Source: an uncultured Acidimicrobiaceae bacterium (GTDB lineage Bacteria > Actinomycetota > Acidimicrobiia > Spongiisociales > ZC4RG35). Taken from it: a stretch of DNA of 64,000 nt. The translations under genes and the position numbers were made by a program. The stretch spans positions 1,274 through 65,273 of the forward strand of contig CAZLEQ010000008.1 of assembly GCA_964558575.1 (NCBI GenBank), given 5' to 3'. Shown piece after piece: positions 1 to 64,000 of this stretch (its first letter is position 1; every line of letters begins with the position of its first letter). The notes under the pieces are model-generated. The model was not told the DNA's origin and did no database searches. It worked only from the letters and a program-made list of their open reading frames with translations.

Positions 1-292
1 CGCCCGCAGCGAGCGCGGTTTCATAAGCGTCGTCCGTGTCCTCGACATGGACCGTCGGAGTTGATCCCGGAACCTCTCCCGCGGCTAGACCTCTGATGCC
101 CCCGCCTCCGGACTCCGAGTAGGAGAAGAGGTGGTAGTCGCCAGTGGTCATTGGAAAAGTGTTCTGGAAGGACCACCCCAACACGGATTCGCACCACTCC
201 CGTGTAGCTCGCGGGTCTTCGCTTGCCAGGTCCGTGTGCGTGATCCAGCCGTAGAGACCTCGGGTGAAATCGTGTGACGGTCCTTCTGTCAT
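1..292 (-). CDS. VOC (glyoxalase/bleomycin-resistance fold) family protein, N-terminal part; the gene runs off the window edge
   Basis: My own translation of the minus strand from the ATG at 292-290 gives MTEGPSHDFTRGLYGWITHTDLASEDPRATREWCESVLGWSFQNTFPMTTGDYHLFSY..GGGIRG..VHVEDTDDAYETALAAG. This is a typical VOC beta-alpha-beta-beta-beta module. An AGAGAGG-like RBS lies upstream. The ORF is missing from the track because no stop falls inside the window. Confidence 0.6.
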   Translation of the reverse strand, partial: MTEGPSHDFTRGLYGWITHTDLASEDPRATREWCESVLGWSFQNTFPMTTGDYHLFSYSESGGGGIRGLAAGEVPGSTPTVHVEDTDDAYETALAAG

Positions 293-397
293 TTCGACCT
301 CTCTTCAGGCGAAAGACGGCAACATAATCGCAAGAGACCGCAGCCGCGCACGGTCGAGCTACCGTCAGCTCCCAGGTCGGCGAGGCAGGGGTCACCT

Positions 398-463
398 TCA
401 TTTGAGCCCTCAGCACTCCGATCCTCCACTTCATTCGAGCCCTCAGCACTCCGATCCTCCACG
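398..463. repeat. Two tandem copies of a 33-bp unit (TCATTYGAGCCCTCAGCACTCCGATCCTCCAC)
   Basis: Read directly: 398-430 and 431-463 differ at 2 positions. In the artefactual ORF the repeat shows up as the duplicated peptide WRIGVLRA(R/Q)MK. Confidence 0.9.
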
Positions 464-539
464 TCTGGGGCGAAACCAGACTCGACCGCCCGATATCGGG
501 ACATCGGCGCGCGGCCTTTGGATGCGGCAGTTGGTGAGC

Positions 540-957
540 TAGCCGCGGATCGCCACCACCGAGGTGAGGAAACCAGCCGTTGTAGTTCTCGAAGTCCGGC
601 CACGCCGCGATGTCGACGCCATGGCAGTCGGGGGACGCAAGTGTCCACCACTCCGGCACGTGGGAGTCATCGGCGGTTCGACCGCCCGCAGCGAGCACGG
701 CCGCGACCCGAGCCTCGGCCTGATCGGTCGGGACACTCACGTCGATGTGGCTGCGGCCGCGACCTGGGCTGGCGGTCGAAGACGCGGCCTCGGCCGCAGC
801 CACCGGAGCCTTGGAGGCCGCCGAGGCGATCGGGGAGTCCGCAGTTCACGCCGTCCGCGATGTGGCGGCCAGCGGCGTAGACGGGGTCAAGGCGGCAATC
901 AAGGGAGACAAGGAGAGCTGACCGCTTCAGATCTCCAGCCTCCGAGCCAGCCGTCAC
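540..957 (-). pseudogene. Possible degraded VOC/Glyoxalase_6-like gene (frameshifted remnant)
   Basis: The frame of ORF 21..803 encodes HIDVSVPTDQAEARVAAVLAAGGR..VPEWWTLASPDCHGVDIAAW, which resembles the C-terminal half of actinobacterial glyoxalase-like domains. A different frame upstream (ORF 667..957) gives LLVSLDCRLDP, which resembles the N-terminal motif of the same domain. A TGA closes the first frame just upstream, and no proper stop follows the domain end. Confidence 0.3.
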
Positions 958-1024
958 CTCTGGTGACCCTCCGATTGTCGGTTTGAGCCGGGCGCCTCCG
1001 GGTTAGGTTCCGGGCGTACAGGAG

Positions 1025-1768
1025 GTGACCGTGCTGGAGATTCGCCGCGACGAGGAGATCCACGAGGCAGACGGCGGGTGGTTCAACGCCCGCTGGCACT
1101 TCTCGTTCGACCAATACCACGATCCGGAGCTCATGGGAGTGGGCCCGCTCCGGGTGTTCAACGACGACCGCATCGTCGCCGGCGCGGTGTGGCCGATGCA
1201 TCCCCACCGTGACATCGAGTCACTCACCTACGTGGTCGAAGGCGACTTCGAGCACGCCGACTCTCTGGGCAATGGGGGGCGGTTGAAGCCCGGAGCCGCC
1301 CAGGTGATGCGTTTCTCCCACGAGGGGGCGCTCCACTCCGAGCGAAACGGGTCTGACGAGAAGGGGATGCGCTTCATCCAATTCTGGATCCTTCCCAGCG
1401 AGGAGGGCCTCGACTCCTCGGTGCAGCAACATCAATACACCATCGAGGACCGCACCGACCGGTGGCTCCAGATCATGGGGCCCGAAGACGAAGACGGCCT
1501 CGACCTGTCCCAGGATGCCCGGGTGGTGGTGAGCCGACTCCGGCCCGACACCATGCTTGCGCACGACTTCGCCGAGGGGAGGGGTGGCTATGTGTACCTC
1601 ATCGACGGAAGAGCCACTTTCGACCACGAGGAGGTCCGTGGCGGAGACGCTGCCAAGGTCTCGGGTCCCCATGTGCTCACCGTGACCGCGGTGGAGCCAA
1701 CGGAGGTGATCGCCATCGACGTGCCCCTGGAGTTCCGGCCGGTGGGAATCTGGGCCGGCCGACCCTGA
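1025..1768 (+). CDS. Pirin family protein (bicupin)
   Basis: The 247-aa ORF carries the cupin metal motif HPHRDIESLTYVVEG..H.D and FIQFWILP. Length and layout are typical of pirin/YhhW. Confidence 0.9.
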   Translation: MTVLEIRRDEEIHEADGGWFNARWHFSFDQYHDPELMGVGPLRVFNDDRIVAGAVWPMHPHRDIESLTYVVEGDFEHADSLGNGGRLKPGAAQVMRFSHEGALHSERNGSDEKGMRFIQFWILPSEEGLDSSVQQHQYTIEDRTDRWLQIMGPEDEDGLDLSQDARVVVSRLRPDTMLAHDFAEGRGGYVYLIDGRATFDHEEVRGGDAAKVSGPHVLTVTAVEPTEVIAIDVPLEFRPVGIWAGRP

Positions 1769-2533
1769 TCAGTCGGAGGCGTCGCGGGCCGCCTCCAGCT
1801 GCATGCGGAGCCCGGCGCCGATGAGGCCCAGGTCGACGGCCACCGAGGTCATGCGGAAGCCCTCCTCGACAGCCCGCGCTGAACGCTCTCCGCTGGCGGT
1901 GTGGAGACCGGGGACGATGCCGGCCGAGTCGGCCGCGGCTACCACTGCCTCAAACGCATCGGTCAGGGCGGAGGCGTTCGGGTGGGTGCCGTCGAAGACT
2001 TCCTCGACGTCGGGAGCCGGCTCTCCACCGAGACCCAGGCCCAGGTCGGCCGGGCCGATGTAGAGGGCGTCGACTCCGTCCACCGCGGCGATGGCGTCGA
2101 TGTTCTCTGCCGCTGCGGCCGTTTCCACCTGGATCACCACGTACGGATCCTCGTCAAAGGGGCCGACCCGTCTCGTCTGCATCCCGTATGACCTGCCCCC
2201 GCGCGGGGCGTGGCGGGTGGCGTGGACGGCACGCTTCGCATCTTCGACCGACTCCACCAGAGGCACCACGATCCCGGCTGCACCCAGGTCGAGGGCCCGA
2301 CCGATCCGACCCGGGTCGATCGACTCGACCCGCACCAGCCCGGGCACCCCGTAGTTGGCCATCACAGTGAACAGGGAGGTGTCCAGCCGGCCGAGGTCGA
2401 TGCCATGTTGGGTGTCGACCACGATGAAGTCGGGTCGCGCCGATGCCGCGCTGTCGACGACAAACTGATCACCCGTGACCGACCAGAAGCCATGGATGAT
2501 GTGCTGCGAACGGAGGGTTTCTGCGCCTGGCAT
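1769..2533 (-). CDS. HpcH/HpaI family aldolase / citrate-lyase-beta-like
   Basis: Motifs: FIVVDTQHG, LVRV, GIVVPLVES.EDA, VIQVET, DALYIGPADL. The start was trimmed to the internal ATG (MPGAETL) because the upstream Arg-rich extension overlaps the neighbouring gene. Confidence 0.85.
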   Translation of the reverse strand: MPGAETLRSQHIIHGFWSVTGDQFVVDSAASARPDFIVVDTQHGIDLGRLDTSLFTVMANYGVPGLVRVESIDPGRIGRALDLGAAGIVVPLVESVEDAKRAVHATRHAPRGGRSYGMQTRRVGPFDEDPYVVIQVETAAAAENIDAIAAVDGVDALYIGPADLGLGLGGEPAPDVEEVFDGTHPNASALTDAFEAVVAAADSAGIVPGLHTASGERSARAVEEGFRMTSVAVDLGLIGAGLRMQLEAARDASD

Positions 2534-2568
2534 GGTCTGCAACGTTAAGCCTGGCAGGATTCGGTTGC

Positions 2569-4395
2569 ATGACCACGCTGCGCTTCGGCATCTCCGATCT
2601 GCCGCCCGACGACGGCGACGACGCCGCCTTTCTCGACCGGCTCGTAGAGGAGGGTCATCGCGCCCTTGAGCTCCCATTCACCGAAGGGTTTCCCTGGAAG
2701 GAGAAGCGCTGTGAGACCTTCGGAGCACTCGCCGCCGAGCGCGACATCAGGCTCTCGGTCCACGCCCCCTACTTCGCCGGCCTCACCATCCTCGAAGAGG
2801 ACAAGGGGAGGCAGTCGGTCCATGCCATCGAGCACACCATGAAGCTGGGCCACCGGCTCGGGTCGCCGGTGATCGTCGCCCACTTCGGGTCGACCTATGA
2901 CGAGGCCCCGGTGGTGCTCATGGACCGGATCAGGTCGCGGATCGACCTCATCGCACCGAAGGTGGAGTCGCTCGGGGTGGGGCTCGGGCTCGAGACAGCC
3001 GGCAAGCGCAGCCAGTTCGGCAGTCTCGGGGACATCGCCCAACTGGCCGCGGAGTACAGCTTCGTCCGGCCGGTGGTCGATTGGGCTCACATCCACGCCA
3101 TGACCGGCGGTGGGCTCACCTCCAAGGAGGCGTTCATGTCGGTGCTGTCGTTCCTGAAGGAGAGCTTCCCCGGCTGGATGATCTCCCCCCTCCAGGTCCA
3201 ATTCTCCGACAACCAAATCGGAGACGCCGGCGAGATCAGACACGTCGCCTACGGCGAAGGAACGCTACGGGTCGGTCCGTTGGTGAAGGCGGTGCAGGAG
3301 ACGGATCTGTCGATGGTTCTCATCTCCGAGGCCCGGGACATGGAGAGCCACGCGCTGATCTGGGCCGAAGTCCAAGAGACGATGTCCGGTGTCGCGGTCA
3401 GGCGGGAGGGGCGCCCTCTCGCCTCGGCCGATGCCGGGTTTCCGTCTCCCGTCGAGGTCACCAGGGAGGGGGAGAGGTTCGTTCCCCAGGGTGTGGACCG
3501 GCCGATCACGTTCTCCAACATCGACAAGGTCTTCTTCCCCGACTCCGGGTACACGAAGGGCGACCTGATCCAGTATTACGTCTCGGTGGCGCCGCTCCTG
3601 CGCCCCCATCTCGCCGGCCGTCCCATCTCGATGGCGCGGTACCCCGACGGGATCACCGGACAGTCTTTCTACGAGAAGCGGGCGCCGGGTCATCAGCCCA
3701 AGTGGATGAGGACCTCGCCGGTCGTTTCCGACTCCCAGGGCGAGATCATAGACTTCCTCCTCGCCGACTCCGAGGAGGCGTTGATGTGGTTCGCCAACAT
3801 GGGTTGCATCGAGTTCCATCCGTTTCACTCGAAGGTGGAGGACCTCGACAAGCCGACCTACGCCATCTTCGACTTCGACCCCGCCGAGGGCTCCTCTTGG
3901 GACCAGGTGACCGCTGCGGCGCGGTTGCTCGAGGTGGCACTGGGACAGCTCGGCCTGGTGGGCTACCCCAAACTGTCCGGGGCGCGGGGACTCCACGTCT
4001 ATGTGCCCCTCGACCCGGTCCACCCACACTCGCGGGTGCGCCGGTTCGTCGGCGAGGTCGGCGAGTATCTCGCCGCGGCCAACCCCGACGACATCACCAT
4101 GGAGTGGGACAAGCCCAAGCGGAAGGGCAAGGTGTTCGTCGACCACAACCGAAACACTTTCGGCCAGACCGTGGCCTCGGTCTACTCGGTGCGACCCCGT
4201 CCGGGGGCCCCGGTGGCCGCTCCCCTCACCTGGGAAGAGGTGGGTTCGGTCGAGAACGGTGATTTCACCATCGTCGACATCTGGGATCGGGTCCAGCGCT
4301 ACGGGGACCTGTTCGCCCCGGTCCTGGATGGGGGCCAGACCCTGGACGCAGCCGAGGCGGCTCTCGGCATTGGCGGTGGATCCGCTTCCAAATGA
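2569..4395 (+). CDS. Fusion protein: endonuclease IV-like (AP endonuclease family 2 TIM barrel) N-domain plus LigD-type primase-polymerase (PolDom) C-domain
   Basis: The N-terminal ~270 aa carry the ordered Nfo-like motifs SVHAPY, VAHFG, GLETAG, VDWAHIHA, QFSDN, RHVAYGEGT, LISEAR. The C-terminal ~300 aa carry YAIFDFDP, LSGARGLHVYVPL, KVFVDHNRN, SVYSVRPR. It is a single uninterrupted 608-aa ORF. Confidence 0.85.
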   Translation: MTTLRFGISDLPPDDGDDAAFLDRLVEEGHRALELPFTEGFPWKEKRCETFGALAAERDIRLSVHAPYFAGLTILEEDKGRQSVHAIEHTMKLGHRLGSPVIVAHFGSTYDEAPVVLMDRIRSRIDLIAPKVESLGVGLGLETAGKRSQFGSLGDIAQLAAEYSFVRPVVDWAHIHAMTGGGLTSKEAFMSVLSFLKESFPGWMISPLQVQFSDNQIGDAGEIRHVAYGEGTLRVGPLVKAVQETDLSMVLISEARDMESHALIWAEVQETMSGVAVRREGRPLASADAGFPSPVEVTREGERFVPQGVDRPITFSNIDKVFFPDSGYTKGDLIQYYVSVAPLLRPHLAGRPISMARYPDGITGQSFYEKRAPGHQPKWMRTSPVVSDSQGEIIDFLLADSEEALMWFANMGCIEFHPFHSKVEDLDKPTYAIFDFDPAEGSSWDQVTAAARLLEVALGQLGLVGYPKLSGARGLHVYVPLDPVHPHSRVRRFVGEVGEYLAAANPDDITMEWDKPKRKGKVFVDHNRNTFGQTVASVYSVRPRPGAPVAAPLTWEEVGSVENGDFTIVDIWDRVQRYGDLFAPVLDGGQTLDAAEAALGIGGGSASK

Positions 4396-4401
4396 ATCCG
4401 C

Positions 4402-4517
4402 TTCCTAATGCTGTGGGGCCGGTATACCGGCCCTGGGGAGTGTAGAAACGCGGCGGCTTCGGACGTACCCATTCCGCGCCCCCGGGGGCCGGATATCCGG
4501 CCCTGGTGCATTAGGAA
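4402..4517. repeat. REPIN-like element: two inverted copies of a hairpin repeat (TTCCTAATGC-N4-GGGCCGGTATACCGGCCC), family 1
   Basis: The left arm is 4402-4433 and the right arm is 4484-4517 (gggccggatatccggccctggtgcattaggaa). The arms are reverse complements of each other. Each holds its own GC-rich palindrome with a central TATA/ATAT. Confidence 0.8.
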
Positions 4518-4584
4518 AACGAAGTGGGAAACGGGGAAACATGCGGTTTCTCCGGGGGTCGTGTCGGCTAGGTAAGGTTGGGGG

Positions 4585-5655
4585 ATGGACCTCTACGCCC
4601 GCGTGAACATACTCGATGGGCTGTCGGTCCGGCTCCCTCGTGGTGGACTGGACGACGCCATCGCGTTGGACAACGACCCGATCGGGCGTGCCAAGAACTG
4701 GGTCCAGCAGGGAGTCGACTATCTGCACATCGTCGACCTCGACGCCGCCGCCTACGGCGACTACCGCAATCGCGACCTCATCCGCAGACTCGTCGAGGAG
4801 GTGGAGACCCCGGTCCAGGTGGCCGGAGGGATTCGCTCCGAAGGTGAGGGGGAGAAGCTCTTGGAGAGTGGTGCGTGGCGCATCGTGATGGGAACCGCCG
4901 CGATCGAGAACCAGATCATGGTGTGGGAGATGTGTCGCGAGCATCCAGAGAAGATCGCCGTCTCCCTGGATATCCGTCCCAACGAGGAGGTCGCCACCCG
5001 CGGATGGACCCAAAACAGCGGCAGGTTCCTCGAAGAGGTGCTCATCGAGATGTCATCGGCCGGTGCAGTCGCCTTCTTGGTGGCCGAGGCGGGGCGAGAT
5101 GCCCTCTCCGATCCACCGAACTTGCAGATCCTCGCCGAGGCACTAGCCACTGTGGAGGAGCCGGTAATCGCGGCCGGAGGGGTCCGCGACCTCGAGGATC
5201 TGCGCAAGCTGATGATGCTCGAGACTTCCGGCCGCACTCTCGGTGGGGTGGTCGTCGGACGCGAGGTTACCGCGGGCCGCTTCACCGTCGAGGAGGCCAA
5301 GCAGGTCTTGGCCGGTGGTGGACCGACCCGCGCTCCCGGCGGGATCACCGTCACCAGGACTCCGGTGGCGGTCGAGTCCCTGGAGACATCATTGGGGTTC
5401 TATCGCGACGTGCTCGGCTTCAACCAGGTCCGCTCCCCCTCACAAGGGGTGATCACCGCCGTGGTCGAGGCCGCCCCGGGCCAGCACATAGAGTTGGTCG
5501 AAGGGGGGACGACTCGACCCGAGTCGCTGGTCTTCCGTGTCGAAGAGCCCGACCGTTGGCGGGACCATCTCTCCAACCTCGGTGTGGAGACCGAAGGCGA
5601 CGGCTCCCGTCTGGTGGTCGTCGATCCCGACGGACTCAAGATCGTTCTCGAGTAG
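4585..5655 (+). CDS. HisA/PriA-like (beta/alpha)8 barrel protein fused to a C-terminal VOC/glyoxalase domain
   Basis: HisA signatures present: HIVDLDAA, VQVAGGIRS, AVSLDIR, AAGGVRD, GVVVGRE. The N-terminal catalytic Asp (PAIDL in HisA) reads RVNIL here. The last ~110 aa (VESLETSLGFYRDVLGF...VVVDPDGLKIVLE) form a VOC module. Confidence 0.8.
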   Translation: MDLYARVNILDGLSVRLPRGGLDDAIALDNDPIGRAKNWVQQGVDYLHIVDLDAAAYGDYRNRDLIRRLVEEVETPVQVAGGIRSEGEGEKLLESGAWRIVMGTAAIENQIMVWEMCREHPEKIAVSLDIRPNEEVATRGWTQNSGRFLEEVLIEMSSAGAVAFLVAEAGRDALSDPPNLQILAEALATVEEPVIAAGGVRDLEDLRKLMMLETSGRTLGGVVVGREVTAGRFTVEEAKQVLAGGGPTRAPGGITVTRTPVAVESLETSLGFYRDVLGFNQVRSPSQGVITAVVEAAPGQHIELVEGGTTRPESLVFRVEEPDRWRDHLSNLGVETEGDGSRLVVVDPDGLKIVLE

Positions 5656-5728
5656 CCCCTGGGCCGGCTCCCAGGAATGGGTCGTTAGACCGATCTGCAA
5701 ATGAGGTCTGGTCGACGATGTAGTCCTC

Positions 5729-7405
5729 ATGGCCAGTAGAGCAGTCCAGACGCTCCTGGCGTCGCATCATCAGAGATTTCGTCCTCACCGCATCGTGGTA
5801 CGGGTCGGAGCAGCGGCCTCTTGGATTGCCGCCGTCATCTTTCTCATTACCGGCGCCTTCACCGGCAGCGAAAGACTTCTCGTCGAGTCCGTGGGCCCGA
5901 TACTCGCCGCCACGCTGATGACCGTCCAGATTCTGGTGGGTCGAGAAGATGGGGGCCTGGCGATCTTCGGATCGGGTGTGATCGTGGCGGTGTGGTCGAC
6001 GGTGTTCGGCAACGCGGGGACGGCAATCCCGGCTGCGGTGGCGTTGGTGGTCATCTCATCGCTGGGCATTCTCTTCGTCCCCCAATACCGAATGGTGGTG
6101 GCGTCGATCATCGGAGGGGCCCTCTTCGCCATCCCCCATCTCTGGGATGTGGCCGTCGATCAAAGGGTGGTGCTCGGGGCGATCATGGCGCTCTCGTTTC
6201 TGATGACCTACATCATCCTGGGAACGATTCAGGCCGCCTCCGCCGCTTTGCACGAGCGTTACCAGATGCTTTTCGATCAGTCCCCGTCGGCGGTCCTCGA
6301 AGAGGATTGGTCCGAGGCGATCGCCTATGTTCGCTCGGAGTATTCGGGTAAGCCGAGCCGGATCCGTCAGTTTCTCCTCGCCTATCCGATCGTGGTGCGA
6401 CGGGCGGTGGGGAAGGCCAAGGTCGTCCGTGCCAATGACGCCGCCCTCAGCCTTCTCGGCGTCACCAAACCGGCCCGCCTTCTCGGATACCGCGATCAAG
6501 ACATCGTCGACGACGAGAACATCGAGAGCTTCGCGAGTGCCCTCGTCTGTCTCTATGAGGGAGGAAGGAGCTGGGAGCGTGAGGTGCCGACGAGGGGTCG
6601 GGACGGTGGGTTCCGTTGGCTTCTCTACCGGGCCGTGGACACCTCGACTACGACTCAGGGACGTTCGATCGTGGTCGGCGTCGCCGACATCACCCACATG
6701 AAAGCCAAGAACGAGGCGATGGCCGACGTGGTACGAGCCAAGGACGAGTTCATCGCCAACGTGAGCCACGAGCTGCGCACCCCTCTCACCGCCATCCTCG
6801 GGATCGCCTCGGAGCTTGCCGACGAAGACCTGGGGCCGGACATGAGATCCGAGATGCTGCAGCTGGTGACGGAACAGGCCAATGAGATGGCCAACATCGT
6901 CGAGGACTTACTCGTCGCCGCCCGGGCCGAGGTGGGGACTGTCTCAATCGAGACCCGGCCAGTAGACCTGATCGCCGAGCTGAGGGCGACCCTAGATGGG
7001 CTGGGCACCACCGTCGACATGCCGAAGAGGGATGTCCCTCCCGTGGTCGCCGACCCGAAGCGGGTGCGGCAGATACTTCGCAACCTGCTCACCAACGCGC
7101 AGCGATATGGCGGGCCCCGGCAGCGCGTAGTCACCGGGACCCTGAAGGGCCACGTCTGGATCGAGGTGCGAGACAACGGGGACGGCATCCCCGAAGAGGA
7201 CGCGGACCGCATCTTCCAGCCCTATGTGACCACCGGAGCCGGGAGCTCGGTAGGTCTCGGCCTGTCGGTCGCCCGCCAACTCACCGAGCTCATGGACGGA
7301 TCACTCGTCTATGAGCACAGTGCGGGTGAGAGCGTGTTTCGCCTCCAGCTGCCCGCGGCCGACGAGAGCGCGCCCGCTCTGGCTTCTCACTATGAACTCC
7401 GGTAG
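5729..7405 (+). CDS. Membrane sensor histidine kinase (multi-TM N-terminus, PAS-like region, HisKA, HATPase_c)
   Basis: H-box FIANVSHELRTPLTAILG, N-box LRNLLTNAQRYG, G-boxes DNGDGIP and GLGLSVARQL. The N-terminal ~170 aa are hydrophobic. No response regulator lies adjacent. Confidence 0.85.
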   Translation: MASRAVQTLLASHHQRFRPHRIVVRVGAAASWIAAVIFLITGAFTGSERLLVESVGPILAATLMTVQILVGREDGGLAIFGSGVIVAVWSTVFGNAGTAIPAAVALVVISSLGILFVPQYRMVVASIIGGALFAIPHLWDVAVDQRVVLGAIMALSFLMTYIILGTIQAASAALHERYQMLFDQSPSAVLEEDWSEAIAYVRSEYSGKPSRIRQFLLAYPIVVRRAVGKAKVVRANDAALSLLGVTKPARLLGYRDQDIVDDENIESFASALVCLYEGGRSWEREVPTRGRDGGFRWLLYRAVDTSTTTQGRSIVVGVADITHMKAKNEAMADVVRAKDEFIANVSHELRTPLTAILGIASELADEDLGPDMRSEMLQLVTEQANEMANIVEDLLVAARAEVGTVSIETRPVDLIAELRATLDGLGTTVDMPKRDVPPVVADPKRVRQILRNLLTNAQRYGGPRQRVVTGTLKGHVWIEVRDNGDGIPEEDADRIFQPYVTTGAGSSVGLGLSVARQLTELMDGSLVYEHSAGESVFRLQLPAADESAPALASHYELR

Positions 7406-7422
7406 CTAACTTCTACCGGGAA

Positions 7423-8085
7423 ATGCCGGTCACTTCACCAATCGTCTATTGGCCGCTGTTGCTGCTGGCCGCGTACGTCCTGGGCTCGATCCCGTTCGCC
7501 CAGGTACTGGCACGCGTACGAGGCGTCGACCTTCGATTCTCGGGCACCGGCAACGTCGGTGCGGGGAACCTAACCAAGACCATTGGTGCGGGCTGGGGGA
7601 TCACCGCCGGGGTCTTCGACGGATTGAAGGGGTTGGTTCCGGTGTGGCTCTGCCTCCGCTCAGGTCTGGGTCCTGGTGCGGCCGGATTGGTCGGCGTGGC
7701 GGCGGTGATCGGTCACAACTGGTCGATGTTCCTCCGTGGCCGGTCGGGACGGGGTCTGGCGACGGCGTTTGGTCTCATCGTGGCGCTTCATCCGCCTTTG
7801 GCCATCTGGACCGCGGGATGGGCGGTGGCCGGCTGGAGGGTCGGTGGCGGTTTCGCCGGCTTCCTCGGCTGGGGGACGCTCCCAGTGGTCACCGTTGCCC
7901 TCGGTGCACCGGTGACCGAGAGTATGGTGATCCTTCTCCTGGCGGCGGTGCTGATGGGTCGCCGCATGCAGGGGAACCCTGGAGACGAGATGGACTGGGG
8001 GGCAATGATGCGACGCGCCATCTTCGACAGAGACCTCGCGGCCGACGGATCTGGAGAAACGGCTGAAGACCCACTGATCCAGTGA
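7423..8085 (+). CDS. plsY: Glycerol-3-phosphate acyltransferase PlsY
   Basis: GSIPFAQVLAR..GVDLR..GTGNVGAGN...GLKG motifs; 220-aa polytopic protein. Confidence 0.9.
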   Translation: MPVTSPIVYWPLLLLAAYVLGSIPFAQVLARVRGVDLRFSGTGNVGAGNLTKTIGAGWGITAGVFDGLKGLVPVWLCLRSGLGPGAAGLVGVAAVIGHNWSMFLRGRSGRGLATAFGLIVALHPPLAIWTAGWAVAGWRVGGGFAGFLGWGTLPVVTVALGAPVTESMVILLLAAVLMGRRMQGNPGDEMDWGAMMRRAIFDRDLAADGSGETAEDPLIQ

Positions 8086-9023
8086 GCCCGAGGAGGGTCT
8101 TTTGGATCGCGGGAATCACCGCGGTTATCTACGCGGCTTTCGCCTACTGGGTAGTCAACAACTTCGACATCCCGCCCCTGCGCGGCGCCGCGCTCCTCAT
8201 CGTGATCCTCGCCGCGATCGCCGAGATCGGGGGGAAGTGGTTCTTCGGCCTCCTGTTCCGGGAGTCGATTCAGGAGACCGGATCGGACGTTGCGCCCTGG
8301 GTCGCGTTCAAGGCGGCCATGGTCGGGGCGGGGGTGGCGAGATTGATTCCTGCCGGTGGGGCGATCACTCCAGTTGCGCTGTCATGGGCGGTGCGCGACC
8401 AAACCGACAACGGCACGGCCGGTCCCGGGATCCGTACTGTGCTGCTCAACTATGCCGGTCTCCTCATGATGGCGGGGACCGGGCTCCTGCTGGAGAGACC
8501 GCGGGGGACGATCCCCGTATTCTCGACATCGCTCCTCGTCGTTGCCCCCATCATCCTGGCGATCGGTGCCTTGCTCATGTTCGGATCCGGCCGGCTCGGG
8601 AGCATCTCGCGATATCTCCCCGCGGTCATCCGGAAGCGGATCGAAACATCGATGGTCAACCACCTTCCCGGTTGGGGATCACAGCTCCACGTGTGGACCC
8701 GACTCGCTCTGGAGGCCACTGCGTTGTGGCTGGTGATGGCAGCGTTCAACATCGACCTCACCGTCTTCGAGACCGTGGCGATCTTTGGTGCCTCTCAGTT
8801 GATCGGGGGGCTTCCCGGAACCCCAGGCGGCCTCGGGGTGGCGGAGTTCGGGATGGGCTTGATCATGGCGGCCTACGGCTATCCGGCGCGGATCGCGGTG
8901 GCGCCCATCCTCGTCTACCGCGTGGTGAACTACTGGCTCCCCGCCGGGCTCAGCCTGCTCGCTGGTGGTTCCACATTCCTCACCTCCGAAGAGGCGAAGG
9001 CGGCCGCCGCCGAAGCCGAGTAG
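8082..9023 (+). CDS. Lysylphosphatidylglycerol-synthase-TM/flippase-like (UPF0104) membrane protein
   Basis: 313-aa polytopic protein with the GG(L/I)PGTPGGLGVAE motif typical of this family. Its GTGA start overlaps the plsY stop. Confidence 0.6.
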   Translation: MSPRRVFWIAGITAVIYAAFAYWVVNNFDIPPLRGAALLIVILAAIAEIGGKWFFGLLFRESIQETGSDVAPWVAFKAAMVGAGVARLIPAGGAITPVALSWAVRDQTDNGTAGPGIRTVLLNYAGLLMMAGTGLLLERPRGTIPVFSTSLLVVAPIILAIGALLMFGSGRLGSISRYLPAVIRKRIETSMVNHLPGWGSQLHVWTRLALEATALWLVMAAFNIDLTVFETVAIFGASQLIGGLPGTPGGLGVAEFGMGLIMAAYGYPARIAVAPILVYRVVNYWLPAGLSLLAGGSTFLTSEEAKAAAAEAE

Positions 9024-9032
9024 GGTCGGGCG

Positions 9033-9482
9033 ATGAGCCAAAGAGTCGAATTCAGCCTCCAGAACCAGGACGGCGAAGTGGTCAGCAGCGCCGACCTCGC
9101 CGGCAAGAGGTACGTCCTGTTCTTCTATCCAAGGGCGATGACACCCGGTTGCACAACGGAGTCGTGTGACTTCCGTGACAGTTATGCCGAGTTCGGCGAA
9201 GCCGGTTACGAGGTGATCGGGGTGAGCCCGGATCCGCCGTCGCGCAATCGGAGGTTCAAGGAGAAGGAGGGCCTCAACTTCGATCTCCTCTCCGACGAGG
9301 ACCATCAGCTCTCCGACTCGCTGGGAGCCTGGGGAGAGAAGAAGCTCTACGGTAAGACCATGGAGGGTCTAATCCGCTCCACCTTCGTCATCGACGAGGA
9401 CGGCACCCTGGACAAAGCCTACAGGAACGTCAAGGCCACCGGCCACGTCGCTCGGGTCAAAGAAGACCTCCTCGGCGGATAG
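9033..9482 (+). CDS. bcp: Thioredoxin-dependent peroxiredoxin Bcp
   Basis: VLFFYPRAMTPGCTTESC active site, GVSPD, STFVIDEDG; 149 aa. Confidence 0.9.
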   Translation: MSQRVEFSLQNQDGEVVSSADLAGKRYVLFFYPRAMTPGCTTESCDFRDSYAEFGEAGYEVIGVSPDPPSRNRRFKEKEGLNFDLLSDEDHQLSDSLGAWGEKKLYGKTMEGLIRSTFVIDEDGTLDKAYRNVKATGHVARVKEDLLGG

Positions 9483-9506
9483 ATCCCATTCTTCACAGAG
9501 TGTTGG

Positions 9507-10388
9507 TCAGGAGCCCAATTCGTGCCCGGTGAGGTGCTCGAGGGCCTTGACCAGGGCGTGGTTCCCTTCGCCGCCGAGGCCGCGCGCCTGAAGCGACCGG
9601 TAGAGCTGATATACGAGTGCGACGCCCGGCATGGCGGCGCCGACTTCGTCGGCGGCCTCGAGGACAAGACGGAGGTCCTTTTGCTGTAGGTCGATGGTGA
9701 ACCCGGGCCGCCAATCGCGCTCGATCATCTGCGGGCCGCGATTCGACAGCATCCACGAACCGGCGGCGCCGCCCTCCACCGCGGCGAGGGTCTTCCTCAG
9801 GTCGAGGCCGGCGGCATTGGCGAGCATCAGGGCCTCGGATGCCGCCAGCTGGTTGAGGACCACCAGCGCCTGGTTGACCGCTTTCACCATCTGCCCCGAC
9901 CCGGGCTCCCCGCCGACGTGGACGATCGACGACGAATAGGCCTCCATGAACGGCCGAGCCCGCTCGAGTGCCTCGGGAGATCCCCCGGCCATCACCGCCA
10001 AGGTGCCCCGCTCGGCCCCCTCCGAGCCGCCCGACACCGGGGCGTCGATCCAATGGACGCCCAGCTGCTCCGCCTCCACGGAGAACCTCTTGGTGGCCAC
10101 CGGCGAGATCGTCGAATGGTCGACCAGGACGTCGCCCTCGCTCATCCCGTGGATGACGCCGGAGGGACCGAATACCACCTCTTCGACATCGTTGGTGTCC
10201 GACACACAGACGAAGACGATGTCCGAGTTCGATCCCACCTCCCGGGGGCTGCCGGTGATCCGGACGTCGAGACCGTCCGCCTTTCCGGGCGTCCGGTTCC
10301 AGACGGTCAGCTCGTGTTCCGCGGCGGCGAGATTCGCCGCCATGCCCCGGCCCATGATGCCGAGGCCGATGAATCCGAGGCGTGTCAT
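9507..10388 (-). CDS. NAD(P)-dependent beta-hydroxyacid dehydrogenase (3-hydroxyisobutyrate / 2-hydroxy-3-oxopropionate reductase family)
   Basis: GFIGLGIMGRGMAANL Rossmann motif, DAPVSGG, GSGQMVKAVNQ, KDL.L motifs. Confidence 0.85.
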   Translation of the reverse strand: MTRLGFIGLGIMGRGMAANLAAAEHELTVWNRTPGKADGLDVRITGSPREVGSNSDIVFVCVSDTNDVEEVVFGPSGVIHGMSEGDVLVDHSTISPVATKRFSVEAEQLGVHWIDAPVSGGSEGAERGTLAVMAGGSPEALERARPFMEAYSSSIVHVGGEPGSGQMVKAVNQALVVLNQLAASEALMLANAAGLDLRKTLAAVEGGAAGSWMLSNRGPQMIERDWRPGFTIDLQQKDLRLVLEAADEVGAAMPGVALVYQLYRSLQARGLGGEGNHALVKALEHLTGHELGS

Positions 10389-10426
10389 GTCGACGCACCC
10401 TAGATGCCCCTGCTAAACCGAGACCC

Positions 10427-11641
10427 ATGCCTACCGACCGTCTCGAGAAGATCCTCTCCGCCGAGCTGGAGAACCTCCGCGAGTCAGGCACCGACAAGGG
10501 CGACGAGTCGGTGGTGACTGCGGTGCTGCCACCTCGCTCCGGGTTCGGGCCCCGATATCTCCTCGCAGGGAGTGACCAGGAGTTCCTGCGCATGAACTCC
10601 AACAGCTATCTAGGGCTCTCCCAACACCCTGCGGTCATCGACGCCGAGGAGAGCGCCACACGAGCTTTCGGTGCCGGGCCCGGGGCGGTTCGCTTCATCT
10701 CGGGGACTTATCAGGCCCACGTCGACCTCGAGACCCGGCTCGCTTCGTTCCACGAAAGAGAGGCGGCAGTGGCCTATTCCTCCGCTTACGCCGCGGTCCT
10801 GTCGACTCTCGGCTCGGTGATAAACGAGGACACGGTGGTCATCTCCGATGAGCTGAACCACAACTGCATCATCAATGCCATCCGAATGAGCCGCCCGGCG
10901 GCTCGTGCCGTCTACCCCCATCTCGATATGAACGCTCTCGATGGCGAGTTGGACGAGGCCCCCGGGTTGGGCAGCCGCGCGGTGGTGGTGACCGACGGAG
11001 TGTTCTCGATGCGCGGCGACTACGCCGATCTCGTCGCCATCAACGAGGTCGTGGCCCGCCACGACGGGAAGTTCGCCGACAACATCGTGGTCGTGGTCGA
11101 CGACTCCCACGGGGTGGGAGCCTACGGAGCCACCGGGCGAGGCACCGAGGAGGTCACGGGCGGCCGGGTCGACGTGCTGATCGGGACACTGGGCAAGGCG
11201 TTCGGGGTCAACGGCGGATACGTGACGGGATCGTCGACATTGGCCAGCTACCTGCGCGAGAAGGGCCCCATGTACATCTACTCGAACCCGATTACGGCCG
11301 GCGAGGCTGCGGCCGCCGACATGGCGGTGTCGATCCTCGACTCACCGGAGGGCGCCGAGATGCTCGCCCATCTCGGCGCGATGACCGGCAAGTTCGAGGC
11401 GGGGTTGGTCGACGCCGGGTTCGAGACCATCCCCGGCCCCCACCCGGTGGTGCCGTTGATGGTCCGGGAGACGGGGAGGACAGCGGCGCTGGTGGCCCAC
11501 CTCTTCGAGAATGGGATCCTGGCCACCGGGCTCAACTTCCCGGTGGTGCCCAAGGGTGACGAGGAGATCCGCTTCCAAGTAAACGCCGACCACACCGAGG
11601 CGGACATCGACTACGCCCTTGACGTTCTGCGCAACTTCTAG
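10427..11641 (+). CDS. kbl: Glycine C-acetyltransferase (2-amino-3-ketobutyrate CoA ligase) / alpha-oxoamine synthase family, PLP-dependent
   Basis: SNSYLGL, VISDELNHNCII, VVDDSHGVG, TLGKAF (PLP lysine), NFPVVPKG.E.IRFQ. The start was moved to the ATG at 10427 (MPTDRLEKIL). Confidence 0.8.
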   Translation: MPTDRLEKILSAELENLRESGTDKGDESVVTAVLPPRSGFGPRYLLAGSDQEFLRMNSNSYLGLSQHPAVIDAEESATRAFGAGPGAVRFISGTYQAHVDLETRLASFHEREAAVAYSSAYAAVLSTLGSVINEDTVVISDELNHNCIINAIRMSRPAARAVYPHLDMNALDGELDEAPGLGSRAVVVTDGVFSMRGDYADLVAINEVVARHDGKFADNIVVVVDDSHGVGAYGATGRGTEEVTGGRVDVLIGTLGKAFGVNGGYVTGSSTLASYLREKGPMYIYSNPITAGEAAAADMAVSILDSPEGAEMLAHLGAMTGKFEAGLVDAGFETIPGPHPVVPLMVRETGRTAALVAHLFENGILATGLNFPVVPKGDEEIRFQVNADHTEADIDYALDVLRNF

Positions 11642-11657
11642 CCATCACGCCCTCTAA

Positions 11658-11709
11658 CCGTTCTGTGAAGACTTCGGGCGCTCTCAGTGCCATTTTCCTT
11701 CCTAGAACG
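11658..11709. repeat. About 50-nt nested-hairpin repeat, family 2, copy A (reverse orientation relative to copy B at 20458)
   Basis: CCGTTCT-GT-GAAG-ACTTCG-GGCGC-TCTCA-GTGCC-ATTTTC-CTTC-CT-AGAACGG. It sits between the convergent stops of kbl and the carboxylase alpha subunit. Confidence 0.6.
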
Positions 11710-11711
11710 GG

Positions 11712-13658
11712 TCAGGCGTGCTCCTCGACCACGACGAGCACCGCTCCCGCCTCGACCTGGTCGCCGGCGGCGCACAGGACCTGAGTGACCGTTCCGGCGT
11801 GGGGGGCGCGGAGAGTGTGCTCCATCTTCATCGCCTCCAGAACCACGAGCAACGAGCCTTCGGCCACGTCCGAGCCCTCGGTGGCATCGACCCGGATCAC
11901 CTGGCCCGGCATGGGGGCGTGCAGCGACCCGGCGTCGTCCTCGGCATCAGACCACCGGAAGCGGGGCACTTCGACGAGACGGGCCGGCCCGAGATTCGAG
12001 TCGACGTAACGGAGGTCTCCGTACCGGGCCACGTCGAAGTGGTGTTCCCCGTCACCAACGAGGATCGACACCTGCCGCGGCGAGGCTTGGCCGATCGAGA
12101 CGGTCCCGACTCCTTCGAGCGGAATGGCTTCGAGCATCGAGTAGCCGACGTCGTGGACACCGTGCTCGCCGGTGTAAGAACGAACCTGCATCTGACTGGG
12201 GGAGTTGCGCCATCCCGAGGGGATGGTGCCCAGCACCGTGAGATCGTCCCTCTCCACTTCCTGGTCCGACACCGCGGCAGCGAGAGCCGAGAGACGTTCG
12301 TCGGCGACATCGAGCAGAGGCCGTCCCAACTCGGCGACGTCGTTTCGCTGCAGGAAGTGGGTGTCGGTCTCCCCCCCGATGAACTCGGGATGCTCGAGAA
12401 TGCGGATCAGGAGGGCGCGGTTCGTCGTCGATCCGTGGATGTGTGCCCGGCGCAGAGCGGTGGCGAGAGTGTCGGCTGCCTTCTCGCGGGTGGGAGCGTG
12501 GGCGATGACCTTGGCAATCATCGGGTCGTAGTGCACCGAGACGTTCGATCCGTCCTCGATGCCGGCGTCCACTCTGAGACCCTCGAGCTCGGGAAAGCGA
12601 AAACGGTGGAACTTCCCGGTGACGGGCAGATAGGCGTTGAGGGGGTCCTCCGCATAGAGACGGGCCTCGATGGCGTGGCCAAGGATTCGGGGGCCCTTGT
12701 CGGGGAGGGGCTCGCCGTTGGCGATCTCGACCTGGAGACGCACCAGATCCAGGCCGGTGACCATCTCGGTCACCGGATGCTCGACCTGGAGACGGGTGTT
12801 CATCTCCAGGAAGTAGAAACGCCCGTCCTGGAAGAGGAACTCGACGGTCCCGGCGCCGACGTAGGCGACTGCCTCGGCTGCCCGCACCGCCGCCGCCCCC
12901 ATCTCCTCACGAGTGGCCGGGTCGATGGCGATCGAGGGCGCCTCCTCGACGATCTTTTGATGTCGCCGCTGGATGGAGCACTCGCGCTCGTGGAGCGAGA
13001 CCACGTTTCCCCCGGAGTCGCCAAACACCTGGATCTCGATGTGGCGTGGCGCGGTGAGATATTTCTCCAGGAACACCGTGCCGTCCCCGAAGGCGCTCTG
13101 CGCCTCGCGTCGGGCCGAGTCGAGGGCCTCACCGAGATCGTCGGGGTCCCTGACGATTCTCATCCCCTTGCCTCCACCACCGGCGGAGGCCTTGACAAGG
13201 ACGGGGTAGCCGAGAGAGAGCGCGGCGCTGTTCACCGAGTCGAGACCGTCCAACTCGATCGAGGGGAGCACGGGGACCCCGGCATCACCCATCAGGCGCT
13301 TCGACTCGATTTTCGAGCCCATGATCTCGATCGCCTCCGATGACGGCCCGATCCAGACCAGCCCGGCGCTGGTGACGGCGCGAGCGAAAGCGGCGTTCTC
13401 GGCCAGAAAGCCGTATCCGGGGTGGACGGCATCGGCTCCGGTCTCCTTGGCAGCAGCGATCAGCGCGTCGATGTCGAGGTAGGTCTCCGATGGTGTGTTT
13501 CCGGCGAGGTGGATTGCTTCGTTGGCCTCACGCACGTGGGGTTCGCCCGCGTCGGCCTCCGAATAGACGGCGACGGTGGACAGGCCCATCTCGCGGCAGG
13601 TGCGAAAGATGCGACGGGCGATCTCACCTCGATTGGCGACGAGAACCTTCGAGATCAT
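11712..13658 (-). CDS. Acyl-CoA carboxylase alpha subunit (biotin carboxylase plus BCCP), methylcrotonyl-CoA-carboxylase type
   Basis: MISKVLVANRGEIA..., ATP-grasp motifs, and a C-terminal biotinylation motif LEAMKMEH; 648 aa. Confidence 0.9.
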   Translation of the reverse strand: MISKVLVANRGEIARRIFRTCREMGLSTVAVYSEADAGEPHVREANEAIHLAGNTPSETYLDIDALIAAAKETGADAVHPGYGFLAENAAFARAVTSAGLVWIGPSSEAIEIMGSKIESKRLMGDAGVPVLPSIELDGLDSVNSAALSLGYPVLVKASAGGGGKGMRIVRDPDDLGEALDSARREAQSAFGDGTVFLEKYLTAPRHIEIQVFGDSGGNVVSLHERECSIQRRHQKIVEEAPSIAIDPATREEMGAAAVRAAEAVAYVGAGTVEFLFQDGRFYFLEMNTRLQVEHPVTEMVTGLDLVRLQVEIANGEPLPDKGPRILGHAIEARLYAEDPLNAYLPVTGKFHRFRFPELEGLRVDAGIEDGSNVSVHYDPMIAKVIAHAPTREKAADTLATALRRAHIHGSTTNRALLIRILEHPEFIGGETDTHFLQRNDVAELGRPLLDVADERLSALAAAVSDQEVERDDLTVLGTIPSGWRNSPSQMQVRSYTGEHGVHDVGYSMLEAIPLEGVGTVSIGQASPRQVSILVGDGEHHFDVARYGDLRYVDSNLGPARLVEVPRFRWSDAEDDAGSLHAPMPGQVIRVDATEGSDVAEGSLLVVLEAMKMEHTLRAPHAGTVTQVLCAAGDQVEAGAVLVVVEEHA

Positions 13659-13720
13659 CGGATCGGGAGGCTACCGCACCTCCTCGGGGCTAACCATCCC
13701 CGCCCAGGTAAACTGGCCCG

Positions 13721-14383
13721 ATGGACAACGAGACCAAGTCTCGGTTTCCGTCCGTCCCCGTAGCCATCCTGGTTCTCGTCATCGGACTGGGTCTGCTCAC
13801 GTATTGGGGGGTCCGATCGATCATGTCGGCCATCCCCACGCCGAGCGACATCGCCAGTGTCTTCGAGCCGGAGCCCTACGAGGAGATCGGGCCGGTAACG
13901 ATCACCGCGATCCGCGACCTCGCCCAGCTGGCGACGGTGGAGACCGTGCAATACACCATCGTCGAGAAGGGCACCGACGAGGGCTGGCTGGCCTGGGCAC
14001 GCGGGGACTCCCTGCGGCTGTTCGCCGTGGCTCGCATCGGCGCCGGAGTCGACCTGAGCGGTCTCACAGTTCGAGATGTCACTGTCGACGAGGAGGGGGT
14101 GGTCGAGCTCCAGGTTCCCGCCGCGGTCATCCTCTATGTGGACCCCGATCAGGAAGCCACTCAGGTCTTGGAGCGAGACGTGGGCTTCTTCACCAGCGGG
14201 GACCCGGGTCTCGAGTCCGACGTGCGCCGTATCGCCGACGAGGTCTTGGTGGACAACGCCATCGAAGCCGGGATCCTGGAACAGGCCGAGACCAACGCCA
14301 GGGCCGTGCTCACCGACTTCCTCCTCAGCGTCGGCTACACCGACGTGGTGGTCGAGTTCTACGACCCGGCCCCTACATCCTGA
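13721..14383 (+). CDS. DUF4230 domain membrane-anchored protein
   Basis: N-terminal TM helix followed by a DUF4230-like pattern (AIRDLAQLATVE..YT, GAGVDLSGL, VELQVPAA). The 3' end overlaps the convergent carboxyltransferase gene by 11 nt. Confidence 0.65.
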   Translation: MDNETKSRFPSVPVAILVLVIGLGLLTYWGVRSIMSAIPTPSDIASVFEPEPYEEIGPVTITAIRDLAQLATVETVQYTIVEKGTDEGWLAWARGDSLRLFAVARIGAGVDLSGLTVRDVTVDEEGVVELQVPAAVILYVDPDQEATQVLERDVGFFTSGDPGLESDVRRIADEVLVDNAIEAGILEQAETNARAVLTDFLLSVGYTDVVVEFYDPAPTS

Positions 14384-15971
14384 ATACGCCGAAGCGGTCA
14401 GTCCCCTCAACCGGGCCGGAGTGAATGGCCGACAGTGCGATCCCCAGAACCGTCCGGGTGTCCCGAGGGTCGATCAAACCGTCGTCACGGACCCGGGCCG
14501 TCGAGAAGTAGGCCTGTTCGAACTCCTCCATCTGTCGGGTCAGCTCGGCGGTTCTGTGTGCATCGGTCTCCTCGTCGAACTCGATGCCCTTCGACTCGGC
14601 CGACTGGCGGGCCACGATCGACATCACCCCGGCGAGCTGTCTGGCTCCCATCACCGACACCTTGTGGTTGGGGTACCCGAAGACGAACCTCGGCTCGTAT
14701 GCCCGGCCCGACATCCCGTAGTTGCCGGCACCGTATGACACCCCGGCCATGAGTGAGATGTGCGGTACCTCCGAGTTGGCCACTGCGTTGATCATCTTGG
14801 CGCCGTCCTTGATGATCCCGGCCTGTTCGTACTCCTTGCCCACCATGTATCCGGTGGTGTTGTGAATGAACACGATGGGGGTGTCGTATCGGTTGCATAG
14901 CTGGATGAACTCGGTGGTCTTCTTCGCCTCGTCGCTGAAGATCACCCCCTGCTGGTTGGCCACCACGCCGATGGGGTAGCCGTGGATCGAGCCCCATCCG
15001 TTGAGAATGGAAGTCCCGTACACCGCCTTGTATTCCTCGAACCTGGAGCCATCGAGCACCCGGGCCAGGAGCTCCCTCATGTCGAAGGGTATCCGCAGGT
15101 CGGGGGGGATCACACCGAGGATCTCGTCGGCGTCGTAGATCGGGTCATCGGCCGGCCTGGTGGGCCCGTATCCCAGCTTGGACCAGTTGAAATGCCCCAC
15201 GATGTCGCGTCCCATGCGGATCGCCTCGTGCTCGTCGTCGGCGAAGTAATCGCTCAGGCCGGAGATCTTCGAGTGCATCTCCGCCCCTCCCAGCTCCTCG
15301 TCGGTCGACTCCTCTCCGGTGGCCATCTTGACCAAGGGGGGACCCCCGAGGAACACCTTTGCCTGCTCCCGCACCATCACCGCGTAGTCGCACATGGCGG
15401 GGAAGTAGGCCCCGCCCGCGGTGGAACTGCCGAATACGATGGCGACGGTGGGGATGCCCTGCTTGGAGAGCCGGGTCAGGTTGCGGAACCACTTGCCCCC
15501 CACCAGGAACACATCCGCTTGATCGGGAAGGTCGGCACCGCCCGACTCCACCAGGTTGATCAGGGGCAGCCGATTCTCCATGGCGATGTCCATGATCCGC
15601 AGCGACTTGGCCAGGGTGTACCGGTTGAAGACCCCGGCTTGGCTGGTGGGATCGTTGGCGAGAATCGCGCATTCGACACCATTGATAACCCCGATGCCGG
15701 TGACCACGTTGGCGCCGAGGGGTTTGGCCGTGCGCCACGCCGCCAGCGTCGACAGCTGGAGGAAAGGCGAGTCACGATCGACGAGCAGCTCGATTCGTTC
15801 CCGGGCGAGCAGCTTGCCGCGGTCGCGGTGGCGCTGGATGTACTTCTCCCCGCCGCCTGATCGGGCCTCGGTCTGGAGCTCTTCGAACTCCCTGAGTTTG
15901 TCCTCCATGGCCGCCCGGTTGGACTGGTATTCCTCCGAGCGGGTGTCGAGGCGCGTTTTCAACACCTGCAT
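14373..15971 (-). CDS. Acyl-CoA carboxylase beta subunit (carboxyltransferase), methylcrotonyl-CoA-carboxylase type
   Basis: 532 aa with QRHRDRGKLLARERIELLVD, GVINGVEC.ILANDPT, GGAYFPAMCDY, and GWGSIHGYPIGVVANQ. Confidence 0.9.
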   Translation of the reverse strand: MQVLKTRLDTRSEEYQSNRAAMEDKLREFEELQTEARSGGGEKYIQRHRDRGKLLARERIELLVDRDSPFLQLSTLAAWRTAKPLGANVVTGIGVINGVECAILANDPTSQAGVFNRYTLAKSLRIMDIAMENRLPLINLVESGGADLPDQADVFLVGGKWFRNLTRLSKQGIPTVAIVFGSSTAGGAYFPAMCDYAVMVREQAKVFLGGPPLVKMATGEESTDEELGGAEMHSKISGLSDYFADDEHEAIRMGRDIVGHFNWSKLGYGPTRPADDPIYDADEILGVIPPDLRIPFDMRELLARVLDGSRFEEYKAVYGTSILNGWGSIHGYPIGVVANQQGVIFSDEAKKTTEFIQLCNRYDTPIVFIHNTTGYMVGKEYEQAGIIKDGAKMINAVANSEVPHISLMAGVSYGAGNYGMSGRAYEPRFVFGYPNHKVSVMGARQLAGVMSIVARQSAESKGIEFDEETDAHRTAELTRQMEEFEQAYFSTARVRDDGLIDPRDTRTVLGIALSAIHSGPVEGTDRFGVFRM

Positions 15972-16005
15972 CGCCGGGGAGGCTAGTTAGTCGTCTTTGG
16001 GGTTC

Positions 16006-16311
16006 TCAGCCGCTGTGGACGGCTGACTCTTGGTAGGGCTCGAGCATGATGCACTCGCCCGGGCACTCTTCGGCGGATTCGATCACGTCGTCGATGAGCG
16101 AGTCGGGGACGCGGGCGAGGCCACGGGCTCCGTCGGGAGCGTCCTCGCCATCGAAGACAACGGTGTTTCCGAAGTGCTTGGACTCTTCCTTGACGACCCA
16201 AAGGCCATCGTCGCGACCAACGAACACGTCTGGCGTGATCTCTTCACAGATACCGTCACCGGTGCAGAGATCTTGATCGATCCAAACCATTAACTTGGTT
16301 GCGTCGGCCAT
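16006..16311 (-). CDS. Small ferredoxin (single-cluster actinobacterial type)
   Basis: IDQDLCTGDGICEEITPDVF ... ECPGECI cysteine pattern; 101 aa. Confidence 0.85.
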   Translation of the reverse strand: MADATKLMVWIDQDLCTGDGICEEITPDVFVGRDDGLWVVKEESKHFGNTVVFDGEDAPDGARGLARVPDSLIDDVIESAEECPGECIMLEPYQESAVHSG

Positions 16312-16358
16312 ACCCCCAAGTTAGATGGTTGGGACTCACTACCCAACTCGCACACCGT

Positions 16359-16392
16359 TTCCTAATGCATGGGAGCCGGTATACCGGCTCTC
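16359..16392. repeat. Family 1 REP-like hairpin repeat, left-arm orientation (TTCCTAATGC-ATGG-GAGCCGGTATACCGGCTC)
   Basis: Read directly. It has the same motif and orientation as 4402-4433. Confidence 0.75.
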
Positions 16393-16419
16393 AGTGATAG
16401 AGAAAGGGACAGGAAGAGG

Positions 16420-16869
16420 ATGCAGGAAGTACTCGGGAGACTCCAAGCCCAGGTAGGTGAAGAGATCGGTGTCAGCAATTGGTGGGAAGTCACCCAGGAG
16501 CGGATAAACGCCTTCGCCGAAGCCACCGACGACCATCAGTTCATCCACGTAGACCCGGAGCTGGCGGCACAGACCCCGTTCGGTGGCACCATCGCCCACG
16601 GGTTCCTCACCCTCTCGATGTCGGTCCCGATGGGTACCGAGGTGCAACTCGACGTGGGCAACCCGCTGATGGGTATCAACTACGGGCTCGACAGAGTGCG
16701 CTTTCCCGCCCCGGTGCCGGTCGACTCACGGATCAGGGTGCGGGTGACCCTCGACGAGGTGTCCGAGGTCGCCGGTGGCATCCAGATGAAGCAGACCATG
16801 GTCACCGAGGTCGAAGGCGAGGAGAAACCGGCCATGGTGGCGGAGCGGCTCACCAGGCTGTACTACTGA
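16420..16869 (+). CDS. MaoC-like (R)-specific enoyl-CoA hydratase, hot-dog fold
   Basis: F.EATDD.QFIHVDPE.A..TPFGGTIAHGFLTLS motif. The start was moved to the ATG at 16420, which follows AGGAAGAGG. The longer track ORF begins inside the repeat. Confidence 0.85.
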   Translation: MQEVLGRLQAQVGEEIGVSNWWEVTQERINAFAEATDDHQFIHVDPELAAQTPFGGTIAHGFLTLSMSVPMGTEVQLDVGNPLMGINYGLDRVRFPAPVPVDSRIRVRVTLDEVSEVAGGIQMKQTMVTEVEGEEKPAMVAERLTRLYY

Positions 16870-16893
16870 CCCGAGGGTAGCTTTCTGTGGCCA

Positions 16894-16928
16894 CCAGAGC
16901 CGGTATACCGGCTCTGGTGCATTAGGAA
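16894..16928. repeat. Family 1 REP-like hairpin repeat, right-arm orientation (GAGCCGGTATACCGGCTC-TGGT-GCATTAGGAA)
   Basis: Read directly. It is inverted relative to 16359-16392, and the pair brackets maoC. Confidence 0.75.
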
Positions 16929-16941
16929 CCAGGAAACCAGT

Positions 16942-17643
16942 TCAGCTCAGCGAACGTCCCCCGCCCACCACCACGACATGGCCGGTGATGTACGACGAGA
17001 GCGGGGTGAGCAGGAACCAGACCACGTTGGCGATCTCCTCGGGGGTGCCCATCCGCTCCAGAGGGATCGCCGAGATCATCTTGTCCAGCACATCTTCGGG
17101 TATGGCCATCGCCATCTCGGTGCCGATGAGCCCGGGGGCGATGGCGTTGACCCGGACCTGGGGGGCGAGGGAGAGGGCCATCGACCGGGTCAACCCGACC
17201 ACGCCGCCTTTCGACATCGAGTAATTGAACTGTCCGAAGTTGCCCAGATATGCCCGGGAGGCGATGTTGACTATCGATCCGCCCTCCGTGAACAGATCGG
17301 ATAGCGCGGTCGAGAGCCGGAAGGCGGCTCCGAGGTTGACGTCGAGGACAGCGGTGAAGTCCTCGTCCGTCATGTTGACGAGGCGGGCGTCGCGGGTGAT
17401 GCCGGCGTTGTTCACCAGGCCCATGAGGGGAGATCCGACGTCCTCCACCGCGCCTACGACCGCCGCCAGCCCAGCGTCGGTGGTGAGATCGACCTGGACC
17501 GGGAGGATGTCGGCATCGGCCAATCCCAACTCGGGAGCCAGGTCGACCCCGATGACGGTGAACGACGGGTTGGCGGCGAGCCGCTCGGCGATGGCGCGCC
17601 CGATGCCGCGCCCCGCTCCGGTCACGACGATGGAACCGGTCAC
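16942..17643 (-). CDS. SDR family oxidoreductase (FabG-like 3-oxoacyl/3-hydroxyacyl reductase)
   Basis: VVTGAGRGIGRAIA, NNAGI, catalytic S...YSMSKGG, PGLIGT, ITGHVVVVGGG. Confidence 0.9.
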   Translation of the reverse strand: MTGSIVVTGAGRGIGRAIAERLAANPSFTVIGVDLAPELGLADADILPVQVDLTTDAGLAAVVGAVEDVGSPLMGLVNNAGITRDARLVNMTDEDFTAVLDVNLGAAFRLSTALSDLFTEGGSIVNIASRAYLGNFGQFNYSMSKGGVVGLTRSMALSLAPQVRVNAIAPGLIGTEMAMAIPEDVLDKMISAIPLERMGTPEEIANVVWFLLTPLSSYITGHVVVVGGGRSLS

Positions 17644-18014
17644 GGGAGGGCCTTACCGAGATGGGAGGAACCAACCCGGATCAGCTCACCGGTGATTCCT
17701 TGTGAGTCCCCGGCCAGCCGCGCCGCCCAACCCTCGACCAGCTCCTCGTCGGCGTCGTCGTCGAAGGCGACCACGTTGGCGGTCCAGCCCTTGCGTGACC
17801 CCTCGATCGCCGCCGTGCGGGCGGCGGAGAGCAACCCGGCGGCCACCATGGCGTTCCCGGGCCCCCTTCGTCCCAGCAGGTCGTCGTGGTGGACGACGAA
17901 GACGAAGCTCTCTTCGCCCTGCGCCGCCGAGCGCGCCACCTCGAAGCCGCGGGTCAACTCGGCTCGCACCTCTCCCCAGTCGTCGGCCACGAGTCGGGCG
18001 CGATGGATTTTCAT
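17640..18014 (-). CDS. Half-length SDR-like protein lacking the Rossmann NAD motif and the catalytic Tyr/Lys
   Basis: The 124-aa ORF aligns by eye to the C-terminal half of an SDR (GNAMVAAGLLSAARTAAIE..ANVVAF...ITGELIRVG). YxxxK is replaced by MVAAG. ATGA overlaps join it to both neighbours. Confidence 0.5.
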   Translation of the reverse strand: MKIHRARLVADDWGEVRAELTRGFEVARSAAQGEESFVFVVHHDDLLGRRGPGNAMVAAGLLSAARTAAIEGSRKGWTANVVAFDDDADEELVEGWAARLAGDSQGITGELIRVGSSHLGKALP

Positions 18015-19192
18015 GAGCTGACCGCCCTCCCCTCCCCGATCATCTTCTCGACGGTGTCATCGTCGACTCCCATCTCGTAGAGGATGTCACGAGTGTGCTG
18101 GCCCAGGGCGGGAGGGAGAGCATCGGCGCGTGCTTGGGCTCCGTCGATGCGAAGCGGTGAGCCGGTGGTTCGGACTTGGCCTGCCGTTGGATGCTCGAAC
18201 TCCACGAGCATCCCATGGTGGCGGGCCTGTGGGTCGTCGAACGCCTCGGCGATGGTGAGCACCCGGCCCACGGGCAGCCCCGCCCTCTCCAGGAGTTCGA
18301 TCCAATACTCGACCCCCTCTGACTTGAAGACACGGGACAGCTTTCGGGCCAGAGACTCACGGTCTGCCATCCGCTCTTCATTGGTCGGGTACGTTTCGGC
18401 GAGGTCTCCCCGCTCTATGGCGTCGCAGAGCAGCTCGAAGTGTCGATCGGAGACGATGGCGAGGGTGAAGTGGCCGTCGGCGGCCTCGAACACCTGATTG
18501 GGGGCGAGGAACGGGCTGGCAGTGCCGGTTCGCTCTGGCTGGCGGCGGGAGGTGAAGGCGAGGGCGTTCCAGCCGGACTGGACCGCGAGCAGCCCGTCTC
18601 GGAGGCTGACGTCGATCCGCCGGCCCCGCCTCGGCCGCTCCGCCAGGGCGGCGCTGATCGTCAAGGCGGCGTTGGTGCCGGCCACATAGTCACCGATGGT
18701 GGTGGCGGTCTTGCGGGGCCCGTCCTTGGGGTCACCGGTGATCGAGATCATCCCCGACTCACCCTGGAAGATGACGTCGATGCCCGGTCGTTTGGCATAG
18801 GGACCGTCAGATCCGAAGGCAGACACCGCGGCGTAGATGATCCCCGGGTTCAGCTGCCGGCAGCGCTCCTCGCCCATTCCCAATCGCTCCATGGCGCCGT
18901 GACGGAGGTTGTGGAGCACCACGTCGGCCTTGCGCACCAGGTTGTCGAGCACTCGCTTCGACACCCAGTCTCTGGTGTCGAGGGAGAGTGACTCCTTTCC
19001 CCGGTTGACCGCCATGAAGAACGCCGACTCCCCAACTTGGTAGGGGCCGAATTGACGTCCGAGATCACCGGAAGGAGGCTCGACCTTGATGACCCTCGCC
19101 CCGAGGTCGGCGAGCAGCATGCCCGCGTAGGGGGCGGCGATGAGGTTGCCGAACTCGACGACGGTCACCCCGTCGAGTGGCTCAGCGGCCAT
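18011..19192 (-). CDS. CaiB/BaiF family (class III) CoA-transferase
   Basis: LDGVTVVEFGNLIAAPYAGMLLADLGARVIKVEPP.GD motif plus the conserved Asp region GDYVAG. The start was trimmed to MAAEPLDG. Confidence 0.85.
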   Translation of the reverse strand: MAAEPLDGVTVVEFGNLIAAPYAGMLLADLGARVIKVEPPSGDLGRQFGPYQVGESAFFMAVNRGKESLSLDTRDWVSKRVLDNLVRKADVVLHNLRHGAMERLGMGEERCRQLNPGIIYAAVSAFGSDGPYAKRPGIDVIFQGESGMISITGDPKDGPRKTATTIGDYVAGTNAALTISAALAERPRRGRRIDVSLRDGLLAVQSGWNALAFTSRRQPERTGTASPFLAPNQVFEAADGHFTLAIVSDRHFELLCDAIERGDLAETYPTNEERMADRESLARKLSRVFKSEGVEYWIELLERAGLPVGRVLTIAEAFDDPQARHHGMLVEFEHPTAGQVRTTGSPLRIDGAQARADALPPALGQHTRDILYEMGVDDDTVEKMIGEGRAVSS

Positions 19193-19200
19193 CGAACTGC

Positions 19201-20409
19201 CTACACACGTTCGACGACCGTGCTGATCCCCTGGCCGACGCCGATGCACATCGTCGCCAGACCGTAACGCCCCTTCCGTCGGCCCAGCTCGTGGACGAGG
19301 GTGACCATGATGCGGGCCCCGGAGGCGCCGAGCGGGTGGCCGATGGCGATCGCACCACCATTCACGTTGACTTTCTCCGGGTCGAGCTCCAACAGACGCA
19401 TGCTGGCGAGGCTCTGGGAGGCGAAGGCCTCATTGAGCTCGACGAGGTCGAGATCCTCGACGGTGAGGCCCGCCCGAGCCAGGGCCTTCTCGGAAGCGGG
19501 CACCGGTCCGATTCCCATGATGTCGGGGTGGACGCCGGCCGCCCCGGAGGAGACGATGCGAGCGATTGGGGTGAGGTGGTGTCTCTCCAGCCCGGATTCG
19601 GTGGCGAGCAGCAGGGCGGCCGCCCCGTCGTTCATCGGGGACGAATTGCCCGCGGTCACCGAACCTCCCTCCTTGAACACCGGGCGGAGCTTGCCGAGAG
19701 CCTCGAGTGTGGTGTCCGCTCGTGGCCCCTCGTCGTCCCCGAGAGTGACCGTCGACCGGCGGCGTGGGTCGGCGGGAGCGTCGATGGGCTCGATCTCGTC
19801 TCCGAAGCGTCCCTCCTCGACGGCGGCGACCGATTTCTGATGGCTGGCGAGAGCGAAGGCGTCCTGGTCCTCACGACTGATGTCGTACTTCTCGGCGACC
19901 GCCTCGGCGGTCATCCCGAGGGTGATCGGGGGGTAGAGACGCTCCATCTCGGGGTTGATCAGCCGCCATCCGAGCACGGTGTCCGCCGAGTCGGGAAACC
20001 CGGTGGCGAAACCCCTCTCCGGCTTGCTGACCACGTAGGGGGCGCGGCTCATCGACTCCGACCCGCCGGCGATGATCACCTCACCCCATCCGTCGCTCAG
20101 GGCGTGTGTGGCCGAGACCACCGCCTGCATCCCGGACCCGCACAATCGGTTGACGGTGGCGCCGGGCACCTCGATGGGTAGCCCGGCAAGGAGCCCTGCC
20201 ATGCGAGCCACGTTGCGGTTGTCCTCTCCGGCCTGGTTGGCGGCGCCCCATTGGATGTCCTCGACCGCCCTCGGATCGAGGTCGGGGGTTCGGTCCATCA
20301 GGCTCTTGATCGCGTGGGCGGCGAGGTCGTCGGGCCGGACGAGTGCCAGTTGCCCACCCAATTTCCCCATAGGGGTCCGACAGGCGTCCACGATGTATAC
20401 GTCGGTCAT
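19201..20409 (-). CDS. Acetyl-CoA C-acyltransferase (thiolase)
   Basis: VYIVDACRTPMGK, NRLCGSGMQAV (active Cys), NEAFA, GGAIAIGHPLGASG, CIGVGQG. The start was trimmed to MTDVYIV. Confidence 0.9.
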   Translation of the reverse strand: MTDVYIVDACRTPMGKLGGQLALVRPDDLAAHAIKSLMDRTPDLDPRAVEDIQWGAANQAGEDNRNVARMAGLLAGLPIEVPGATVNRLCGSGMQAVVSATHALSDGWGEVIIAGGSESMSRAPYVVSKPERGFATGFPDSADTVLGWRLINPEMERLYPPITLGMTAEAVAEKYDISREDQDAFALASHQKSVAAVEEGRFGDEIEPIDAPADPRRRSTVTLGDDEGPRADTTLEALGKLRPVFKEGGSVTAGNSSPMNDGAAALLLATESGLERHHLTPIARIVSSGAAGVHPDIMGIGPVPASEKALARAGLTVEDLDLVELNEAFASQSLASMRLLELDPEKVNVNGGAIAIGHPLGASGARIMVTLVHELGRRKGRYGLATMCIGVGQGISTVVERV

Positions 20410-20457
20410 CTCGCCCCCAATCTTGGTCGATCGGGCACTGCCACGGGCCCCCAATCA

Positions 20458-20510
20458 CCTTTGTGAAGGAAAAAGGCGCTGAGTGCGCCCGAAATCTTCA
20501 CAGAACGATT
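20458..20510. repeat. About 50-nt nested-hairpin repeat, family 2, copy B
   Basis: TGTGAAG-GAAAAA-GGCGC-TGAGT-GCGCC-CGAAAT-CTTCACA-GAACG. About 80 percent identical to the reverse complement of 11658-11709. Confidence 0.6.
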
Positions 20511-20530
20511 GTTGGTACGGTTTGGCGGCG

Positions 20531-21091
20531 ATGGACAGACCCGACCAACTCAATTTCACCGAAGACGAGACCGCCAACGAGCTACTCGCCAGCGACGGAC
20601 TCGCCCTCCTCATCGGGATGCTGCTCGACCAGCAGTTTCCCATGGAGCGCGCCTTCTACGGCCCCCAGCTCCTCAGGGAGCGTCTCGGGGAGGACCTCGA
20701 CGAAGCGCGAATCGCCGGTTGGGACCCCGAGGAGCTCGCTTCGATCTTCCAGGGCCCTCCCGCCATCCACCGTTATTGGTCGGCCATGGCCAAGCGCGCC
20801 CAAGCCCTCTGTCAGGCGCTAGTCGACGAATACGAGGGCAGGGCCGAGAACTTGTGGGAGACCGCGGACAGCGGTACGGAGCTGCTCAGGAGACTCAAGG
20901 GTCTCCCCGGGTTCGGCGAGGCCAAAGCCCGCATCTTCGTCGGCGTACTCGGCAAACGTCTCGGGGTGAGGCCGGAGGGATGGGGGGAAAAGGCAGCCGA
21001 TTGGCCCTCGGTTGCCGATGTGGCCACCTTCGACGACGTTGCCGTGCTCCGGGAGCAGAAGCGCGCCATGAAGGAAGCCAAAAAGGGCTGA
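20531..21091 (+). CDS. HhH-GPD-type base-excision DNA repair family protein
   Basis: LALLIGMLLDQQ.PME.AF.GP..L..RLG, LKGLPGFGE.KA.IF. The start was set at MDRPDQL, and the upstream part of the track ORF overlaps the repeat. Confidence 0.7.
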   Translation: MDRPDQLNFTEDETANELLASDGLALLIGMLLDQQFPMERAFYGPQLLRERLGEDLDEARIAGWDPEELASIFQGPPAIHRYWSAMAKRAQALCQALVDEYEGRAENLWETADSGTELLRRLKGLPGFGEAKARIFVGVLGKRLGVRPEGWGEKAADWPSVADVATFDDVAVLREQKRAMKEAKKG

Positions 21092-21148
21092 AGTCCGCTC
21101 GATCTTCTGTCGATCTCTTCCGATACCTACTTTCCAGAGAGGACCACG

Positions 21149-22075
21149 TTGGAAGGACAGAATCTCTCGGGTCAGATTGCCGATTGGAGCATCAACGACC
21201 TGCTCCAGATCATGCAGGTGACCAAGAAGACCGGCTCGCTCGACATCGCAGGTGATCGTCGCGGCCGGATTCACTTCGTCGATGGGGTCGTCACCGGGGC
21301 GGAGCTCTCCGGGGACAAGGGCATCTATCGGGGCACCGACCGGGGGTCGATTGCCGACATCCTCTACGTCCTCTCGACACTCGAGAGCGGTACCTTCGGA
21401 GTCGGGGCCGCCGACGGGCCCGATGGCGACGGCCTGGCCGTCGCGGAGGTGATGGGAGAGGTCGCCGCGCTGCGCTCTCTCGAAGGTGAGGTCATCGACG
21501 CCGGGCTCTTCGAGGCCCCTGGGGTTCGTCTCGTCAAGGAGATCGTGAAGCCGCTCACCATGGAGCCCGAGGACTGGCAGGCAATCGTGACTCTGGTGCA
21601 ACCGTTTACTTTCGACTACCTCGAGGCTCGGGTCGGGCGGGGCGGTGCGGTACGCGTATTCCACACCCTGCACCGTCTCGGAGTCGCCGAGGCCTTCGAC
21701 GGTGACGACGAGTCTGACTGGCTCGACCAGCTCGCCGGGGGCCTGGCCGCGACATCATCGGAGCCGACCTGGCTGGAACACGTCGATGAGAGCCCCGCGG
21801 CGGCGATGGAGAGCGAGCTCCAGGTCGCCCAGGAGACCGCACCGAAGCACAACGCCCACGCCGAGGAGCCAGTCGCCGAACCGGCCGTCGATGCCGCTGC
21901 GGATGCATCGAGCCCAGAGGACGAGCCCGGGCCACCCGTGGAACCGGCGACGACGGAACGGCCAGCACAGCCGGCCGAGGTGCGTGGGGTTTCGGCCCAC
22001 GCTTCGACGACCCTCACCGACGGGGTATATGACGAGATCCGCCGGCTTCGTAGCAAGGTCAGAGAGGGCAAGTAG
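21149..22075 (+). CDS. DUF4388 domain protein with an acidic/Pro-rich C-terminal tail
   Basis: The N-terminus G.I.DWSINDLLQIMQVTKKTGSLDI....GRIHFVDG.V matches the DUF4388 (PatA-N-like) signature. TTG start follows AGAGAGGA. Confidence 0.65.
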   Translation: MEGQNLSGQIADWSINDLLQIMQVTKKTGSLDIAGDRRGRIHFVDGVVTGAELSGDKGIYRGTDRGSIADILYVLSTLESGTFGVGAADGPDGDGLAVAEVMGEVAALRSLEGEVIDAGLFEAPGVRLVKEIVKPLTMEPEDWQAIVTLVQPFTFDYLEARVGRGGAVRVFHTLHRLGVAEAFDGDDESDWLDQLAGGLAATSSEPTWLEHVDESPAAAMESELQVAQETAPKHNAHAEEPVAEPAVDAAADASSPEDEPGPPVEPATTERPAQPAEVRGVSAHASTTLTDGVYDEIRRLRSKVREGK

Positions 22076-22182
22076 ACCGGTTTCTCCCCGGGAGGAAGGC
22101 GACGTCGCCGAGGGAGGGGTCTCTTCGCCGCCCCGGCTGACGCCGATCCGTCGTTGGTGCCACCCACTAGCCTCGCTCGCCG

Positions 22183-22818
22183 ATGCCCGAGCGGAGCCCG
22201 CCACAGCCTGATCGCCCCCTGTTCATAGGTCTCGCCGGTGGCTCGGGGTCGGGCAAGACCACCATTGCCGAAGAGGTCGTGAACCGTCTCGAAGGTCGGG
22301 TCGCCCTGCTCCACCACGACGCCTACTACCGGCATCGGGTCGATCTCAGTTTCGAGGAGCGGACACAGGTCAACTACGACCATCCCGGCTCGCTGGAGAC
22401 AGAGCTGCTGGTGAAGCATCTGGAGCAGCTTCGGTCAGGGCTTGCAATCGAGGGCCCGGTCTACGACTTCGCCGAGCACCTCCGCTCGGACGAGACCGTT
22501 CGTATCGAGCCGGCTCGGGTGGTGGTGGTGGAGGGGATACTGGCGTTGTCCGATGCACGGCTCCGCTCCGAGTTCGACCTCAAGATATTCGTGGACACCG
22601 ACTCCGATCTCCGTCTCGCCCGCCGCCTGGAGCGCGACATCACCGAACGGGGCCGCTCGGTGGCTTCGGTACTCAGCCAGTACTTCGCCACCGTCCGACC
22701 GATGCACCTCGAGTTCGTGGAGCCTTCGCGGTGCTATGCCGACCTGATCATTCCCGAAGGCTTCAACCCGGCTGCGGTGGCCACCGTCGTCGAGCTGATA
22801 CGGTCCCGACTCACCTGA
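22183..22818 (+). CDS. udk: Uridine kinase
   Basis: IGLAGGSGSGKTT P-loop, HDAYY, NYDHP.S.E, VVVVEGIL, D.DLRLARRL.RD..ERGR. Confidence 0.9.
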   Translation: MPERSPPQPDRPLFIGLAGGSGSGKTTIAEEVVNRLEGRVALLHHDAYYRHRVDLSFEERTQVNYDHPGSLETELLVKHLEQLRSGLAIEGPVYDFAEHLRSDETVRIEPARVVVVEGILALSDARLRSEFDLKIFVDTDSDLRLARRLERDITERGRSVASVLSQYFATVRPMHLEFVEPSRCYADLIIPEGFNPAAVATVVELIRSRLT

Positions 22819-22842
22819 TACGACCCCGACGAAGAAGGGCAG

Positions 22843-24057
22843 TCAGATGATCCACAGCTCTTCCTGACGACCGTCGAGGAAAGTGACCCCGTTGGCCCCG
22901 AGGAAGGCGTCCTCCTCCAGCATGATCTTGACGGTCTGGCCCTCCCACTCCGGTGTCTCCACCTCGACGGCGAGCTCGATCGACCACCCGGTGTCTACTC
23001 CGATCGGATAGTCACCAGCGCCCTCGACGTGGTCCTGGTTGTCCCAGAGACCGATCGTCGCCCCGGCGGCGTGACCGTGGAGCCCGATGGGGTGGGTGTA
23101 GACGATGGATCGGATGCCGTCTCCCTTCGCCCGCGCCAGGGTGGACCTCAGTGCCTGGTTTCCCGATCGCCCTGGGGTCATCTCGCTCATCAGGATGTCC
23201 TGGAGCCGGTTGGCCTGAGCCAGCCCGGTGATGAAGGAGGATGGCGGCTCGTTCTCGCCCTCAGCGAGGAGGTAGCCATGCTGCTGCTGGTCGGTGTGAT
23301 AGCCGCCGCGGACGATGCCGAAGTCGATGTGGACCAGATCGCCGGGCAGGATCTCCCGGTCCTCGATCCCGTCTGCGGGGGAGGAAGCTCCGTCCCCGCG
23401 ACGCTGCACCGTGACTCCAGGGTGGAACCAGATCCCATGACCCGAGTCGTGGGCGGTCTGGGTCAGCCACCAGGCCACATCCTGTGTCGTGGTCTTCCCC
23501 GGTTCGATCACCTCGCTGGACAGGGCTCGTTGCAGGAAGCCGTGGGCGATGTGACACGCCTCCGCCATGAGCGGCACCTCCTGTTCGACGCGCGTCTCCA
23601 GCCAGCCAATGGCGAGACTCTCAGCGGACTCGAGACGGTGACTGTCGAGGGCTCGGGCAATGGCGTGGTGCTCAGTGGAGGTGAGCCCGTCGGCGAGCCC
23701 GAAGACATTGGAGGTATTGATGCCGACGGGCCCCTCGACCTCGGCGAGATAGCCGGCGAGGGCGGCCCACTGGTCCGACTGGGCGGGATCCCACACCGAG
23801 GGGAAGCTGCCGACGGGGTAACGGGAGATGGCGCCCCGCTCCCGGCCCCGTTCTCGGAACACGAGGATGGTGCGACGACGCGCCGTTCCCAGCCACGTCG
23901 CCGGCAACATGGTGCGGGCAATGGGGTCCTCGTTGTACTCGCGGGCGTCGATGACCCACGCCTCGAATCCGTGTCGGTCCATGAGGTCGGGGACGATGGT
24001 GTCGAGTCGGCGCTCGGTGAGCCGGTCTCGCTCGGTTGCGGTAGACCTGAGATCCAT
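22843..24057 (-). CDS. M24 family metallopeptidase (Xaa-Pro aminopeptidase/creatinase-like)
   Basis: PGDLVHIDFG....GY.TD, HPIGLHGH, and SIELAVE metal-ligand motifs. The start was trimmed to MDLRSTATE because the 115-aa upstream extension overlaps proC. Confidence 0.8.
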   Translation of the reverse strand: MDLRSTATERDRLTERRLDTIVPDLMDRHGFEAWVIDAREYNEDPIARTMLPATWLGTARRRTILVFRERGRERGAISRYPVGSFPSVWDPAQSDQWAALAGYLAEVEGPVGINTSNVFGLADGLTSTEHHAIARALDSHRLESAESLAIGWLETRVEQEVPLMAEACHIAHGFLQRALSSEVIEPGKTTTQDVAWWLTQTAHDSGHGIWFHPGVTVQRRGDGASSPADGIEDREILPGDLVHIDFGIVRGGYHTDQQQHGYLLAEGENEPPSSFITGLAQANRLQDILMSEMTPGRSGNQALRSTLARAKGDGIRSIVYTHPIGLHGHAAGATIGLWDNQDHVEGAGDYPIGVDTGWSIELAVEVETPEWEGQTVKIMLEEDAFLGANGVTFLDGRQEELWII

Positions 24058-24094
24058 TGGAGCGAAGGTAACAGCGCTCCTTAGAATCGCGGAC

Positions 24095-24907
24095 GTGACG
24101 AAACGATCGAGTGTGGCCGTCGTGGGTGTCGGGGCCATGGGGGAGGCGTTGGTCTCCGGACTGCTCGGAGCCGGTTGGGAGCCCCACGAGATCACCTTGT
24201 GCGTGCGCCGCATGGATCGCGGCGACGAGCTCGCCCACCGGACGGGCTGTCCTGTGGTGCTCGACCCCGTGGAGGCCATCGAGGGCCGAGAGGTGATCGT
24301 GATCGGGGTCAAGCCGCGCGACGTGGTCGAGTTGCTGAAGAAGCTGGCCGGGGAGATAGCCGAAGGCCAGATCGTGGTCTCCCTGGCGGCCGGGGTCACC
24401 ACTCAGACCTACGAGTCCCAGCTCGGTGCGGTACCCGTGGTCAGGGCCATGCCCAACACGCCTGCTTTGGTCGGGGAAGGCGTCACCGGCCTGGCCCCCG
24501 GAGGTCACGCCGGCACCGACCATCTCGACACCGCCCGGGAGGTGCTCGGTGCCGTGGGCTCGGTTCGGATCATGGAGGAGTCCCTCCTCGATGCTGTCAC
24601 TGCCGTCTCTGGGACCGGTCCCGCATACGTATTCCTCCTGGCGGAAGCCCTCACCGAGGCCGCGATGCGCGAGGGCCTGCCCCGGGACGTGGCGGAGAAC
24701 TTCGTCCATCAGACCATCAGGGGAGCGGGCCATCTCCTCACGGACACCGGGAAGAGCCCGGCCCGACTCCGCTACGAGGTGACCTCGCCCGGGGGGACCA
24801 CCGCCGCGGCGATGCATGTCCTGGAGGAGAAGGGGTTTCGAGCGGTGGTCGAGGACGCGGTGAGGGCTGCGGCGATCAGGGCCCGTGAGTTGGGGAGCGG
24901 AGCCTGA
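24095..24907 (+). CDS. proC: Pyrroline-5-carboxylate reductase
   Basis: VAVVGVGAMGEAL, IGVKP, RAMPNTPA.VGEG, VSGTGPAYVF...EAL, TSPGGTT. The GTG start at 24095 was chosen to clear the divergent peptidase gene. Confidence 0.85.
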   Translation: MTKRSSVAVVGVGAMGEALVSGLLGAGWEPHEITLCVRRMDRGDELAHRTGCPVVLDPVEAIEGREVIVIGVKPRDVVELLKKLAGEIAEGQIVVSLAAGVTTQTYESQLGAVPVVRAMPNTPALVGEGVTGLAPGGHAGTDHLDTAREVLGAVGSVRIMEESLLDAVTAVSGTGPAYVFLLAEALTEAAMREGLPRDVAENFVHQTIRGAGHLLTDTGKSPARLRYEVTSPGGTTAAAMHVLEEKGFRAVVEDAVRAAAIRARELGSGA

Positions 24908-24927
24908 GCCTGTTCTCCAGAGCCACG

Positions 24928-25815
24928 GTGGCGGTCACCGGAGCCGCACCCGTCGAGAAGCTGGTCACCGGGACACGTCCGGGTCGCGCTCTCGCGGAGC
25001 GCTTCGTGGCGGGTGACACCCTCTCCGACGCCGTGGCGGTTGCCCGGAGCCTCAATACCCACGGTTTCCTCGTCTCGCTCGATCTGCTCGGTGAGGAGGT
25101 CTACGACCACGCCTCCGCCCTGGCCGCCACCGAGGAGTATCTCGAGTGCCTCGACCGGATCGGGAGCGAAGGCCTGGAGGCAAACATCTCGGTCAAGCCC
25201 ACCCAGCTCGGCCTGGCGATCGACGAGTCGCTGGCCATGTCGGCGATCTCGCGTCTCGGGGAGAGGGCTGCCGACAGCGGTACCACGGTGACTCTCGACA
25301 TGGAGGACTCCCGTTACACCGAGGCGACGGTCAGGCTGTTCGAGAAAGGCCAGGCATCGCATGGGAACCTCGGGATCGCTTTGCAGTCATGCATGCGCCG
25401 CACTCCGTCGGACCTGGAGCGGACGGTGCCGCTGGGTGGGCATATCCGGCTCTGCAAAGGCGCTTACGTGGAACCTCCAGAGGTGGCTTACACCTCGAGC
25501 GCCGACGTGGATCGGGCCTTCGCCGAGCAGCTCCGGGTGCTGATGGAATCGCCGTCGACCACCCCGGCGGTGGCAACCCACGACGACTCCTTGATCGATC
25601 TCACCCGCGAGCTGGCGGCGGAACGGGACGGGCCGTTCGAGTTCCAGATGCTCTTCGGGGTGAGGAACGAGCTGCAACAGGAACTGGTCGCCGCCGGGCA
25701 TCCGCTCCGCATCTACCTCCCCTTCGGCTCCCAGTGGTACCCGTACCTCACCCGCCGTCTGGCCGAGCGGCCGGCAAACGCGCTCTTCTTCGCCAGGGCC
25801 CTGTTCGGCAAGTGA
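24928..25815 (+). CDS. Proline dehydrogenase (monofunctional PutA-like)
   Basis: ISVKPTQLG, VTLDMEDS, G.ALQSC..RT, RLCKGAY.EP, ATHD, F..L.G.R, YLPFG..WYPY..RRLAERPAN. Confidence 0.85.
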   Translation: MAVTGAAPVEKLVTGTRPGRALAERFVAGDTLSDAVAVARSLNTHGFLVSLDLLGEEVYDHASALAATEEYLECLDRIGSEGLEANISVKPTQLGLAIDESLAMSAISRLGERAADSGTTVTLDMEDSRYTEATVRLFEKGQASHGNLGIALQSCMRRTPSDLERTVPLGGHIRLCKGAYVEPPEVAYTSSADVDRAFAEQLRVLMESPSTTPAVATHDDSLIDLTRELAAERDGPFEFQMLFGVRNELQQELVAAGHPLRIYLPFGSQWYPYLTRRLAERPANALFFARALFGK

Positions 25816-25873
25816 TCCGGCGCCGGCGACCGAGATCCGCTCGACCGGATGGCGGTGGCCATACGATCGCAAC

Positions 25874-27049
25874 GTGACCGAACCGAACTCTGACTTCGAG
25901 AGACTCATCGGGCCCGACCGGCGGCGGGTCAGGAGACCTCGTGGGCTGGCCGCATGGATCTCCGGGATAGCGTTCCTGGTCTTCGTGGGGCTCGTGGCCC
26001 TGTGGCCCACCGACCCCGCCGACCTGGACTTGAGCGAGATCGGGTTCTCCGAGCAGGTGGTGAGGGCAGAAGTCGCCACCTCGGCGGTCCTCCCGTGCTC
26101 ATATGCCGCCGAGCTCGATTGCCGTCTCTACCAATTCTCGTTACTCGATGAGCCGGTGGGGGACAGTGCGATCCTGGAGTTCCCCGACGAGCCGGGCCAG
26201 CCGCAGCTCGACGTAGGTGAGTCGGTCTTCCTCGCGGTGGTCACCCACGAAGACGGGACGGTGGACTACCAGTACGCCGACACCGACAGACGGATGATGC
26301 TGGTCATCCTCGCCCTGGTCTTCGCTCTCGCGGTGGTGGGTCTCGGCCGTCTACGTGGGGTTGCCGCTCTGGCCGGTCTGGCGTTGAGTATCGCCATCCT
26401 CCTCTTGTTCATCCTTCCTGCGATCGTCGCCGGGACGGACGCGGTTCTGGTAGCCATGGTGGGCGGCGGGGCAATCGCCCTCATCTCGCTGTACCTGGCG
26501 CACGGCTACAACCCCCTGACCCATGTGGCCGCTCTGGGAGCCTTCTCGGCGCTCGCCCTGGCCACGGCCTTGTCGTGGCTGGTGTTGGCGGTCGCCGACT
26601 TCTCCGGTCTCGCCGCCGAGGAGGCATTCTTCCTCCTCGCCATCCCCGACCTCGACCTCAATGGGCTATTGCTCGCCGGGATCGTGCTCGGTGCGATCGG
26701 AGCCCTCGATGACGTCACCGTCACCCAGGCCTCGGCGGTGTGGGAGGTGCACTCGGCCAATCCGTCGCTCGAGTCGGCGGAGCTGTATGCCTCGGGGCTG
26801 CGGGTGGGACGGGATCACATCGTGTCTACGGTGAACACCCTGCTCCTCGCGTACGCCGGTGCCTCGCTGCCCTTGCTCATCCTGTTCACGCTCTCCGGGC
26901 AGTCGTTTGGGTTCGTGGCCAGCTCGGAGGTGGTGGCGATCGAGATCGTTCGAACCCTGGTCGGCTCGATCGGGTTGGTGGCGGCGGTCCCGGTCACCAC
27001 CTGGCTGAGCTCGAGAGCGGTCAAGCGAGCCGGGCCGTTCCGTCGCTGA
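25874..27049 (+). CDS. YibE/F family membrane protein
   Basis: N-terminal TM helix plus an extracytoplasmic segment, then about 7 TM helices with GA.GALDDVTVTQASAV.E and HIVSTVNTLLLAYAG motifs. Confidence 0.7.
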   Translation: MTEPNSDFERLIGPDRRRVRRPRGLAAWISGIAFLVFVGLVALWPTDPADLDLSEIGFSEQVVRAEVATSAVLPCSYAAELDCRLYQFSLLDEPVGDSAILEFPDEPGQPQLDVGESVFLAVVTHEDGTVDYQYADTDRRMMLVILALVFALAVVGLGRLRGVAALAGLALSIAILLLFILPAIVAGTDAVLVAMVGGGAIALISLYLAHGYNPLTHVAALGAFSALALATALSWLVLAVADFSGLAAEEAFFLLAIPDLDLNGLLLAGIVLGAIGALDDVTVTQASAVWEVHSANPSLESAELYASGLRVGRDHIVSTVNTLLLAYAGASLPLLILFTLSGQSFGFVASSEVVAIEIVRTLVGSIGLVAAVPVTTWLSSRAVKRAGPFRR

Positions 27050-27132
27050 TGCCGACCCGGATCTCCCCTGGAGGGGACCCGGGCCGGCCTTCCGAAGCGC
27101 GCCGGCGGTTTCCCTTGTTCGGAGAGGTTCGC

Positions 27133-27321
27133 CTATGCGGCCCGACCGAAGGGCTGGGTGGGATCGGGCTGAGCCAGCTTCTCACCCAGATGGATGAGGC
27201 GGTTGCCGATCGCCTGTCTCAGGCCGAGACGGGGCTGCTCCAGCGGCTCTGGAGGATTGACGTGGCGGCGGGCGTACTCGTCGTGGTACCCACCGGCTCT
27301 GGTGTACAGGTCAGCGAACAT
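27133..27321 (-). CDS. Small hypothetical protein (62 aa from the internal ATG)
   Basis: The ORF overlaps the 3' end of the ArsR-type gene by 11 nt in an operon-like arrangement. No recognisable motif. The call rests only on position and non-repetitive composition. Confidence 0.3.
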   Translation of the reverse strand: MFADLYTRAGGYHDEYARRHVNPPEPLEQPRLGLRQAIGNRLIHLGEKLAQPDPTQPFGRAA

Positions 27322-28438
27322 CGCGTAACTCCTCACTTCCTGAATGCATGAGATATGAATCGAGGTATCCGGCGGCGTCGGTGAGCGTCTGCTCTCTCAG
27401 CGAGTAGGCCTTCTCGCGTGACGACTTCTCCTCGGGTATGTGGACCCTGATGAGGCCTGCCCCTCGGAGCAGGGTAATGTGGTGGTGGACGGTCGACTTG
27501 GTCAACCCGAGCATCTCGGCGAGGTCGTCTAGCGACGCCGGTCCTTCACTGAGGCGGCGGAGGATGCGGAGCCTCCTCTCGTCGCTGAGCGCCTTGTAGG
27601 TGCGCACCAGCCACGAAGGCGGAGCCTCCGGATCGCTGTCGATGAACTCGTCCGCGATGCCGTAGAAGACGACCAGGGTGCCCCGGTATCCGTCGATCAG
27701 TGAAAGGGGCCGGGTGAGCACCGAGGGGACCAGGACGACCCGGGTGGTGCCCACCGGGATCTCGAAGTCGATTCCGCTGGTGACCTCCTCGACGATCTCC
27801 TTGGCGCTGCCACGTGTCGGTGCGGCGCGGCGCGCGGCGGCGGCCCTGGCGATCGCACCGGCGAACTCTTCCTCGAAGTCGTCGAAGACTTCGCTCCGGA
27901 ACCGCTCCAGAGCGGCCCCGAACCGACCGGGGAGCCCCTCGGTGCTCACCATCCAGCGCAGGTATTCCACGACCTCCTCCTTCTCCTCGGCCATCTCTCC
28001 CATGACGGCGTCCACGGCCTCGGTGTCGCCCTGGGCGGCCTGTTCGATGAGGGCCTGGTCGTCGTTGTGGCTGCTGTAGGCGAGGATCCACCGTCGAAGT
28101 CGCTGCTCGCCAACCGTCTTCAGCCAGTCGAAGACCCGTTGCGGCTCGTGGGGGTGAGGTGCGGCCAGGAGGAGACCGGCCACGGCCAGCCAGACGTGGG
28201 CGTCGGGGCCACCGAGGGTTTCCAATTCAGACCCGAACTCGTCGCCGCAGGTGGCCCTGATGTTCTCGAGCCAGTTCTCACCTAGCTCCGTGGCGGTGTT
28301 CGGCTCCTTCGGGCTGAAGGCCGACCAGATGGTCAGGGGGATCTCGAAGGTGACCGTCCCCTCGATCTCGATGGGGATCCGGCGCGGGGCGGCGGTGAGG
28401 CCCCTCACCCGCTCACTGGGGATAATCAGTTCAGTCAT
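27311..28438 (-). CDS. ArsR-family winged-helix regulator with a long N-terminal uncharacterised domain (DUF5937-like)
   Basis: The C-terminus LSDERRLRILRRLSEGPASLDDLAEMLGLTKSTVHHHITLLRGAGLI is a classic ArsR HTH. About 270 aa with no recognisable motif precede it. Confidence 0.7.
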   Translation of the reverse strand: MTELIIPSERVRGLTAAPRRIPIEIEGTVTFEIPLTIWSAFSPKEPNTATELGENWLENIRATCGDEFGSELETLGGPDAHVWLAVAGLLLAAPHPHEPQRVFDWLKTVGEQRLRRWILAYSSHNDDQALIEQAAQGDTEAVDAVMGEMAEEKEEVVEYLRWMVSTEGLPGRFGAALERFRSEVFDDFEEEFAGAIARAAAARRAAPTRGSAKEIVEEVTSGIDFEIPVGTTRVVLVPSVLTRPLSLIDGYRGTLVVFYGIADEFIDSDPEAPPSWLVRTYKALSDERRLRILRRLSEGPASLDDLAEMLGLTKSTVHHHITLLRGAGLIRVHIPEEKSSREKAYSLREQTLTDAAGYLDSYLMHSGSEELRDVR

Positions 28439-28456
28439 TTCGCACACACACCTGAG

Positions 28457-28522
28457 ATTCGACAAATATCGAATGTGAGTATGTCATATCGATATTCGCC
28501 TGTCAACGGCAGTTTCGACAAA
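28457..28522. promoter_or_regulatory. AT-rich divergent promoter/operator region with palindromes and a direct repeat
   Basis: ATTCGA-caaata-TCGAAT at 28457-28474; ATATCGATAT at 28486-28495; TTCGACAAA repeated at 28458 and 28514. The region lies between the divergent ArsR-type gene and the Fe-S reductase gene. Confidence 0.4.
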
Positions 28523-28636
28523 CTTCAGATGATCGGGCGAGCGGCGAGTGTCGTGATATCGGCTCGCCCATAGTGGTGGGAAGCACAGTTTTCGGTGTGG
28601 CGAAGTCCGAGCGCGACATCCCTACACTCGCCGCCC

Positions 28637-30778
28637 ATGTCCAGTGTTCGTCGTCCGACCACAGCCCAGGTGCTGGAGACGATCGGCGTGCTGTCGGCGC
28701 TGGCTACGTTGGCCCTGGGTTTCTTGGGGACGATTCAGGAGCACCCTCACTTCGAGGTGGGTCGGGAGGTGTTCGGCAACGTTCCCGATGCCGTGGTGAT
28801 GATCTTCTACGTCGGAGTCGCCTCGTTCCTATGGCTCACCTTCCACCTGTTCGCCCAGCGTGCGGAGAGCTGGGAGCAGGGTGGCGCCGAGGACCGCACC
28901 GGTCATTGGAAGGCCCGGCTCGCCCGGCTCGCCGAGGGGTTGTCGATGAAGACCTTGATGCGCGATCCACGGTACGGGGTGATGCACTCCATGATCTACT
29001 TCGGGTTCATCGTGCTCTTCCTGGGCACGGTCACCCTCGAGATCGACCATCTGATGCCGCCAGGGCTCAAGTTCCTCCACGGCGGCTTCTATCTCGGTTA
29101 CTCGGCCGTCCTCGACCTTGCCGGGGTGGTATTTCTCGCCGGCCTGGCGATGGCCTTCCTCGGCCGTTACGTGGTGCCGTCGTGGCGGATCCGGTCGAAG
29201 ACCAGGCCAGAGGACGCCCTCATCCTGGGGGTCCTGGCCTGGATCGGCATCACCGGCTTCCTGGTGGAGGCAGCGCGCATCTCACAGGCCGGACGCCCCG
29301 ACTTCGAGGTCTGGTCCTTCGTGGGGTACCCACTCTCTCTTCTCTTCGAGCAGGGGACCGCGGGAGATTGGCATCGGTTCTTCTGGGTCAGCCACTCCGC
29401 TCTGTTCGTCGCCTTCCTCGTCATCCTCCCTCTGACCAAGCTGCGGCACATGGTCACCTCACCGGCCAATCTCTTCCTCTCCGCCCATGACCGGCCCAAG
29501 GGAGCGATGCGGCCGATGCCCAATCTCCTCGAGGCGGAGGACATCGACACCATCGGTGCGAGTGTTGCCACCGACCTCACTTGGAAGCAGATCTTCGACA
29601 CCGACGCCTGCACGATCTGCGGCAGGTGCACCTCGGTCTGCCCGGCGAACATCACCGGCAAGCCCCTCGATCCCCGGGAGATCGTGCTCAAGTCGGGCGA
29701 GGTGGCAGCCTCCCTGGCAGGAGTGGCGGCGCCGGTGTCGACCACCGCAGTCCTCGAAGGGGCCGGCTCCTTGTTCGAGCGGATCAGACCCGAGGAGGTG
29801 TTCGCCTGCACCACCTGCAAGGCATGCGATGAGATCTGTCCTGTCGACATCGAGATCCTCGACAAGATTCTCGACATGCGCCGTTACCTGACCCTGATGG
29901 AGTCGGAGTTCCCGACCGAGCTGGGGAAGGCCTTCATGGCGATGGAGAACCAGTCGAATCCCTGGGGCATGAGCCAACAGGCCCGCGCCGACTGGACATC
30001 CGAGCTCGACTTCGAGGTCCCGAGACTGGGGGAGAATGGGAAGGACACCGCGGAGTACCTGTGGTTCGTGGGTTGTGCCGGCTCGTTCGACGACCGTAAT
30101 ACGGCCACTTCGGTGGCCCTGGCACGGTTGCTCCGCGAGGCAGGGATCGACTTCGCCATCCTCGGACAGAGAGAACTGTGCAACGGTGATTCGGCACGGC
30201 GCTCGGGGAACGAGTTCGTCTTTCAGCAACTCGCCCTGCAGAACATCGAGACTTTCGAGGAGCTCGGGGTTCGCAAGATCATCACCCAATGCGCCCATTG
30301 CTTCAACACCCTCGCCAATGAGTATCCGCAGTTCGGCGGGGAGTACGAAGTGGTCCACCACAGCCAGCTACTCGCTGAGCTGTTGACTCAGGGACGGCTG
30401 AGCGAGCCCAAGAAGGCCAACGGGGATCCGAAGAGGATCGCCTATCACGACGCCTGTTACCTGGGTCGTCACAACGACGTCTATCTGGCTCCCCGCAGCG
30501 TGGTCGGCGGGTCCGGCAACGATGTCGTAGAGATGCCTCGTCATGGCACCAGGGGCCTCTGTTGTGGTGCCGGTGGGGCGCGCTTTTGGATGGAGGAGCA
30601 CACCGGCAAGAAGGTGAACAACGAGCGAGCCGAGGAGGCCCTGGCCACCGGGGCCGACGAGATCGCCGTCGCCTGCCCGTTCTGCTTCGTGATGCTCGAC
30701 GACGGGATCAAGGAGCTCGGCCGTGACGACGTCCCGGTCAGGGACATTGCCATGATCCTGGCTGACGGCCTGGAGTGA
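28637..30778 (+). CDS. Membrane-anchored Fe-S oxidoreductase: NarI/DsrM-like heme-b membrane domain, two 4Fe-4S motifs, and HdrD-like CCG domains (Rv0338c-like)
   Basis: About 6 TM helices with conserved His residues, then CTICGRCTSVCP and CTTCKACDEICP, then CCG-type motifs (GCAGSFD, CAHCFN, HDACYLGRH, GLCCGAGG). Confidence 0.8.
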   Translation: MSSVRRPTTAQVLETIGVLSALATLALGFLGTIQEHPHFEVGREVFGNVPDAVVMIFYVGVASFLWLTFHLFAQRAESWEQGGAEDRTGHWKARLARLAEGLSMKTLMRDPRYGVMHSMIYFGFIVLFLGTVTLEIDHLMPPGLKFLHGGFYLGYSAVLDLAGVVFLAGLAMAFLGRYVVPSWRIRSKTRPEDALILGVLAWIGITGFLVEAARISQAGRPDFEVWSFVGYPLSLLFEQGTAGDWHRFFWVSHSALFVAFLVILPLTKLRHMVTSPANLFLSAHDRPKGAMRPMPNLLEAEDIDTIGASVATDLTWKQIFDTDACTICGRCTSVCPANITGKPLDPREIVLKSGEVAASLAGVAAPVSTTAVLEGAGSLFERIRPEEVFACTTCKACDEICPVDIEILDKILDMRRYLTLMESEFPTELGKAFMAMENQSNPWGMSQQARADWTSELDFEVPRLGENGKDTAEYLWFVGCAGSFDDRNTATSVALARLLREAGIDFAILGQRELCNGDSARRSGNEFVFQQLALQNIETFEELGVRKIITQCAHCFNTLANEYPQFGGEYEVVHHSQLLAELLTQGRLSEPKKANGDPKRIAYHDACYLGRHNDVYLAPRSVVGGSGNDVVEMPRHGTRGLCCGAGGARFWMEEHTGKKVNNERAEEALATGADEIAVACPFCFVMLDDGIKELGRDDVPVRDIAMILADGLE

Positions 30779-30779
30779 G

Positions 30780-31334
30780 TTGGCACGGAAGTCGCGCCTC
30801 GGTTCGAGCCTCGCACCGGCTGTTCTCCTCGCACTGACCGGTTGCCTGGCAGAGGCGGAGGCTCCTTCGCCCACCGATCCGCATGGCTTCACCACCACCA
30901 CGACCATCGCCCCCAGCACCTCGATCGGCGCCGTCGGGCCCAGTCTGACCGAGTTCCGCGAGTGCATGTCCGATCGGGGTGCCCCCGTCCCGGAGGTGCC
31001 GCTCGATGGGCTGGGACGGCCCCGAATCGGTTCCGTGCTCGACGGCCTCGATCTCTCCAGCCGTGAGGTGCTGGGGGCGCTCGAGGAGTGCGGCGGGGTG
31101 CTCACCACCGGAGCGCTCGCCCTGGAGCCGGACCCGGAGATGCGCCGTCTGGTCCAGGCTCAGCTCGAGGAGTTCTCGATTTGTGTCCGCGCCGAGGGAG
31201 TGGCCGGCTTCCCCGATCCGGTCGCGTCCTTCGACGGGGTCGGGTCTCCCTATCCGGCGAGTCGAATCCCCTGGGCCCATCCCGGACTGGCCGACGCGGT
31301 GACCGCCTGTCGGAATGTGCCGTTTAACCCCTAG
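30780..31334 (+). CDS. Hypothetical lipoprotein with four conserved-looking cysteines
   Basis: The signal peptide has the lipobox LALTGC. It is followed by a Thr-rich linker and then the cysteine contexts FRECM, EECGG, SICV and TACRN. TTG start lies 1 nt after the upstream stop. Confidence 0.55.
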
Positions 31335-31387
31335 GGTTGTGTTCAGCGGACGAGGCTCTCAGCAGTCAGAACCCATTGAGTGGTCCT

Positions 31388-31672
31388 ATGCCAACCCAGA
31401 CAACTCCAGTCATCGTCCCGGACACGGACGAGAATCTCGACATCGACCGACCGTGGCAGGTCGTGGTCTGGAACGACCCTGTCAACACGATGACCTATGT
31501 GGTCTATGTCTTCCGGAAGCTGTTCGGGTACGACGAGTCCAAGGCGACCGAGCTGATGCTGCAGGTGCATCACGATGGACGGGCGATCGTCTCCGACGGG
31601 CCTCGGGAGCAGGCTGAGCTGGACTGTTTCCGGCTCCACAACCACGGTCTCTGGGCAACTCTCGAACGGTGA
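31388..31672 (+). CDS. clpS: ATP-dependent Clp protease adaptor ClpS
   Basis: [22 protein letters not shown]....A..LM..VH..G.A.V. The start was trimmed to MPTQTT. Confidence 0.9.
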
Positions 31673-32124
31673 GCCACTTTCGCCGCATCGGCGGTGGGAT
31701 CGAGGCCTCCTTCAGCCCGGAGGAGCGGATGTTCCTCGGTGACGTGCCCTCTTTGCTCGCCGGGATCGGAGCGCCGGGAACCGACCCGGCGGCGGATCGT
31801 CTGAAGATCCCGGTCTACCTCGATGACCAGGAGGCCAACGAAGAGTGGTGGCGGCTGATGGGTCGAGACCTCCAGGCTGCCCGTCGAGCCGACCGGGCCG
31901 TCTTCGAGCAGGTGATCTCGAGTGACGAGCCGGTGGTTCTCGGATACGAGGATGCCGACGCGGTGATTCGAGTACTCAACGAGGCCCGTCTCGCCCTCGG
32001 AGCCCGCCTTGGCATCGAAGTCGAGGCGGACCACGATGAGCTTCCCGAGGACAGCAGGCAGGTGATGGACTATCTGGGCTGGATCCAAGAGGAGTTGACC
32101 GTGGAGCTGATGCGAGCCCTGTGA
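31669..32124 (+). CDS. DUF2017 domain protein (the usual actinobacterial ClpS partner)
   Basis: 151 aa, overlaps the clpS stop by 4 nt. Contains the RL.P.AY.DD.EA..E....... and LN..RL.LG patterns typical of DUF2017. Confidence 0.7.
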
Positions 32125-32223
32125 CAGGCCTCGTGCCCGATGTGTAGGTTCGGCATCGGATGGCATTGGCTGTGACGCTTAGCGCTCCGGGAGGTCCCCT
32201 TGGAAGGTGACCGGATAGCCGAC

Positions 32224-33315
32224 ATGAGAAGCCCGGGCGGCTCTCTCATCTCGGTCTACGCCGACCGTCCCAGCCCGGGGGGCTTTGCTGCCCTCCTCTC
32301 GCATCTCGTCAAGCCACTCCGGGAGCAGGTGGAGGGCCGTGGCCGGGCCGTCGAGAAGAGCGTCCGCGTCGACTCCGAGCGGATCCATGCGCTGGCGGAT
32401 GAATTGGAGCTCGACTCGGCTCCGGGTTATGCCATCTTCGCGTCGGGCCTCGACGACATCTTCGTCCTGGAGCCTCTGGGCCACTCCGTTCCCAGCGTGT
32501 CGACTATCGGGCCCCGCCCCTACATGCGTCCGCTTCGGGCCTCGCCCCGCGCCCTGCGCAGCGGCATCATCGTGGCCGACCACACCCTGGCGCGGACTTT
32601 CGTGGCGGTCGAAGGCATGGTCGAGGAGGCCAACGCACCCATAGATGCCGACATCGGCAACCGGAGTTGGGGCGGCTTCGCCGGTTACGAGGAGCAGAGC
32701 GTGCGTGCCCGAGCCCATGAGGTGTCCGCCAAGTTGTGGCGTGAGGCGGGCGAGCGACTACTCGACCGGCACGTGGCACGGCCGTTCGACTACCTGGCGA
32801 TAGGCGGCCACGAGGAGACCGTCGAAGAGATCGGCCGGACACTGCATCCCTACCTGGCCCGGCTGCAGCGGGCCAAGTTCGCCATCAACCCGCAGAAGTT
32901 CGGGCTTCCCGCCTTGCGCACCGAGGTGGCGGGCATGGACCGGCAAATGCGCAGGCACCAGCACCGCGTACTGGCCGGCCGGATCTGTGACACCGCGTGG
33001 AGCGGGGGAAACGCTCTCCTGGGTCTCACGCAGGTCCTGGAAGCGGCCAACACTCAGGCGATCGACACGCTCGTCGTGGCGGGACCTTTCGCCAAGCCGG
33101 GCGTGATCTGCGACAACTGCGGCTTCCTGGCCCGTCACGGAGACGATTGCCCGGTGTGCGGTGAGGCCATGTTCGAGGTCGACGATGTGGTCGGGGCTCT
33201 CATGGAGTCCACGGTCTCCGCAGGAGGATCCGTCTCCCAGATCATCGTGGCTTCACCCCTAGACCACCACGGAGTCGGTGCCCTGACCCGCTTTCCGGTG
33301 GCGGTGCGCGTCTAG
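32224..33315 (+). CDS. eRF1-like (baeRF1 / Vms1-Ankzf1-type, Rv2629-like) protein with a CxxC...CxxC zinc ribbon
   Basis: Three-domain layout by eye: LISVYAD...PYMRPL; then GGFAGYEEQSVRARAHE; then a C-terminal domain LLGL..V.EA....AIDTLVV with the insert CDNCG...CPVCG. The start is uncertain (TTG 32200 or ATG 32224). Confidence 0.6.
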   Translation: MRSPGGSLISVYADRPSPGGFAALLSHLVKPLREQVEGRGRAVEKSVRVDSERIHALADELELDSAPGYAIFASGLDDIFVLEPLGHSVPSVSTIGPRPYMRPLRASPRALRSGIIVADHTLARTFVAVEGMVEEANAPIDADIGNRSWGGFAGYEEQSVRARAHEVSAKLWREAGERLLDRHVARPFDYLAIGGHEETVEEIGRTLHPYLARLQRAKFAINPQKFGLPALRTEVAGMDRQMRRHQHRVLAGRICDTAWSGGNALLGLTQVLEAANTQAIDTLVVAGPFAKPGVICDNCGFLARHGDDCPVCGEAMFEVDDVVGALMESTVSAGGSVSQIIVASPLDHHGVGALTRFPVAVRV

Positions 33316-33492
33316 TGCCCGACCACTGACGTTTGCCGCGATCAGGACGGCCAGATGACGCCGCTGGCTGCGTCCTCGTCCTCGACGAACGGGTCAGTGC
33401 GCCCCGCGTCCTGCGTCTTGCCAGTCGACGCCCCTGGCTCGCCCTGAACATCGCCAACGTCAATGGCCAACGCACTAGCTACATTCGCTCAT

Positions 33493-34089
33493 ATGTCCAC
33501 TGCCGCCATCGTGCTGGCCGCCGGCGGTTCCAGGCGTTTGGGTCGTGCCAAGCAGTTGGAGCCGTGGGGTGAGTCGAACCTCCTCGAGCATGTCGTCTCC
33601 CGAACGCTCGAGTTTCCCGTCGACGAGGTGTGGGTGGTCATCGGGCACGAGGCGGACCAGATCCTGGAGGAGACCGACCTTGGCGATGCCTATGTCGTCG
33701 AGAACCTCGAGTGGGAGGAGGGGATCGCGTCGTCGTTGCGAGTGGGTCTTGATGCTTTGACCAGACTTTCGCGCTGCGATCAGGCGCTATTGGTCATCGG
33801 GGACCAGCCCGACGTCCCGGTGGCGACGGTAGAGGAGTTGCTTGCATCTCACGCCCGCTCGGGCAAGCCGGTGACGATTCCGAAGTACCGTTACAACTGG
33901 GGTAACCCGGTGGTGGTAGACCGTTCACTGTGGGCCCGGCTGATGTCGTTGGAGGGCGACGAAGGAGCGAGACGTCTCTTGCAAGCCCACCCGGATTGGG
34001 TCAATGAGGTGTGGCTTGCGGAGGCGGCTCCGCGGGATGTGGACACCGAGGCGGACGTCGACGAGCTGAAGCCTCGTCATCCGGCCTGA
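33493..34089 (+). CDS. MobA/MocA-like nucleotidyltransferase (molybdenum cofactor cytidylyl/guanylyl-transferase family)
   Basis: AAIVLAAGGSRRLG..K, GI..SL..GL, and L...GDQP motifs. The start was trimmed to MSTAAIV. Confidence 0.75.
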   Translation: MSTAAIVLAAGGSRRLGRAKQLEPWGESNLLEHVVSRTLEFPVDEVWVVIGHEADQILEETDLGDAYVVENLEWEEGIASSLRVGLDALTRLSRCDQALLVIGDQPDVPVATVEELLASHARSGKPVTIPKYRYNWGNPVVVDRSLWARLMSLEGDEGARRLLQAHPDWVNEVWLAEAAPRDVDTEADVDELKPRHPA

Positions 34090-34151
34090 GTTCAATGGTC
34101 GGTTTTGTCTATATTCGGATGTCGATCAACTGCGGTATATAGAAGGGCGAG

Positions 34152-34556
34152 ATGGCGCGGATCGATCAGGTGGCGGGTATCGGGCATCGAGAGGCAACCA
34201 AGCTGCGTAAGGCCGGGGTTCGTACCAGCAAGTCGCTCTCCGATTGTGCCGCGACTCGACGGGGCAGGACCGAGCTCTCGAAGAAGACCGGGCTCAGCCC
34301 CAAGGATCTCCAAGTGTGGGTCCACCACGCCGACCTGTTGCGGGTGCGTGGGGTCGGCTCAGAGTATGCCGTCCTGCTGGTGGAAGCGGGAGTGGATACC
34401 TTGCGCGATCTGAGACGACGCAACCCGACGGCACTGCTGGCCAAGATCATCGGCATGAACGGCTCCCAGAAGGTAGTGGAGCGTCTGCCCACCGAGGCGA
34501 TGGTGGAGGGCTGGATCGAGGCGGCGGGCGACCTGGATCCGTCGATCAAGAGCTGA
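34152..34556 (+). CDS. DUF4332 domain protein (tandem helix-hairpin-helix)
   Basis: I.GIG...A.KL..AGV.T and L.RV.GVG.EYA.LL..AGVDT..DL motifs; 134 aa. An AT-rich promoter-like stretch lies upstream (34095-34145). Confidence 0.7.
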   Translation: MARIDQVAGIGHREATKLRKAGVRTSKSLSDCAATRRGRTELSKKTGLSPKDLQVWVHHADLLRVRGVGSEYAVLLVEAGVDTLRDLRRRNPTALLAKIIGMNGSQKVVERLPTEAMVEGWIEAAGDLDPSIKS

Positions 34557-34755
34557 TGTGAAGCTCGCCGGACTTCCGCCCATGACGTGTCACGGAGGTT
34601 GCGCAGCGGTGGCTGTCGGTCGACCGGCGTCGTCGGGTGGAGACGAGTCTGGGTGTGGCAGGAGTTCGGGGTAGATCGCCGGGAGATGCGGGAGATGGGG
34701 AAGTTGGGGAGTCAGACCCCCCGAAGGCGCCGACCAGAGCAGGACCCGACCACGA

Positions 34756-34787
34756 GAAGAGGGGCCTCGGAATCGGGGCCCCTCTTC
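34756..34787. terminator. Strong GC-rich hairpin, probable terminator of the XRE/HbhA-like operon (possibly bidirectional)
   Basis: GAAGAGGGGCC-tcggaatcgg-GGCCCCTCTTC, a perfect 11-bp stem located 20 nt past the stop of the HbhA-like gene. Confidence 0.6.
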
Positions 34788-34806
34788 GGTGTGAGGAGGA
34801 GTGAGC

Positions 34807-35328
34807 TCAGGAAGCCGAGGTGGCCTTGGGGGCCGTCGACTTCGCGGTGCTCTTCTTCGCAGCCGAGGACGATGTGCTCGTCTTGGCGGCAGAAGACTTG
34901 GCAGCCGGCTTCTTGGCTGCTGAGGTCTTGACGGCCGGCTTGTTCGCCGCCGGCTTCTTGGTGGCGGGCTCCCTCGCAGCCGATGTCTTCGGCGCCGGGG
35001 TGGCGGTTGCCGTCTGCTCCGGGCGGAAGGACTGGCGCCAGGTGTCGAGCATGTCCTCGAGCTGGTCGCGGAGTTTGCTCACCTGCTCCTTGGCCTGGTC
35101 GAGATCGACCTTCTGGGAGATCTCCTCGACCACCTTGCCCTCGCGAATCCCTGCGAGGAGCTTCTCACCTTCGCTGGCCCACTCGTCGATGGTCTCGTTG
35201 GCCATCTTGGTGTAGCTGTTGGTCTCCTTGGTGACGCGACCCTTGAGGTCGCCCACCCGATCGCTCACCTTGCGGACGGCCACCACCGGGGCACCGACCG
35301 CGGCGTACAGGACGTTCTTTGCCTGCAT
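34807..35328 (-). CDS. hbhA: HbhA-like protein: coiled-coil N-domain plus a Lys/Ala/Ser-rich basic C-terminal tail
   Basis: The N-terminal VLYAAVGAPVVAVRKV... and coiled-coil region resemble mycobacterial heparin-binding hemagglutinin. The tail is KKPAANKPAVKTSAAKKPAAKSSAAK.... The start was trimmed to MQAKNVL. The symbol is assigned by similarity only. Confidence 0.65.
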   Translation of the reverse strand: MQAKNVLYAAVGAPVVAVRKVSDRVGDLKGRVTKETNSYTKMANETIDEWASEGEKLLAGIREGKVVEEISQKVDLDQAKEQVSKLRDQLEDMLDTWRQSFRPEQTATATPAPKTSAAREPATKKPAANKPAVKTSAAKKPAAKSSAAKTSTSSSAAKKSTAKSTAPKATSAS

Positions 35329-35332
35329 CGTC

Positions 35333-35698
35333 TTACTCCTGTTCTTGTTCTGACGTCGTTCCGTTCGACCGGACCAGGGCCCGGTACATGTCGAGCAGGA
35401 TTCTCTTCTGCTCTCCGTCGAGGCGGCTGTCGTTCTCGATCGCCTCGAACACCGATGCTGGAGGCAACTCCTCATCGATCAGGCCGGCACGCTTGTAGAG
35501 CGTGTTGGACGAGATCTCGAGGGCACGGGAGAGATTCTTGAGGATCTCTGCCGAGGGTTTGCGGATTCCCCTCTCGATCTGACTGAGGTAGGGGTTGGAA
35601 ATCCCGGCCGCCTCGGCCAGTCTTCTCAAGGAGAGGTTCGCTCGCTCCCGCTGGGCTCGGATAAACTCGCCCAGGTCGCCATGCTTGCTCTCGTTCAT
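35333..35698 (-). CDS. XRE-family helix-turn-helix transcriptional regulator (Rv0474-like)
   Basis: LG.FIRAQRERANLSLRRLAEAAGISNPYLSQIERG.R.PSAEIL; 121 aa, located 4 nt upstream of the HbhA-like gene. Confidence 0.85.
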   Translation of the reverse strand: MNESKHGDLGEFIRAQRERANLSLRRLAEAAGISNPYLSQIERGIRKPSAEILKNLSRALEISSNTLYKRAGLIDEELPPASVFEAIENDSRLDGEQKRILLDMYRALVRSNGTTSEQEQE

Positions 35699-35771
35699 CT
35701 GATGTAAGCATACAGCTAACTGCTAACAATTGCAAGCAGTACTGATGGCGCCGACTTTGGCAAGTTGGCCA

Positions 35772-36166
35772 CCCGGACCGTTCAGCTGTGCCGCTACCGG
35801 GAGGTCTACTTCGCAAGAGGTCGTGTGGGCATGGGGATTCCTGCCAAACAGACGCTGGTCGGCCCGCTGCTGTCACTCTCGTCAGTGCTGTTCGCGGGAG
35901 TTAGCGAAGAGTCGATTGTCGCCGGACTTCGACAGGTTGCCTCCCCGAACTGTTCGGCTCGAGCTCCCGGGGGCCACTTCCGAGTAGTCCCTTGGAGACG
36001 GGAGGACTTCCTGTCGAACAGACGCCGGTCCGGTGGCTGCTGCCGCGCCAGTTGGAAGTGCTCGGGGAAGTTGAAGGGGCTTCTGTCGCGCCCGCCGGAC
36101 TTCGACAGGTTGCCCCCCGTACGTTCAGCTGTGCTGTCCAACCGATGCCGGTCGGCCAGGCGTCGA
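35772..36166. repeat. Degenerate tandem repeat, about 172-bp unit, about 2.3 copies, non-coding
   Basis: Units start at 35772, 35944 and 36116, each beginning CCCG.AC.GTTC.GCT. The 21-mer GCCGGACTTCGACAGGTTGCC is identical at 35921 and 36094, a spacing of 173 nt (not a multiple of 3). Confidence 0.7.
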
Positions 36167-36898
36167 TCAGCTCACTACCGCGCCAAAGGCCTGACCGATG
36201 AACCAGGCGAGGACACCACCGACACCGGCCACGACCATGTTCTCCAGACCGGACCTGACCCAGGAGGTCTTGGCGACATAGGCCTTGACCACTCCGACGA
36301 TGAACAATCCGGTCACCGAGAGGATGGTGGCGACGATCAGGGCAGAAGTCGCTGACTCCATGAACACGAAGGGGACCACCGAGGGCGCCGATCCGGCGAG
36401 GAACAGGAAACCGGCCGCGAACATCGCCCGGAACGGTGACCGGCGCTCGGAGTCGACCACACCGAACTCGAGGGCCCCCATCGCGTTGAGGAGCGCGGTG
36501 TCGTTGTCCTCGAAAGCTGCCATCACGTCGTCGAGATGCTCGCCACGAATCCCCATGTTGGTGAAGAAGCCGCGCAGCTGATCGAGCTCCAGGTCCCGGA
36601 ACTCACGGATGTGAGTCTTCTCCAGAGTCAGCTCGGCTTCCAGAACTTCATCCTGGGACTTGGTGGCGAGATATTCCCCGGCTGCCATCGACACCGCCCC
36701 GGCGATCGCACCCGCCACGGCGGTGAGCAAGACCTGGCCCCTGTCGAGCCCTCCACCGACCACGCCCACCACGAGCAGGAAGATCGACACCAGTCCGTCG
36801 TTGACCCCGAGGATGATGTCACGCCAGTACTGGCGAGTCTCTCCTATGTGCGGGATGTATCCCTTGGGAAGCTGCTCCTCGACGGCCACGTCCGCCAA
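36167..36898 (-). CDS. VIT1/CCC1 family iron/manganese transporter
   Basis: R..ILGVNDGLVS, SMAAGEYLATKSQ, a cytoplasmic metal-binding helical insert, and C-terminal TM helices; 243 aa. Confidence 0.85.
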   Translation of the reverse strand: MADVAVEEQLPKGYIPHIGETRQYWRDIILGVNDGLVSIFLLVVGVVGGGLDRGQVLLTAVAGAIAGAVSMAAGEYLATKSQDEVLEAELTLEKTHIREFRDLELDQLRGFFTNMGIRGEHLDDVMAAFEDNDTALLNAMGALEFGVVDSERRSPFRAMFAAGFLFLAGSAPSVVPFVFMESATSALIVATILSVTGLFIVGVVKAYVAKTSWVRSGLENMVVAGVGGVLAWFIGQAFGAVVS

Positions 36899-36936
36899 TC
36901 TTACGGTGCTGGCTAGCTAGCCTCGACCACCACACA

Positions 36937-37947
36937 ATGATCATCGTGATGCGCCCGGACGCGACCGAGGCAGAGATCGCCAGTGTCGTCGAGCGGCTGC
37001 GGTCGTTGGGGGCGGACGTGAGCGTGTCTTCGGATGTCGACCGCACCGTCGTCGAGGGCTCGGTCGAGTCGACGCTCCAGGACGGCGCGCCCTGGGATTC
37101 CTTCCCCGGAGTCGAGCGGGTGATGCCGATCGTGCCCGGCGGTCGGCGGGTGGGCCGTGACTTCCAGTCGGAGACGACGGTGGTGACGGTGGGTCCGGTC
37201 GAGATAGGCAGCGGATCGCTGGTGGTCGTTGCCGGGCCGTGTGCCGTCGAGACCCGGGATCAACTCCTCGAGACCGCCACCGCGGTTCGCGATGCCGGGG
37301 CGGTGATACTGCGCGGTGACGCCTTCAAGCCGAGGACGTCCCCCTACAGCTTCCAGGGTCTGGGCAAGGCCGCCCTCGAGATCCTCTCCGAGGCCAGGGC
37401 CCTGACCGGTCTTCCGTTCGTCGCCGAGGTGTTGGATCCCCGTGACGTCGATCTGGTGGCCTCCTATGCCGACATGATCCGGATCGGGACCAGGAACATG
37501 TCCAACTACGCCCTGTTGCGCGAGGTGGGGAGACAGAGCCGCCCCGTCCTCCTCAAGAGGGGGCGGGGTGCAACGGTCGAGGAGTGGATCGATGCCGCCG
37601 AGCACGTGCACAGTTCGGGGAACCCGAGCATCGTCCTGGTCGAGAGAGGCGTCCGGGGATTCGATCCCGCGGCGCGTAACACCCTCGACCTGACCGCGGT
37701 GCCGGTGGCCCAGACGCTGACCCATCTTCCGGTCATGGTCGACCCGTCCCACGCCGCGGGGAGAAGAGACCTGGTTGCGCCGCTGGCGCGTGCCGCGGTC
37801 GCCGTAGGGGCGGATGGCGTGCTGCTCGACGTGCATCCCTCACCTGACACCGCTCTGGTCGATGGCGCTCAGGCATTGGTCCCCGACGAGTTCGCCAGGC
37901 TGATGGTGGAGCTCCAGGCGGTGGCTGACGCATTGGGCCGCGACTGA
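36937..37947 (+). CDS. 3-deoxy-7-phosphoheptulonate (DAHP) synthase, type I-beta, with an N-terminal ferredoxin-like regulatory domain
   Basis: MIIVMRPDATE... N-domain, then AGPCAVE, LRG.AFKPRTSPYSFQGLG, IGTRNM.N, LLKRG, DPSHA.GRRD. Confidence 0.9.
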   Translation: MIIVMRPDATEAEIASVVERLRSLGADVSVSSDVDRTVVEGSVESTLQDGAPWDSFPGVERVMPIVPGGRRVGRDFQSETTVVTVGPVEIGSGSLVVVAGPCAVETRDQLLETATAVRDAGAVILRGDAFKPRTSPYSFQGLGKAALEILSEARALTGLPFVAEVLDPRDVDLVASYADMIRIGTRNMSNYALLREVGRQSRPVLLKRGRGATVEEWIDAAEHVHSSGNPSIVLVERGVRGFDPAARNTLDLTAVPVAQTLTHLPVMVDPSHAAGRRDLVAPLARAAVAVGADGVLLDVHPSPDTALVDGAQALVPDEFARLMVELQAVADALGRD

Positions 37948-37963
37948 GGCCCTTCTGGAGGTC

Positions 37964-37998
37964 GTGGGGCCGATATATCGGCCCCATAGCATTAGGAA
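37964..37998. repeat. Family 1 REP-like hairpin repeat, right-arm orientation (GGGGCCGATATATCGGCCCC-ATA-GCATTAGGAA)
   Basis: Read directly. It lies between the convergent DAHP synthase and M20 genes. The TAA stop of the M20 gene (37992-37994) falls inside the GCATTAGGAA motif. Confidence 0.7.
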
Positions 37999-39146
37999 CG
38001 CGTGAGCGATAGGACGGCGGCAGTGCCGACGTGTAGGCCGATCGCGATGGCGTCCTCGTTCAGGAGGAACGAGGACGAGTGGAGGTCGCCCCCACCGGAC
38101 GCGGTTCCCAACCGGAGGAGCGCACCGGGGGTCCTGGTCAGGTACTCGGAGAAGTCCTCTCCCCCCATCGAAGTCTCGGTTGGTACCACGACGTCGGGCC
38201 CCAACTCCCGGCCGATAGCCGCGGTCGCCCGCTCCAACACCGCTTTGTCGTTGACTACAGGGGCTATCCCCTGCTGATAGTCGAGGGTGTATCCGGCGCC
38301 GCTCATGGCGAGGATCGAGGCCAGCGTCTTGTCGACCAACGATGGAAGGACGTCCCAGAGACGGGAGTCGAGGGTCCGAACCGTTCCCGTCAGCACTACT
38401 TCTGTGGGGATCACGTTCGGGGCATCGCCTCCATGTATCGACCCGAAAGCGACGACGACCGGCGACCGGGGGTCGACCGCGTTGCGAACCGCCATCGGGA
38501 GCTCGGCGGCTACGCGCGCCGCCGCGGTGACCAGATCTACCGTCTTGTGCGGTCGTGAGGTATGGCCGCCCGGGCCGTGCACCGTGATCCTCATCGCATC
38601 TGAACCCGCGGTGATCGCTCCGACTCTCGCCCCCACCCGACCCACGCGGAGGGTCGGATCCACGTGGAAAGCGAGCAATCCGTCGAACCCGTCCACCAGG
38701 CCCTCCTCGACCAGCTCGATGGCGCCGCCTGGAATCGACTCCTCGGCGGGTTGGAAGAGGATGCGAACTCCCCTGTCCGGCGTCAGCCGGGAGAGGATCA
38801 CCGCGATGCCGGCGGCGATCGCGGCGTGGGCGTCGTGCCCGCAGGCATGCATCCAGCCCTCGTTGTCGGATCGGGGTGAGTTGTCGGCCGGTTCCTCGAT
38901 CGGAAGCGCATCGATGTCGGCGCGAAAGCCGACCCGGGGGTCGGTGCCGACGTCGACCCAGCCGCCGGTCTTGGGGTGGCGGTCGCTGAACTCGAGCCCG
39001 GCCGTACCGAGGAATCGATCGATGAGATCGGTGGTCCGGTATTCGTGATGTGCCGGCTCCGGGTTGCGGTGCAGCAGCCAACGCAATTCGACCACCTGAG
39101 GGGTCAACTCCTCCACCAGCCCCGCCAGCTCGTCAGGGCCAGGCAT
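37992..39146 (-). CDS. M20 family amidohydrolase (N-acyl-amino-acid amidohydrolase/hippuricase type)
   Basis: HACGHDAH, FQPAEE, GG.APNVIP, and MGGEDFS motifs; 384 aa. Confidence 0.85.
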   Translation of the reverse strand: MPGPDELAGLVEELTPQVVELRWLLHRNPEPAHHEYRTTDLIDRFLGTAGLEFSDRHPKTGGWVDVGTDPRVGFRADIDALPIEEPADNSPRSDNEGWMHACGHDAHAAIAAGIAVILSRLTPDRGVRILFQPAEESIPGGAIELVEEGLVDGFDGLLAFHVDPTLRVGRVGARVGAITAGSDAMRITVHGPGGHTSRPHKTVDLVTAAARVAAELPMAVRNAVDPRSPVVVAFGSIHGGDAPNVIPTEVVLTGTVRTLDSRLWDVLPSLVDKTLASILAMSGAGYTLDYQQGIAPVVNDKAVLERATAAIGRELGPDVVVPTETSMGGEDFSEYLTRTPGALLRLGTASGGGDLHSSSFLLNEDAIAIGLHVGTAAVLSLTRS

Positions 39147-39169
39147 GGGTCGAGACTAACCGGGCCTGT

Positions 39170-41752
39170 TCAGTCATAGAAGAGAGACTCGAACGTCCTT
39201 CGGGACCGTCGGGTGTACTTCCGGTACTGCTCGCGCAGTATCGCGGTGCGATCCAGGCCGAGCGAGGCGGCCAACCGGGCGGTCGCCCCGGGATCGGTGG
39301 GGAGGGAGTCCGACGGGCGACCACTCTGCAGATGGAGCCGGAGCCGTACTCTCGTGCAGAAGAGGTAGGCGTCGTGGAGAGCGTTGAAGTCGCCGCTGGT
39401 GAGGATGTCGGTGTCGCGCAGGGCGCGTAGCGCAGGAAACGTGCCGGGCATCCGGAGCTCGGGGATCCGTCCGCCATGTCTGAGCTGGAGCAGCTGGACG
39501 ACGAACTCGACGTCGCTGAGACCACCGGGACCAAGCTTGAGGTGGAAGTCGGGGTCCTCATGGGATGGTATCCGCTCGGACTCGACTCTCGCCTTGATCT
39601 CTCTCACGCCACGTGCGATCTCCGACGGCAGCTCTCTGCGCCACACCAGCGGGTCGATCAACTCGAAGTATTCGTGGAGTAGCTCGTCATCCCCCCCTGC
39701 CGGGCGTGCCTTGACCAGCGCCAGCAGCTCCCACGGCTCCACCCACTCTTGGTAGTAGCGACGGTAGGACTCGACCGATCGCGTGATCGGCCCTTTCCGT
39801 CCCTCCGGCCGCAGACCGGCGTCCAGCTCATAAGCGTCGCCGTGCCGGTTGGGACGAGAGAGGATCATCTCGAGGGAGGCGGCGATCTGGGCACCCTGAT
39901 CGGGCCGGCCGTCGCCGTGGATGTAGATGAGGTCGATGTCCGAGCCATAGGACAACTCACGGCCTCCCCATTTTCCCATCGCCACGACGGCGAACCGGGT
40001 GTCGGGCGGGTCGATCATGTGCAGGGCGCCGACCAAGGCGGCGTCGGCGCTGTCGGATAGAGCCAGCAGGGTCGACTCGGGAGGGGCAGCCCCGAGAATG
40101 TCATGGGCCGCGATCCGCAGCTTGCGCCGCCGGACGAATCGGCGGATCGTTCCGATCTTGGACTCCTCGTCGGGACGAGAGTCGAGCAGTCCCAGCAGGC
40201 GCTCGGTGGCGTCCTCTCGATCGCGGATCGTCCCCAGAGCGTAGTCGTCGGCCAATCTCGGGATGAACTCGGGTATCCGGTCGATGAGATCGCCGACCAG
40301 CTTTCCGGTGCCGAGCAAGGTGCAGAGGCGCTCACCGGCCACCGGGTTGTTCTGGAGCAGGGTGATGAGAGCGCCATGGTCGCGGGTGTGTGCCATCAGG
40401 AGTCGCAGTTGAGCGAGCCCGAGATCAGGGTCGGGCGACTGGGAGAGCCAGTCGAGCATCAGGGGGAGCACTTGCTGCATCACCCGGGAGCGCCGGCTCA
40501 AGCCAGCGGTCAGGTCGCTGACCGCCTCGGTGGCCGCCACCACATCGCGGAACCCGAGCGCCTCCAGCCTGATCGCCGCCGCCGCCGGGTCGAGCCGGGC
40601 GTCTTTCAGCCCCACCAGGGATTCGAGAATCGGGCGGAAATAGAGGCGCTCGTGGAGATCGCGGGCGGTCTCGCGAACCTCTGCCAGGCGTCGGTCGAAC
40701 TCGGCGGCCGGGTTCTGGCTGAAACCGAGAGCCCGTCCCAGCCAGTCGCGGTCCTCCTCGGTGGTGGGGAGGATGTGGGTCTGTTTGAGCTCGCGCAGCT
40801 GCAGCCGATGCTCGACGTCTCTGAGGAACCGGTAGGCGTCGGCGAGTCGTTCCGCCTCGGTCTCCTCGACATAACCGTGATACATGAGCGCTTCGATGGC
40901 ACCGAGAGTCGAAGTCACCCGGAGGTCGGCGTCGAACCGCCCGTGCACCAGCTGGAGCAGTTGCACTGCGAACTCGATGTCCCTGATGCCGCCACGCGAT
41001 CGCTTGACATCTCCCGCGCCCGCCCCTTCCTCTGTCTGGGCCTTGATCGCCCGGATGCTGCGGAGCGCGTCGACGTCGAGGCCTTCGTCCCAGATGATGC
41101 GATCGCACATCTCTCTGAAACGACGGCCCAGATCGGGATCACCGGCGGCGGGCCGCGCCTTGAGCAATGCCTGCAGCTCCCATGCCTCGCTCCACCGGGA
41201 GTAGTACCCGGAATAGCCGTCGAGGCTGCGGGAGAGCGGTCCCATGGTTCCTTCCGGCCGGAGGTCGGCGTCGACGTTGAGAGTGGGTCCGTCGAAGGTC
41301 GGGGCCGACATGGTCGAGATCAGGCGGCTGGCTATGCCCAGTGCAGCTGCCCGACTCTCGGCGTCCCGACCTGCTCGTGGCTCGTGCACGAACACGAGGT
41401 CGATGTCGGAGTAGTAGTTCAGCTCCCGAGCTCCCCACTTACCCATGGCGATCACTGCGAACCCGATCTCCCGGGAGATGGGATGGCGCTCGGCGACATG
41501 GTCGATCGCAGCCTCCAGTTCGGCTGCCACCAGGAGGTCGATCTCGTCGGAGAGGCGGGCCGTGGTCTCTTCGAGGGTCGCCTTCCCGGTGACGTCGTCG
41601 ATAGCGGCATCGATCAGGAGCGATTGGAGCTTGACGCTGATCGTGTCCTCGGCACGCGGAGGGTCCGCCAGATGTGGGCGCTGCAGCAGGGCATCGGCGA
41701 GGGGTGGGCTCACCAGACGCAGCGTGGCGGCGAGTTGCTCGAGGTCGTTCAC
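39170..41752 (-). CDS. glnE: Bifunctional glutamine synthetase adenylyltransferase/adenylyl-removing enzyme GlnE
   Basis: Two nucleotidyltransferase modules are present (GKWGARELNYYSDIDLVFVHE and GKWGGRELSYGSDIDLIYIH), each followed by a GlnE helical domain. The start was set at GTG 41752, because the 257 upstream codons of the track ORF are antisense to nadE. The start is uncertain. Confidence 0.8.
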   Translation of the reverse strand: MNDLEQLAATLRLVSPPLADALLQRPHLADPPRAEDTISVKLQSLLIDAAIDDVTGKATLEETTARLSDEIDLLVAAELEAAIDHVAERHPISREIGFAVIAMGKWGARELNYYSDIDLVFVHEPRAGRDAESRAAALGIASRLISTMSAPTFDGPTLNVDADLRPEGTMGPLSRSLDGYSGYYSRWSEAWELQALLKARPAAGDPDLGRRFREMCDRIIWDEGLDVDALRSIRAIKAQTEEGAGAGDVKRSRGGIRDIEFAVQLLQLVHGRFDADLRVTSTLGAIEALMYHGYVEETEAERLADAYRFLRDVEHRLQLRELKQTHILPTTEEDRDWLGRALGFSQNPAAEFDRRLAEVRETARDLHERLYFRPILESLVGLKDARLDPAAAAIRLEALGFRDVVAATEAVSDLTAGLSRRSRVMQQVLPLMLDWLSQSPDPDLGLAQLRLLMAHTRDHGALITLLQNNPVAGERLCTLLGTGKLVGDLIDRIPEFIPRLADDYALGTIRDREDATERLLGLLDSRPDEESKIGTIRRFVRRRKLRIAAHDILGAAPPESTLLALSDSADAALVGALHMIDPPDTRFAVVAMGKWGGRELSYGSDIDLIYIHGDGRPDQGAQIAASLEMILSRPNRHGDAYELDAGLRPEGRKGPITRSVESYRRYYQEWVEPWELLALVKARPAGGDDELLHEYFELIDPLVWRRELPSEIARGVREIKARVESERIPSHEDPDFHLKLGPGGLSDVEFVVQLLQLRHGGRIPELRMPGTFPALRALRDTDILTSGDFNALHDAYLFCTRVRLRLHLQSGRPSDSLPTDPGATARLAASLGLDRTAILREQYRKYTRRSRRTFESLFYD

Positions 41753-41806
41753 GGATGTCAGGCTATGACGTCGGACTTCGAAGAGCCACGGCGTATCGTG
41801 ACTGGC

Positions 41807-43465
41807 ATGGCCCTGAGGGTTGCCGGAGCGCAACTGAACCTGACCGTCGGCGATGTTCCCGGCAACGAGGAGAAGATCGCGGCTGCCATGAAGCGCGCCG
41901 AGGAGGCAGGGGCCGACATCCTCCTGGTCCCAGAGCTCGCCATCACCGGATACCCACCCGAAGATCTGGTGTTGCGTCGAGACTTCGTCGAAGCCAACAT
42001 CGAGGCTCTCCATCGTCTCGCCCGCGGGTCGGGGAGTACGACGACGGTGCTGGGCTTCGTCGACTTCGCCACGGGCAAGGGCCAGGGCGCAGAGGACGCC
42101 GAGCCTCGCTCGGTGGCCAACGGAGCCGCGGTCATATCCCACGGCGAGCTGCGTGGTGTGTACCACAAGGTGCTTCTCCCCAACTACGGGGTGTTCGACG
42201 AGGATCGCTATTTCATCGAGGGGGCCGATCCGGGTCGGGTCTGGGAGATCGAAGGGGTGACGATGGGAGTCTCCGTTTGTGAGGACATCTGGCGCCCCGA
42301 TGGCCCCCCCGCCCGGCAGGCCGCCAACGGCGCCCGGGTACTCCTCAACATCAACGCTTCCCCCTTCCATCGAGGGAAAGCCGAGGAGAGAGAGGCGATG
42401 CTCGCGGCCAGAGCGCGGTCCGGCACCGCCTCGGTGGTCTATCTCAACCTGGTGGGGGGTCAGGACGAGTTGGTCTTCGACGGAGCCTCGGCGGTGATCG
42501 CCCCCGACGGCCGGTTGCTCCACCGTTCACCACAGTTCGAGGAGGACTTCTTCATCGTCGACGTCCCGGTCGGAGACGAGGAGACCGCCGCAGGAGGCGT
42601 CGCCTCGTTGCTGGAGCCGACCGAGGAGATCTATCGGGCCTTGACCACTGGTCTGCGCGACTACTGCCGCAAGAACGGCTTCGCGGGGGTGGTGGTCCAA
42701 CTCTCCGGAGGCATCGATTCCGCGGTCTCAGCCACCATCGCCGCCGATGCATTGGGCCCGGATTCGGTCTGGGGAGTCGGCATGCCGACCAGGTTCTCGT
42801 CGCAGCATTCGGTCGACGATGCCCGCGTCCTGGCAGAGAACCTGGGGATCCGCTTCGACGTCGTCCCCATCGACGGTGTCTATGAGTCTCATCTCGATGC
42901 TCTCTCCGGGATCTTCGAGGGGACCGAGTTCGGCGTGGCCGAGGAGAACCTACAAGCGCGCGCCCGTGGCACAGTGGCGATGGCCATCTCGAACAAGTTC
43001 GGGCCGATGGTGCTCGCCACCGGGAACAAGTCGGAGATGGCGGTGGGATACGCCACTCTCTACGGCGACATGGTCGGCGGATATTCGGTGCTCAAGGACG
43101 TGCTCAAGGGGGTCGTCTACGAGTTGGCGCGGTGGCGGAACAAGGACGGCGAGGTCATACCGCAGAACAGCATCGACAAACCACCATCGGCCGAGCTACG
43201 CCCCAACCAGAAGGACTCCGATTCACTCCCCCCATATGACGTGCTCGACCCGATACTGGAGCGATACATCGAAAACGACATGGGAGTGGCCGAGATCGTC
43301 GCCGAGGGCTACGACGCCGAGACGGTCCTGGAGGTGGCCCACCTCGTCGACCGCAACGAGTACAAGCGGCGCCAGTCCGCACCGGGGGTGAAGATCACCA
43401 CCAAGGCGTTCGGGAAGGACCGTCGGTTGCCGATCACCAACCGCTATCGCCCGAGCATCCCGTGA
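41807..43465 (+). CDS. nadE: Glutamine-dependent NAD+ synthetase NadE (nitrilase-like domain plus synthetase domain)
   Basis: The CN-hydrolase N-domain has LLVPELAITGYPPEDL and VSVCEDIW. The C-domain has the SGGIDSAV P-loop and NKSE.AVGY.TLYGD. The start was set at ATG 41807, because the upstream 568 codons are antisense to glnE. Confidence 0.85.
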   Translation: MALRVAGAQLNLTVGDVPGNEEKIAAAMKRAEEAGADILLVPELAITGYPPEDLVLRRDFVEANIEALHRLARGSGSTTTVLGFVDFATGKGQGAEDAEPRSVANGAAVISHGELRGVYHKVLLPNYGVFDEDRYFIEGADPGRVWEIEGVTMGVSVCEDIWRPDGPPARQAANGARVLLNINASPFHRGKAEEREAMLAARARSGTASVVYLNLVGGQDELVFDGASAVIAPDGRLLHRSPQFEEDFFIVDVPVGDEETAAGGVASLLEPTEEIYRALTTGLRDYCRKNGFAGVVVQLSGGIDSAVSATIAADALGPDSVWGVGMPTRFSSQHSVDDARVLAENLGIRFDVVPIDGVYESHLDALSGIFEGTEFGVAEENLQARARGTVAMAISNKFGPMVLATGNKSEMAVGYATLYGDMVGGYSVLKDVLKGVVYELARWRNKDGEVIPQNSIDKPPSAELRPNQKDSDSLPPYDVLDPILERYIENDMGVAEIVAEGYDAETVLEVAHLVDRNEYKRRQSAPGVKITTKAFGKDRRLPITNRYRPSIP

Positions 43466-44268
43466 TCACCCAAGTCCTCATCAACGGCTCCGCGTCCGAC
43501 GGGAAGATCCCGGTCACCGACTCCTCCGTGTTGCGAGGGGACGGATGTTTCGAAGTGCTCAAAGCATACCGGGGCAAGCCCTTCGCCCTCGACGAGCACC
43601 TGGACAGACTGGCCCGCAGCGGGAGAGCTCTCGGCATCGTGCTACCGGATCGGTCCCAACTCGCCTCCTGGATCGAGAAGACCGCGGCCGAGGTGGTCGA
43701 CGGAGCCGTTCGCGTGGTGGTCACCCGGGGCTCGAGCGTCCCCGGGCTCGAAGCCCCGTCGAACGTGATCGTCTTCGGTCACGTCTGGGACAGGGGATCC
43801 GAGCTGGGTCGTCTCCTCCCGGTCGTGGCGCCTTGGCATGCCGCCGGAGTCGACTGGGACCTGGCTGGTGCCAAGGTGATCTCGTATGCCCCCAACATGG
43901 CGGCCACCCGCCGTGCCATCGCCGAGGGTTTCGAGGACGCCCTGCTGGTGACCCCCGAGGGAGTGATGCTCGAGGGCCCAACCTTCTCGGTGGGCTGGGT
44001 GTTCGACGGGCGACTGGAGACCCCGGGGCTGGAGTTGGGCATCCTCGACTCGATAACGCGAAGGATCGTCCTCGAGATCGCCGAGGAGATCGGAATCGAG
44101 GTGGAAGAGGGGAGGTGGGACCTGAGCCGGCTCGACTCGGCCACCGAGGTCACCGCCTGGTCGACGGTTCGTGAGGTGCAACCGGTGGCGGCGGTGGGGG
44201 AGCGGACCTGGGACCCGGGTCCGGTGACCGACCGTCTCCGGAGTGTATTCGCAAAGCGGGTGGGGTAA
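43462..44268 (+). CDS. Class IV aminotransferase (branched-chain aminotransferase / aminodeoxychorismate lyase family)
   Basis: RGDGCFEV, HLDRL..S, V.TRG, K.ISY..N......A...G..DALL, EGPT.S, GILDSITR. Overlaps the nadE stop by 4 nt. Confidence 0.8.
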   Translation: MITQVLINGSASDGKIPVTDSSVLRGDGCFEVLKAYRGKPFALDEHLDRLARSGRALGIVLPDRSQLASWIEKTAAEVVDGAVRVVVTRGSSVPGLEAPSNVIVFGHVWDRGSELGRLLPVVAPWHAAGVDWDLAGAKVISYAPNMAATRRAIAEGFEDALLVTPEGVMLEGPTFSVGWVFDGRLETPGLELGILDSITRRIVLEIAEEIGIEVEEGRWDLSRLDSATEVTAWSTVREVQPVAAVGERTWDPGPVTDRLRSVFAKRVG

Positions 44269-44303
44269 GGAACCTTCTCGCACTAGCGTTTCGTTCTGTC
44301 GAT

Positions 44304-44822
44304 ATGAGATTACGACTGTTGACTCTCACCGCCGTGCTCGCTGTGGTCGGAGCCGCTTGCAGCGGCGACGACCCCGAGTTGTCCACCGATTCGACCATCG
44401 TCATCGGTGGCAGCGATACCACCGTCCCCTCCGACAGTGCCACCACCACGACTTCGGGCAGTGACGGCACCTCACCACCTACGACCCTCGTCGGTGAGAC
44501 CGTCACCGAGCACGAGGTGGTCAACGAGATCCCTAACGACGACGGGGTCGAGCGGCACGTCGTCATCCCCAACGGGGCCTACACCGACGTCGATCTAGAG
44601 AACTTCGTCATCGACCTCATCGAGCAGTATCCCGACCTCTATGGTGCCGAGGTCTTCGACGACGCCGCTGCTGCCGAGGCTTTCCTGGTTCCCGAAGGCG
44701 AGCGCACCGACGAGGAGGTGGCCCTGCTCGAGCGGCACCACTTCGTCACCTTGACCGGTAGGGCGCGCATCGACTTCCGCGGCCCCTTCGCCGAGTTCCC
44801 GGGCGGGGCGATCGGGAGCTGA
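44304..44822 (+). CDS. Hypothetical lipoprotein with a Thr/Ser-rich linker
   Basis: Signal peptide with lipobox VVGAAC, a low-complexity S/T linker, and a C-terminal globular ~100 aa with no recognisable motif. Confidence 0.55.
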   Translation: MRLRLLTLTAVLAVVGAACSGDDPELSTDSTIVIGGSDTTVPSDSATTTTSGSDGTSPPTTLVGETVTEHEVVNEIPNDDGVERHVVIPNGAYTDVDLENFVIDLIEQYPDLYGAEVFDDAAAAEAFLVPEGERTDEEVALLERHHFVTLTGRARIDFRGPFAEFPGGAIGS

Positions 44823-44836
44823 ACCCGCCCCCAAAT

Positions 44837-44885
44837 CGCGAACCCTGGGTTCCAGGCCCCACTGGGCGAAGTCTGGCGCCCTCAG
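44837..44885. repeat. About 49-bp intergenic repeat, family 3, copy X
   Basis: CGCGAACCCTGGGTTCCAGGCCCCACTGGGCGAAGTCTGGCGCCCTCAG. About 40 of 49 positions are identical to 54959-55007, including the exact 16-mer GCGAAGTCTGGCGCCC. Confidence 0.6.
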
Positions 44886-44893
44886 TTCAGCGA

Positions 44894-46294
44894 TCAGAGC
44901 AGCCAGGCCGCCAGCAGAAGGAACCCTCCAAATCCGACTATGTCGGTGAGGAGGGTGAGGAAGATCGAGGAGGCCAAGGCCGGATCCATGCCCAGTCGTC
45001 GCAGCACCACCGGGATGCCGCTGCCGGCGAGTGTGGCCACGACCAGCACGATGAACGCAGAGATCGAGACGACCACGGCTACCTGCTCTGGCGCCGACCC
45101 GGTGTCGAAGATCCCCGCGGAGATCAGGAGCCAGGAGACGCCGAACGAGAGAACTCCGATTGCCAGCCCGTTGAGCATCCCGAGCTCGGTCTGACGTCCG
45201 AGGATCCCCGGCACCTGGGCCGCGGGAACGTCGTCGGAGGCGAGCGAGCGGATCATCACAGCCAGGCTCTGGTTCCCGCCGTTGCCACCGAGGAGGGCGA
45301 TCACGGGCATCAGGGCGGCGAGCACCGGCTCCCGGCTGATGATCCCGGTCTGGGTCTCGATCACGAAGGCCACCACCAGGGCGAGGAAGAGGTTCAACGC
45401 CAGCCATGGCATGCGCATCCGGAACGAGGCGGTCACTGCCGTGTAGACGGTCTCGGCGACACCCGCTCCGACGGCGGCGACGAAGTCCTCGGTGGCCTCG
45501 TCCTGGACCGCTTCGATGACGGCCTCGGTGGTGACCATGCCGACGAGACGGCCATCCTCTACAACCGGGATGCCGAACAGGTGGTAGCGCTGAGCCAGCT
45601 GAGCCACCTCTTCGCGATCGGTGAGGGTCGAGACGGCCACCGGATCCGGGACCATGACGTCGGCCAAGGGGGACCCCGGGCGACGGAACACCAGGTCGCG
45701 GAAAGAGATCACGCCTTGGAGGAGGCCATGATCGTCGACGACATAGACGTATGAGAGGTCCTCGTACTCCTCGTGCAGCTGGCGGATCCGCTCGATCGCC
45801 TCCCCGGTGGTCAACCCGAGCGGTAGCGACGCGATCTCGGTGGTCATTAGGCCACCGGCCGTGTCGGGCGGGTAGCTGAGCAGGTCGCGCACCTCGACCT
45901 CGGCGTCGTCCGACATCGCCGCGAGGAGGTCCTCGGTGACCGCCTCGTCCAGCTCGCCGATGAGGTCGGCGGCGGCCTCGCTCGGCATCTCGTTGAGGGC
46001 TGCAGCGAGATCGGCGATGGGGTACTGCTCGAGCAGCTCTGCGGCCAGCTCGGGAGCGATCTGCTCCAGGATCTCGGCGGCGTCGGCAGGGGGGAGCTCG
46101 GAGAGCAGGTCGGCGGCGTCGGCTTCGTCGAGTTGCTCCAGGATGTCGGCGGCGTCCCCGGGGGTGGCGACGACGAGCGCCTCCCATTCCTCGCGGTTGG
46201 CATCGAGGTAGTCGGCGACCTGGTCGTGATCGCGCCGTGCCACCGTGAGCAGCTGTCGGGCGAGTTGGCGGGGGCTTCTCAGCCGAAGTCTCAA
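44894..46294 (-). CDS. mgtE: Magnesium transporter MgtE
   Basis: MgtE N-domain acidic repeats (DAADILEQLDEADAADLL...), a CBS pair, and a C-terminal TM domain with GGNGGNQS and G.G.DPA motifs. Confidence 0.9.
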   Translation of the reverse strand: MRLRLRSPRQLARQLLTVARRDHDQVADYLDANREEWEALVVATPGDAADILEQLDEADAADLLSELPPADAAEILEQIAPELAAELLEQYPIADLAAALNEMPSEAAADLIGELDEAVTEDLLAAMSDDAEVEVRDLLSYPPDTAGGLMTTEIASLPLGLTTGEAIERIRQLHEEYEDLSYVYVVDDHGLLQGVISFRDLVFRRPGSPLADVMVPDPVAVSTLTDREEVAQLAQRYHLFGIPVVEDGRLVGMVTTEAVIEAVQDEATEDFVAAVGAGVAETVYTAVTASFRMRMPWLALNLFLALVVAFVIETQTGIISREPVLAALMPVIALLGGNGGNQSLAVMIRSLASDDVPAAQVPGILGRQTELGMLNGLAIGVLSFGVSWLLISAGIFDTGSAPEQVAVVVSISAFIVLVVATLAGSGIPVVLRRLGMDPALASSIFLTLLTDIVGFGGFLLLAAWLL

Positions 46295-46379
46295 GGGTCA
46301 CCCCGGGTCAGATGGACCGGCTCAGTGTGCCAGATCTCCCGTTTCGGATCGGGATGATCCCCCCGGGGATGGGGTTGGG

Positions 46380-46856
46380 TCAGCCCCCGTAAGGGCGCAC
46401 CGCGGTGATCTTCACCTCGAGGGTGCCGGCGGGCGCCTCATACTCGACTTCATCTCCGACCGTCTTCCCGAGCAGGGCACCGCCGAGTGGGCTCTCCGGG
46501 GAGGCGAGGAGCATCCCCGCACCCTTGTTCTCCTGTGAGGCGACGAAGTACTCCATCTCATCGCCGTCGGAATCGATGACCGTCACCACCGATCCGACTT
46601 CGACCCGCCCGGTGTCCTCGACCTCTCTCACCTCGGCAGTGTTGATGATGTGCTCCAGCTTGCGGATCCGTGCCTCCATCATCCCCTGGTCGTTCTTCGC
46701 TACGTCGTAGTCGGCGTTCTCACGCAGGTCGCCGTGAGATCTGGCCTCGGCGATGCGGGCCTCGATCTCCGCGCGGCCGGTGGTCTTCAGCTCCTCGAGC
46801 TCCTTCTGAACTTTCTCGAGTGCGGCCGGGGTCAGGAACGTCGTCTCGTCGGTCAT
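46380..46856 (-). CDS. greA: Transcription elongation factor GreA
   Basis: LT..........EL..L.......I...I..AR..GDL.ENA.Y..AK..Q, with a C-terminal FKBP-like domain; 158 aa. Confidence 0.9.
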   Translation of the reverse strand: MTDETTFLTPAALEKVQKELEELKTTGRAEIEARIAEARSHGDLRENADYDVAKNDQGMMEARIRKLEHIINTAEVREVEDTGRVEVGSVVTVIDSDGDEMEYFVASQENKGAGMLLASPESPLGGALLGKTVGDEVEYEAPAGTLEVKITAVRPYGG

Positions 46857-46986
46857 GGGAGAGGATCAGGTTAAGCAGGTACGTCTCCTACCCGGATCCC
46901 GGTTTCGGCTCCGAGGGTCGAAGAGAGCCGTGGATACGGGCCATTGGTCCCTTCGATCTGCGGTCACCGCGAGGTAGCTTCGGAAC

Positions 46987-49900
46987 ATGAGTGATATCGC
47001 CGCGCCCGTGCATGCCACGGTCGACGGAAACGAGGCAGCCGCCAGGGTGGCACATCTCCTCAGCGAGGTCATCGCCATCTATCCGATCACCCCCGCCTCT
47101 CCGATGGGGGAGCTCGCCGACGCCTGGTCACACCGGGGCAAGCCCAACCTGTGGGGTGTCGTCCCCGACGTGGTCGAGATGCAGAGCGAGGCCGGCGCGG
47201 CCGGGACGATCCACGGAGCGCTCACCGCCGGAGCGTTGAGCACCACTTTCACCGCCTCCCAGGGCCTGCTGCTGATGCTCCCCAACATGTACAAGATCGC
47301 CGGTGAGTTGACGCCCGCGGTGATCCACGTCGCGGCGCGCACGGTGGCTACCCACGCCCTGTCCATCTTCGGTGACCATTCCGATGTGATGGGAGCACGC
47401 CAGACCGGCTTCGCCATGCTGGCATCCGGCTCGGTTCAGGAGGCCCAGGACCTGGCGCTCGTGGCCCACCTCGCCACCCTCGAGGCGAGGCTGCCGTTCC
47501 TCCATTTCTTCGACGGGTTCCGGACGTCTCACGAGGTAGCCAAGATCGAGGTGATCGATGAGACGACGATTCGCACTCTCGTCGATGAGGAATTGATCGC
47601 CCAGCATCGGCTGCGCGCCCTGAACCCGAACTCACCGACTCTCCGCGGGACCGCCCAGAACCCCGACGTCTTCTTCCAGGCGCGGGAGGCTTCCAACCCC
47701 TACTACGAAGCCATTCCCGAGATCGTTGTCAGGGCGATGGACCGGATCGCCGAGACCACCGGTCGCCGCTATCACTTGTTCGAGTATCACGGCGCACCGG
47801 ACGCCGAGACGGTCATGGTGATCATGGGATCGGGCGCCGGGGCGGCCCGGGAGGCCGTCGACCAACTCGTCGGTGGCGGCGACAAGGTGGGGGTCGTCGA
47901 GGTTCACCTCTACCGCCCGTTCGATGTCGACTCCTTCGTCGGTGGCCTCCCCGGGACGGTGAGGCGGATGGTGGTCATGGACCGGACCAAAGAGCCAGGG
48001 GCGGTCGGTGAGCCGCTCTACCAGGACGTCGTCTCCGCATTGGCCGAGTTGGGTGTCGACGCCGATGTGATCGGAGGTAGGTACGGGCTCTCCTCCAAGG
48101 AGTTCACCCCAGCCATGGTCACCGGCGTCTTCGCCGAGGCGGCGAGGGCCGAGCCGCGACGTCACTTCACCGTGGGGATCTTCGATGACGTGACCAACAC
48201 CTCTGTCGACTACGACCCGAGCTCATGGGCCGAGCCTGACGACGTGGTCCGGGCAGTGTTCTACGGCTTGGGCTCCGACGGGACCGTTGGTGCCAACAAG
48301 AACTCCGTCAAGATCATCGGCGAGTCCACCGGTCTCTACGCACAGGGCTACTTCGTCTACGACTCGAAGAAGGCGGGGTCGCGGACCGTGTCTCATCTCA
48401 GGGTTTCCCCGCGGCCCATCGAGTCGACCTATCTCATCACCGAGGCCGATTTCGTCGCGGTCCATCAGTTCGACTTCCTGGAGACCATCGACGCCCTGGA
48501 GCTTGCCCGCCCCGGCGGGACGGTGCTGCTGAACAGCCCGTATCCCCCGAACCAGGTCTGGGATCGGTTGCCTATCGAGGCGCAGCGCCAAGTCCTCGAC
48601 AAGGAGCTCACCGTGTGGGCCATCGATGCTGCCGCCATCGCCAGGGACGCCGGTCTCGGGGGTCGGGTCAACACGGTCCTCCAGACGTGCTTCTTCCATC
48701 TCAGCGATTTCCTCGACACCGACGAGGCCGTGGTTGCGATCAAGGAGCACATCCGCAAGAGCTACGGCAAGCGAGGCCAGGCGGTGGTGAGTCGAAACGA
48801 GGAGGCGGTCGACCGGGCGATCGCCGGGCTGTACAGGGTCGAGCCGGAAGCGGCCGAAAGCATGCGCAGGATCGCCGACCCGGTGCCGGAGATCGCCCCG
48901 ACCTTCGTCAAGCGGGTGACCGCGATGATGATGGCAGGAAGGGGAGACCTACTCCCCGTGTCCGCACTCCCGGTCGACGGGACGTTCCCCACCGGAACCG
49001 CCATGTGGGAGAAGCGATCGATCGCCGACGAGATCCCTATCTGGGACCCTGATCTCTGCATCGACTGTGGTCGCTGTGCCCTGGTCTGTCCTCACGCCGC
49101 CATCAGATTCAAGGCATTCGAGCCCCATATCCCCATTCCTGACGGGTTCTTGTGGAAGGAGTCGACCGGCAAGGACCTGAGGGGCCTGCGGATAGTGATC
49201 CAGGTCGCCCCCGACGACTGCACCGGTTGCGGCGTCTGTGTGGAGGTGTGCCCGGCAAAATCGAAGGAAGTGGTGCGGCACAAGGCGATCAACATGGAAC
49301 CCATAGACGAGCACCTCGACCGAGAGCGGGGCAACTTCTCCTACTTCCTCGAGATCCCGGAGATGGACCGATCCCAGGTCAACGCCCAGTCTGTGAAGGG
49401 CACCCAGTTGCTCCAGCCGCTGTTCGAGTTCTCGGGGGCCTGTGCCGGTTGTGGTGAGACCCCTTACCTGAAGCTGATCACGCAGATGATGGGTGACCGG
49501 ATGGTCGTGGCCAATGCCACCGGCTGCTCTTCGATCTACGGAGCGAATCTGCCTACCACCCCCTGGACCGCCGACGACAATGGCCGCGGCCCCGCCTGGT
49601 CCAACAGCCTGTTCGAGGACAACGCGGAGTTCGGATTGGGGATGCGTCTCGCCATGGAGACCCAACGACAGGACGCGGTCCTCCTGGTAACGGCTCTGGC
49701 CCCCGAGCTCGGCGGGCTGGCAGTCGAGATCCTGGAGATGGTGGAGAACCCCGATCACTCCGACACCGAGTCTCTAGTCGAGCGTCAGCGCAAGAACGTG
49801 AGCCAGCTGAGGGAGCTGCTCGAGGTAATGGAGGGCCCCCTCCCCCGGAGGCTCGAGGGTGTTGCCGACTCTCTGATCGAGACCAGCGTCTGGATAGTGG

Positions 49901-50565
49901 GTGGCGACGGCTGGGCATATGACATCGGATTCGGCGGTCTCGACCACGTGTTGGCCTCGGGACGGAACATCAACATCCTGGTGCTCGACACCGAGGTGTA
50001 CTCCAATACCGGAGGGCAGGCATCCAAGGCGACGCCACGCGCCGCCATCGCCAAGTTCGCTGCCGGGGGCAAGGCCACAGGCAAGAAGGACCTGGGTCAG
50101 ATCGCGATGTCATACGGGAACGTCTACGTCGGTCAGATCGCCATGGGGGCGAACCCGAATCAGACCGTCAAGACCCTCGCCGAAGCCGAGGCCCATCGAG
50201 GAGTCTCGCTCGTCATCGCCTATAGCCCCTGCGTCGCCCACGGCTACGACCTGAAGCACCAGCTCGGGCATCAGAAGGCGGCGAGCGACTCGGGCTACTG
50301 GCCGCTCTATCGCTACGACCCTGCACGTGAGGCGGCGGGAGAGCCGGGACTGCGTCTCGACAGCAGGAGACCCTCGATTCGCTTCAAGGACTTCGCTGCC
50401 ACCGAGGCTCGATTCGCCATGTTGGGCCGGGTCGATCCCGAGGGTGCCGATCAGCTCATGGACAGAGCCCAGCAAGACATAGATGACCGCTGGCAACTCT
50501 ACGAGCAGATGGTCGAGGTCCACCGGACCGCGGTGTTCGTCGACGATGAGGAGGATGAAGTATGA
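46987..50565 (+). CDS. nifJ: Pyruvate:ferredoxin (flavodoxin) oxidoreductase, single-polypeptide NifJ/PFOR type
   Basis: 1192 aa. Contains DGNEAAA..A, two ferredoxin motifs CIDCGRCALVCPH and CTGCGVCVEVCP, the TPP domain GDGWAYDIGFGGLDHV and VLDTEVYSNTGGQ.SKATP. Confidence 0.9.
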   Translation: MSDIAAPVHATVDGNEAAARVAHLLSEVIAIYPITPASPMGELADAWSHRGKPNLWGVVPDVVEMQSEAGAAGTIHGALTAGALSTTFTASQGLLLMLPNMYKIAGELTPAVIHVAARTVATHALSIFGDHSDVMGARQTGFAMLASGSVQEAQDLALVAHLATLEARLPFLHFFDGFRTSHEVAKIEVIDETTIRTLVDEELIAQHRLRALNPNSPTLRGTAQNPDVFFQAREASNPYYEAIPEIVVRAMDRIAETTGRRYHLFEYHGAPDAETVMVIMGSGAGAAREAVDQLVGGGDKVGVVEVHLYRPFDVDSFVGGLPGTVRRMVVMDRTKEPGAVGEPLYQDVVSALAELGVDADVIGGRYGLSSKEFTPAMVTGVFAEAARAEPRRHFTVGIFDDVTNTSVDYDPSSWAEPDDVVRAVFYGLGSDGTVGANKNSVKIIGESTGLYAQGYFVYDSKKAGSRTVSHLRVSPRPIESTYLITEADFVAVHQFDFLETIDALELARPGGTVLLNSPYPPNQVWDRLPIEAQRQVLDKELTVWAIDAAAIARDAGLGGRVNTVLQTCFFHLSDFLDTDEAVVAIKEHIRKSYGKRGQAVVSRNEEAVDRAIAGLYRVEPEAAESMRRIADPVPEIAPTFVKRVTAMMMAGRGDLLPVSALPVDGTFPTGTAMWEKRSIADEIPIWDPDLCIDCGRCALVCPHAAIRFKAFEPHIPIPDGFLWKESTGKDLRGLRIVIQVAPDDCTGCGVCVEVCPAKSKEVVRHKAINMEPIDEHLDRERGNFSYFLEIPEMDRSQVNAQSVKGTQLLQPLFEFSGACAGCGETPYLKLITQMMGDRMVVANATGCSSIYGANLPTTPWTADDNGRGPAWSNSLFEDNAEFGLGMRLAMETQRQDAVLLVTALAPELGGLAVEILEMVENPDHSDTESLVERQRKNVSQLRELLEVMEGPLPRRLEGVADSLIETSVWIVGGDGWAYDIGFGGLDHVLASGRNINILVLDTEVYSNTGGQASKATPRAAIAKFAAGGKATGKKDLGQIAMSYGNVYVGQIAMGANPNQTVKTLAEAEAHRGVSLVIAYSPCVAHGYDLKHQLGHQKAASDSGYWPLYRYDPAREAAGEPGLRLDSRRPSIRFKDFAATEARFAMLGRVDPEGADQLMDRAQQDIDDRWQLYEQMVEVHRTAVFVDDEEDEV

Positions 50566-51569
50566 CAGTCGACCTGAGCACGCGGTATCTCGGCTTCGAG
50601 TTGGACCATCCGATCCTGCCCTCGGCGTCCCCGTTGACCGGGGACATCGATCACATCCACGCCCTGGTCGAGGCGGGCGCACCGGCCATCGTCCTCCCCA
50701 GTCTCTTCGAGGAGCAGATCGAGCACGACGCCATGGCCGTTCACTACACCCTGGAGATGGGTGCCGATGGCTTCGGAGAAGCGGCCGAGGGGTTCTTCCC
50801 CGAACTCGACGACTACAACACCGGTCCCGAGGACTACATCGAACTGATCCGGAGGGCCAAAGCCGAGCTGCACATCCCCGTGATCGCCAGTCTCAACGGG
50901 GTCTCGACGGGTGGCTGGACCATGTACGCCCAGATCCTCGCCGATCAGGGGATCGACGCACTCGAGCTGAACGTCTACCGGCTCCCCTCCGACGTGAAAC
51001 AGACCTCTGCCGATGTCGAGAAGTCCTATGTCGACCTGGTCGAGAAGGTCAAGGGCTCGGTGGACCTGCCCCTGGCGGTGAAGATCGGCCCCTACTTCTC
51101 ATCGGTTCCCGACATCGCCAGACGGCTGACCGTCGCCGGCGCAGATGCTCTGGTGATGTTCAACCGGTTCTACCAGCCGGACATCGACCTCGAGACTCTC
51201 GGTGTGAGGCCCAATCTCGTCCTGTCCGACCCGGTGGAGCTGCGACTGGTCCTGCGTTGGATGGCGATTCTGTACGGCCGGGTCGACTGCGACATGGCGG
51301 CGACCTCGGGCGTGCACGTCGCCGAGGACGCCGTCAAGGCCGTGCTGGCGGGGGCCAACGTCACGATGATGGCTTCAGCCCTGCTCAGGCATGGCGCCTC
51401 ACGTCTGACCGAGGTGAGAGATGGCATGGCAGGATGGCTGGAGAGCCACGACTACCACTCCGTCGACCAGGCGCGCGGGAGCCTCAGCTACTCGACGGTG
51501 CCGGATCCCGAGGTGTTCGAGCGGACCGGCTACATGAAGACGCTGACGTCTTACGTGCCCACCTGGTGA
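50562..51569 (+). CDS. Dihydroorotate dehydrogenase-like (PyrD family) flavoprotein
   Basis: TIM-barrel motifs ELN.Y, PL.VK.GPY, N.F..PDID, and ATSGV....D..K..LAGA. ATGA overlap with the PFOR stop. Confidence 0.8.
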   Translation: MTVDLSTRYLGFELDHPILPSASPLTGDIDHIHALVEAGAPAIVLPSLFEEQIEHDAMAVHYTLEMGADGFGEAAEGFFPELDDYNTGPEDYIELIRRAKAELHIPVIASLNGVSTGGWTMYAQILADQGIDALELNVYRLPSDVKQTSADVEKSYVDLVEKVKGSVDLPLAVKIGPYFSSVPDIARRLTVAGADALVMFNRFYQPDIDLETLGVRPNLVLSDPVELRLVLRWMAILYGRVDCDMAATSGVHVAEDAVKAVLAGANVTMMASALLRHGASRLTEVRDGMAGWLESHDYHSVDQARGSLSYSTVPDPEVFERTGYMKTLTSYVPTW

Positions 51570-52030
51570 GGCTGGAGGACCGTCGCCTCGAGCCTGGTCT
51601 CCGAGTTGACCGATCTCCCGATCAAGCACACGTGCTCCGCCTTCTCCAGGAGACGCTGGGCGCGGTCTACCTTCGACTCAGTCGAGATGAGGACGGTGGG
51701 GCGCAACACCACTTGATCGATCGAGTAGAGACCGTTGTCGGCTCGCTGCAGGTGCCCTGTGGAGTGGTCGTGGTACTCGAGGACCTCGACCCCCGAGTTG
51801 GCTGCCATCGCCTGGAAGGTCGTCATCAGACAGGACGCCAGGGAGGCGACGAAGAGGTGCTCGGGGCTCCAGATCTGGGGCGGCCCGCCGAACTCAGGTG
51901 GAGAGGCGAAGGCCATCTCGGGCAAGTGGTCCTTGGGCGCACTCAGAACGCCGGTCTTGGGCCCGGTCCCGGTGACGGTCACGTGGTAGTCGTGTTCGGT
52001 GATCAATGTGAATCCTTTCTCCACACACAT
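51551..52030 (-). CDS. OsmC/Ohr family peroxiredoxin-like protein
   Basis: PE.L...SLASC......A......V..Y......G, plus the second Cys in EHVCLI; 159 aa. Confidence 0.85.
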   Translation of the reverse strand: MCVEKGFTLITEHDYHVTVTGTGPKTGVLSAPKDHLPEMAFASPPEFGGPPQIWSPEHLFVASLASCLMTTFQAMAANSGVEVLEYHDHSTGHLQRADNGLYSIDQVVLRPTVLISTESKVDRAQRLLEKAEHVCLIGRSVNSETRLEATVLQPHQVGT

Positions 52031-52152
52031 GATCAGCGACTACGGTGCCGCGGCGCCATTCCCGTAGGTCCCCTTCTCATGGGACGTTCGTCTCTACCGG
52101 CCGGATCACCTGGGCCTTAACTTCGTGGTCACTTCGGCTCTAAGGAGATGAG

Positions 52153-52560
52153 ATGGCGTCGTACCACTTCAGCGTGACCGTTCACGAGGACTTCGACTCA
52201 GCGGTGACTCGAACCAAGCAGGCACTGGCAGACAACGGGTTCGGGATAGTCAGTGAGATCGACGTCGCCGCGGTCCTCGCGGAGAAGCTCGACATCGAAC
52301 ACGACCCCTATCTGATCCTCGGGGCATGCAGCCCGGAGTACGCCAGGACCGCCATAGTCAGCGAGCCTGCGATCGGCGTTCTGTTGCCATGCAACGTGGT
52401 GGTGCGTGCCGAAGGCGAGGGGGTGGTAGTCGACTTCATGGATCCTGCGGTGATGGTGGACCTGGTCGGCGAGCGGCGGGTGCACGAGATCGCAGAGGAT
52501 GTGCGGGCCCGCTTGGAGATGACCCGCGACGCCGTGGCCACCACATCGGCAGCCGCCTGA
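52153..52560 (+). CDS. DUF302 domain protein
   Basis: F..A....K.AL...GFGI..EIDV......K......Y.ILGAC.P..A, LLPCNVVV; an AAGGAG RBS lies upstream. Confidence 0.85.
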   Translation: MASYHFSVTVHEDFDSAVTRTKQALADNGFGIVSEIDVAAVLAEKLDIEHDPYLILGACSPEYARTAIVSEPAIGVLLPCNVVVRAEGEGVVVDFMDPAVMVDLVGERRVHEIAEDVRARLEMTRDAVATTSAAA

Positions 52561-52594
52561 CCCGTCGTCCCCACCCGGCGACTTAACTGGCCGG

Positions 52595-53617
52595 GTGACC
52601 GAGATACGTCTCACCCAGTACAGCCACGGAGCCGGTTGAGCCTGCAAACTCGGCGCCGCTGAGCTTGCCCAGGTCATGGGCTCCGTACAAGACCATGCCG
52701 CGGTCTCCCATCCCGACCTGATCGTCGGGATCGGGACCGATGACGATGCCGGTGTCTTTGCGCTGGGAGATGGGCGCGCGCTGATCCAGACGGTGGACAT
52801 CTTCACCCCCGTCGTCGACTCACCGCGCGACTGGGGGAGGATCGCCGCCGCCAACGCCCTCTCCGACATCTACGCGATGGGTGGTACGCCGCTGACCGCT
52901 CTGCAGTATCTGGCCTGGCCCCGGGACGCGCTGGCTTTCGATATCGCCGCCGAGGTGATTGCCGCCGGGATGGACGTCATGGCCGATGCCGGTTGCACCG
53001 TGGTCGGGGGCCACTCGATCGATGGCCCGGAGCCGACCTACGGATTCGCGGTCACCGGCACTGCCGCCGCTGGCGACGTCGTCACCAACGCCGGCGCCCG
53101 AGCCGGTGACTCCCTGGTGCTGACCAAGCCACTCGGGATGGGGATCGTCACCACGGCGATAAAGCGGGGGGTATGCCCCCAGCAGCTGGCCCGGCAGGCG
53201 ATCGAGCTCATGGCCACACTCAACGACGTGGCGGGACGCGGCCTGCACACCGCCGGCGCAACCGCCGCCACCGACGTCACTGGATTCGGACTGCTCGGCC
53301 ATCTTCTCGAGGTGTGCCGGGCCTCCGATACGGGCGCCGAGGTCGATCTGGCGTCGGTTCCTCTCCTGGAGGGAGTGGCTGACCTCCTCGCCGCGGGGAT
53401 GTGGGCTGGAGGCTCGGAGAGGAATCTGGCAGCGATCAGGGCGGAGTTGGAGACCGAGCACCACATGGACCTGGTCAAGCCGTTGATGGACGCCCAGACC
53501 TCAGGTGGGCTCTTGGTGACCTTGCCACCGGAGCGAGTCGACGTCTACCTGGACGCAGTGCCTGGGGCCGTGGTCATCGGCCGGATCACTGCGGAGAAAG
53601 TCATCCGGGTGACTTAA
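52595..53617 (+). CDS. selD: Selenide, water dikinase SelD, with an in-frame TGA (52637-52639) read as selenocysteine
   Basis: Translation from GTG 52595 gives VTEIRLTQYSHGAG-TGA-ACKLGAAELAQVMGSV..., in frame with track ORF 52676..53617. E. coli SelD has IRLTQYSHGAGCGCKI, and the TGA aligns with catalytic Cys17, which is Sec in some bacterial SelD proteins. The rest of the protein has all the SelD/AIR-synthase-like motifs. Confidence 0.85.
52667..52681 (+). promoter_or_regulatory. Candidate apical hairpin of a bacterial SECIS element
   Basis: GCCCA-GGUCA-UGGGC lies 28 nt downstream of the UGA. Its loop contains GGUC, as does the E. coli fdhF SECIS loop. The stem is only 5 bp, so this is tentative. 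Confidence 0.35.
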
Positions 53618-53626
53618 CTTGTCCCG

Positions 53627-54049
53627 GTGAACCCCGAAGAACGTCTGACCCAGATAGCCGAGGCTCTCTCCATACCCAGGGTGCACCGGCATATCTTCCT
53701 CTGCGCCGACCAGACCAACCCGAAATGTGCCCCGCGCGAGGAGACGAATCGGTTGTGGACTCACCTGAAGAGCAGGCTGAAGCAGTTCGATGCCGCCTCT
53801 GCACCCCCGAGTTGGCAAGGGGACATGGAACACCGGCCCGAGCCGGTGGTGCCGGGGACGGGGATCGTGCTCCGGACCAAGGCCGATTGTCTCCGCATCT
53901 GCGAGCAGGGTTGCATCGCCGTCGTCTATCCCGAAGGCACCTGGTACGCCAACCTCGACCTCGAGAAGCTGGACCGGGTCATCGATGAGCACCTCATCGG
54001 GGGTCGTCCCGTCGAGGAGTTGTCCTTCGCCGTCGGTGACCTGAAGTGA
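53627..54049 (+). CDS. Thioredoxin-like [2Fe-2S] ferredoxin domain protein
   Basis: HIFLCADQTNPKC ... CLRICEQGC cysteine pattern, VVYPEG.WY; 140 aa, located 9 nt after selD. Confidence 0.65.
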   Translation: MNPEERLTQIAEALSIPRVHRHIFLCADQTNPKCAPREETNRLWTHLKSRLKQFDAASAPPSWQGDMEHRPEPVVPGTGIVLRTKADCLRICEQGCIAVVYPEGTWYANLDLEKLDRVIDEHLIGGRPVEELSFAVGDLK

Positions 54050-54948
54050 TGATGTGGGTCAAGTGGTCCGTGATGGCCGCCATCCTCTGGAGACTGTTCG
54101 GCCCACGGCTCCAGCCGGAGTTCAAGCCGCCCCAGGAGCACCCATTGCGGGTTCCCGGTCGTACCGTCTTCGTGGGGGATGAGGAGTACCTGGTGCGGGA
54201 GATGGGCCCCGATCAGGGTGTTCCCATCTTCCTCGTCCACGGGTTGGCCGGCGCCTCACTCACCGAGTGGTATCAGATCGCGCCCAAGCTGGCAGTCGAT
54301 CGCCGCGTCGTCATGGTCGACCATCGGGGTCACGGGCTCTCGGCACGAGGCGATCTCAGGTTCGAGGTTGCCGACGATGCCGATGACCTGGCCGGCGTCC
54401 TCGACGCCCTCGGCATCGGCGAGGCCGACGTGGTGGGGTACTCGATGGGCGGCGCCATCGCCCAGGCACTGGCGATACGTCATCCGGGTCGGGTTCGCAA
54501 GCTGGTGTTGATCGCCACATTCGCCGCTCACTCGCAGGGCTATCGATGGGCGAGATGGATCGGTGCCGTCCTCACCAGAGGCTGGGAGAGGATCAGCGGT
54601 TTCGGCACTCCGGAGGTCCGCAGCGGTTACCTGATCGCACGTGGGGCGGTCGAGCCCCGCCACGCCCGATGGCTGTGGCGGGAGACCCTCCGCCGTGATC
54701 TGGAGAGCGGCGCCCAGGCCACCTTCGCCCTGCTGCGGTTCGACTCCACCGCTTGGGTGGGGAGACTCGAGACCAAGACGATGGTGATGGTGCCGTCGCA
54801 TGACTTCCTGGTGCCCCCGCGCTGGCAGTACCAACTGGCATCGGCCCTGACCGACGCCAAGCTGGTGGAGGTGGAAGGAGCCGGGCACGAACTGGTCTGG
54901 ACCCACACCGACCGCGTGGTGGACGAGCTCCGCGCCTTCCTCGGTTGA
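54046..54948 (+). CDS. Alpha/beta hydrolase fold protein
   Basis: LVHGLAG oxyanion region, the nucleophile elbow GYSMGG, and a C-terminal GAGHE catalytic His. GTGA overlap with the upstream stop. Confidence 0.85.
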   Translation: MMMWVKWSVMAAILWRLFGPRLQPEFKPPQEHPLRVPGRTVFVGDEEYLVREMGPDQGVPIFLVHGLAGASLTEWYQIAPKLAVDRRVVMVDHRGHGLSARGDLRFEVADDADDLAGVLDALGIGEADVVGYSMGGAIAQALAIRHPGRVRKLVLIATFAAHSQGYRWARWIGAVLTRGWERISGFGTPEVRSGYLIARGAVEPRHARWLWRETLRRDLESGAQATFALLRFDSTAWVGRLETKTMVMVPSHDFLVPPRWQYQLASALTDAKLVEVEGAGHELVWTHTDRVVDELRAFLG

Positions 54949-54958
54949 GAGGACCACC

Positions 54959-55007
54959 CGCGAACCCGGGGTTGGAGGCACCGGTCAGCGAAGTCTGGCG
55001 CCCCCAG
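54959..55007. repeat. About 49-bp intergenic repeat, family 3, copy Y
   Basis: CGCGAACCCGGGGTTGGAGGCACCGGTCAGCGAAGTCTGGCGCCCCCAG. It lies between the convergent hydrolase and acylase genes. Confidence 0.6.
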
Positions 55008-55027
55008 GTGGCGTCGACGTCAGGCGC

Positions 55028-57535
55028 CTAGCCCGCCGGCAGGAGCGTCAGCACCTCGGTAGCCACCGCGTCGACAGCCTCGCGGCTCCACGGCATCGGC
55101 CCGTGCACCCCGTCCACCCACATCTCGATCATCGAGTCGTAGTTGCGATGGAAGGCATGTCCGGACTGTCCCGTGGTGTGGACGAAGGAGGAGGCGTCGA
55201 AGTCGGCGAGGTCGACGACCATTCGCTGTGAGGGCACCCAATCGACCTCATAGGAGCTGGAGGTGTCCCAGCCCACGGCATTGAGAACCGACTCGCTACC
55301 CCCGACGCGTGCCGGGGCGGTCCGGTTGAAAAGCCACTCGATGAAAGCGATGCCCGACTGACCCAGGCTCTGATTCTCGAAACGGGCTATGTGGACCTCG
55401 CCCCAGGTCCACGACGAGTCGTCGTCACCCAACAGCTCGGTGAGCTCACGATGGGCGTCGCCCATCGACTGCAACAGGATCTGGTCCCTGGTCTCGGTCT
55501 CCGGTGTCGTGATGTCGTCCCACCAGGGGTCGTCGGGTCGCTCCAGGAGATGGCGCATAACCTCGAACCAGCGACTCCCCCCACCGGGCCAATAGTCCTC
55601 GGGAAGGTCGTCGTGGAAGGTGTTCGCCAACAGGTGACGCCAGGTGGCCATATAGACCGCGGCGCCGGCGGAACTGGGGTCGGCCTGGAAGGCGTGAGCC
55701 CCGGTCGACCAGTCTTCGAGTCGCTCCTGGACCCGGATCACCGTCGGGTCGTCCCCCGCTTCCACCTCCAGGAGGTAGGGGACGACGATCTCGGCGCCAC
55801 CGTCACGACCGTCCATCTGCATCTGTTGGCTGGAGGCGACGTCATGGGGGCCGGCAGTGAGCAGATCCACGATCCGTTGGGCGCGATAGCCATGGGCGCT
55901 GTCCGTGCTGATCAGCGGGCTCACCCCTGGTCGGAGGACGGATTGGTTCGCTGATTGGATGAAGCCCTGGGGCGGATTGAGCATGCGGGGCATCTCGCCG
56001 GGAGAAACGAACCCGGTCCAGTCGTACTCGGTGGTCCATCCCGACACCGGATAGCGGCCGTCGCCGGAGGCCCGCACCGGGAGCTCTCCGGTGGCGAAGT
56101 AGGCGATGTTCCCCTCCACGTCGGCGTAGACGAGGTTCTGGGGAGCGATGTCCCAGAGTGCGACCGCGTCGGCGAACTCCTCGTAGCTCCGTGCCAGATT
56201 GATGCCGATGAAGGCGTCGACGATCGAAGACGGCTCGAGCGCCCTCCACGACAAGGCCACCACGTGCTCACCGGGAATCTCCACGAGGGAAGATCCAGCG
56301 AACACCCCACCGGCGATGTAGGTGCCCGAGATCACCGGCCCGTGCCGGCTGATCAGAACCCCGGTGGTCACCTCGTCGCCACCGGCCACCCGAAAGGTCT
56401 CCGTCCTCACGTCGAACCCGACCCACTCTCCATCGACCTCGTACAGCCGAGGGTCGTCGGGGTGGGTTCTCTCGATGAACAGGTCCTGGGTGTCGGCGGC
56501 CTGGTTGGTGACACTCCAGGCCGCGTGGCCGTTGTGCCCGATCACCACTGTGGGGGTCCCGGGGAAACTGAATCCCACGACGTCGAATCTGCAGTCCTCC
56601 GATCGCTCGACACAATGGAGACCGTTGGCGTACCAGATCGAGGGCATTTGATTGGCGAGGTGGGTGTCGTTGGCCAGGATGGGGAGCCCTGAGGAGGTCA
56701 TGGCACCGCTCACCGCCCAATTGTTCGATCCGATCCCCTCGAAACCACCTCCGGTCACCGCCATCACCCGGTCGATACCATCCCGCGCCGCCAGCACCGG
56801 AGCAATCATCTCTCCAGCGAGAGTGGACCGGTTGGAGGGCCCCTTGGCCAACTCCGGGCCGGACTCCACGATCACCGGCTTGTCGTCGGGCATGGGCGGG
56901 TAGAGCTGTTCCACCCGCTCGAGGTTCAGCCCGACGCCGAGAAGCGTGCGGTCGATCTCGGCGCCCATGTTCCCACCGAGGTCCCAGGCCATCACCTTGG
57001 ACCACATCAGCGTGTCGACCGGCCTCCAGGGCTCGATCTCGTAGTCGGAGTTCTGCAGGCCTACAACGGCGTACTCGAGACTGACCGCGGGGCCGGAGCG
57101 GGTCTCGAGATAGGCGTTGACCCCGTCGGCATAGGCCTGGAGTATCTCTCTGCCCGCCGAGCCCATTCCGGCCCACTCCTTCTCGGCCAGGGCCTCGAAC
57201 CCGAGTGAGCGGAGAAAGATGTCGGCTTCGACCTGTGAGCCCCCGAACAGCTCGGCAAGACGCCCCGCTCCGATGTGACGCCAGAAGTCCATCTGCCAGA
57301 AACGGTCCTGGGCGTGGGTGAACCCTTGTGCAAAGAAGAGGTCGTGCTCGGTGGAGGCGTAGATGTGGGGCACCCCGAGCTCGTCGCGAACCACCTCGAC
57401 CCGGTCGTCGAGAGCCGCCATTCGGATCTCGCCACTGGTCTGGGGAAACGACTGCCGCACGGTGAACACTCCGTATGCCCCTGCGGCGAGAACCACCACC
57501 GAGAGGAACACGAGGATTCGCCTCAGCCAGCGCAC
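55028..57535 (-). CDS. Penicillin acylase family (Ntn-hydrolase; penicillin/AHL/cephalosporin acylase-like) protein
   Basis: Signal/TM N-terminus, RDE.GVPHI.A....D..FAQG..HAQDR.WQMD, the autoprocessing site GSNNWAVSG, and P..G...SAN; 835 aa. Confidence 0.9.
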   Translation of the reverse strand: MRWLRRILVFLSVVVLAAGAYGVFTVRQSFPQTSGEIRMAALDDRVEVVRDELGVPHIYASTEHDLFFAQGFTHAQDRFWQMDFWRHIGAGRLAELFGGSQVEADIFLRSLGFEALAEKEWAGMGSAGREILQAYADGVNAYLETRSGPAVSLEYAVVGLQNSDYEIEPWRPVDTLMWSKVMAWDLGGNMGAEIDRTLLGVGLNLERVEQLYPPMPDDKPVIVESGPELAKGPSNRSTLAGEMIAPVLAARDGIDRVMAVTGGGFEGIGSNNWAVSGAMTSSGLPILANDTHLANQMPSIWYANGLHCVERSEDCRFDVVGFSFPGTPTVVIGHNGHAAWSVTNQAADTQDLFIERTHPDDPRLYEVDGEWVGFDVRTETFRVAGGDEVTTGVLISRHGPVISGTYIAGGVFAGSSLVEIPGEHVVALSWRALEPSSIVDAFIGINLARSYEEFADAVALWDIAPQNLVYADVEGNIAYFATGELPVRASGDGRYPVSGWTTEYDWTGFVSPGEMPRMLNPPQGFIQSANQSVLRPGVSPLISTDSAHGYRAQRIVDLLTAGPHDVASSQQMQMDGRDGGAEIVVPYLLEVEAGDDPTVIRVQERLEDWSTGAHAFQADPSSAGAAVYMATWRHLLANTFHDDLPEDYWPGGGSRWFEVMRHLLERPDDPWWDDITTPETETRDQILLQSMGDAHRELTELLGDDDSSWTWGEVHIARFENQSLGQSGIAFIEWLFNRTAPARVGGSESVLNAVGWDTSSSYEVDWVPSQRMVVDLADFDASSFVHTTGQSGHAFHRNYDSMIEMWVDGVHGPMPWSREAVDAVATEVLTLLPAG

Positions 57536-57590
57536 AAGGGGACACTAGGGCCACGTGCCCGCAAACCGCCTATCCCGATAGCGTTTCGTC

Positions 57591-58028
57591 ATGACCGGTA
57601 GGGCCGTGGCCGTGTTCCTGGTGTTGGCCGCGGTGGCCTGCGGCCCGGGCGAGCAGGTCGACAGCTCTACCTCTTCGACCGTTCTGGGCGTCTCGACCAC
57701 CACGACTCCGACGACTCCGGATCGAACTACCACCATCGCACCGCGCGACATCACGACCAACACCACGACCGCGGAGACTCTCGTCGAGGTCCGCGGAGGT
57801 GAAGTGGAAGGGCCTGATGTGGTCGAGGTCGACCTGGGAGCCACGGTGGACGTGTGGGTGCTCTCCGACATCGACGACGAGATCCACGTCCACGGCTACG
57901 ACCTGACCTTCGAGATCATTGGCGGCAACCCATTCCACTTGACGTTCATCGCCGATGTTCCTGGCATCTTCGAGGTGGAGGCCCACTCCGGTCACACCCA
58001 CCTCTTCGAGCTTCGGGTGCTGGGATGA
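57591..58028 (+). CDS. Lipoprotein with a cupredoxin-like C-terminal domain
   Basis: Lipobox LAAVAC, a Thr-rich linker, then V.V.LGATVDVWV.SD.DDEIHVHGYD......G....L.F.A..PG.FEVE.H. The fold call is tentative. Confidence 0.55.
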   Translation: MTGRAVAVFLVLAAVACGPGEQVDSSTSSTVLGVSTTTTPTTPDRTTTIAPRDITTNTTTAETLVEVRGGEVEGPDVVEVDLGATVDVWVLSDIDDEIHVHGYDLTFEIIGGNPFHLTFIADVPGIFEVEAHSGHTHLFELRVLG

Positions 58029-59320
58029 TCCTGGCCCATGGCATCGGCGGGCGGTCCGATCTGCCCCTGCCCCTGACCATCTTGGTGTTGGCGGCGGCGG
58101 CAGTGCTGGTGATCAGCTTCGTCGCCCTGGGGATGCTCTGGACCAGGCCGCGATACCAGGACGGGCCACGATATGACGGGCCGTCGGTCCGGGTCCCCAC
58201 CCGGACCGTCCTCGCCATCCTTGGCCTCATCGGGCTGTTCCTCGTGACCGGTCAGGTGGTTCCCCCATTGCTCGGGATCGAGCGGGTCGGCCTCCGGCCC
58301 ACAGTGGCTCCCGTCGCCATCTGGGTTGCCCTCTGGCTGGTGGTGCCGTTCACCGGAGCCCTCATCGGGAACTGGTATGCCGATCTCAACCCATGGCGCA
58401 CCCTGGCCCGGGGACTCGGGCTCGGTAACCAGGAGCGGATCGGGCTTCCTCACACCGTCGGCCTGTGGCCGGCGACGATGGTGTTCCTGGTCTTCGCCTG
58501 GTTCGAGCTGGTCAGCCCGCGTCCCGGCGACCCCACGGTGCTGGGATTCGTCGTGCTCGGCTACACGGTCTTCCTTCTCTTGGCGATGACGTGGGCCGGT
58601 CGGGAGACCGGTCTGGCTGTCTTCGATTTCCTCACCCCGTACAACAGGCTGATCTCGGCGATATCACCGCTGGGGCGGAACCGGCACGGTGAGCTGGTGT
58701 GGCGGGGCTGGTTGCGCGCCCTCACCGTGATTCCGGAATGGCCCGGGCTGTGGGTCTTCGCCGTCGTCATGATCGCCACGGTCTCCTATGACGGGGCCGC
58801 GGGCACTGACTGGCTCCGGGTCACAAGCGGTGGATTGATCGACACCACCCGGGGACGCACGGTTCTCCTGCTGGTGTCTGTCGCCGTGGTCGCCCTCGGC
58901 TACTTGCTGGCCTGCGCCGTGGCGGCCCGGCTGTCGGGGGGTCGGTGGCGGCCAATCGAGGTGGCGCAGCGCTTCGCCCACACTCTCGTCCCGATCGGGC
59001 TCGCCTATGCCACCTCCCATTACTTCACCCTCATCTTGTTCGAAGGCCAGCAAGTGGTGGCCGCCCTGTCGGATCCGTTCGGTTTGGGCTGGGACCTGTT
59101 CGGCTCCGCCGAGTACCGGGTCAACTTCTTCATCCGCACCTCGACGCCTGTCTGGTTGTCGCAGGTAGCGTTTATCGTCGGAGGGCATCTCGCAGGGGTC
59201 GTTCTCGCCCACGATCGCTCGTTGCAAGACTTCGGGGATGGGGCGGGCCGATCCCAGTATGCGATGCTCGTGCTGATGATCGCCCTCACCAGTCTCGCAC
59301 TATTGATTCTCTCCGGATGA
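58025..59320 (+). CDS. Polytopic membrane protein of unknown function (about 10-12 TM)
   Basis: 431 aa starting MILAHGIGGRSDLPLP, hydrophobic throughout, with His-containing motifs at both ends (HGIGG; GGHLAGVVLAHD). ATGA overlaps join it to both neighbours. Confidence 0.6.
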   Translation: MILAHGIGGRSDLPLPLTILVLAAAAVLVISFVALGMLWTRPRYQDGPRYDGPSVRVPTRTVLAILGLIGLFLVTGQVVPPLLGIERVGLRPTVAPVAIWVALWLVVPFTGALIGNWYADLNPWRTLARGLGLGNQERIGLPHTVGLWPATMVFLVFAWFELVSPRPGDPTVLGFVVLGYTVFLLLAMTWAGRETGLAVFDFLTPYNRLISAISPLGRNRHGELVWRGWLRALTVIPEWPGLWVFAVVMIATVSYDGAAGTDWLRVTSGGLIDTTRGRTVLLLVSVAVVALGYLLACAVAARLSGGRWRPIEVAQRFAHTLVPIGLAYATSHYFTLILFEGQQVVAALSDPFGLGWDLFGSAEYRVNFFIRTSTPVWLSQVAFIVGGHLAGVVLAHDRSLQDFGDGAGRSQYAMLVLMIALTSLALLILSG

Positions 59321-60216
59321 CAGAACTCCATCAACCGGCCGCAGTCGACGCTTCCCCTGGCACCCGTACCAGGGTCGGTGCCTACGTGGCTCTGACCAAG
59401 CCGCGAATCATCGAACTGCTCCTGATCACGACCCTCCCGTCGATGGTCCTGGCCGCCGGCGGGTGGCCGGGAACCTGGTTGGTCGTAGCCACCCTGATCG
59501 GCGGGACCCTCTCCGCAGGTGGCGCCAACGCCCTGAACATGTACTACGACCGCGACATCGACGAGGTGATGCGACGAACCCGGGCCCGTCCGCTGGCGAG
59601 ACGGGAGGTCTCCCCGCAGCACGCGTTGACCTTCGGGATCGTCCTCGGTGTCCTCGGCTACGTCTGGCTCTGGGTCTTCACCACGCTCCTCGCCGGTCTC
59701 ATCGCCAGCGCAGCTCTCCTCTTCTACGTCTTCGTCTACACGATGACCCTCAAGCGATCGTCGGTGCAGAACATCGTGATCGGAGGTGCGGCCGGGGCCG
59801 CTCCGGCCCTGGTCGGTTGGGCCGCGGTGTCGGGAACCGTGGGAGTGCCTGCCTGGGTCCTGTTTCTCATCGTCTTCTACTGGACGCCACCCCACTTCTG
59901 GGCGCTGGCCCTGAGGTACAAGGACGACTACGCCGCAGCCGGGGTACCGATGCTTCCCGTGGTAGTCGGGGTCGAGGCCACCACCCGGAGGATGCTGCTG
60001 TACACCGGCCTGATGGTCGGAGTCTCACTGCTCCTGGTTCCTCTCGGGGGCATGTCGTGGATCTACCTGGTGGCGGCGCTCGGCCTCGGAGCCTGGTTCC
60101 TCTGGGACACCTGGCGAGTGGTGCGCCATCCCGAGCAGGCAATGCGTCTCTTCACCACCTCGACGATCTACCTATCGGCTCTGTTCGCTGCCGTGATGCT
60201 GGACGTGCTGCTGTGA
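59317..60216 (+). CDS. ctaB: Protoheme IX farnesyltransferase (heme O synthase)
   Basis: YVALTKPRI..LL, GANALN.YYDRDID..M.RT..RP, and WTPPHFWALA motifs. The start was set at the ATG overlapping the upstream stop. Confidence 0.9.
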   Translation: MTELHQPAAVDASPGTRTRVGAYVALTKPRIIELLLITTLPSMVLAAGGWPGTWLVVATLIGGTLSAGGANALNMYYDRDIDEVMRRTRARPLARREVSPQHALTFGIVLGVLGYVWLWVFTTLLAGLIASAALLFYVFVYTMTLKRSSVQNIVIGGAAGAAPALVGWAAVSGTVGVPAWVLFLIVFYWTPPHFWALALRYKDDYAAAGVPMLPVVVGVEATTRRMLLYTGLMVGVSLLLVPLGGMSWIYLVAALGLGAWFLWDTWRVVRHPEQAMRLFTTSTIYLSALFAAVMLDVLL

Positions 60217-61037
60217 GGCGGCTGGCCGCCCTGCTGTTGGTGTTTGCGACCGTCGCCGCCTGTTCCGGGGAGACGAACTCCATGGGCCGTCTCGCCTCGA
60301 CCCAGGGCTCGATCGGTACCGGAGAGCAGCGGATCCTGGTCGCGGTGATCGACTTGCCCACCGGCGAGATGGTGGCCGTCCCCGATGTCACCCCGGTCGC
60401 CATCCTCCGCGACGACATCGGTTCGCCCCTGGGCGAGTACGAGGGCAGTTTCCTCTGGACGATCCCCGACGTCGTCGGTCTCTATGCCTTCTATGTCGAC
60501 ATCCCCGGCGCGGCGACCTATCAGCTCGACATCGACGCCGGTGAGCTGGGGGAGCTGGCACCGATCGGCTTCGTCGCCGTCGACGACCCGGTCCAGATCA
60601 CGGTGGGCGATCAGGCTCCACTCTCTGTGACCCGGACCCTGGCCGACGCGCCCCTCGAAGATCTCACCTCCGACCCCACCCCCGATGAGTCCTTCTACGA
60701 GATGACCGTCGCCGAGGCGGTGGGCTCGGGGCCGTCGGTGCTGGTCTTCGCCACACCGGTCTGGTGCACATCGCAGTCGTGCGGACCAATGCTCAACCAG
60801 GTCCAGCAGCTGGCTTCCGATTACCCGGACCTCAACTATGTCCACGTCGAGGTCTACGAGAACATCCACGTGACCAGCCGCGAGGATCTGGTGTTGGTCC
60901 CGGCCGTCCAGGAGTGGGGTCTCCCCACCGAGCCGTGGCTCTACGTGACCGACGCCACCGGCACGGTCACGGCTGCCTTCGAGGGGGCAGTATCCGACGA
61001 GGAGTTGCGCGGCGCCCTGGAGCAAGTCTCTGGCTGA
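60213..61037 (+). CDS. Lipoprotein with a C-terminal thioredoxin-fold-like domain (CxxxxC)
   Basis: Lipobox TVAAC. The C-terminal SVLVFATPVWCTSQSCGP...YVHVEVYE...PWLYV pattern resembles TlpA/Sco-like secreted thioredoxin folds. The GTGA start overlaps the ctaB stop. Confidence 0.55.
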   Translation: MRRLAALLLVFATVAACSGETNSMGRLASTQGSIGTGEQRILVAVIDLPTGEMVAVPDVTPVAILRDDIGSPLGEYEGSFLWTIPDVVGLYAFYVDIPGAATYQLDIDAGELGELAPIGFVAVDDPVQITVGDQAPLSVTRTLADAPLEDLTSDPTPDESFYEMTVAEAVGSGPSVLVFATPVWCTSQSCGPMLNQVQQLASDYPDLNYVHVEVYENIHVTSREDLVLVPAVQEWGLPTEPWLYVTDATGTVTAAFEGAVSDEELRGALEQVSG

Positions 61038-61106
61038 CGACCCGAATCGATCTCTTGTGCCCGCACGACACGCTCACCCGCACTCGGGCATTACGGATGG
61101 CTCAGC

Positions 61107-61709
61107 TCACTCCATGCTCAGTTGGAGCTGGATCATCTCCATGGTCTCGCTCATCAGCTCGTCGACCAACTCGGCGCGCCGGTCAGTGGGCTCCGCTTCC
61201 AGCACCTTCTGGAGGTCGAAGGCCTGCAATCCGGCGAGCTGAGCGAGTTGGTAGATCGCCTGCACCGGGTCTTCATTGAGCTCGGGCACCTCGGCGTCGA
61301 ACCCGGGGTTCAGCTCTGCGGCCACCGCGAGCAGCGCGGGAAGCCGGTTCGCAGCCGACTCCAACCACCGCATCCCCTCCTCGGTGAGGGGATCGTCCTC
61401 GAGATCCTCGATCCTCGCCAGGGGGTAGGGATTCGACTCCTGCCACTCGATCACTCTCAACCGGTGTCTGCCGATTGCGACCAGGGCCAGGTTCCCGTCC
61501 TCGTGCATCCCAGAGCCCACGATGTAAGCGGTGCACCCGATGTCGTAGGTCGGGTTGTCGTCGCGTGACTCGATCCCTCTCTCGATGAGGACCACCCCGA
61601 ACTCCCGGTCCCCGTCGATGATGTCGGCGTACATCTGGAGGTAGCGCGGCTCGAATAGGCGGAGTGGCAGCGCCATCCCGGGGAGCAGGGTCGAGCCCAG
61701 GGGGAACAT
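61107..61709 (-). CDS. LON N-terminal (substrate-binding) domain protein
   Basis: MFPLGSTLLPG..LPL.LFEPRY..M, then G.V.I..G and G......A.G..R. There is no AAA or protease domain. The start was trimmed to MFPLG. Confidence 0.8.
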   Translation of the reverse strand: MFPLGSTLLPGMALPLRLFEPRYLQMYADIIDGDREFGVVLIERGIESRDDNPTYDIGCTAYIVGSGMHEDGNLALVAIGRHRLRVIEWQESNPYPLARIEDLEDDPLTEEGMRWLESAANRLPALLAVAAELNPGFDAEVPELNEDPVQAIYQLAQLAGLQAFDLQKVLEAEPTDRRAELVDELMSETMEMIQLQLSME

Positions 61710-61878
61710 CGGTGATAGACGGCTCTCGCTCAAGGTACCTCCCAGCATGTCCGCCCGGTGTGGGCCGCGTCAAACGTCATCGACATGATTTCGGTCCCGC
61801 GGGCCGATCTGGATGCCGAGAGGTGGCGAGGGCCATGAGTTGGTCGCTACTTACGAATCTTCGTATGATGCCGTCCCG

Positions 61879-62943
61879 ATGGCCCCGTTCCGCCGACGAC
61901 CGACACGTTTCGCCGCGCTGGTTGGATCTGCATTCCTCCTCAGTGCGTGTGCGATCATCGAGGTCGAGGAGAATCCCCTCACCACCTTCGAGCCTGCGGG
62001 GCCGTTCGCCGAGCAGATCGACGGTCTCTTCTGGCTGGTGTTCTGGATCGCCACGGGCGTCTTCGTCCTGGTGATGGGGGGGCTGGTCGTCATCCTCTTC
62101 TTCTTCCGCGATCGTGGTAGTGACGGCAAGACCGAGCCCAAGCAACTCCACGGCAGCCCCAAGCTCGAGGTGCTATGGACGGTGATCCCGGCCTTGATCC
62201 TCGCCTTCATCGCCGTGCCCACGGTGTCGTCGATCTTCGAGCTGACCGAGTGCGGCCCCGACGCCTTGGAGATCGACGTCGTCGGCCACCAGTGGTGGTT
62301 CGAGTTCTACTACCCGGAGGCGGATGTCTACACCGCCAACGTCATGGTCATCCCCGCCGGCCAGGAGGTCTGTGCTCAGATGACCTCCGACGACGTGGTC
62401 CACAACTTCTGGGTTCCCGCCCTCAACGGGAAGCGCTATCTCATCCCGGGCCAGACGACCGAGCTCCGGCTCCAGGCCGACGAGCCGGGGGAGTTCTGGG
62501 CCCATTGCGCCGAGTTCTGCGGGCTGTCTCACTCGCTGATGCGAGCCCGGGTGCAGGCAGTCAGCCCGGCCGACTACGACCGATGGTTGGTCGACCAACA
62601 ACGGCCCACCATATTGCCCCAAGAGGGCGATCCCACCTATGAGGGGTACCAGGTGTATCTGAACAAGCAGTGCCTGCAGTGTCACCAGGTCCGCTTCGAT
62701 GACGAGGAGGCCTCCCGTCTCATCCCGCGGGAGGCGTTCAACGGGCCCGAGCTGACCCATTTCGCCTCGCGGAACGTCTTCGCCGGGGCGATCCTCCCTG
62801 AGGAGGGTGAGACCAGGGAAGAGGCGCTGAAGCGCTGGTTGGAGAACCCGCCCCATGTCAAGCCGGGCAGTTTCATGCCCGACCTGGCGCTGACCGAACA
62901 GGAGATCGACGCCCTCATCGTCTGGCTGGAGAGCATGGAATGA
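61879..62943 (+). CDS. ctaC: Cytochrome c oxidase subunit II with a fused C-terminal cytochrome c domain (caa3 type)
   Basis: Two TM helices, the CuA site HNFWVP...HCAEFCGLSHSLM, and the C-terminal heme motif CLQCH with a distal Met (GSFMPD). Confidence 0.9.
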   Translation: MAPFRRRPTRFAALVGSAFLLSACAIIEVEENPLTTFEPAGPFAEQIDGLFWLVFWIATGVFVLVMGGLVVILFFFRDRGSDGKTEPKQLHGSPKLEVLWTVIPALILAFIAVPTVSSIFELTECGPDALEIDVVGHQWWFEFYYPEADVYTANVMVIPAGQEVCAQMTSDDVVHNFWVPALNGKRYLIPGQTTELRLQADEPGEFWAHCAEFCGLSHSLMRARVQAVSPADYDRWLVDQQRPTILPQEGDPTYEGYQVYLNKQCLQCHQVRFDDEEASRLIPREAFNGPELTHFASRNVFAGAILPEEGETREEALKRWLENPPHVKPGSFMPDLALTEQEIDALIVWLESME

Positions 62944-64000
62944 CCGCCACGGCGCAGCGCCCCTCGACCACCATCTTCCGGCGCCCCAAGTCGACCACCG
63001 GTCTCTGGGGATGGGTCACGACCGTCGACCACAAGAAGATCGGCATCATGTACGGCTATGCCGCCTTCCTCTTCTTCATCCTCGGCGGCCTCGAGGCACT
63101 GCTGCTCCGCATCCAACTGACCCAGGCCAACTCGGAGTTCCTCACCGCCGGTGCATACAACGCCCTCTTCACGATGCACGGCACCACGATGATCTTCCTG
63201 TTCGTGATGCCGGTGGGAGCGGCCTTCATGAACTACCTGCTCCCGCTGTTGATCGGCGCGCGGGACGTCGCTTTCCCCCGGCTCAACGCCCTCTCGTGGT
63301 GGCTCTTCTTCTTTGGCGGCATCTTCCTGTACAGCACTTTCCTGTTCGGCACATCGTTGCCTCCTGTCGCCCCCGACGGCGCCAATTTCGGGAATCTCGC
63401 TGCCGGCGGCGGACCGGGATCGTTCAACTTCTTGGCGAGCTCTCCGGACGGAGGATGGTTCGGCTATCAGCCCAACGCCGGGCCCCTGTACTCGCCGGGC
63501 ACCGCGATGGACTATTGGGCTCTCGGGTTACAGATCCTCGGCCTGGCCTCCCTGGTCTCGGCGATCAACTTCATCGTCACCGTGTTCAACATGAGGGCGA
63601 AAGGGATGCGGCTGCTGCGTATGCCGGTGTTTGCCTGGATGACGACGGTGGTCGCCTTCCTCCTGCTCTTCTCCCTCCCGATCATCGCCGTGGCCCTGTT
63701 CATGGTCACCTTCGACCGCCAGTTCGGAACCCTGTTCTTCGCACCGGTCGGTGGTGGTGATCCCATCCTGTGGCAACACCTCTTCTGGCTCTTCGGCCAT
63801 CCCGAGGTCTACATCCTCATCCTGCCCGCCATGGGCATCGTTTCCGAGGTGCTCCCGGTCTTCAGCCGCAAGCCGTTGTTCGGCTACTCCGCCGTGGTCT
63901 TCGCCGGGGCGGCGATCGCATTTCTCGGGTTCGGGGTTTGGGCCCACCACATGTTCGCCTCCGGGATCACCCCGGTGGCCCAGGCCGCCTTCGGGTTGGC
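62940..64000 (+). CDS. ctaD: Cytochrome c oxidase subunit I, 5' part (continues beyond the window)
   Basis: My own translation from ATG 62940 (ATGA overlap with the ctaC stop) gives MTATAQRPSTTIFRRPKSTTGLWGWVTTVDHKKIGIMYG..., and later LFWLFGHPEVYILILPAMGIVSEV. It is absent from the track because no stop falls in the window. Confidence 0.9.
   Translation, partial: MTATAQRPSTTIFRRPKSTTGLWGWVTTVDHKKIGIMYGYAAFLFFILGGLEALLLRIQLTQANSEFLTAGAYNALFTMHGTTMIFLFVMPVGAAFMNYLLPLLIGARDVAFPRLNALSWWLFFFGGIFLYSTFLFGTSLPPVAPDGANFGNLAAGGGPGSFNFLASSPDGGWFGYQPNAGPLYSPGTAMDYWALGLQILGLASLVSAINFIVTVFNMRAKGMRLLRMPVFAWMTTVVAFLLLFSLPIIAVALFMVTFDRQFGTLFFAPVGGGDPILWQHLFWLFGHPEVYILILPAMGIVSEVLPVFSRKPLFGYSAVVFAGAAIAFLGFGVWAHHMFASGITPVAQAAFGL

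What the first reader, a model, noticed from the sequence alone, without database searches (positions are those of the whole stretch)
2569..4395. Endonuclease IV-like domain fused in one ORF to a LigD-type primase-polymerase domain
A single 608-aa ORF joins two complete repair enzymes. Residues ~1-270 carry the ordered endonuclease IV / AP-endonuclease-family-2 metal-ligand pattern SVHAPY, VAHFG, GLETAG, VDWAHIHA, QFSDN, RHVAYGEGT, LISEAR. The corresponding motifs in E. coli Nfo are HDSY, FHPG, ENTAG, DTCHAF, HLND, RHHSLGEGN, ILET. Residues ~300-600 are a LigD polymerase domain with the catalytic FDFDP, SGARGLHVYVPL, KVFVDHNRN and SVYSVRPR. Canonical bacterial LigD couples PolDom to a 3'-phosphoesterase and an ATP ligase and works with Ku. 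Here a different 3'-end-cleaning/AP-incising enzyme is attached, and no ku, ligase or phosphoesterase gene is in the window. One polypeptide could therefore incise an abasic site or remove a 3' block and then fill the gap, much like the short-patch role proposed for mycobacterial Prim-PolC. I cannot judge from the sequence alone how rare this architecture is.
Basis: partly seen in the sequence, partly recalled or inferred. Interest (0 to 1): 0.7.

Follow-up and report, generated by a model that had tools for sequence, protein, structure and literature searches.

The report
Endonuclease IV–primase-polymerase fusion repair enzyme
One conserved gene in uncultured Acidimicrobiia bacteria joins an archaeal-type endonuclease IV (a DNA-end cleaner) to a LigD-type gap-filling polymerase, which looks like a single-protein clean-and-fill DNA repair enzyme that databases wrongly label a DNA ligase.

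Summary
Window 2569-4395 (+) is one uninterrupted 608-aa ORF with an N-terminal AP_endonuc_2 TIM barrel (res 23-268) and a complete C-terminal LigD Prim-Pol domain (res 329-582).

The fusion is not an assembly artefact. All 120 listed hits (90%-identity clusters) carry it. So do 78 of the 80 best GTDB species loci, almost all Acidimicrobiia; the other two are cut by contig ends. A distant Actinomycetota lineage carries the same two domains in reverse order.

The N-domain is not a bacterial Nfo orthologue. It belongs to the archaeal-type EndoIV family, whose Thermococcales members (PfuAPE, TeuendoIV) are proven AP endonucleases and 3'-exonucleases. Eight of nine metal-ligand positions are invariant. 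Two functionally probed positions differ in this clade: the site-2 His is an invariant Gln (Q211), and the complementary-strand Asn is Gly or Val.

The Pol domain keeps its catalytic Asp triad and 5'-phosphate pocket but lacks Loop 3, which defines Prim-PolC.

No ku, ligase or phosphoesterase gene was found in the window.

Most likely function: cleaning of 3' ends or AP incision, then short-gap filling, with a separate ligase to seal. This is a new domain-architecture variant of known repair modules. I found no paper describing it. Interest is moderate.

The parts
2569..4395 (+). Whole fusion gene, 608 aa plus stop codon
   Evidence: ORF list. Single frame with GC3 0.80-0.95 throughout. Full-length homologues at 76-90% identity in all 120 listed hits and in 78 of 80 GTDB species loci.
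2569..3378 (+). N-terminal archaeal-type endonuclease IV-like TIM barrel (res 1-270). Predicted metal ligands are H65, H105, E142, D171, H174, Q211 (His in the wider family), E222, H225 and E254. Y68 and R224 correspond to the DNA-contacting Teu Y73 and R231.
   Evidence: Pfam PF01261, E 3.4e-25. Family profile against PDB: MJ1311 9.4e-21, Nfo structures 2.7e-18 to 1.7e-12. BLASTP against the P. abyssi EndoIV orthologue: E 1e-35, end to end. In the AF2 model, the best TM-score for this domain among the matches listed is T. maritima Nfo, TMt 0.79. Ligand invariance.
3199..3201 (+). Codon for Q211, a clade-specific Gln at the site-2 His ligand position (Nfo H216 / Teu H218)
   Evidence: Gln in 71 of 71 sequences (the query plus 70 GTDB-species fusions) and in 120 of 120 close homologues. 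His in 55 of 59 members of the wider family.
3379..3498 (+). Variable interdomain linker (res 271-310). AF2 places a short beta-hairpin at res 296-306.
   Evidence: Mean identity to the query is 38%, against 68% for the N-domain and 75% for the Pol domain. The stretch from E254 to N317 varies only between 60 and 66 residues. pLDDT dips at res 276-279.
3499..4323 (+). LigD-type primase-polymerase (AEP) domain (res 311-585). Catalytic residues are D435, D437 and D525. The 5'-phosphate pocket is N317, K320, F322, K330. The template wedge is F/Y, and R/P align to PolC R63/P65.
   Evidence: PF21686 1-254 of 254, E 1.6e-87. TIGR02778 above its cut-off. PDB 5dmu 1.4e-55 and Prim-PolC 5op0/6sa0 about 1e-52. 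Foldseek TMt 0.88 to 5dmu. Pocket residues mapped from PMC7442782 onto the alignment. Invariance.
4324..4392 (+). Short C-terminal tail (23 aa), too short to contain a Prim-PolC-type Loop 3
   Evidence: The alignment to 6sa0 ends at chain residue 291 of 350, which is query residue 585. Loop 3 is Prim-PolC residues 313-333. pLDDT is below 50 at res 604-608.
4585..5655 (+). Conserved downstream neighbour, a HisA-like TIM barrel plus VOC/glyoxalase domain protein. It is context only and not shown to be functionally linked.
   Evidence: PF00977 1.3e-48 plus PF00903. Present next to the fusion gene in 51 related loci and in L001.

Best explanation
The gene encodes a bifunctional DNA-repair enzyme for single-strand lesions.

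Step 1. The N-terminal archaeal-type endonuclease IV domain is a metal-dependent phosphodiesterase. It would produce a clean 3'-OH in one of two ways. It could remove 3'-blocking groups (3'-phosphate, 3'-unsaturated aldehyde, 3'-phosphoglycolate, 3'-terminal abasic residues) left by glycosylase/lyases or by oxidative breaks. Or it could incise 5' of an abasic site.

Step 2. The C-terminal LigD-type primase-polymerase is tethered by a flexible linker of about 40 residues. It would dock on the 5'-phosphate of the downstream strand through its conserved pocket and fill the 1-to-few-nucleotide gap. By analogy with its relatives it probably uses rNTPs or dNTPs.

Step 3. A separate ligase (NAD+ LigA or a LigC-like ATP-dependent ligase) seals the nick.

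What is shown: domain identities, integrity of the catalytic residues, conservation of the fusion, and family membership. What is inferred: both enzymatic activities, their coupling, and the identity of the ligase.

The clade-specific His-to-Gln change at metal site 2 and the loss of the complementary-strand Asn suggest two things. The EndoIV domain may be tuned to a different metal. It may also act on 3' termini at nicks and gaps, with the Pol domain supplying DNA docking, rather than on internal AP sites in intact duplex. This last point is speculation.
For: - Both domains are complete and under purifying selection across at least 70 species. Mean identity to the query is 68% for the N-domain and 75% for Pol, against 38% for the linker. 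All eight remaining metal ligands, the Asp triad and three of the four 5'-phosphate-pocket residues (N317, K320, K330) are invariant; the fourth, F322, varies conservatively (F/Y/L).
- The N-domain aligns end to end with Thermococcales EndoIV (E 1e-35). That orthologous group contains PF0258 (PfuAPE): the cloning-primer-encoded termini MFKIDRL... and ...EELKI* and the mutated residues H70, H110 and E261 all match. It also contains TeuendoIV, whose residue numbering H70, Y73, N76, H110, R231, H232 matches P0500. Both enzymes are experimentally shown AP endonucleases and 3'-exonucleases. Removal of 3' blocks by TeuendoIV was shown to allow a polymerase to extend.
- In the AF2 model (pLDDT 87), the N-domain's best TM-score among the matches listed is to Nfo (TMt 0.74-0.79), above the sugar epimerases (about 0.62).
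- The Pol domain matches NHEJ/BER Prim-Pols (E 1e-55, TMt 0.80-0.88) and has a conserved 5'-phosphate pocket.
- The same two domains are fused in the opposite order in another Actinomycetota lineage (P0130). That is a second fusion or rearrangement event and argues for functional coupling.
- In mycobacteria, EndoIV was the best 3'-processing nuclease for Prim-PolC/LigC gap repair in vitro and co-purified with LigC (PMC5663958).
- One fusion-bearing genome also carries a separate canonical PE-ligase-Pol set 2.4 kb away (L010). So the fusion is an additional paralogue, not simply the NHEJ polymerase.
Against: - No biochemistry exists for any fusion protein.
- The site-2 His ligand is Gln in every member of this clade.
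- The Asn whose mutation (N76A) abolished the dsDNA activity of TeuendoIV is Gly or Val here. Classical dsDNA AP-endonuclease activity may therefore be weakened or altered.
- Loop 3, which makes Prim-PolC a dedicated short-gap enzyme, is absent.
- No glycosylase, ligase or other repair gene is a conserved neighbour. The only conserved neighbour is a HisA-like/VOC gene.
- AP incision by EndoIV leaves a 5'-dRP. The polymerase pocket is built for a 5'-phosphate, and no dRP lyase has been identified.
- Whether these genomes encode Ku could not be tested.
Confidence: 0.55

Rival explanations
1. It is an NHEJ end-processing polymerase. The EndoIV domain would replace the LigD 3'-phosphoesterase domain as the 3'-end cleaner at double-strand breaks. 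The protein would work with Ku and a stand-alone ATP-dependent ligase encoded elsewhere in the genome.
For: The Pol domain is of the LigD/NHEJ type, and its best PDB match is the Methanocella NHEJ polymerase. It lacks Loop 3, so it resembles Prim-PolD more than Prim-PolC in that respect. ATP-dependent ligases of the LigD/LigC type occur within 10 kb of the fusion gene in 2 of 80 loci (L010 and L085). Split LigD systems are known (PMC5663958).
Against: In L010 a canonical stand-alone PE + ligase + Pol set sits beside the fusion gene, so the NHEJ roles already seem filled. Ligase linkage is absent in 78 of 80 loci, and no Ku was found in the window. EndoIV enzymes are classically BER and single-strand-break enzymes.
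Confidence: 0.2
2. The EndoIV-like domain has lost or changed its nuclease chemistry. It would serve mainly as a lesion- or DNA-end-recognition and tethering module for the polymerase, taking over the upstream-duplex-holding role that Loop 3 plays in Prim-PolC. Alternatively it would be a phosphodiesterase of narrowed specificity.
For: Q211 invariably replaces the site-2 His. Position 209 is also often Gln. The complementary-strand Asn is lost. Loop 3 is absent from the Pol domain. [quoted passage not shown]
Against: All eight other ligand positions and the R224/H225 pair are strictly conserved over species 56-87% identical in the N-domain, which is not expected for a dead active site. Gln can still coordinate a metal through its amide oxygen. 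More distant fusions (P0124, P0130) keep the His.
Confidence: 0.17
3. The N-domain acts on a non-DNA substrate, as a sugar isomerase/epimerase or a CbiR-like small-molecule phosphodiesterase. The fusion with the polymerase would then have no connection to DNA-end chemistry.
For: Pfam places it only in the broad xylose-isomerase-like TIM barrel family. The CbiR model hits 44 of 59 family members and a few epimerase models hit weakly. Foldseek also lists epimerases.
Against: The nfo models hit 58 of 59 members, with the best E-values. The TM-score to Nfo is 0.74-0.79, against about 0.62 for epimerases. The family contains biochemically proven DNA AP endonucleases. The DNA-contacting Tyr and Arg are conserved. 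Fusion to a DNA polymerase in two different orders argues for a DNA substrate.
Confidence: 0.05
4. It is an artefact: two adjacent genes joined by an assembly or sequencing frameshift, or by a missed stop codon in the linker.
For: One reversed-order homologue is called as two overlapping genes (L086).
Against: The codon-position GC signal is continuous in one frame. The same fusion is assembled independently in all 120 listed hits and in 78 of 80 GTDB species loci from many studies. The E254-N317 stretch, which spans the linker, is tightly conserved in length at 60-66 residues. The L086 break lies inside the Pol domain, so there the split form is the likely error.
Confidence: 0.01

Closest known systems
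Mycobacterial LigC / Prim-PolC / EndoIV excision-repair complex (Plocinski et al. 2017, PMC5663958; Brissett et al. 2020, PMC7442782)
   Same: A LigD-type primase-polymerase with a 5'-phosphate pocket fills short gaps after an endonuclease IV has cleaned the 3' end. The pocket, wedge and catalytic residues are conserved here.
   Different: In mycobacteria the partners are separate proteins bridged by LigC. Here EndoIV and Pol are covalently fused and no ligase is linked. The EndoIV is of the archaeal type, not the bacterial Nfo type. The Pol lacks Loop 3, which defines Prim-PolC. There is no operon with LigC or FPG.
Bacterial Ligase D (PE-Pol-Lig multidomain NHEJ enzyme) and split LigD systems
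   Same: The same Pol domain family (TIGR02778 above its cut-off). The same logic of attaching a 3'-end-cleaning phosphoesterase to the polymerase.
   Different: The ORF has no ligase domain and no PE domain. The end-cleaner has an unrelated fold (a TIM-barrel EndoIV). No Ku linkage was seen. The database names 'non-homologous end-joining DNA ligase' and 'bifunctional NHEJ protein LigD' are misnomers for this protein.
Archaeal-type endonuclease IV (P. furiosus PfuAPE/PF0258, PMC2770678; T. eurythermalis TeuendoIV, PMC6341776)
   Same: The alignment is end to end and collinear (27% identity, E 1e-35). The equivalents of H70, H110, Y73, R231, H232 and E261 are conserved, as are D178, H181 and E229.
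   Different: The archaeal enzymes are stand-alone proteins of about 280 aa. Here the equivalent of Teu H218 is Gln and the equivalent of Teu N76 is Gly or Val. The domain is fused to a polymerase.
Bacterial family-X polymerases with a PHP domain (for example B. subtilis PolX). This comparison rests on my own knowledge of Banos et al. 2010; related papers are PMC2665239 and PMC9226535.
   Same: It is a functional analogue. One polypeptide combines an AP-endonuclease/3'-exonuclease metal-dependent phosphoesterase with a gap-filling polymerase.
   Different: Both domain folds are unrelated to those here (PolX + PHP versus AEP + TIM barrel). This is convergent architecture, not homology.
Bacterial/eukaryotic Nfo/Apn1 endonuclease IV (PDB 1qtw, 4hno, 8axy)
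   Same: A TIM-barrel fold (TMt 0.74-0.79) and the same order of metal-ligand motifs.
   Different: The sequence scores far below the nfo family cut-off. The motif is E-x-x-H instead of D-x-H. Gln replaces the H216 equivalent. The archaeal family was modelled as lacking R-loop 2.

Membership tests
LigD-type primase-polymerase (AEP; PF21686 / TIGR02778) | Full-length match to the family model above the curated cut-off | tested here: met
   PF21686 positions 1-254 of 254, 293.7 bits against a cut-off of 27.4. TIGR02778 243.8 bits against 214.7.
LigD-type primase-polymerase (AEP; PF21686 / TIGR02778) | Catalytic Asp triad (DxD plus a third Asp) and the SGxRGxH and SxYSxR motifs | tested here: met
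   D435, D437 and D525 align to the catalytic motifs of 5dmu, 5op0 and 6sa0. They are invariant in 71 of 71 fusion sequences.
LigD-type primase-polymerase (AEP; PF21686 / TIGR02778) | 5'-phosphate-binding pocket (Prim-PolC N20, K23, Y25, K35, P65) | tested here: met
   N317, K320, F322 (a Tyr-to-Phe change), K330 and the Pro of RyPDG align to these positions. N, K and K are invariant.
LigD-type primase-polymerase (AEP; PF21686 / TIGR02778) | Fold | tested here: met
   AF2 model against 5dmu TMt 0.88, Mtb PolDom 0.84-0.87, Prim-PolC 0.80.
Prim-PolC subfamily (short-gap BER Prim-Pol) | C-terminal Loop 3 (residues 313-333, with the P320/N321 pin) | tested here: not met
   The alignment to 6sa0 stops at chain residue 291. 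Only 23 residues follow in the query, and the last ones are low-complexity with low pLDDT.
Prim-PolC subfamily (short-gap BER Prim-Pol) | Operonic association with LigC (and FPG in some species) | tested here: not met
   No ligase homologue in the window. A ligase lies within 10 kb in only 2 of 80 related loci, and not in an operon with the fusion gene.
Ligase D (the 'non-homologous end-joining DNA ligase' of the database annotations) | ATP-dependent ligase domain in the protein | tested here: not met
   Pfam and NCBIfam find only the TIM barrel and Pol domains. The LigD full-length models match only over their Pol segment and fall far below their cut-offs.
Ligase D (the 'non-homologous end-joining DNA ligase' of the database annotations) | 3'-phosphoesterase (PE) domain | tested here: not met
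   No PE match in the protein. tblastn with the L010 PE gene finds nothing in the window.
Ku-dependent NHEJ system | A ku gene linked to the polymerase or ligase genes, or present in the genome | tested here: inconclusive
   No Ku Pfam hit among the 30 window ORFs scanned, and no conserved neighbour of that kind.
Bacterial endonuclease IV (Nfo; TIGR00587) | Score above the family's curated cut-off | tested here: not met
   35.9-38.3 bits against a cut-off of 129.65.
Bacterial endonuclease IV (Nfo; TIGR00587) | Nine metal-ligand residues of the trinuclear site | tested here: not met
   Eight positions are conserved: H65, H105, E142, D171, H174, E222 (Glu shifted by one position relative to the Asp), H225 and E254. 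The H216 equivalent is Q211. The correspondence to E. coli numbering rests partly on an Nfo sequence recalled from memory and on the tool alignment to Nfo structure 8axy.
Bacterial endonuclease IV (Nfo; TIGR00587) | TIM-barrel fold superimposable on Nfo | tested here: met
   TMt 0.79 (4hno) and 0.74-0.77 (E. coli Nfo), higher than to epimerases.
Archaeal-type endonuclease IV (PfuAPE / TeuendoIV family) | Significant end-to-end sequence similarity to characterised members | tested here: met
   phmmer hit to the Thermococcales representative P0157, E 9.1e-25. BLASTP against the P. abyssi orthologue: E 1e-35, residues 4-269 against 7-280. The orthologous group is tied to PF0258 and TeuendoIV.
Archaeal-type endonuclease IV (PfuAPE / TeuendoIV family) | Residues shown by mutagenesis to matter: H70, H110, E261 (Pfu) and H70, H110, Y73, N76, R231, H232 (Teu) | tested here: inconclusive
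   H65, H105, E254, Y68, R224 and H225 are conserved. The N76 equivalent (position 71) is G/V/I/T/A/S and never Asn in the fusion clade.
Archaeal-type endonuclease IV (PfuAPE / TeuendoIV family) | AP-endonuclease and 3'-exonuclease/diesterase activity | not testable with these tools
   Requires enzyme assays.

The most novel reading that the evidence does not exclude
The fusion defines a previously unrecognised, self-contained short-patch repair route in Acidimicrobiia and some other Actinomycetota. In it the EndoIV domain has been re-engineered (site-2 His to Gln, loss of the complementary-strand Asn) into a nick- or gap-specific 3'-end phosphodiesterase. That domain would depend on the polymerase's 5'-phosphate anchor for DNA docking, and in turn it would substitute for Prim-PolC's Loop 3 by holding the upstream duplex. 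The two domains would then form one composite active machine rather than two beads on a string. The pathway would be Ku-independent and distinct from the canonical PE-Lig-Pol set that can coexist in the same genome.
Probability: 0.2. Interest if true: 0.7.

Novelty: new variant of a known kind. Interest (0 to 1): 0.55.

Why it matters
- **Independent support for a disputed link.** Gene fusions are among the strongest genomic indicators that two activities work on the same substrate. Here the fusion occurs in two different domain orders. That supports the idea that LigD-like primase-polymerases outside NHEJ work hand in hand with endonuclease IV in excision or single-strand-break repair. Until now that idea rested on mycobacterial interaction and reconstitution data.
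- **A tractable model.** A single polypeptide could be used to study substrate hand-off between 3'-end cleaning and gap filling.
- **A natural active-site variant.** The His-to-Gln change at a metal site of the EndoIV active site may shed light on metal selectivity.
- **An annotation error.** Hundreds of database entries are named 'non-homologous end-joining DNA ligase' or 'LigD' although the protein has no ligase domain. This can distort surveys of NHEJ distribution in uncultured Actinomycetota.

Tried and rejected
- **Single-sequence PDB search with the N-domain.** It gave only a marginal hit to a 'xylose isomerase domain protein' and no Nfo. A family profile was needed.
- **Neighbourhood analysis of 80 loci.** I looked for a conserved ligase, Ku or glycosylase partner and found none. 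Only housekeeping synteny appeared (HisA-like/VOC gene, aldehyde dehydrogenase, PlsY, LPG synthase, peroxiredoxin).
- **Contexts of stand-alone close relatives.** P0123 and P0406 were checked for an adjacent Prim-Pol gene. None was found.
- **The split form in L086.** I considered it as evidence for an ancestral two-gene operon and rejected that, because the break lies inside the Pol domain. A frameshift is more likely.
- **Proximity of the reversed fusion to RNase HII.** I treated this as coincidental synteny within a ribosomal/trmD cluster.
- **Promoter and terminator scan of 2300-4800.** It was uninformative: no promoter-like site, and no terminator-like site between the fusion gene and the downstream gene.
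- **Literature searches.** Searches for the fusion, and for NHEJ in Acidimicrobiia, returned no paper describing this architecture. The library does not cover most subscription journals, so absence is not proof.
- **Whole-genome co-occurrence of Ku or LigC.** This could not be tested because only one genome-contig scan is allowed.
- **Interdomain geometry.** It could not be assessed. No PAE or coordinates were available, and pTM was 0.58.


Full report
**1. The observation**

Window 2569-4395 (+) is a single 608-aa ORF.

Pfam finds a xylose-isomerase-like TIM barrel (AP_endonuc_2, res 23-268, E 3.4e-25). It also finds a complete LigD primase-polymerase domain (res 329-582, model positions 1-254 of 254, E 1.6e-87). 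NCBIfam's ligD_pol model is passed (243.8 bits against 214.7). The nfo model is hit only weakly (35.9 bits against a cut-off of 129.65).

Third-codon-position GC is 0.80-0.95 in one frame from start to stop, including the linker.

**2. The fusion is real and conserved**

A search of 5.8 billion proteins returned 120 listed hits (90%-identity clusters) at 76-90% identity. All are about 600-607 aa and all have the same two Pfam domains. The named ones are Acidimicrobiia MAG proteins labelled 'non-homologous end-joining DNA ligase' or 'bifunctional NHEJ protein LigD'.

A scan of one genome per GTDB species found 412 loci that encode a relative of the N-domain. The best 80 (56-87% identity) are almost all Acidimicrobiia or Actinomycetota MAGs. 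In 78 of them the Pol domain follows in the same reading frame. The other two are cut by a contig end.

Across 70 full-length species representatives, mean identity to the query is 68% for the N-domain, 75% for the Pol domain and 38% for the linker. The stretch from E254 to N317, which spans the linker, stays within 60-66 residues. An assembly artefact is excluded.

**3. Identity of the N-terminal domain**

An exhaustive phmmer search with residues 1-300 found only 689 relatives among 1.84 billion cluster representatives. Most are stand-alone proteins of about 270-290 aa. Sources name them 'TIM barrel protein' or 'deoxyribonuclease IV'. They come from archaea (Thermoplasmata, Methanolobus, Thermococcus) and from several bacterial phyla.

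A 59-sequence family alignment has the invariant residues H65, H105, E142, D171, H174, E222, H225 and E254. Position 211 is His in at least 90% of members.

The family profile hits these solved structures:
- MJ1311 at 9.4e-21
- a series of endonuclease IV structures at 2.7e-18 to 1.7e-12, including E. coli 1qtw
- UV damage endonuclease at 3e-6
- sugar epimerases much more weakly

The nfo models hit 58 of 59 family members, always below the curated cut-off.

An AlphaFold2 model of the whole protein has mean pLDDT 87.1 and pTM 0.58. Among the matches listed, its N-domain superimposes best on T. maritima and E. coli Nfo (TMt 0.74-0.79), better than on epimerases (about 0.62).

The decisive link is to characterised enzymes. 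The family member P0157 was hit directly by the query at E 9.1e-25. It belongs to the Thermococcales 'endonuclease IV' orthologous group. Two lines tie that group to published biochemistry:
- The P. abyssi orthologue starts MFKIDRL... and ends ...EELKI, exactly as encoded by the primers used to clone PF0258. It has H70, H110 and E261 at the positions mutated in that study.
- The T. eurythermalis protein matches the residue numbering of TeuendoIV: H70, Y73, N76, H110, R231 and H232.

PF0258 (PfuAPE) and TeuendoIV are experimentally shown AP endonucleases with 3'-exonuclease activity. Removal of 3'-blocking groups by TeuendoIV was shown to license extension by a polymerase.

The query N-domain aligns end to end with the P. 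abyssi enzyme (27% identity, E 1e-35), and all ligand motifs are collinear. The domain is therefore best described as an archaeal-type endonuclease IV, not a bacterial Nfo orthologue.

**4.

- Position 211 corresponds to Nfo H216 / Teu H218, a ligand of metal site 2 in Nfo (my knowledge of Hosfield et al. 1999). It is Gln in all 120 close homologues and in 71 of 71 species-level fusion sequences. It is His in 55 of 59 members of the wider family, including the more distant fusions P0124 and P0130.
- Position 71 corresponds to Teu N76. The N76A mutant of TeuendoIV lost dsDNA activity. This position is G/V/I/T/A/S and never Asn in the fusion clade, against Asn in 46 of 59 family members.

Everything else that has been probed by mutagenesis is conserved. 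The active site looks alive but modified. A change of metal preference or of substrate (3' termini at nicks and gaps rather than internal AP sites in duplex) is plausible. TeuendoIV itself is stimulated by Mg2+ and inhibited by Zn2+.

**5. Identity of the C-terminal domain**

The best PDB sequence matches are as follows:
- Methanocella NHEJ polymerase 5dmu, 1.4e-55
- M. smegmatis Prim-PolC 5op0/6sa0, about 1e-52
- M. tuberculosis LigD PolDom, 4e-44

Structural matches agree, with TMt 0.88, 0.80 and 0.84-0.87 respectively.

The catalytic Asp residues (D435, D437, D525) are invariant. So are N317, K320 and K330, three of the residues that align to the Prim-PolC 5'-phosphate pocket (N20, K23, Y25, K35). 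The fourth, F322, aligns to Y25 and varies conservatively (F/Y/L). The F/Y wedge and R77 are also matched.

Loop 3 (Prim-PolC residues 313-333) was described as defining the short-gap subfamily. It cannot be present here. The alignment ends at Prim-PolC residue 291, and only 23 poorly ordered residues follow in the query.

The domain is thus a bona fide LigD-type Prim-Pol but not a member of the Prim-PolC subfamily. The protein has no ligase or phosphoesterase domain, so the database names are wrong.

**6. Independent evidence for functional coupling**

One 50%-identity cluster representative, P0130, carries the same two domains in the opposite order (Prim-Pol 30-281, TIM barrel 347-581). It comes from Actinomycetota MAGs (accession MEW6189520.1 and others) and sits in an unrelated genomic context.

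A third, more distant fusion in the same order as the query (P0124) retains the His at position 211.

The TIM domains of all the fusions are closer to each other (37-45%) than to the Thermococcales EndoIV enzyme (26-31%). Stand-alone proteins (P0123, P0134) fall inside this subclade.

The reversed order needs at least one additional fusion or rearrangement event. Recurrent fusion of the same pair is a classic sign of a shared pathway.

**7. Genomic context**

The only conserved neighbour is the downstream HisA-like/VOC gene, found in 51 loci. Housekeeping genes follow. No ligase, Ku, glycosylase or nuclease is conserved nearby.

One relative, L010, carries a canonical split LigD set 2.4 kb upstream of its fusion gene: PE 196 aa, ATP-dependent ligase 335 aa, stand-alone Pol 330 aa. 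I identified these three genes by eye, from motifs such as KxDGxR and the PE HYDFRLE signature, and the Pol gene also by tblastn. A second relative, L085, has an ATP-dependent ligase 4.6 kb away on the other strand.

I used the L010 proteins as probes. tblastn then found no PE or ligase in the 64-kb window. Pfam scans of 30 window ORFs found no Ku.

So the fusion can coexist with a complete NHEJ-type set. That suggests it is a specialised paralogue rather than the NHEJ polymerase. It also shows that LigC/LigD-like ligases exist in this class as possible sealing partners.

**8. Mechanism proposed**

The proposed sequence is this. The EndoIV domain generates a 3'-OH, either by 3'-diesterase, phosphatase or exonuclease action or by AP incision. 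The Pol domain anchors on the downstream 5'-phosphate and fills the gap. A separate ligase seals the nick.

This mirrors the in-vitro pathway FPG, EndoIV, Prim-PolC, LigC. In that work EndoIV was the best 3'-processing nuclease because it limits resection.

The domain identities, intact catalytic residues, purifying selection and recurrent fusion are shown. The activities, their coupling, the nucleotide preference and the ligase are inferred.

The main rivals are:
- a Ku-dependent NHEJ role, with EndoIV replacing PE
- an EndoIV domain that is catalytically altered and mainly targets or tethers the polymerase

Neither can be excluded without genome-wide Ku data and enzyme assays.

**9. Novelty**

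None of the full-text searches found a description of this architecture. A survey of bacterial NHEJ domain architectures considered only LIG, POL and PE.

The concept of one polypeptide that both incises or cleans and fills is known from PolX-PHP enzymes (my own knowledge), and all the parts here belong to known families.

I therefore rate this a new variant of a known kind. It is a lineage-wide, mis-annotated domain architecture with a modified EndoIV active site. It is of moderate interest to DNA-repair specialists and is directly testable.

Noticed in passing
window 4585-5655 (+): A 356-aa protein combines a HisA/HisF-like TIM barrel (PF00977, 1.3e-48) with a C-terminal VOC/glyoxalase domain. 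It is the only strongly conserved neighbour of the fusion gene (51 related loci), 190 nt downstream on the same strand. Its function and any link to the fusion gene are unknown.
   Followed up: partly
L010 5107-7600 (Actinomycetota MAG JBKHKD010000021.1): A canonical split LigD set lies 2.4 kb upstream of this genome's EndoIV-Pol fusion gene: a 3'-phosphoesterase (196 aa), an ATP-dependent ligase (335 aa, motif KLDGER) and a stand-alone Pol (330 aa, 35% identical to the fusion's Pol). The two systems therefore coexist. This linkage was seen in only 1 of 80 loci.
   Followed up: partly
L085 4402-5379 (-) (Acidimicrobiia KatS3mg011, BPGJ01000001.1): An ATP-dependent DNA ligase (325 aa, 46% identical to the L010 ligase) lies 4.6 kb upstream of the fusion gene on the opposite strand. 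Three unrelated genes separate them.
   Followed up: partly
L003 10001-11803, and L086 5237-7038: A reversed-order fusion (Prim-Pol then EndoIV-like, 600 aa) occurs in low-GC Actinomycetota MAGs, between an rpsP-trmD-rplS-RNase HII cluster and comM/dprA. In L086 the same gene is called as two overlapping ORFs (255 + 345 aa). The break lies inside the Pol domain, so it is probably a frameshift or a pseudogene.
   Followed up: partly
window 20483-21091 (+): A 202-aa ORF has a sub-threshold HhH-GPD (base-excision glycosylase superfamily) Pfam match, 24.6 bits against a cut-off of 26.2. It lies 16 kb from the fusion gene, and no linkage is apparent.
   Followed up: no
window 27311-28465 (-): A 384-aa protein has a C-terminal ArsR-type HTH. 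Its N-terminal part gives a Pfam CRISPR_Cse1 hit just above the cut-off (26.7 bits against 24.7). This is odd for a protein of this size, and no CRISPR context was looked for.
   Followed up: no
window 39170-42523 (-) and 40103-43465 (+): Two ORFs of more than 1100 aa overlap on opposite strands, and both have high third-position GC. By eye, the C-terminal half of the + ORF looks like a glutamine-dependent NAD synthetase. Its N-terminal about 550 aa may be a spurious extension antisense to a real gene.
   Followed up: no
window 34152-34556 (+): A small DUF4332 / helix-hairpin-helix (HHH_5) protein, presumably DNA-binding. Its function is unknown.
   Followed up: no
L087 3330-3839: In the distant same-order fusion P0124, a DinB_2 (DinB/YfiT-like) gene follows the fusion gene by 13 nt. 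The contig is short and the taxon is unknown.
   Followed up: no
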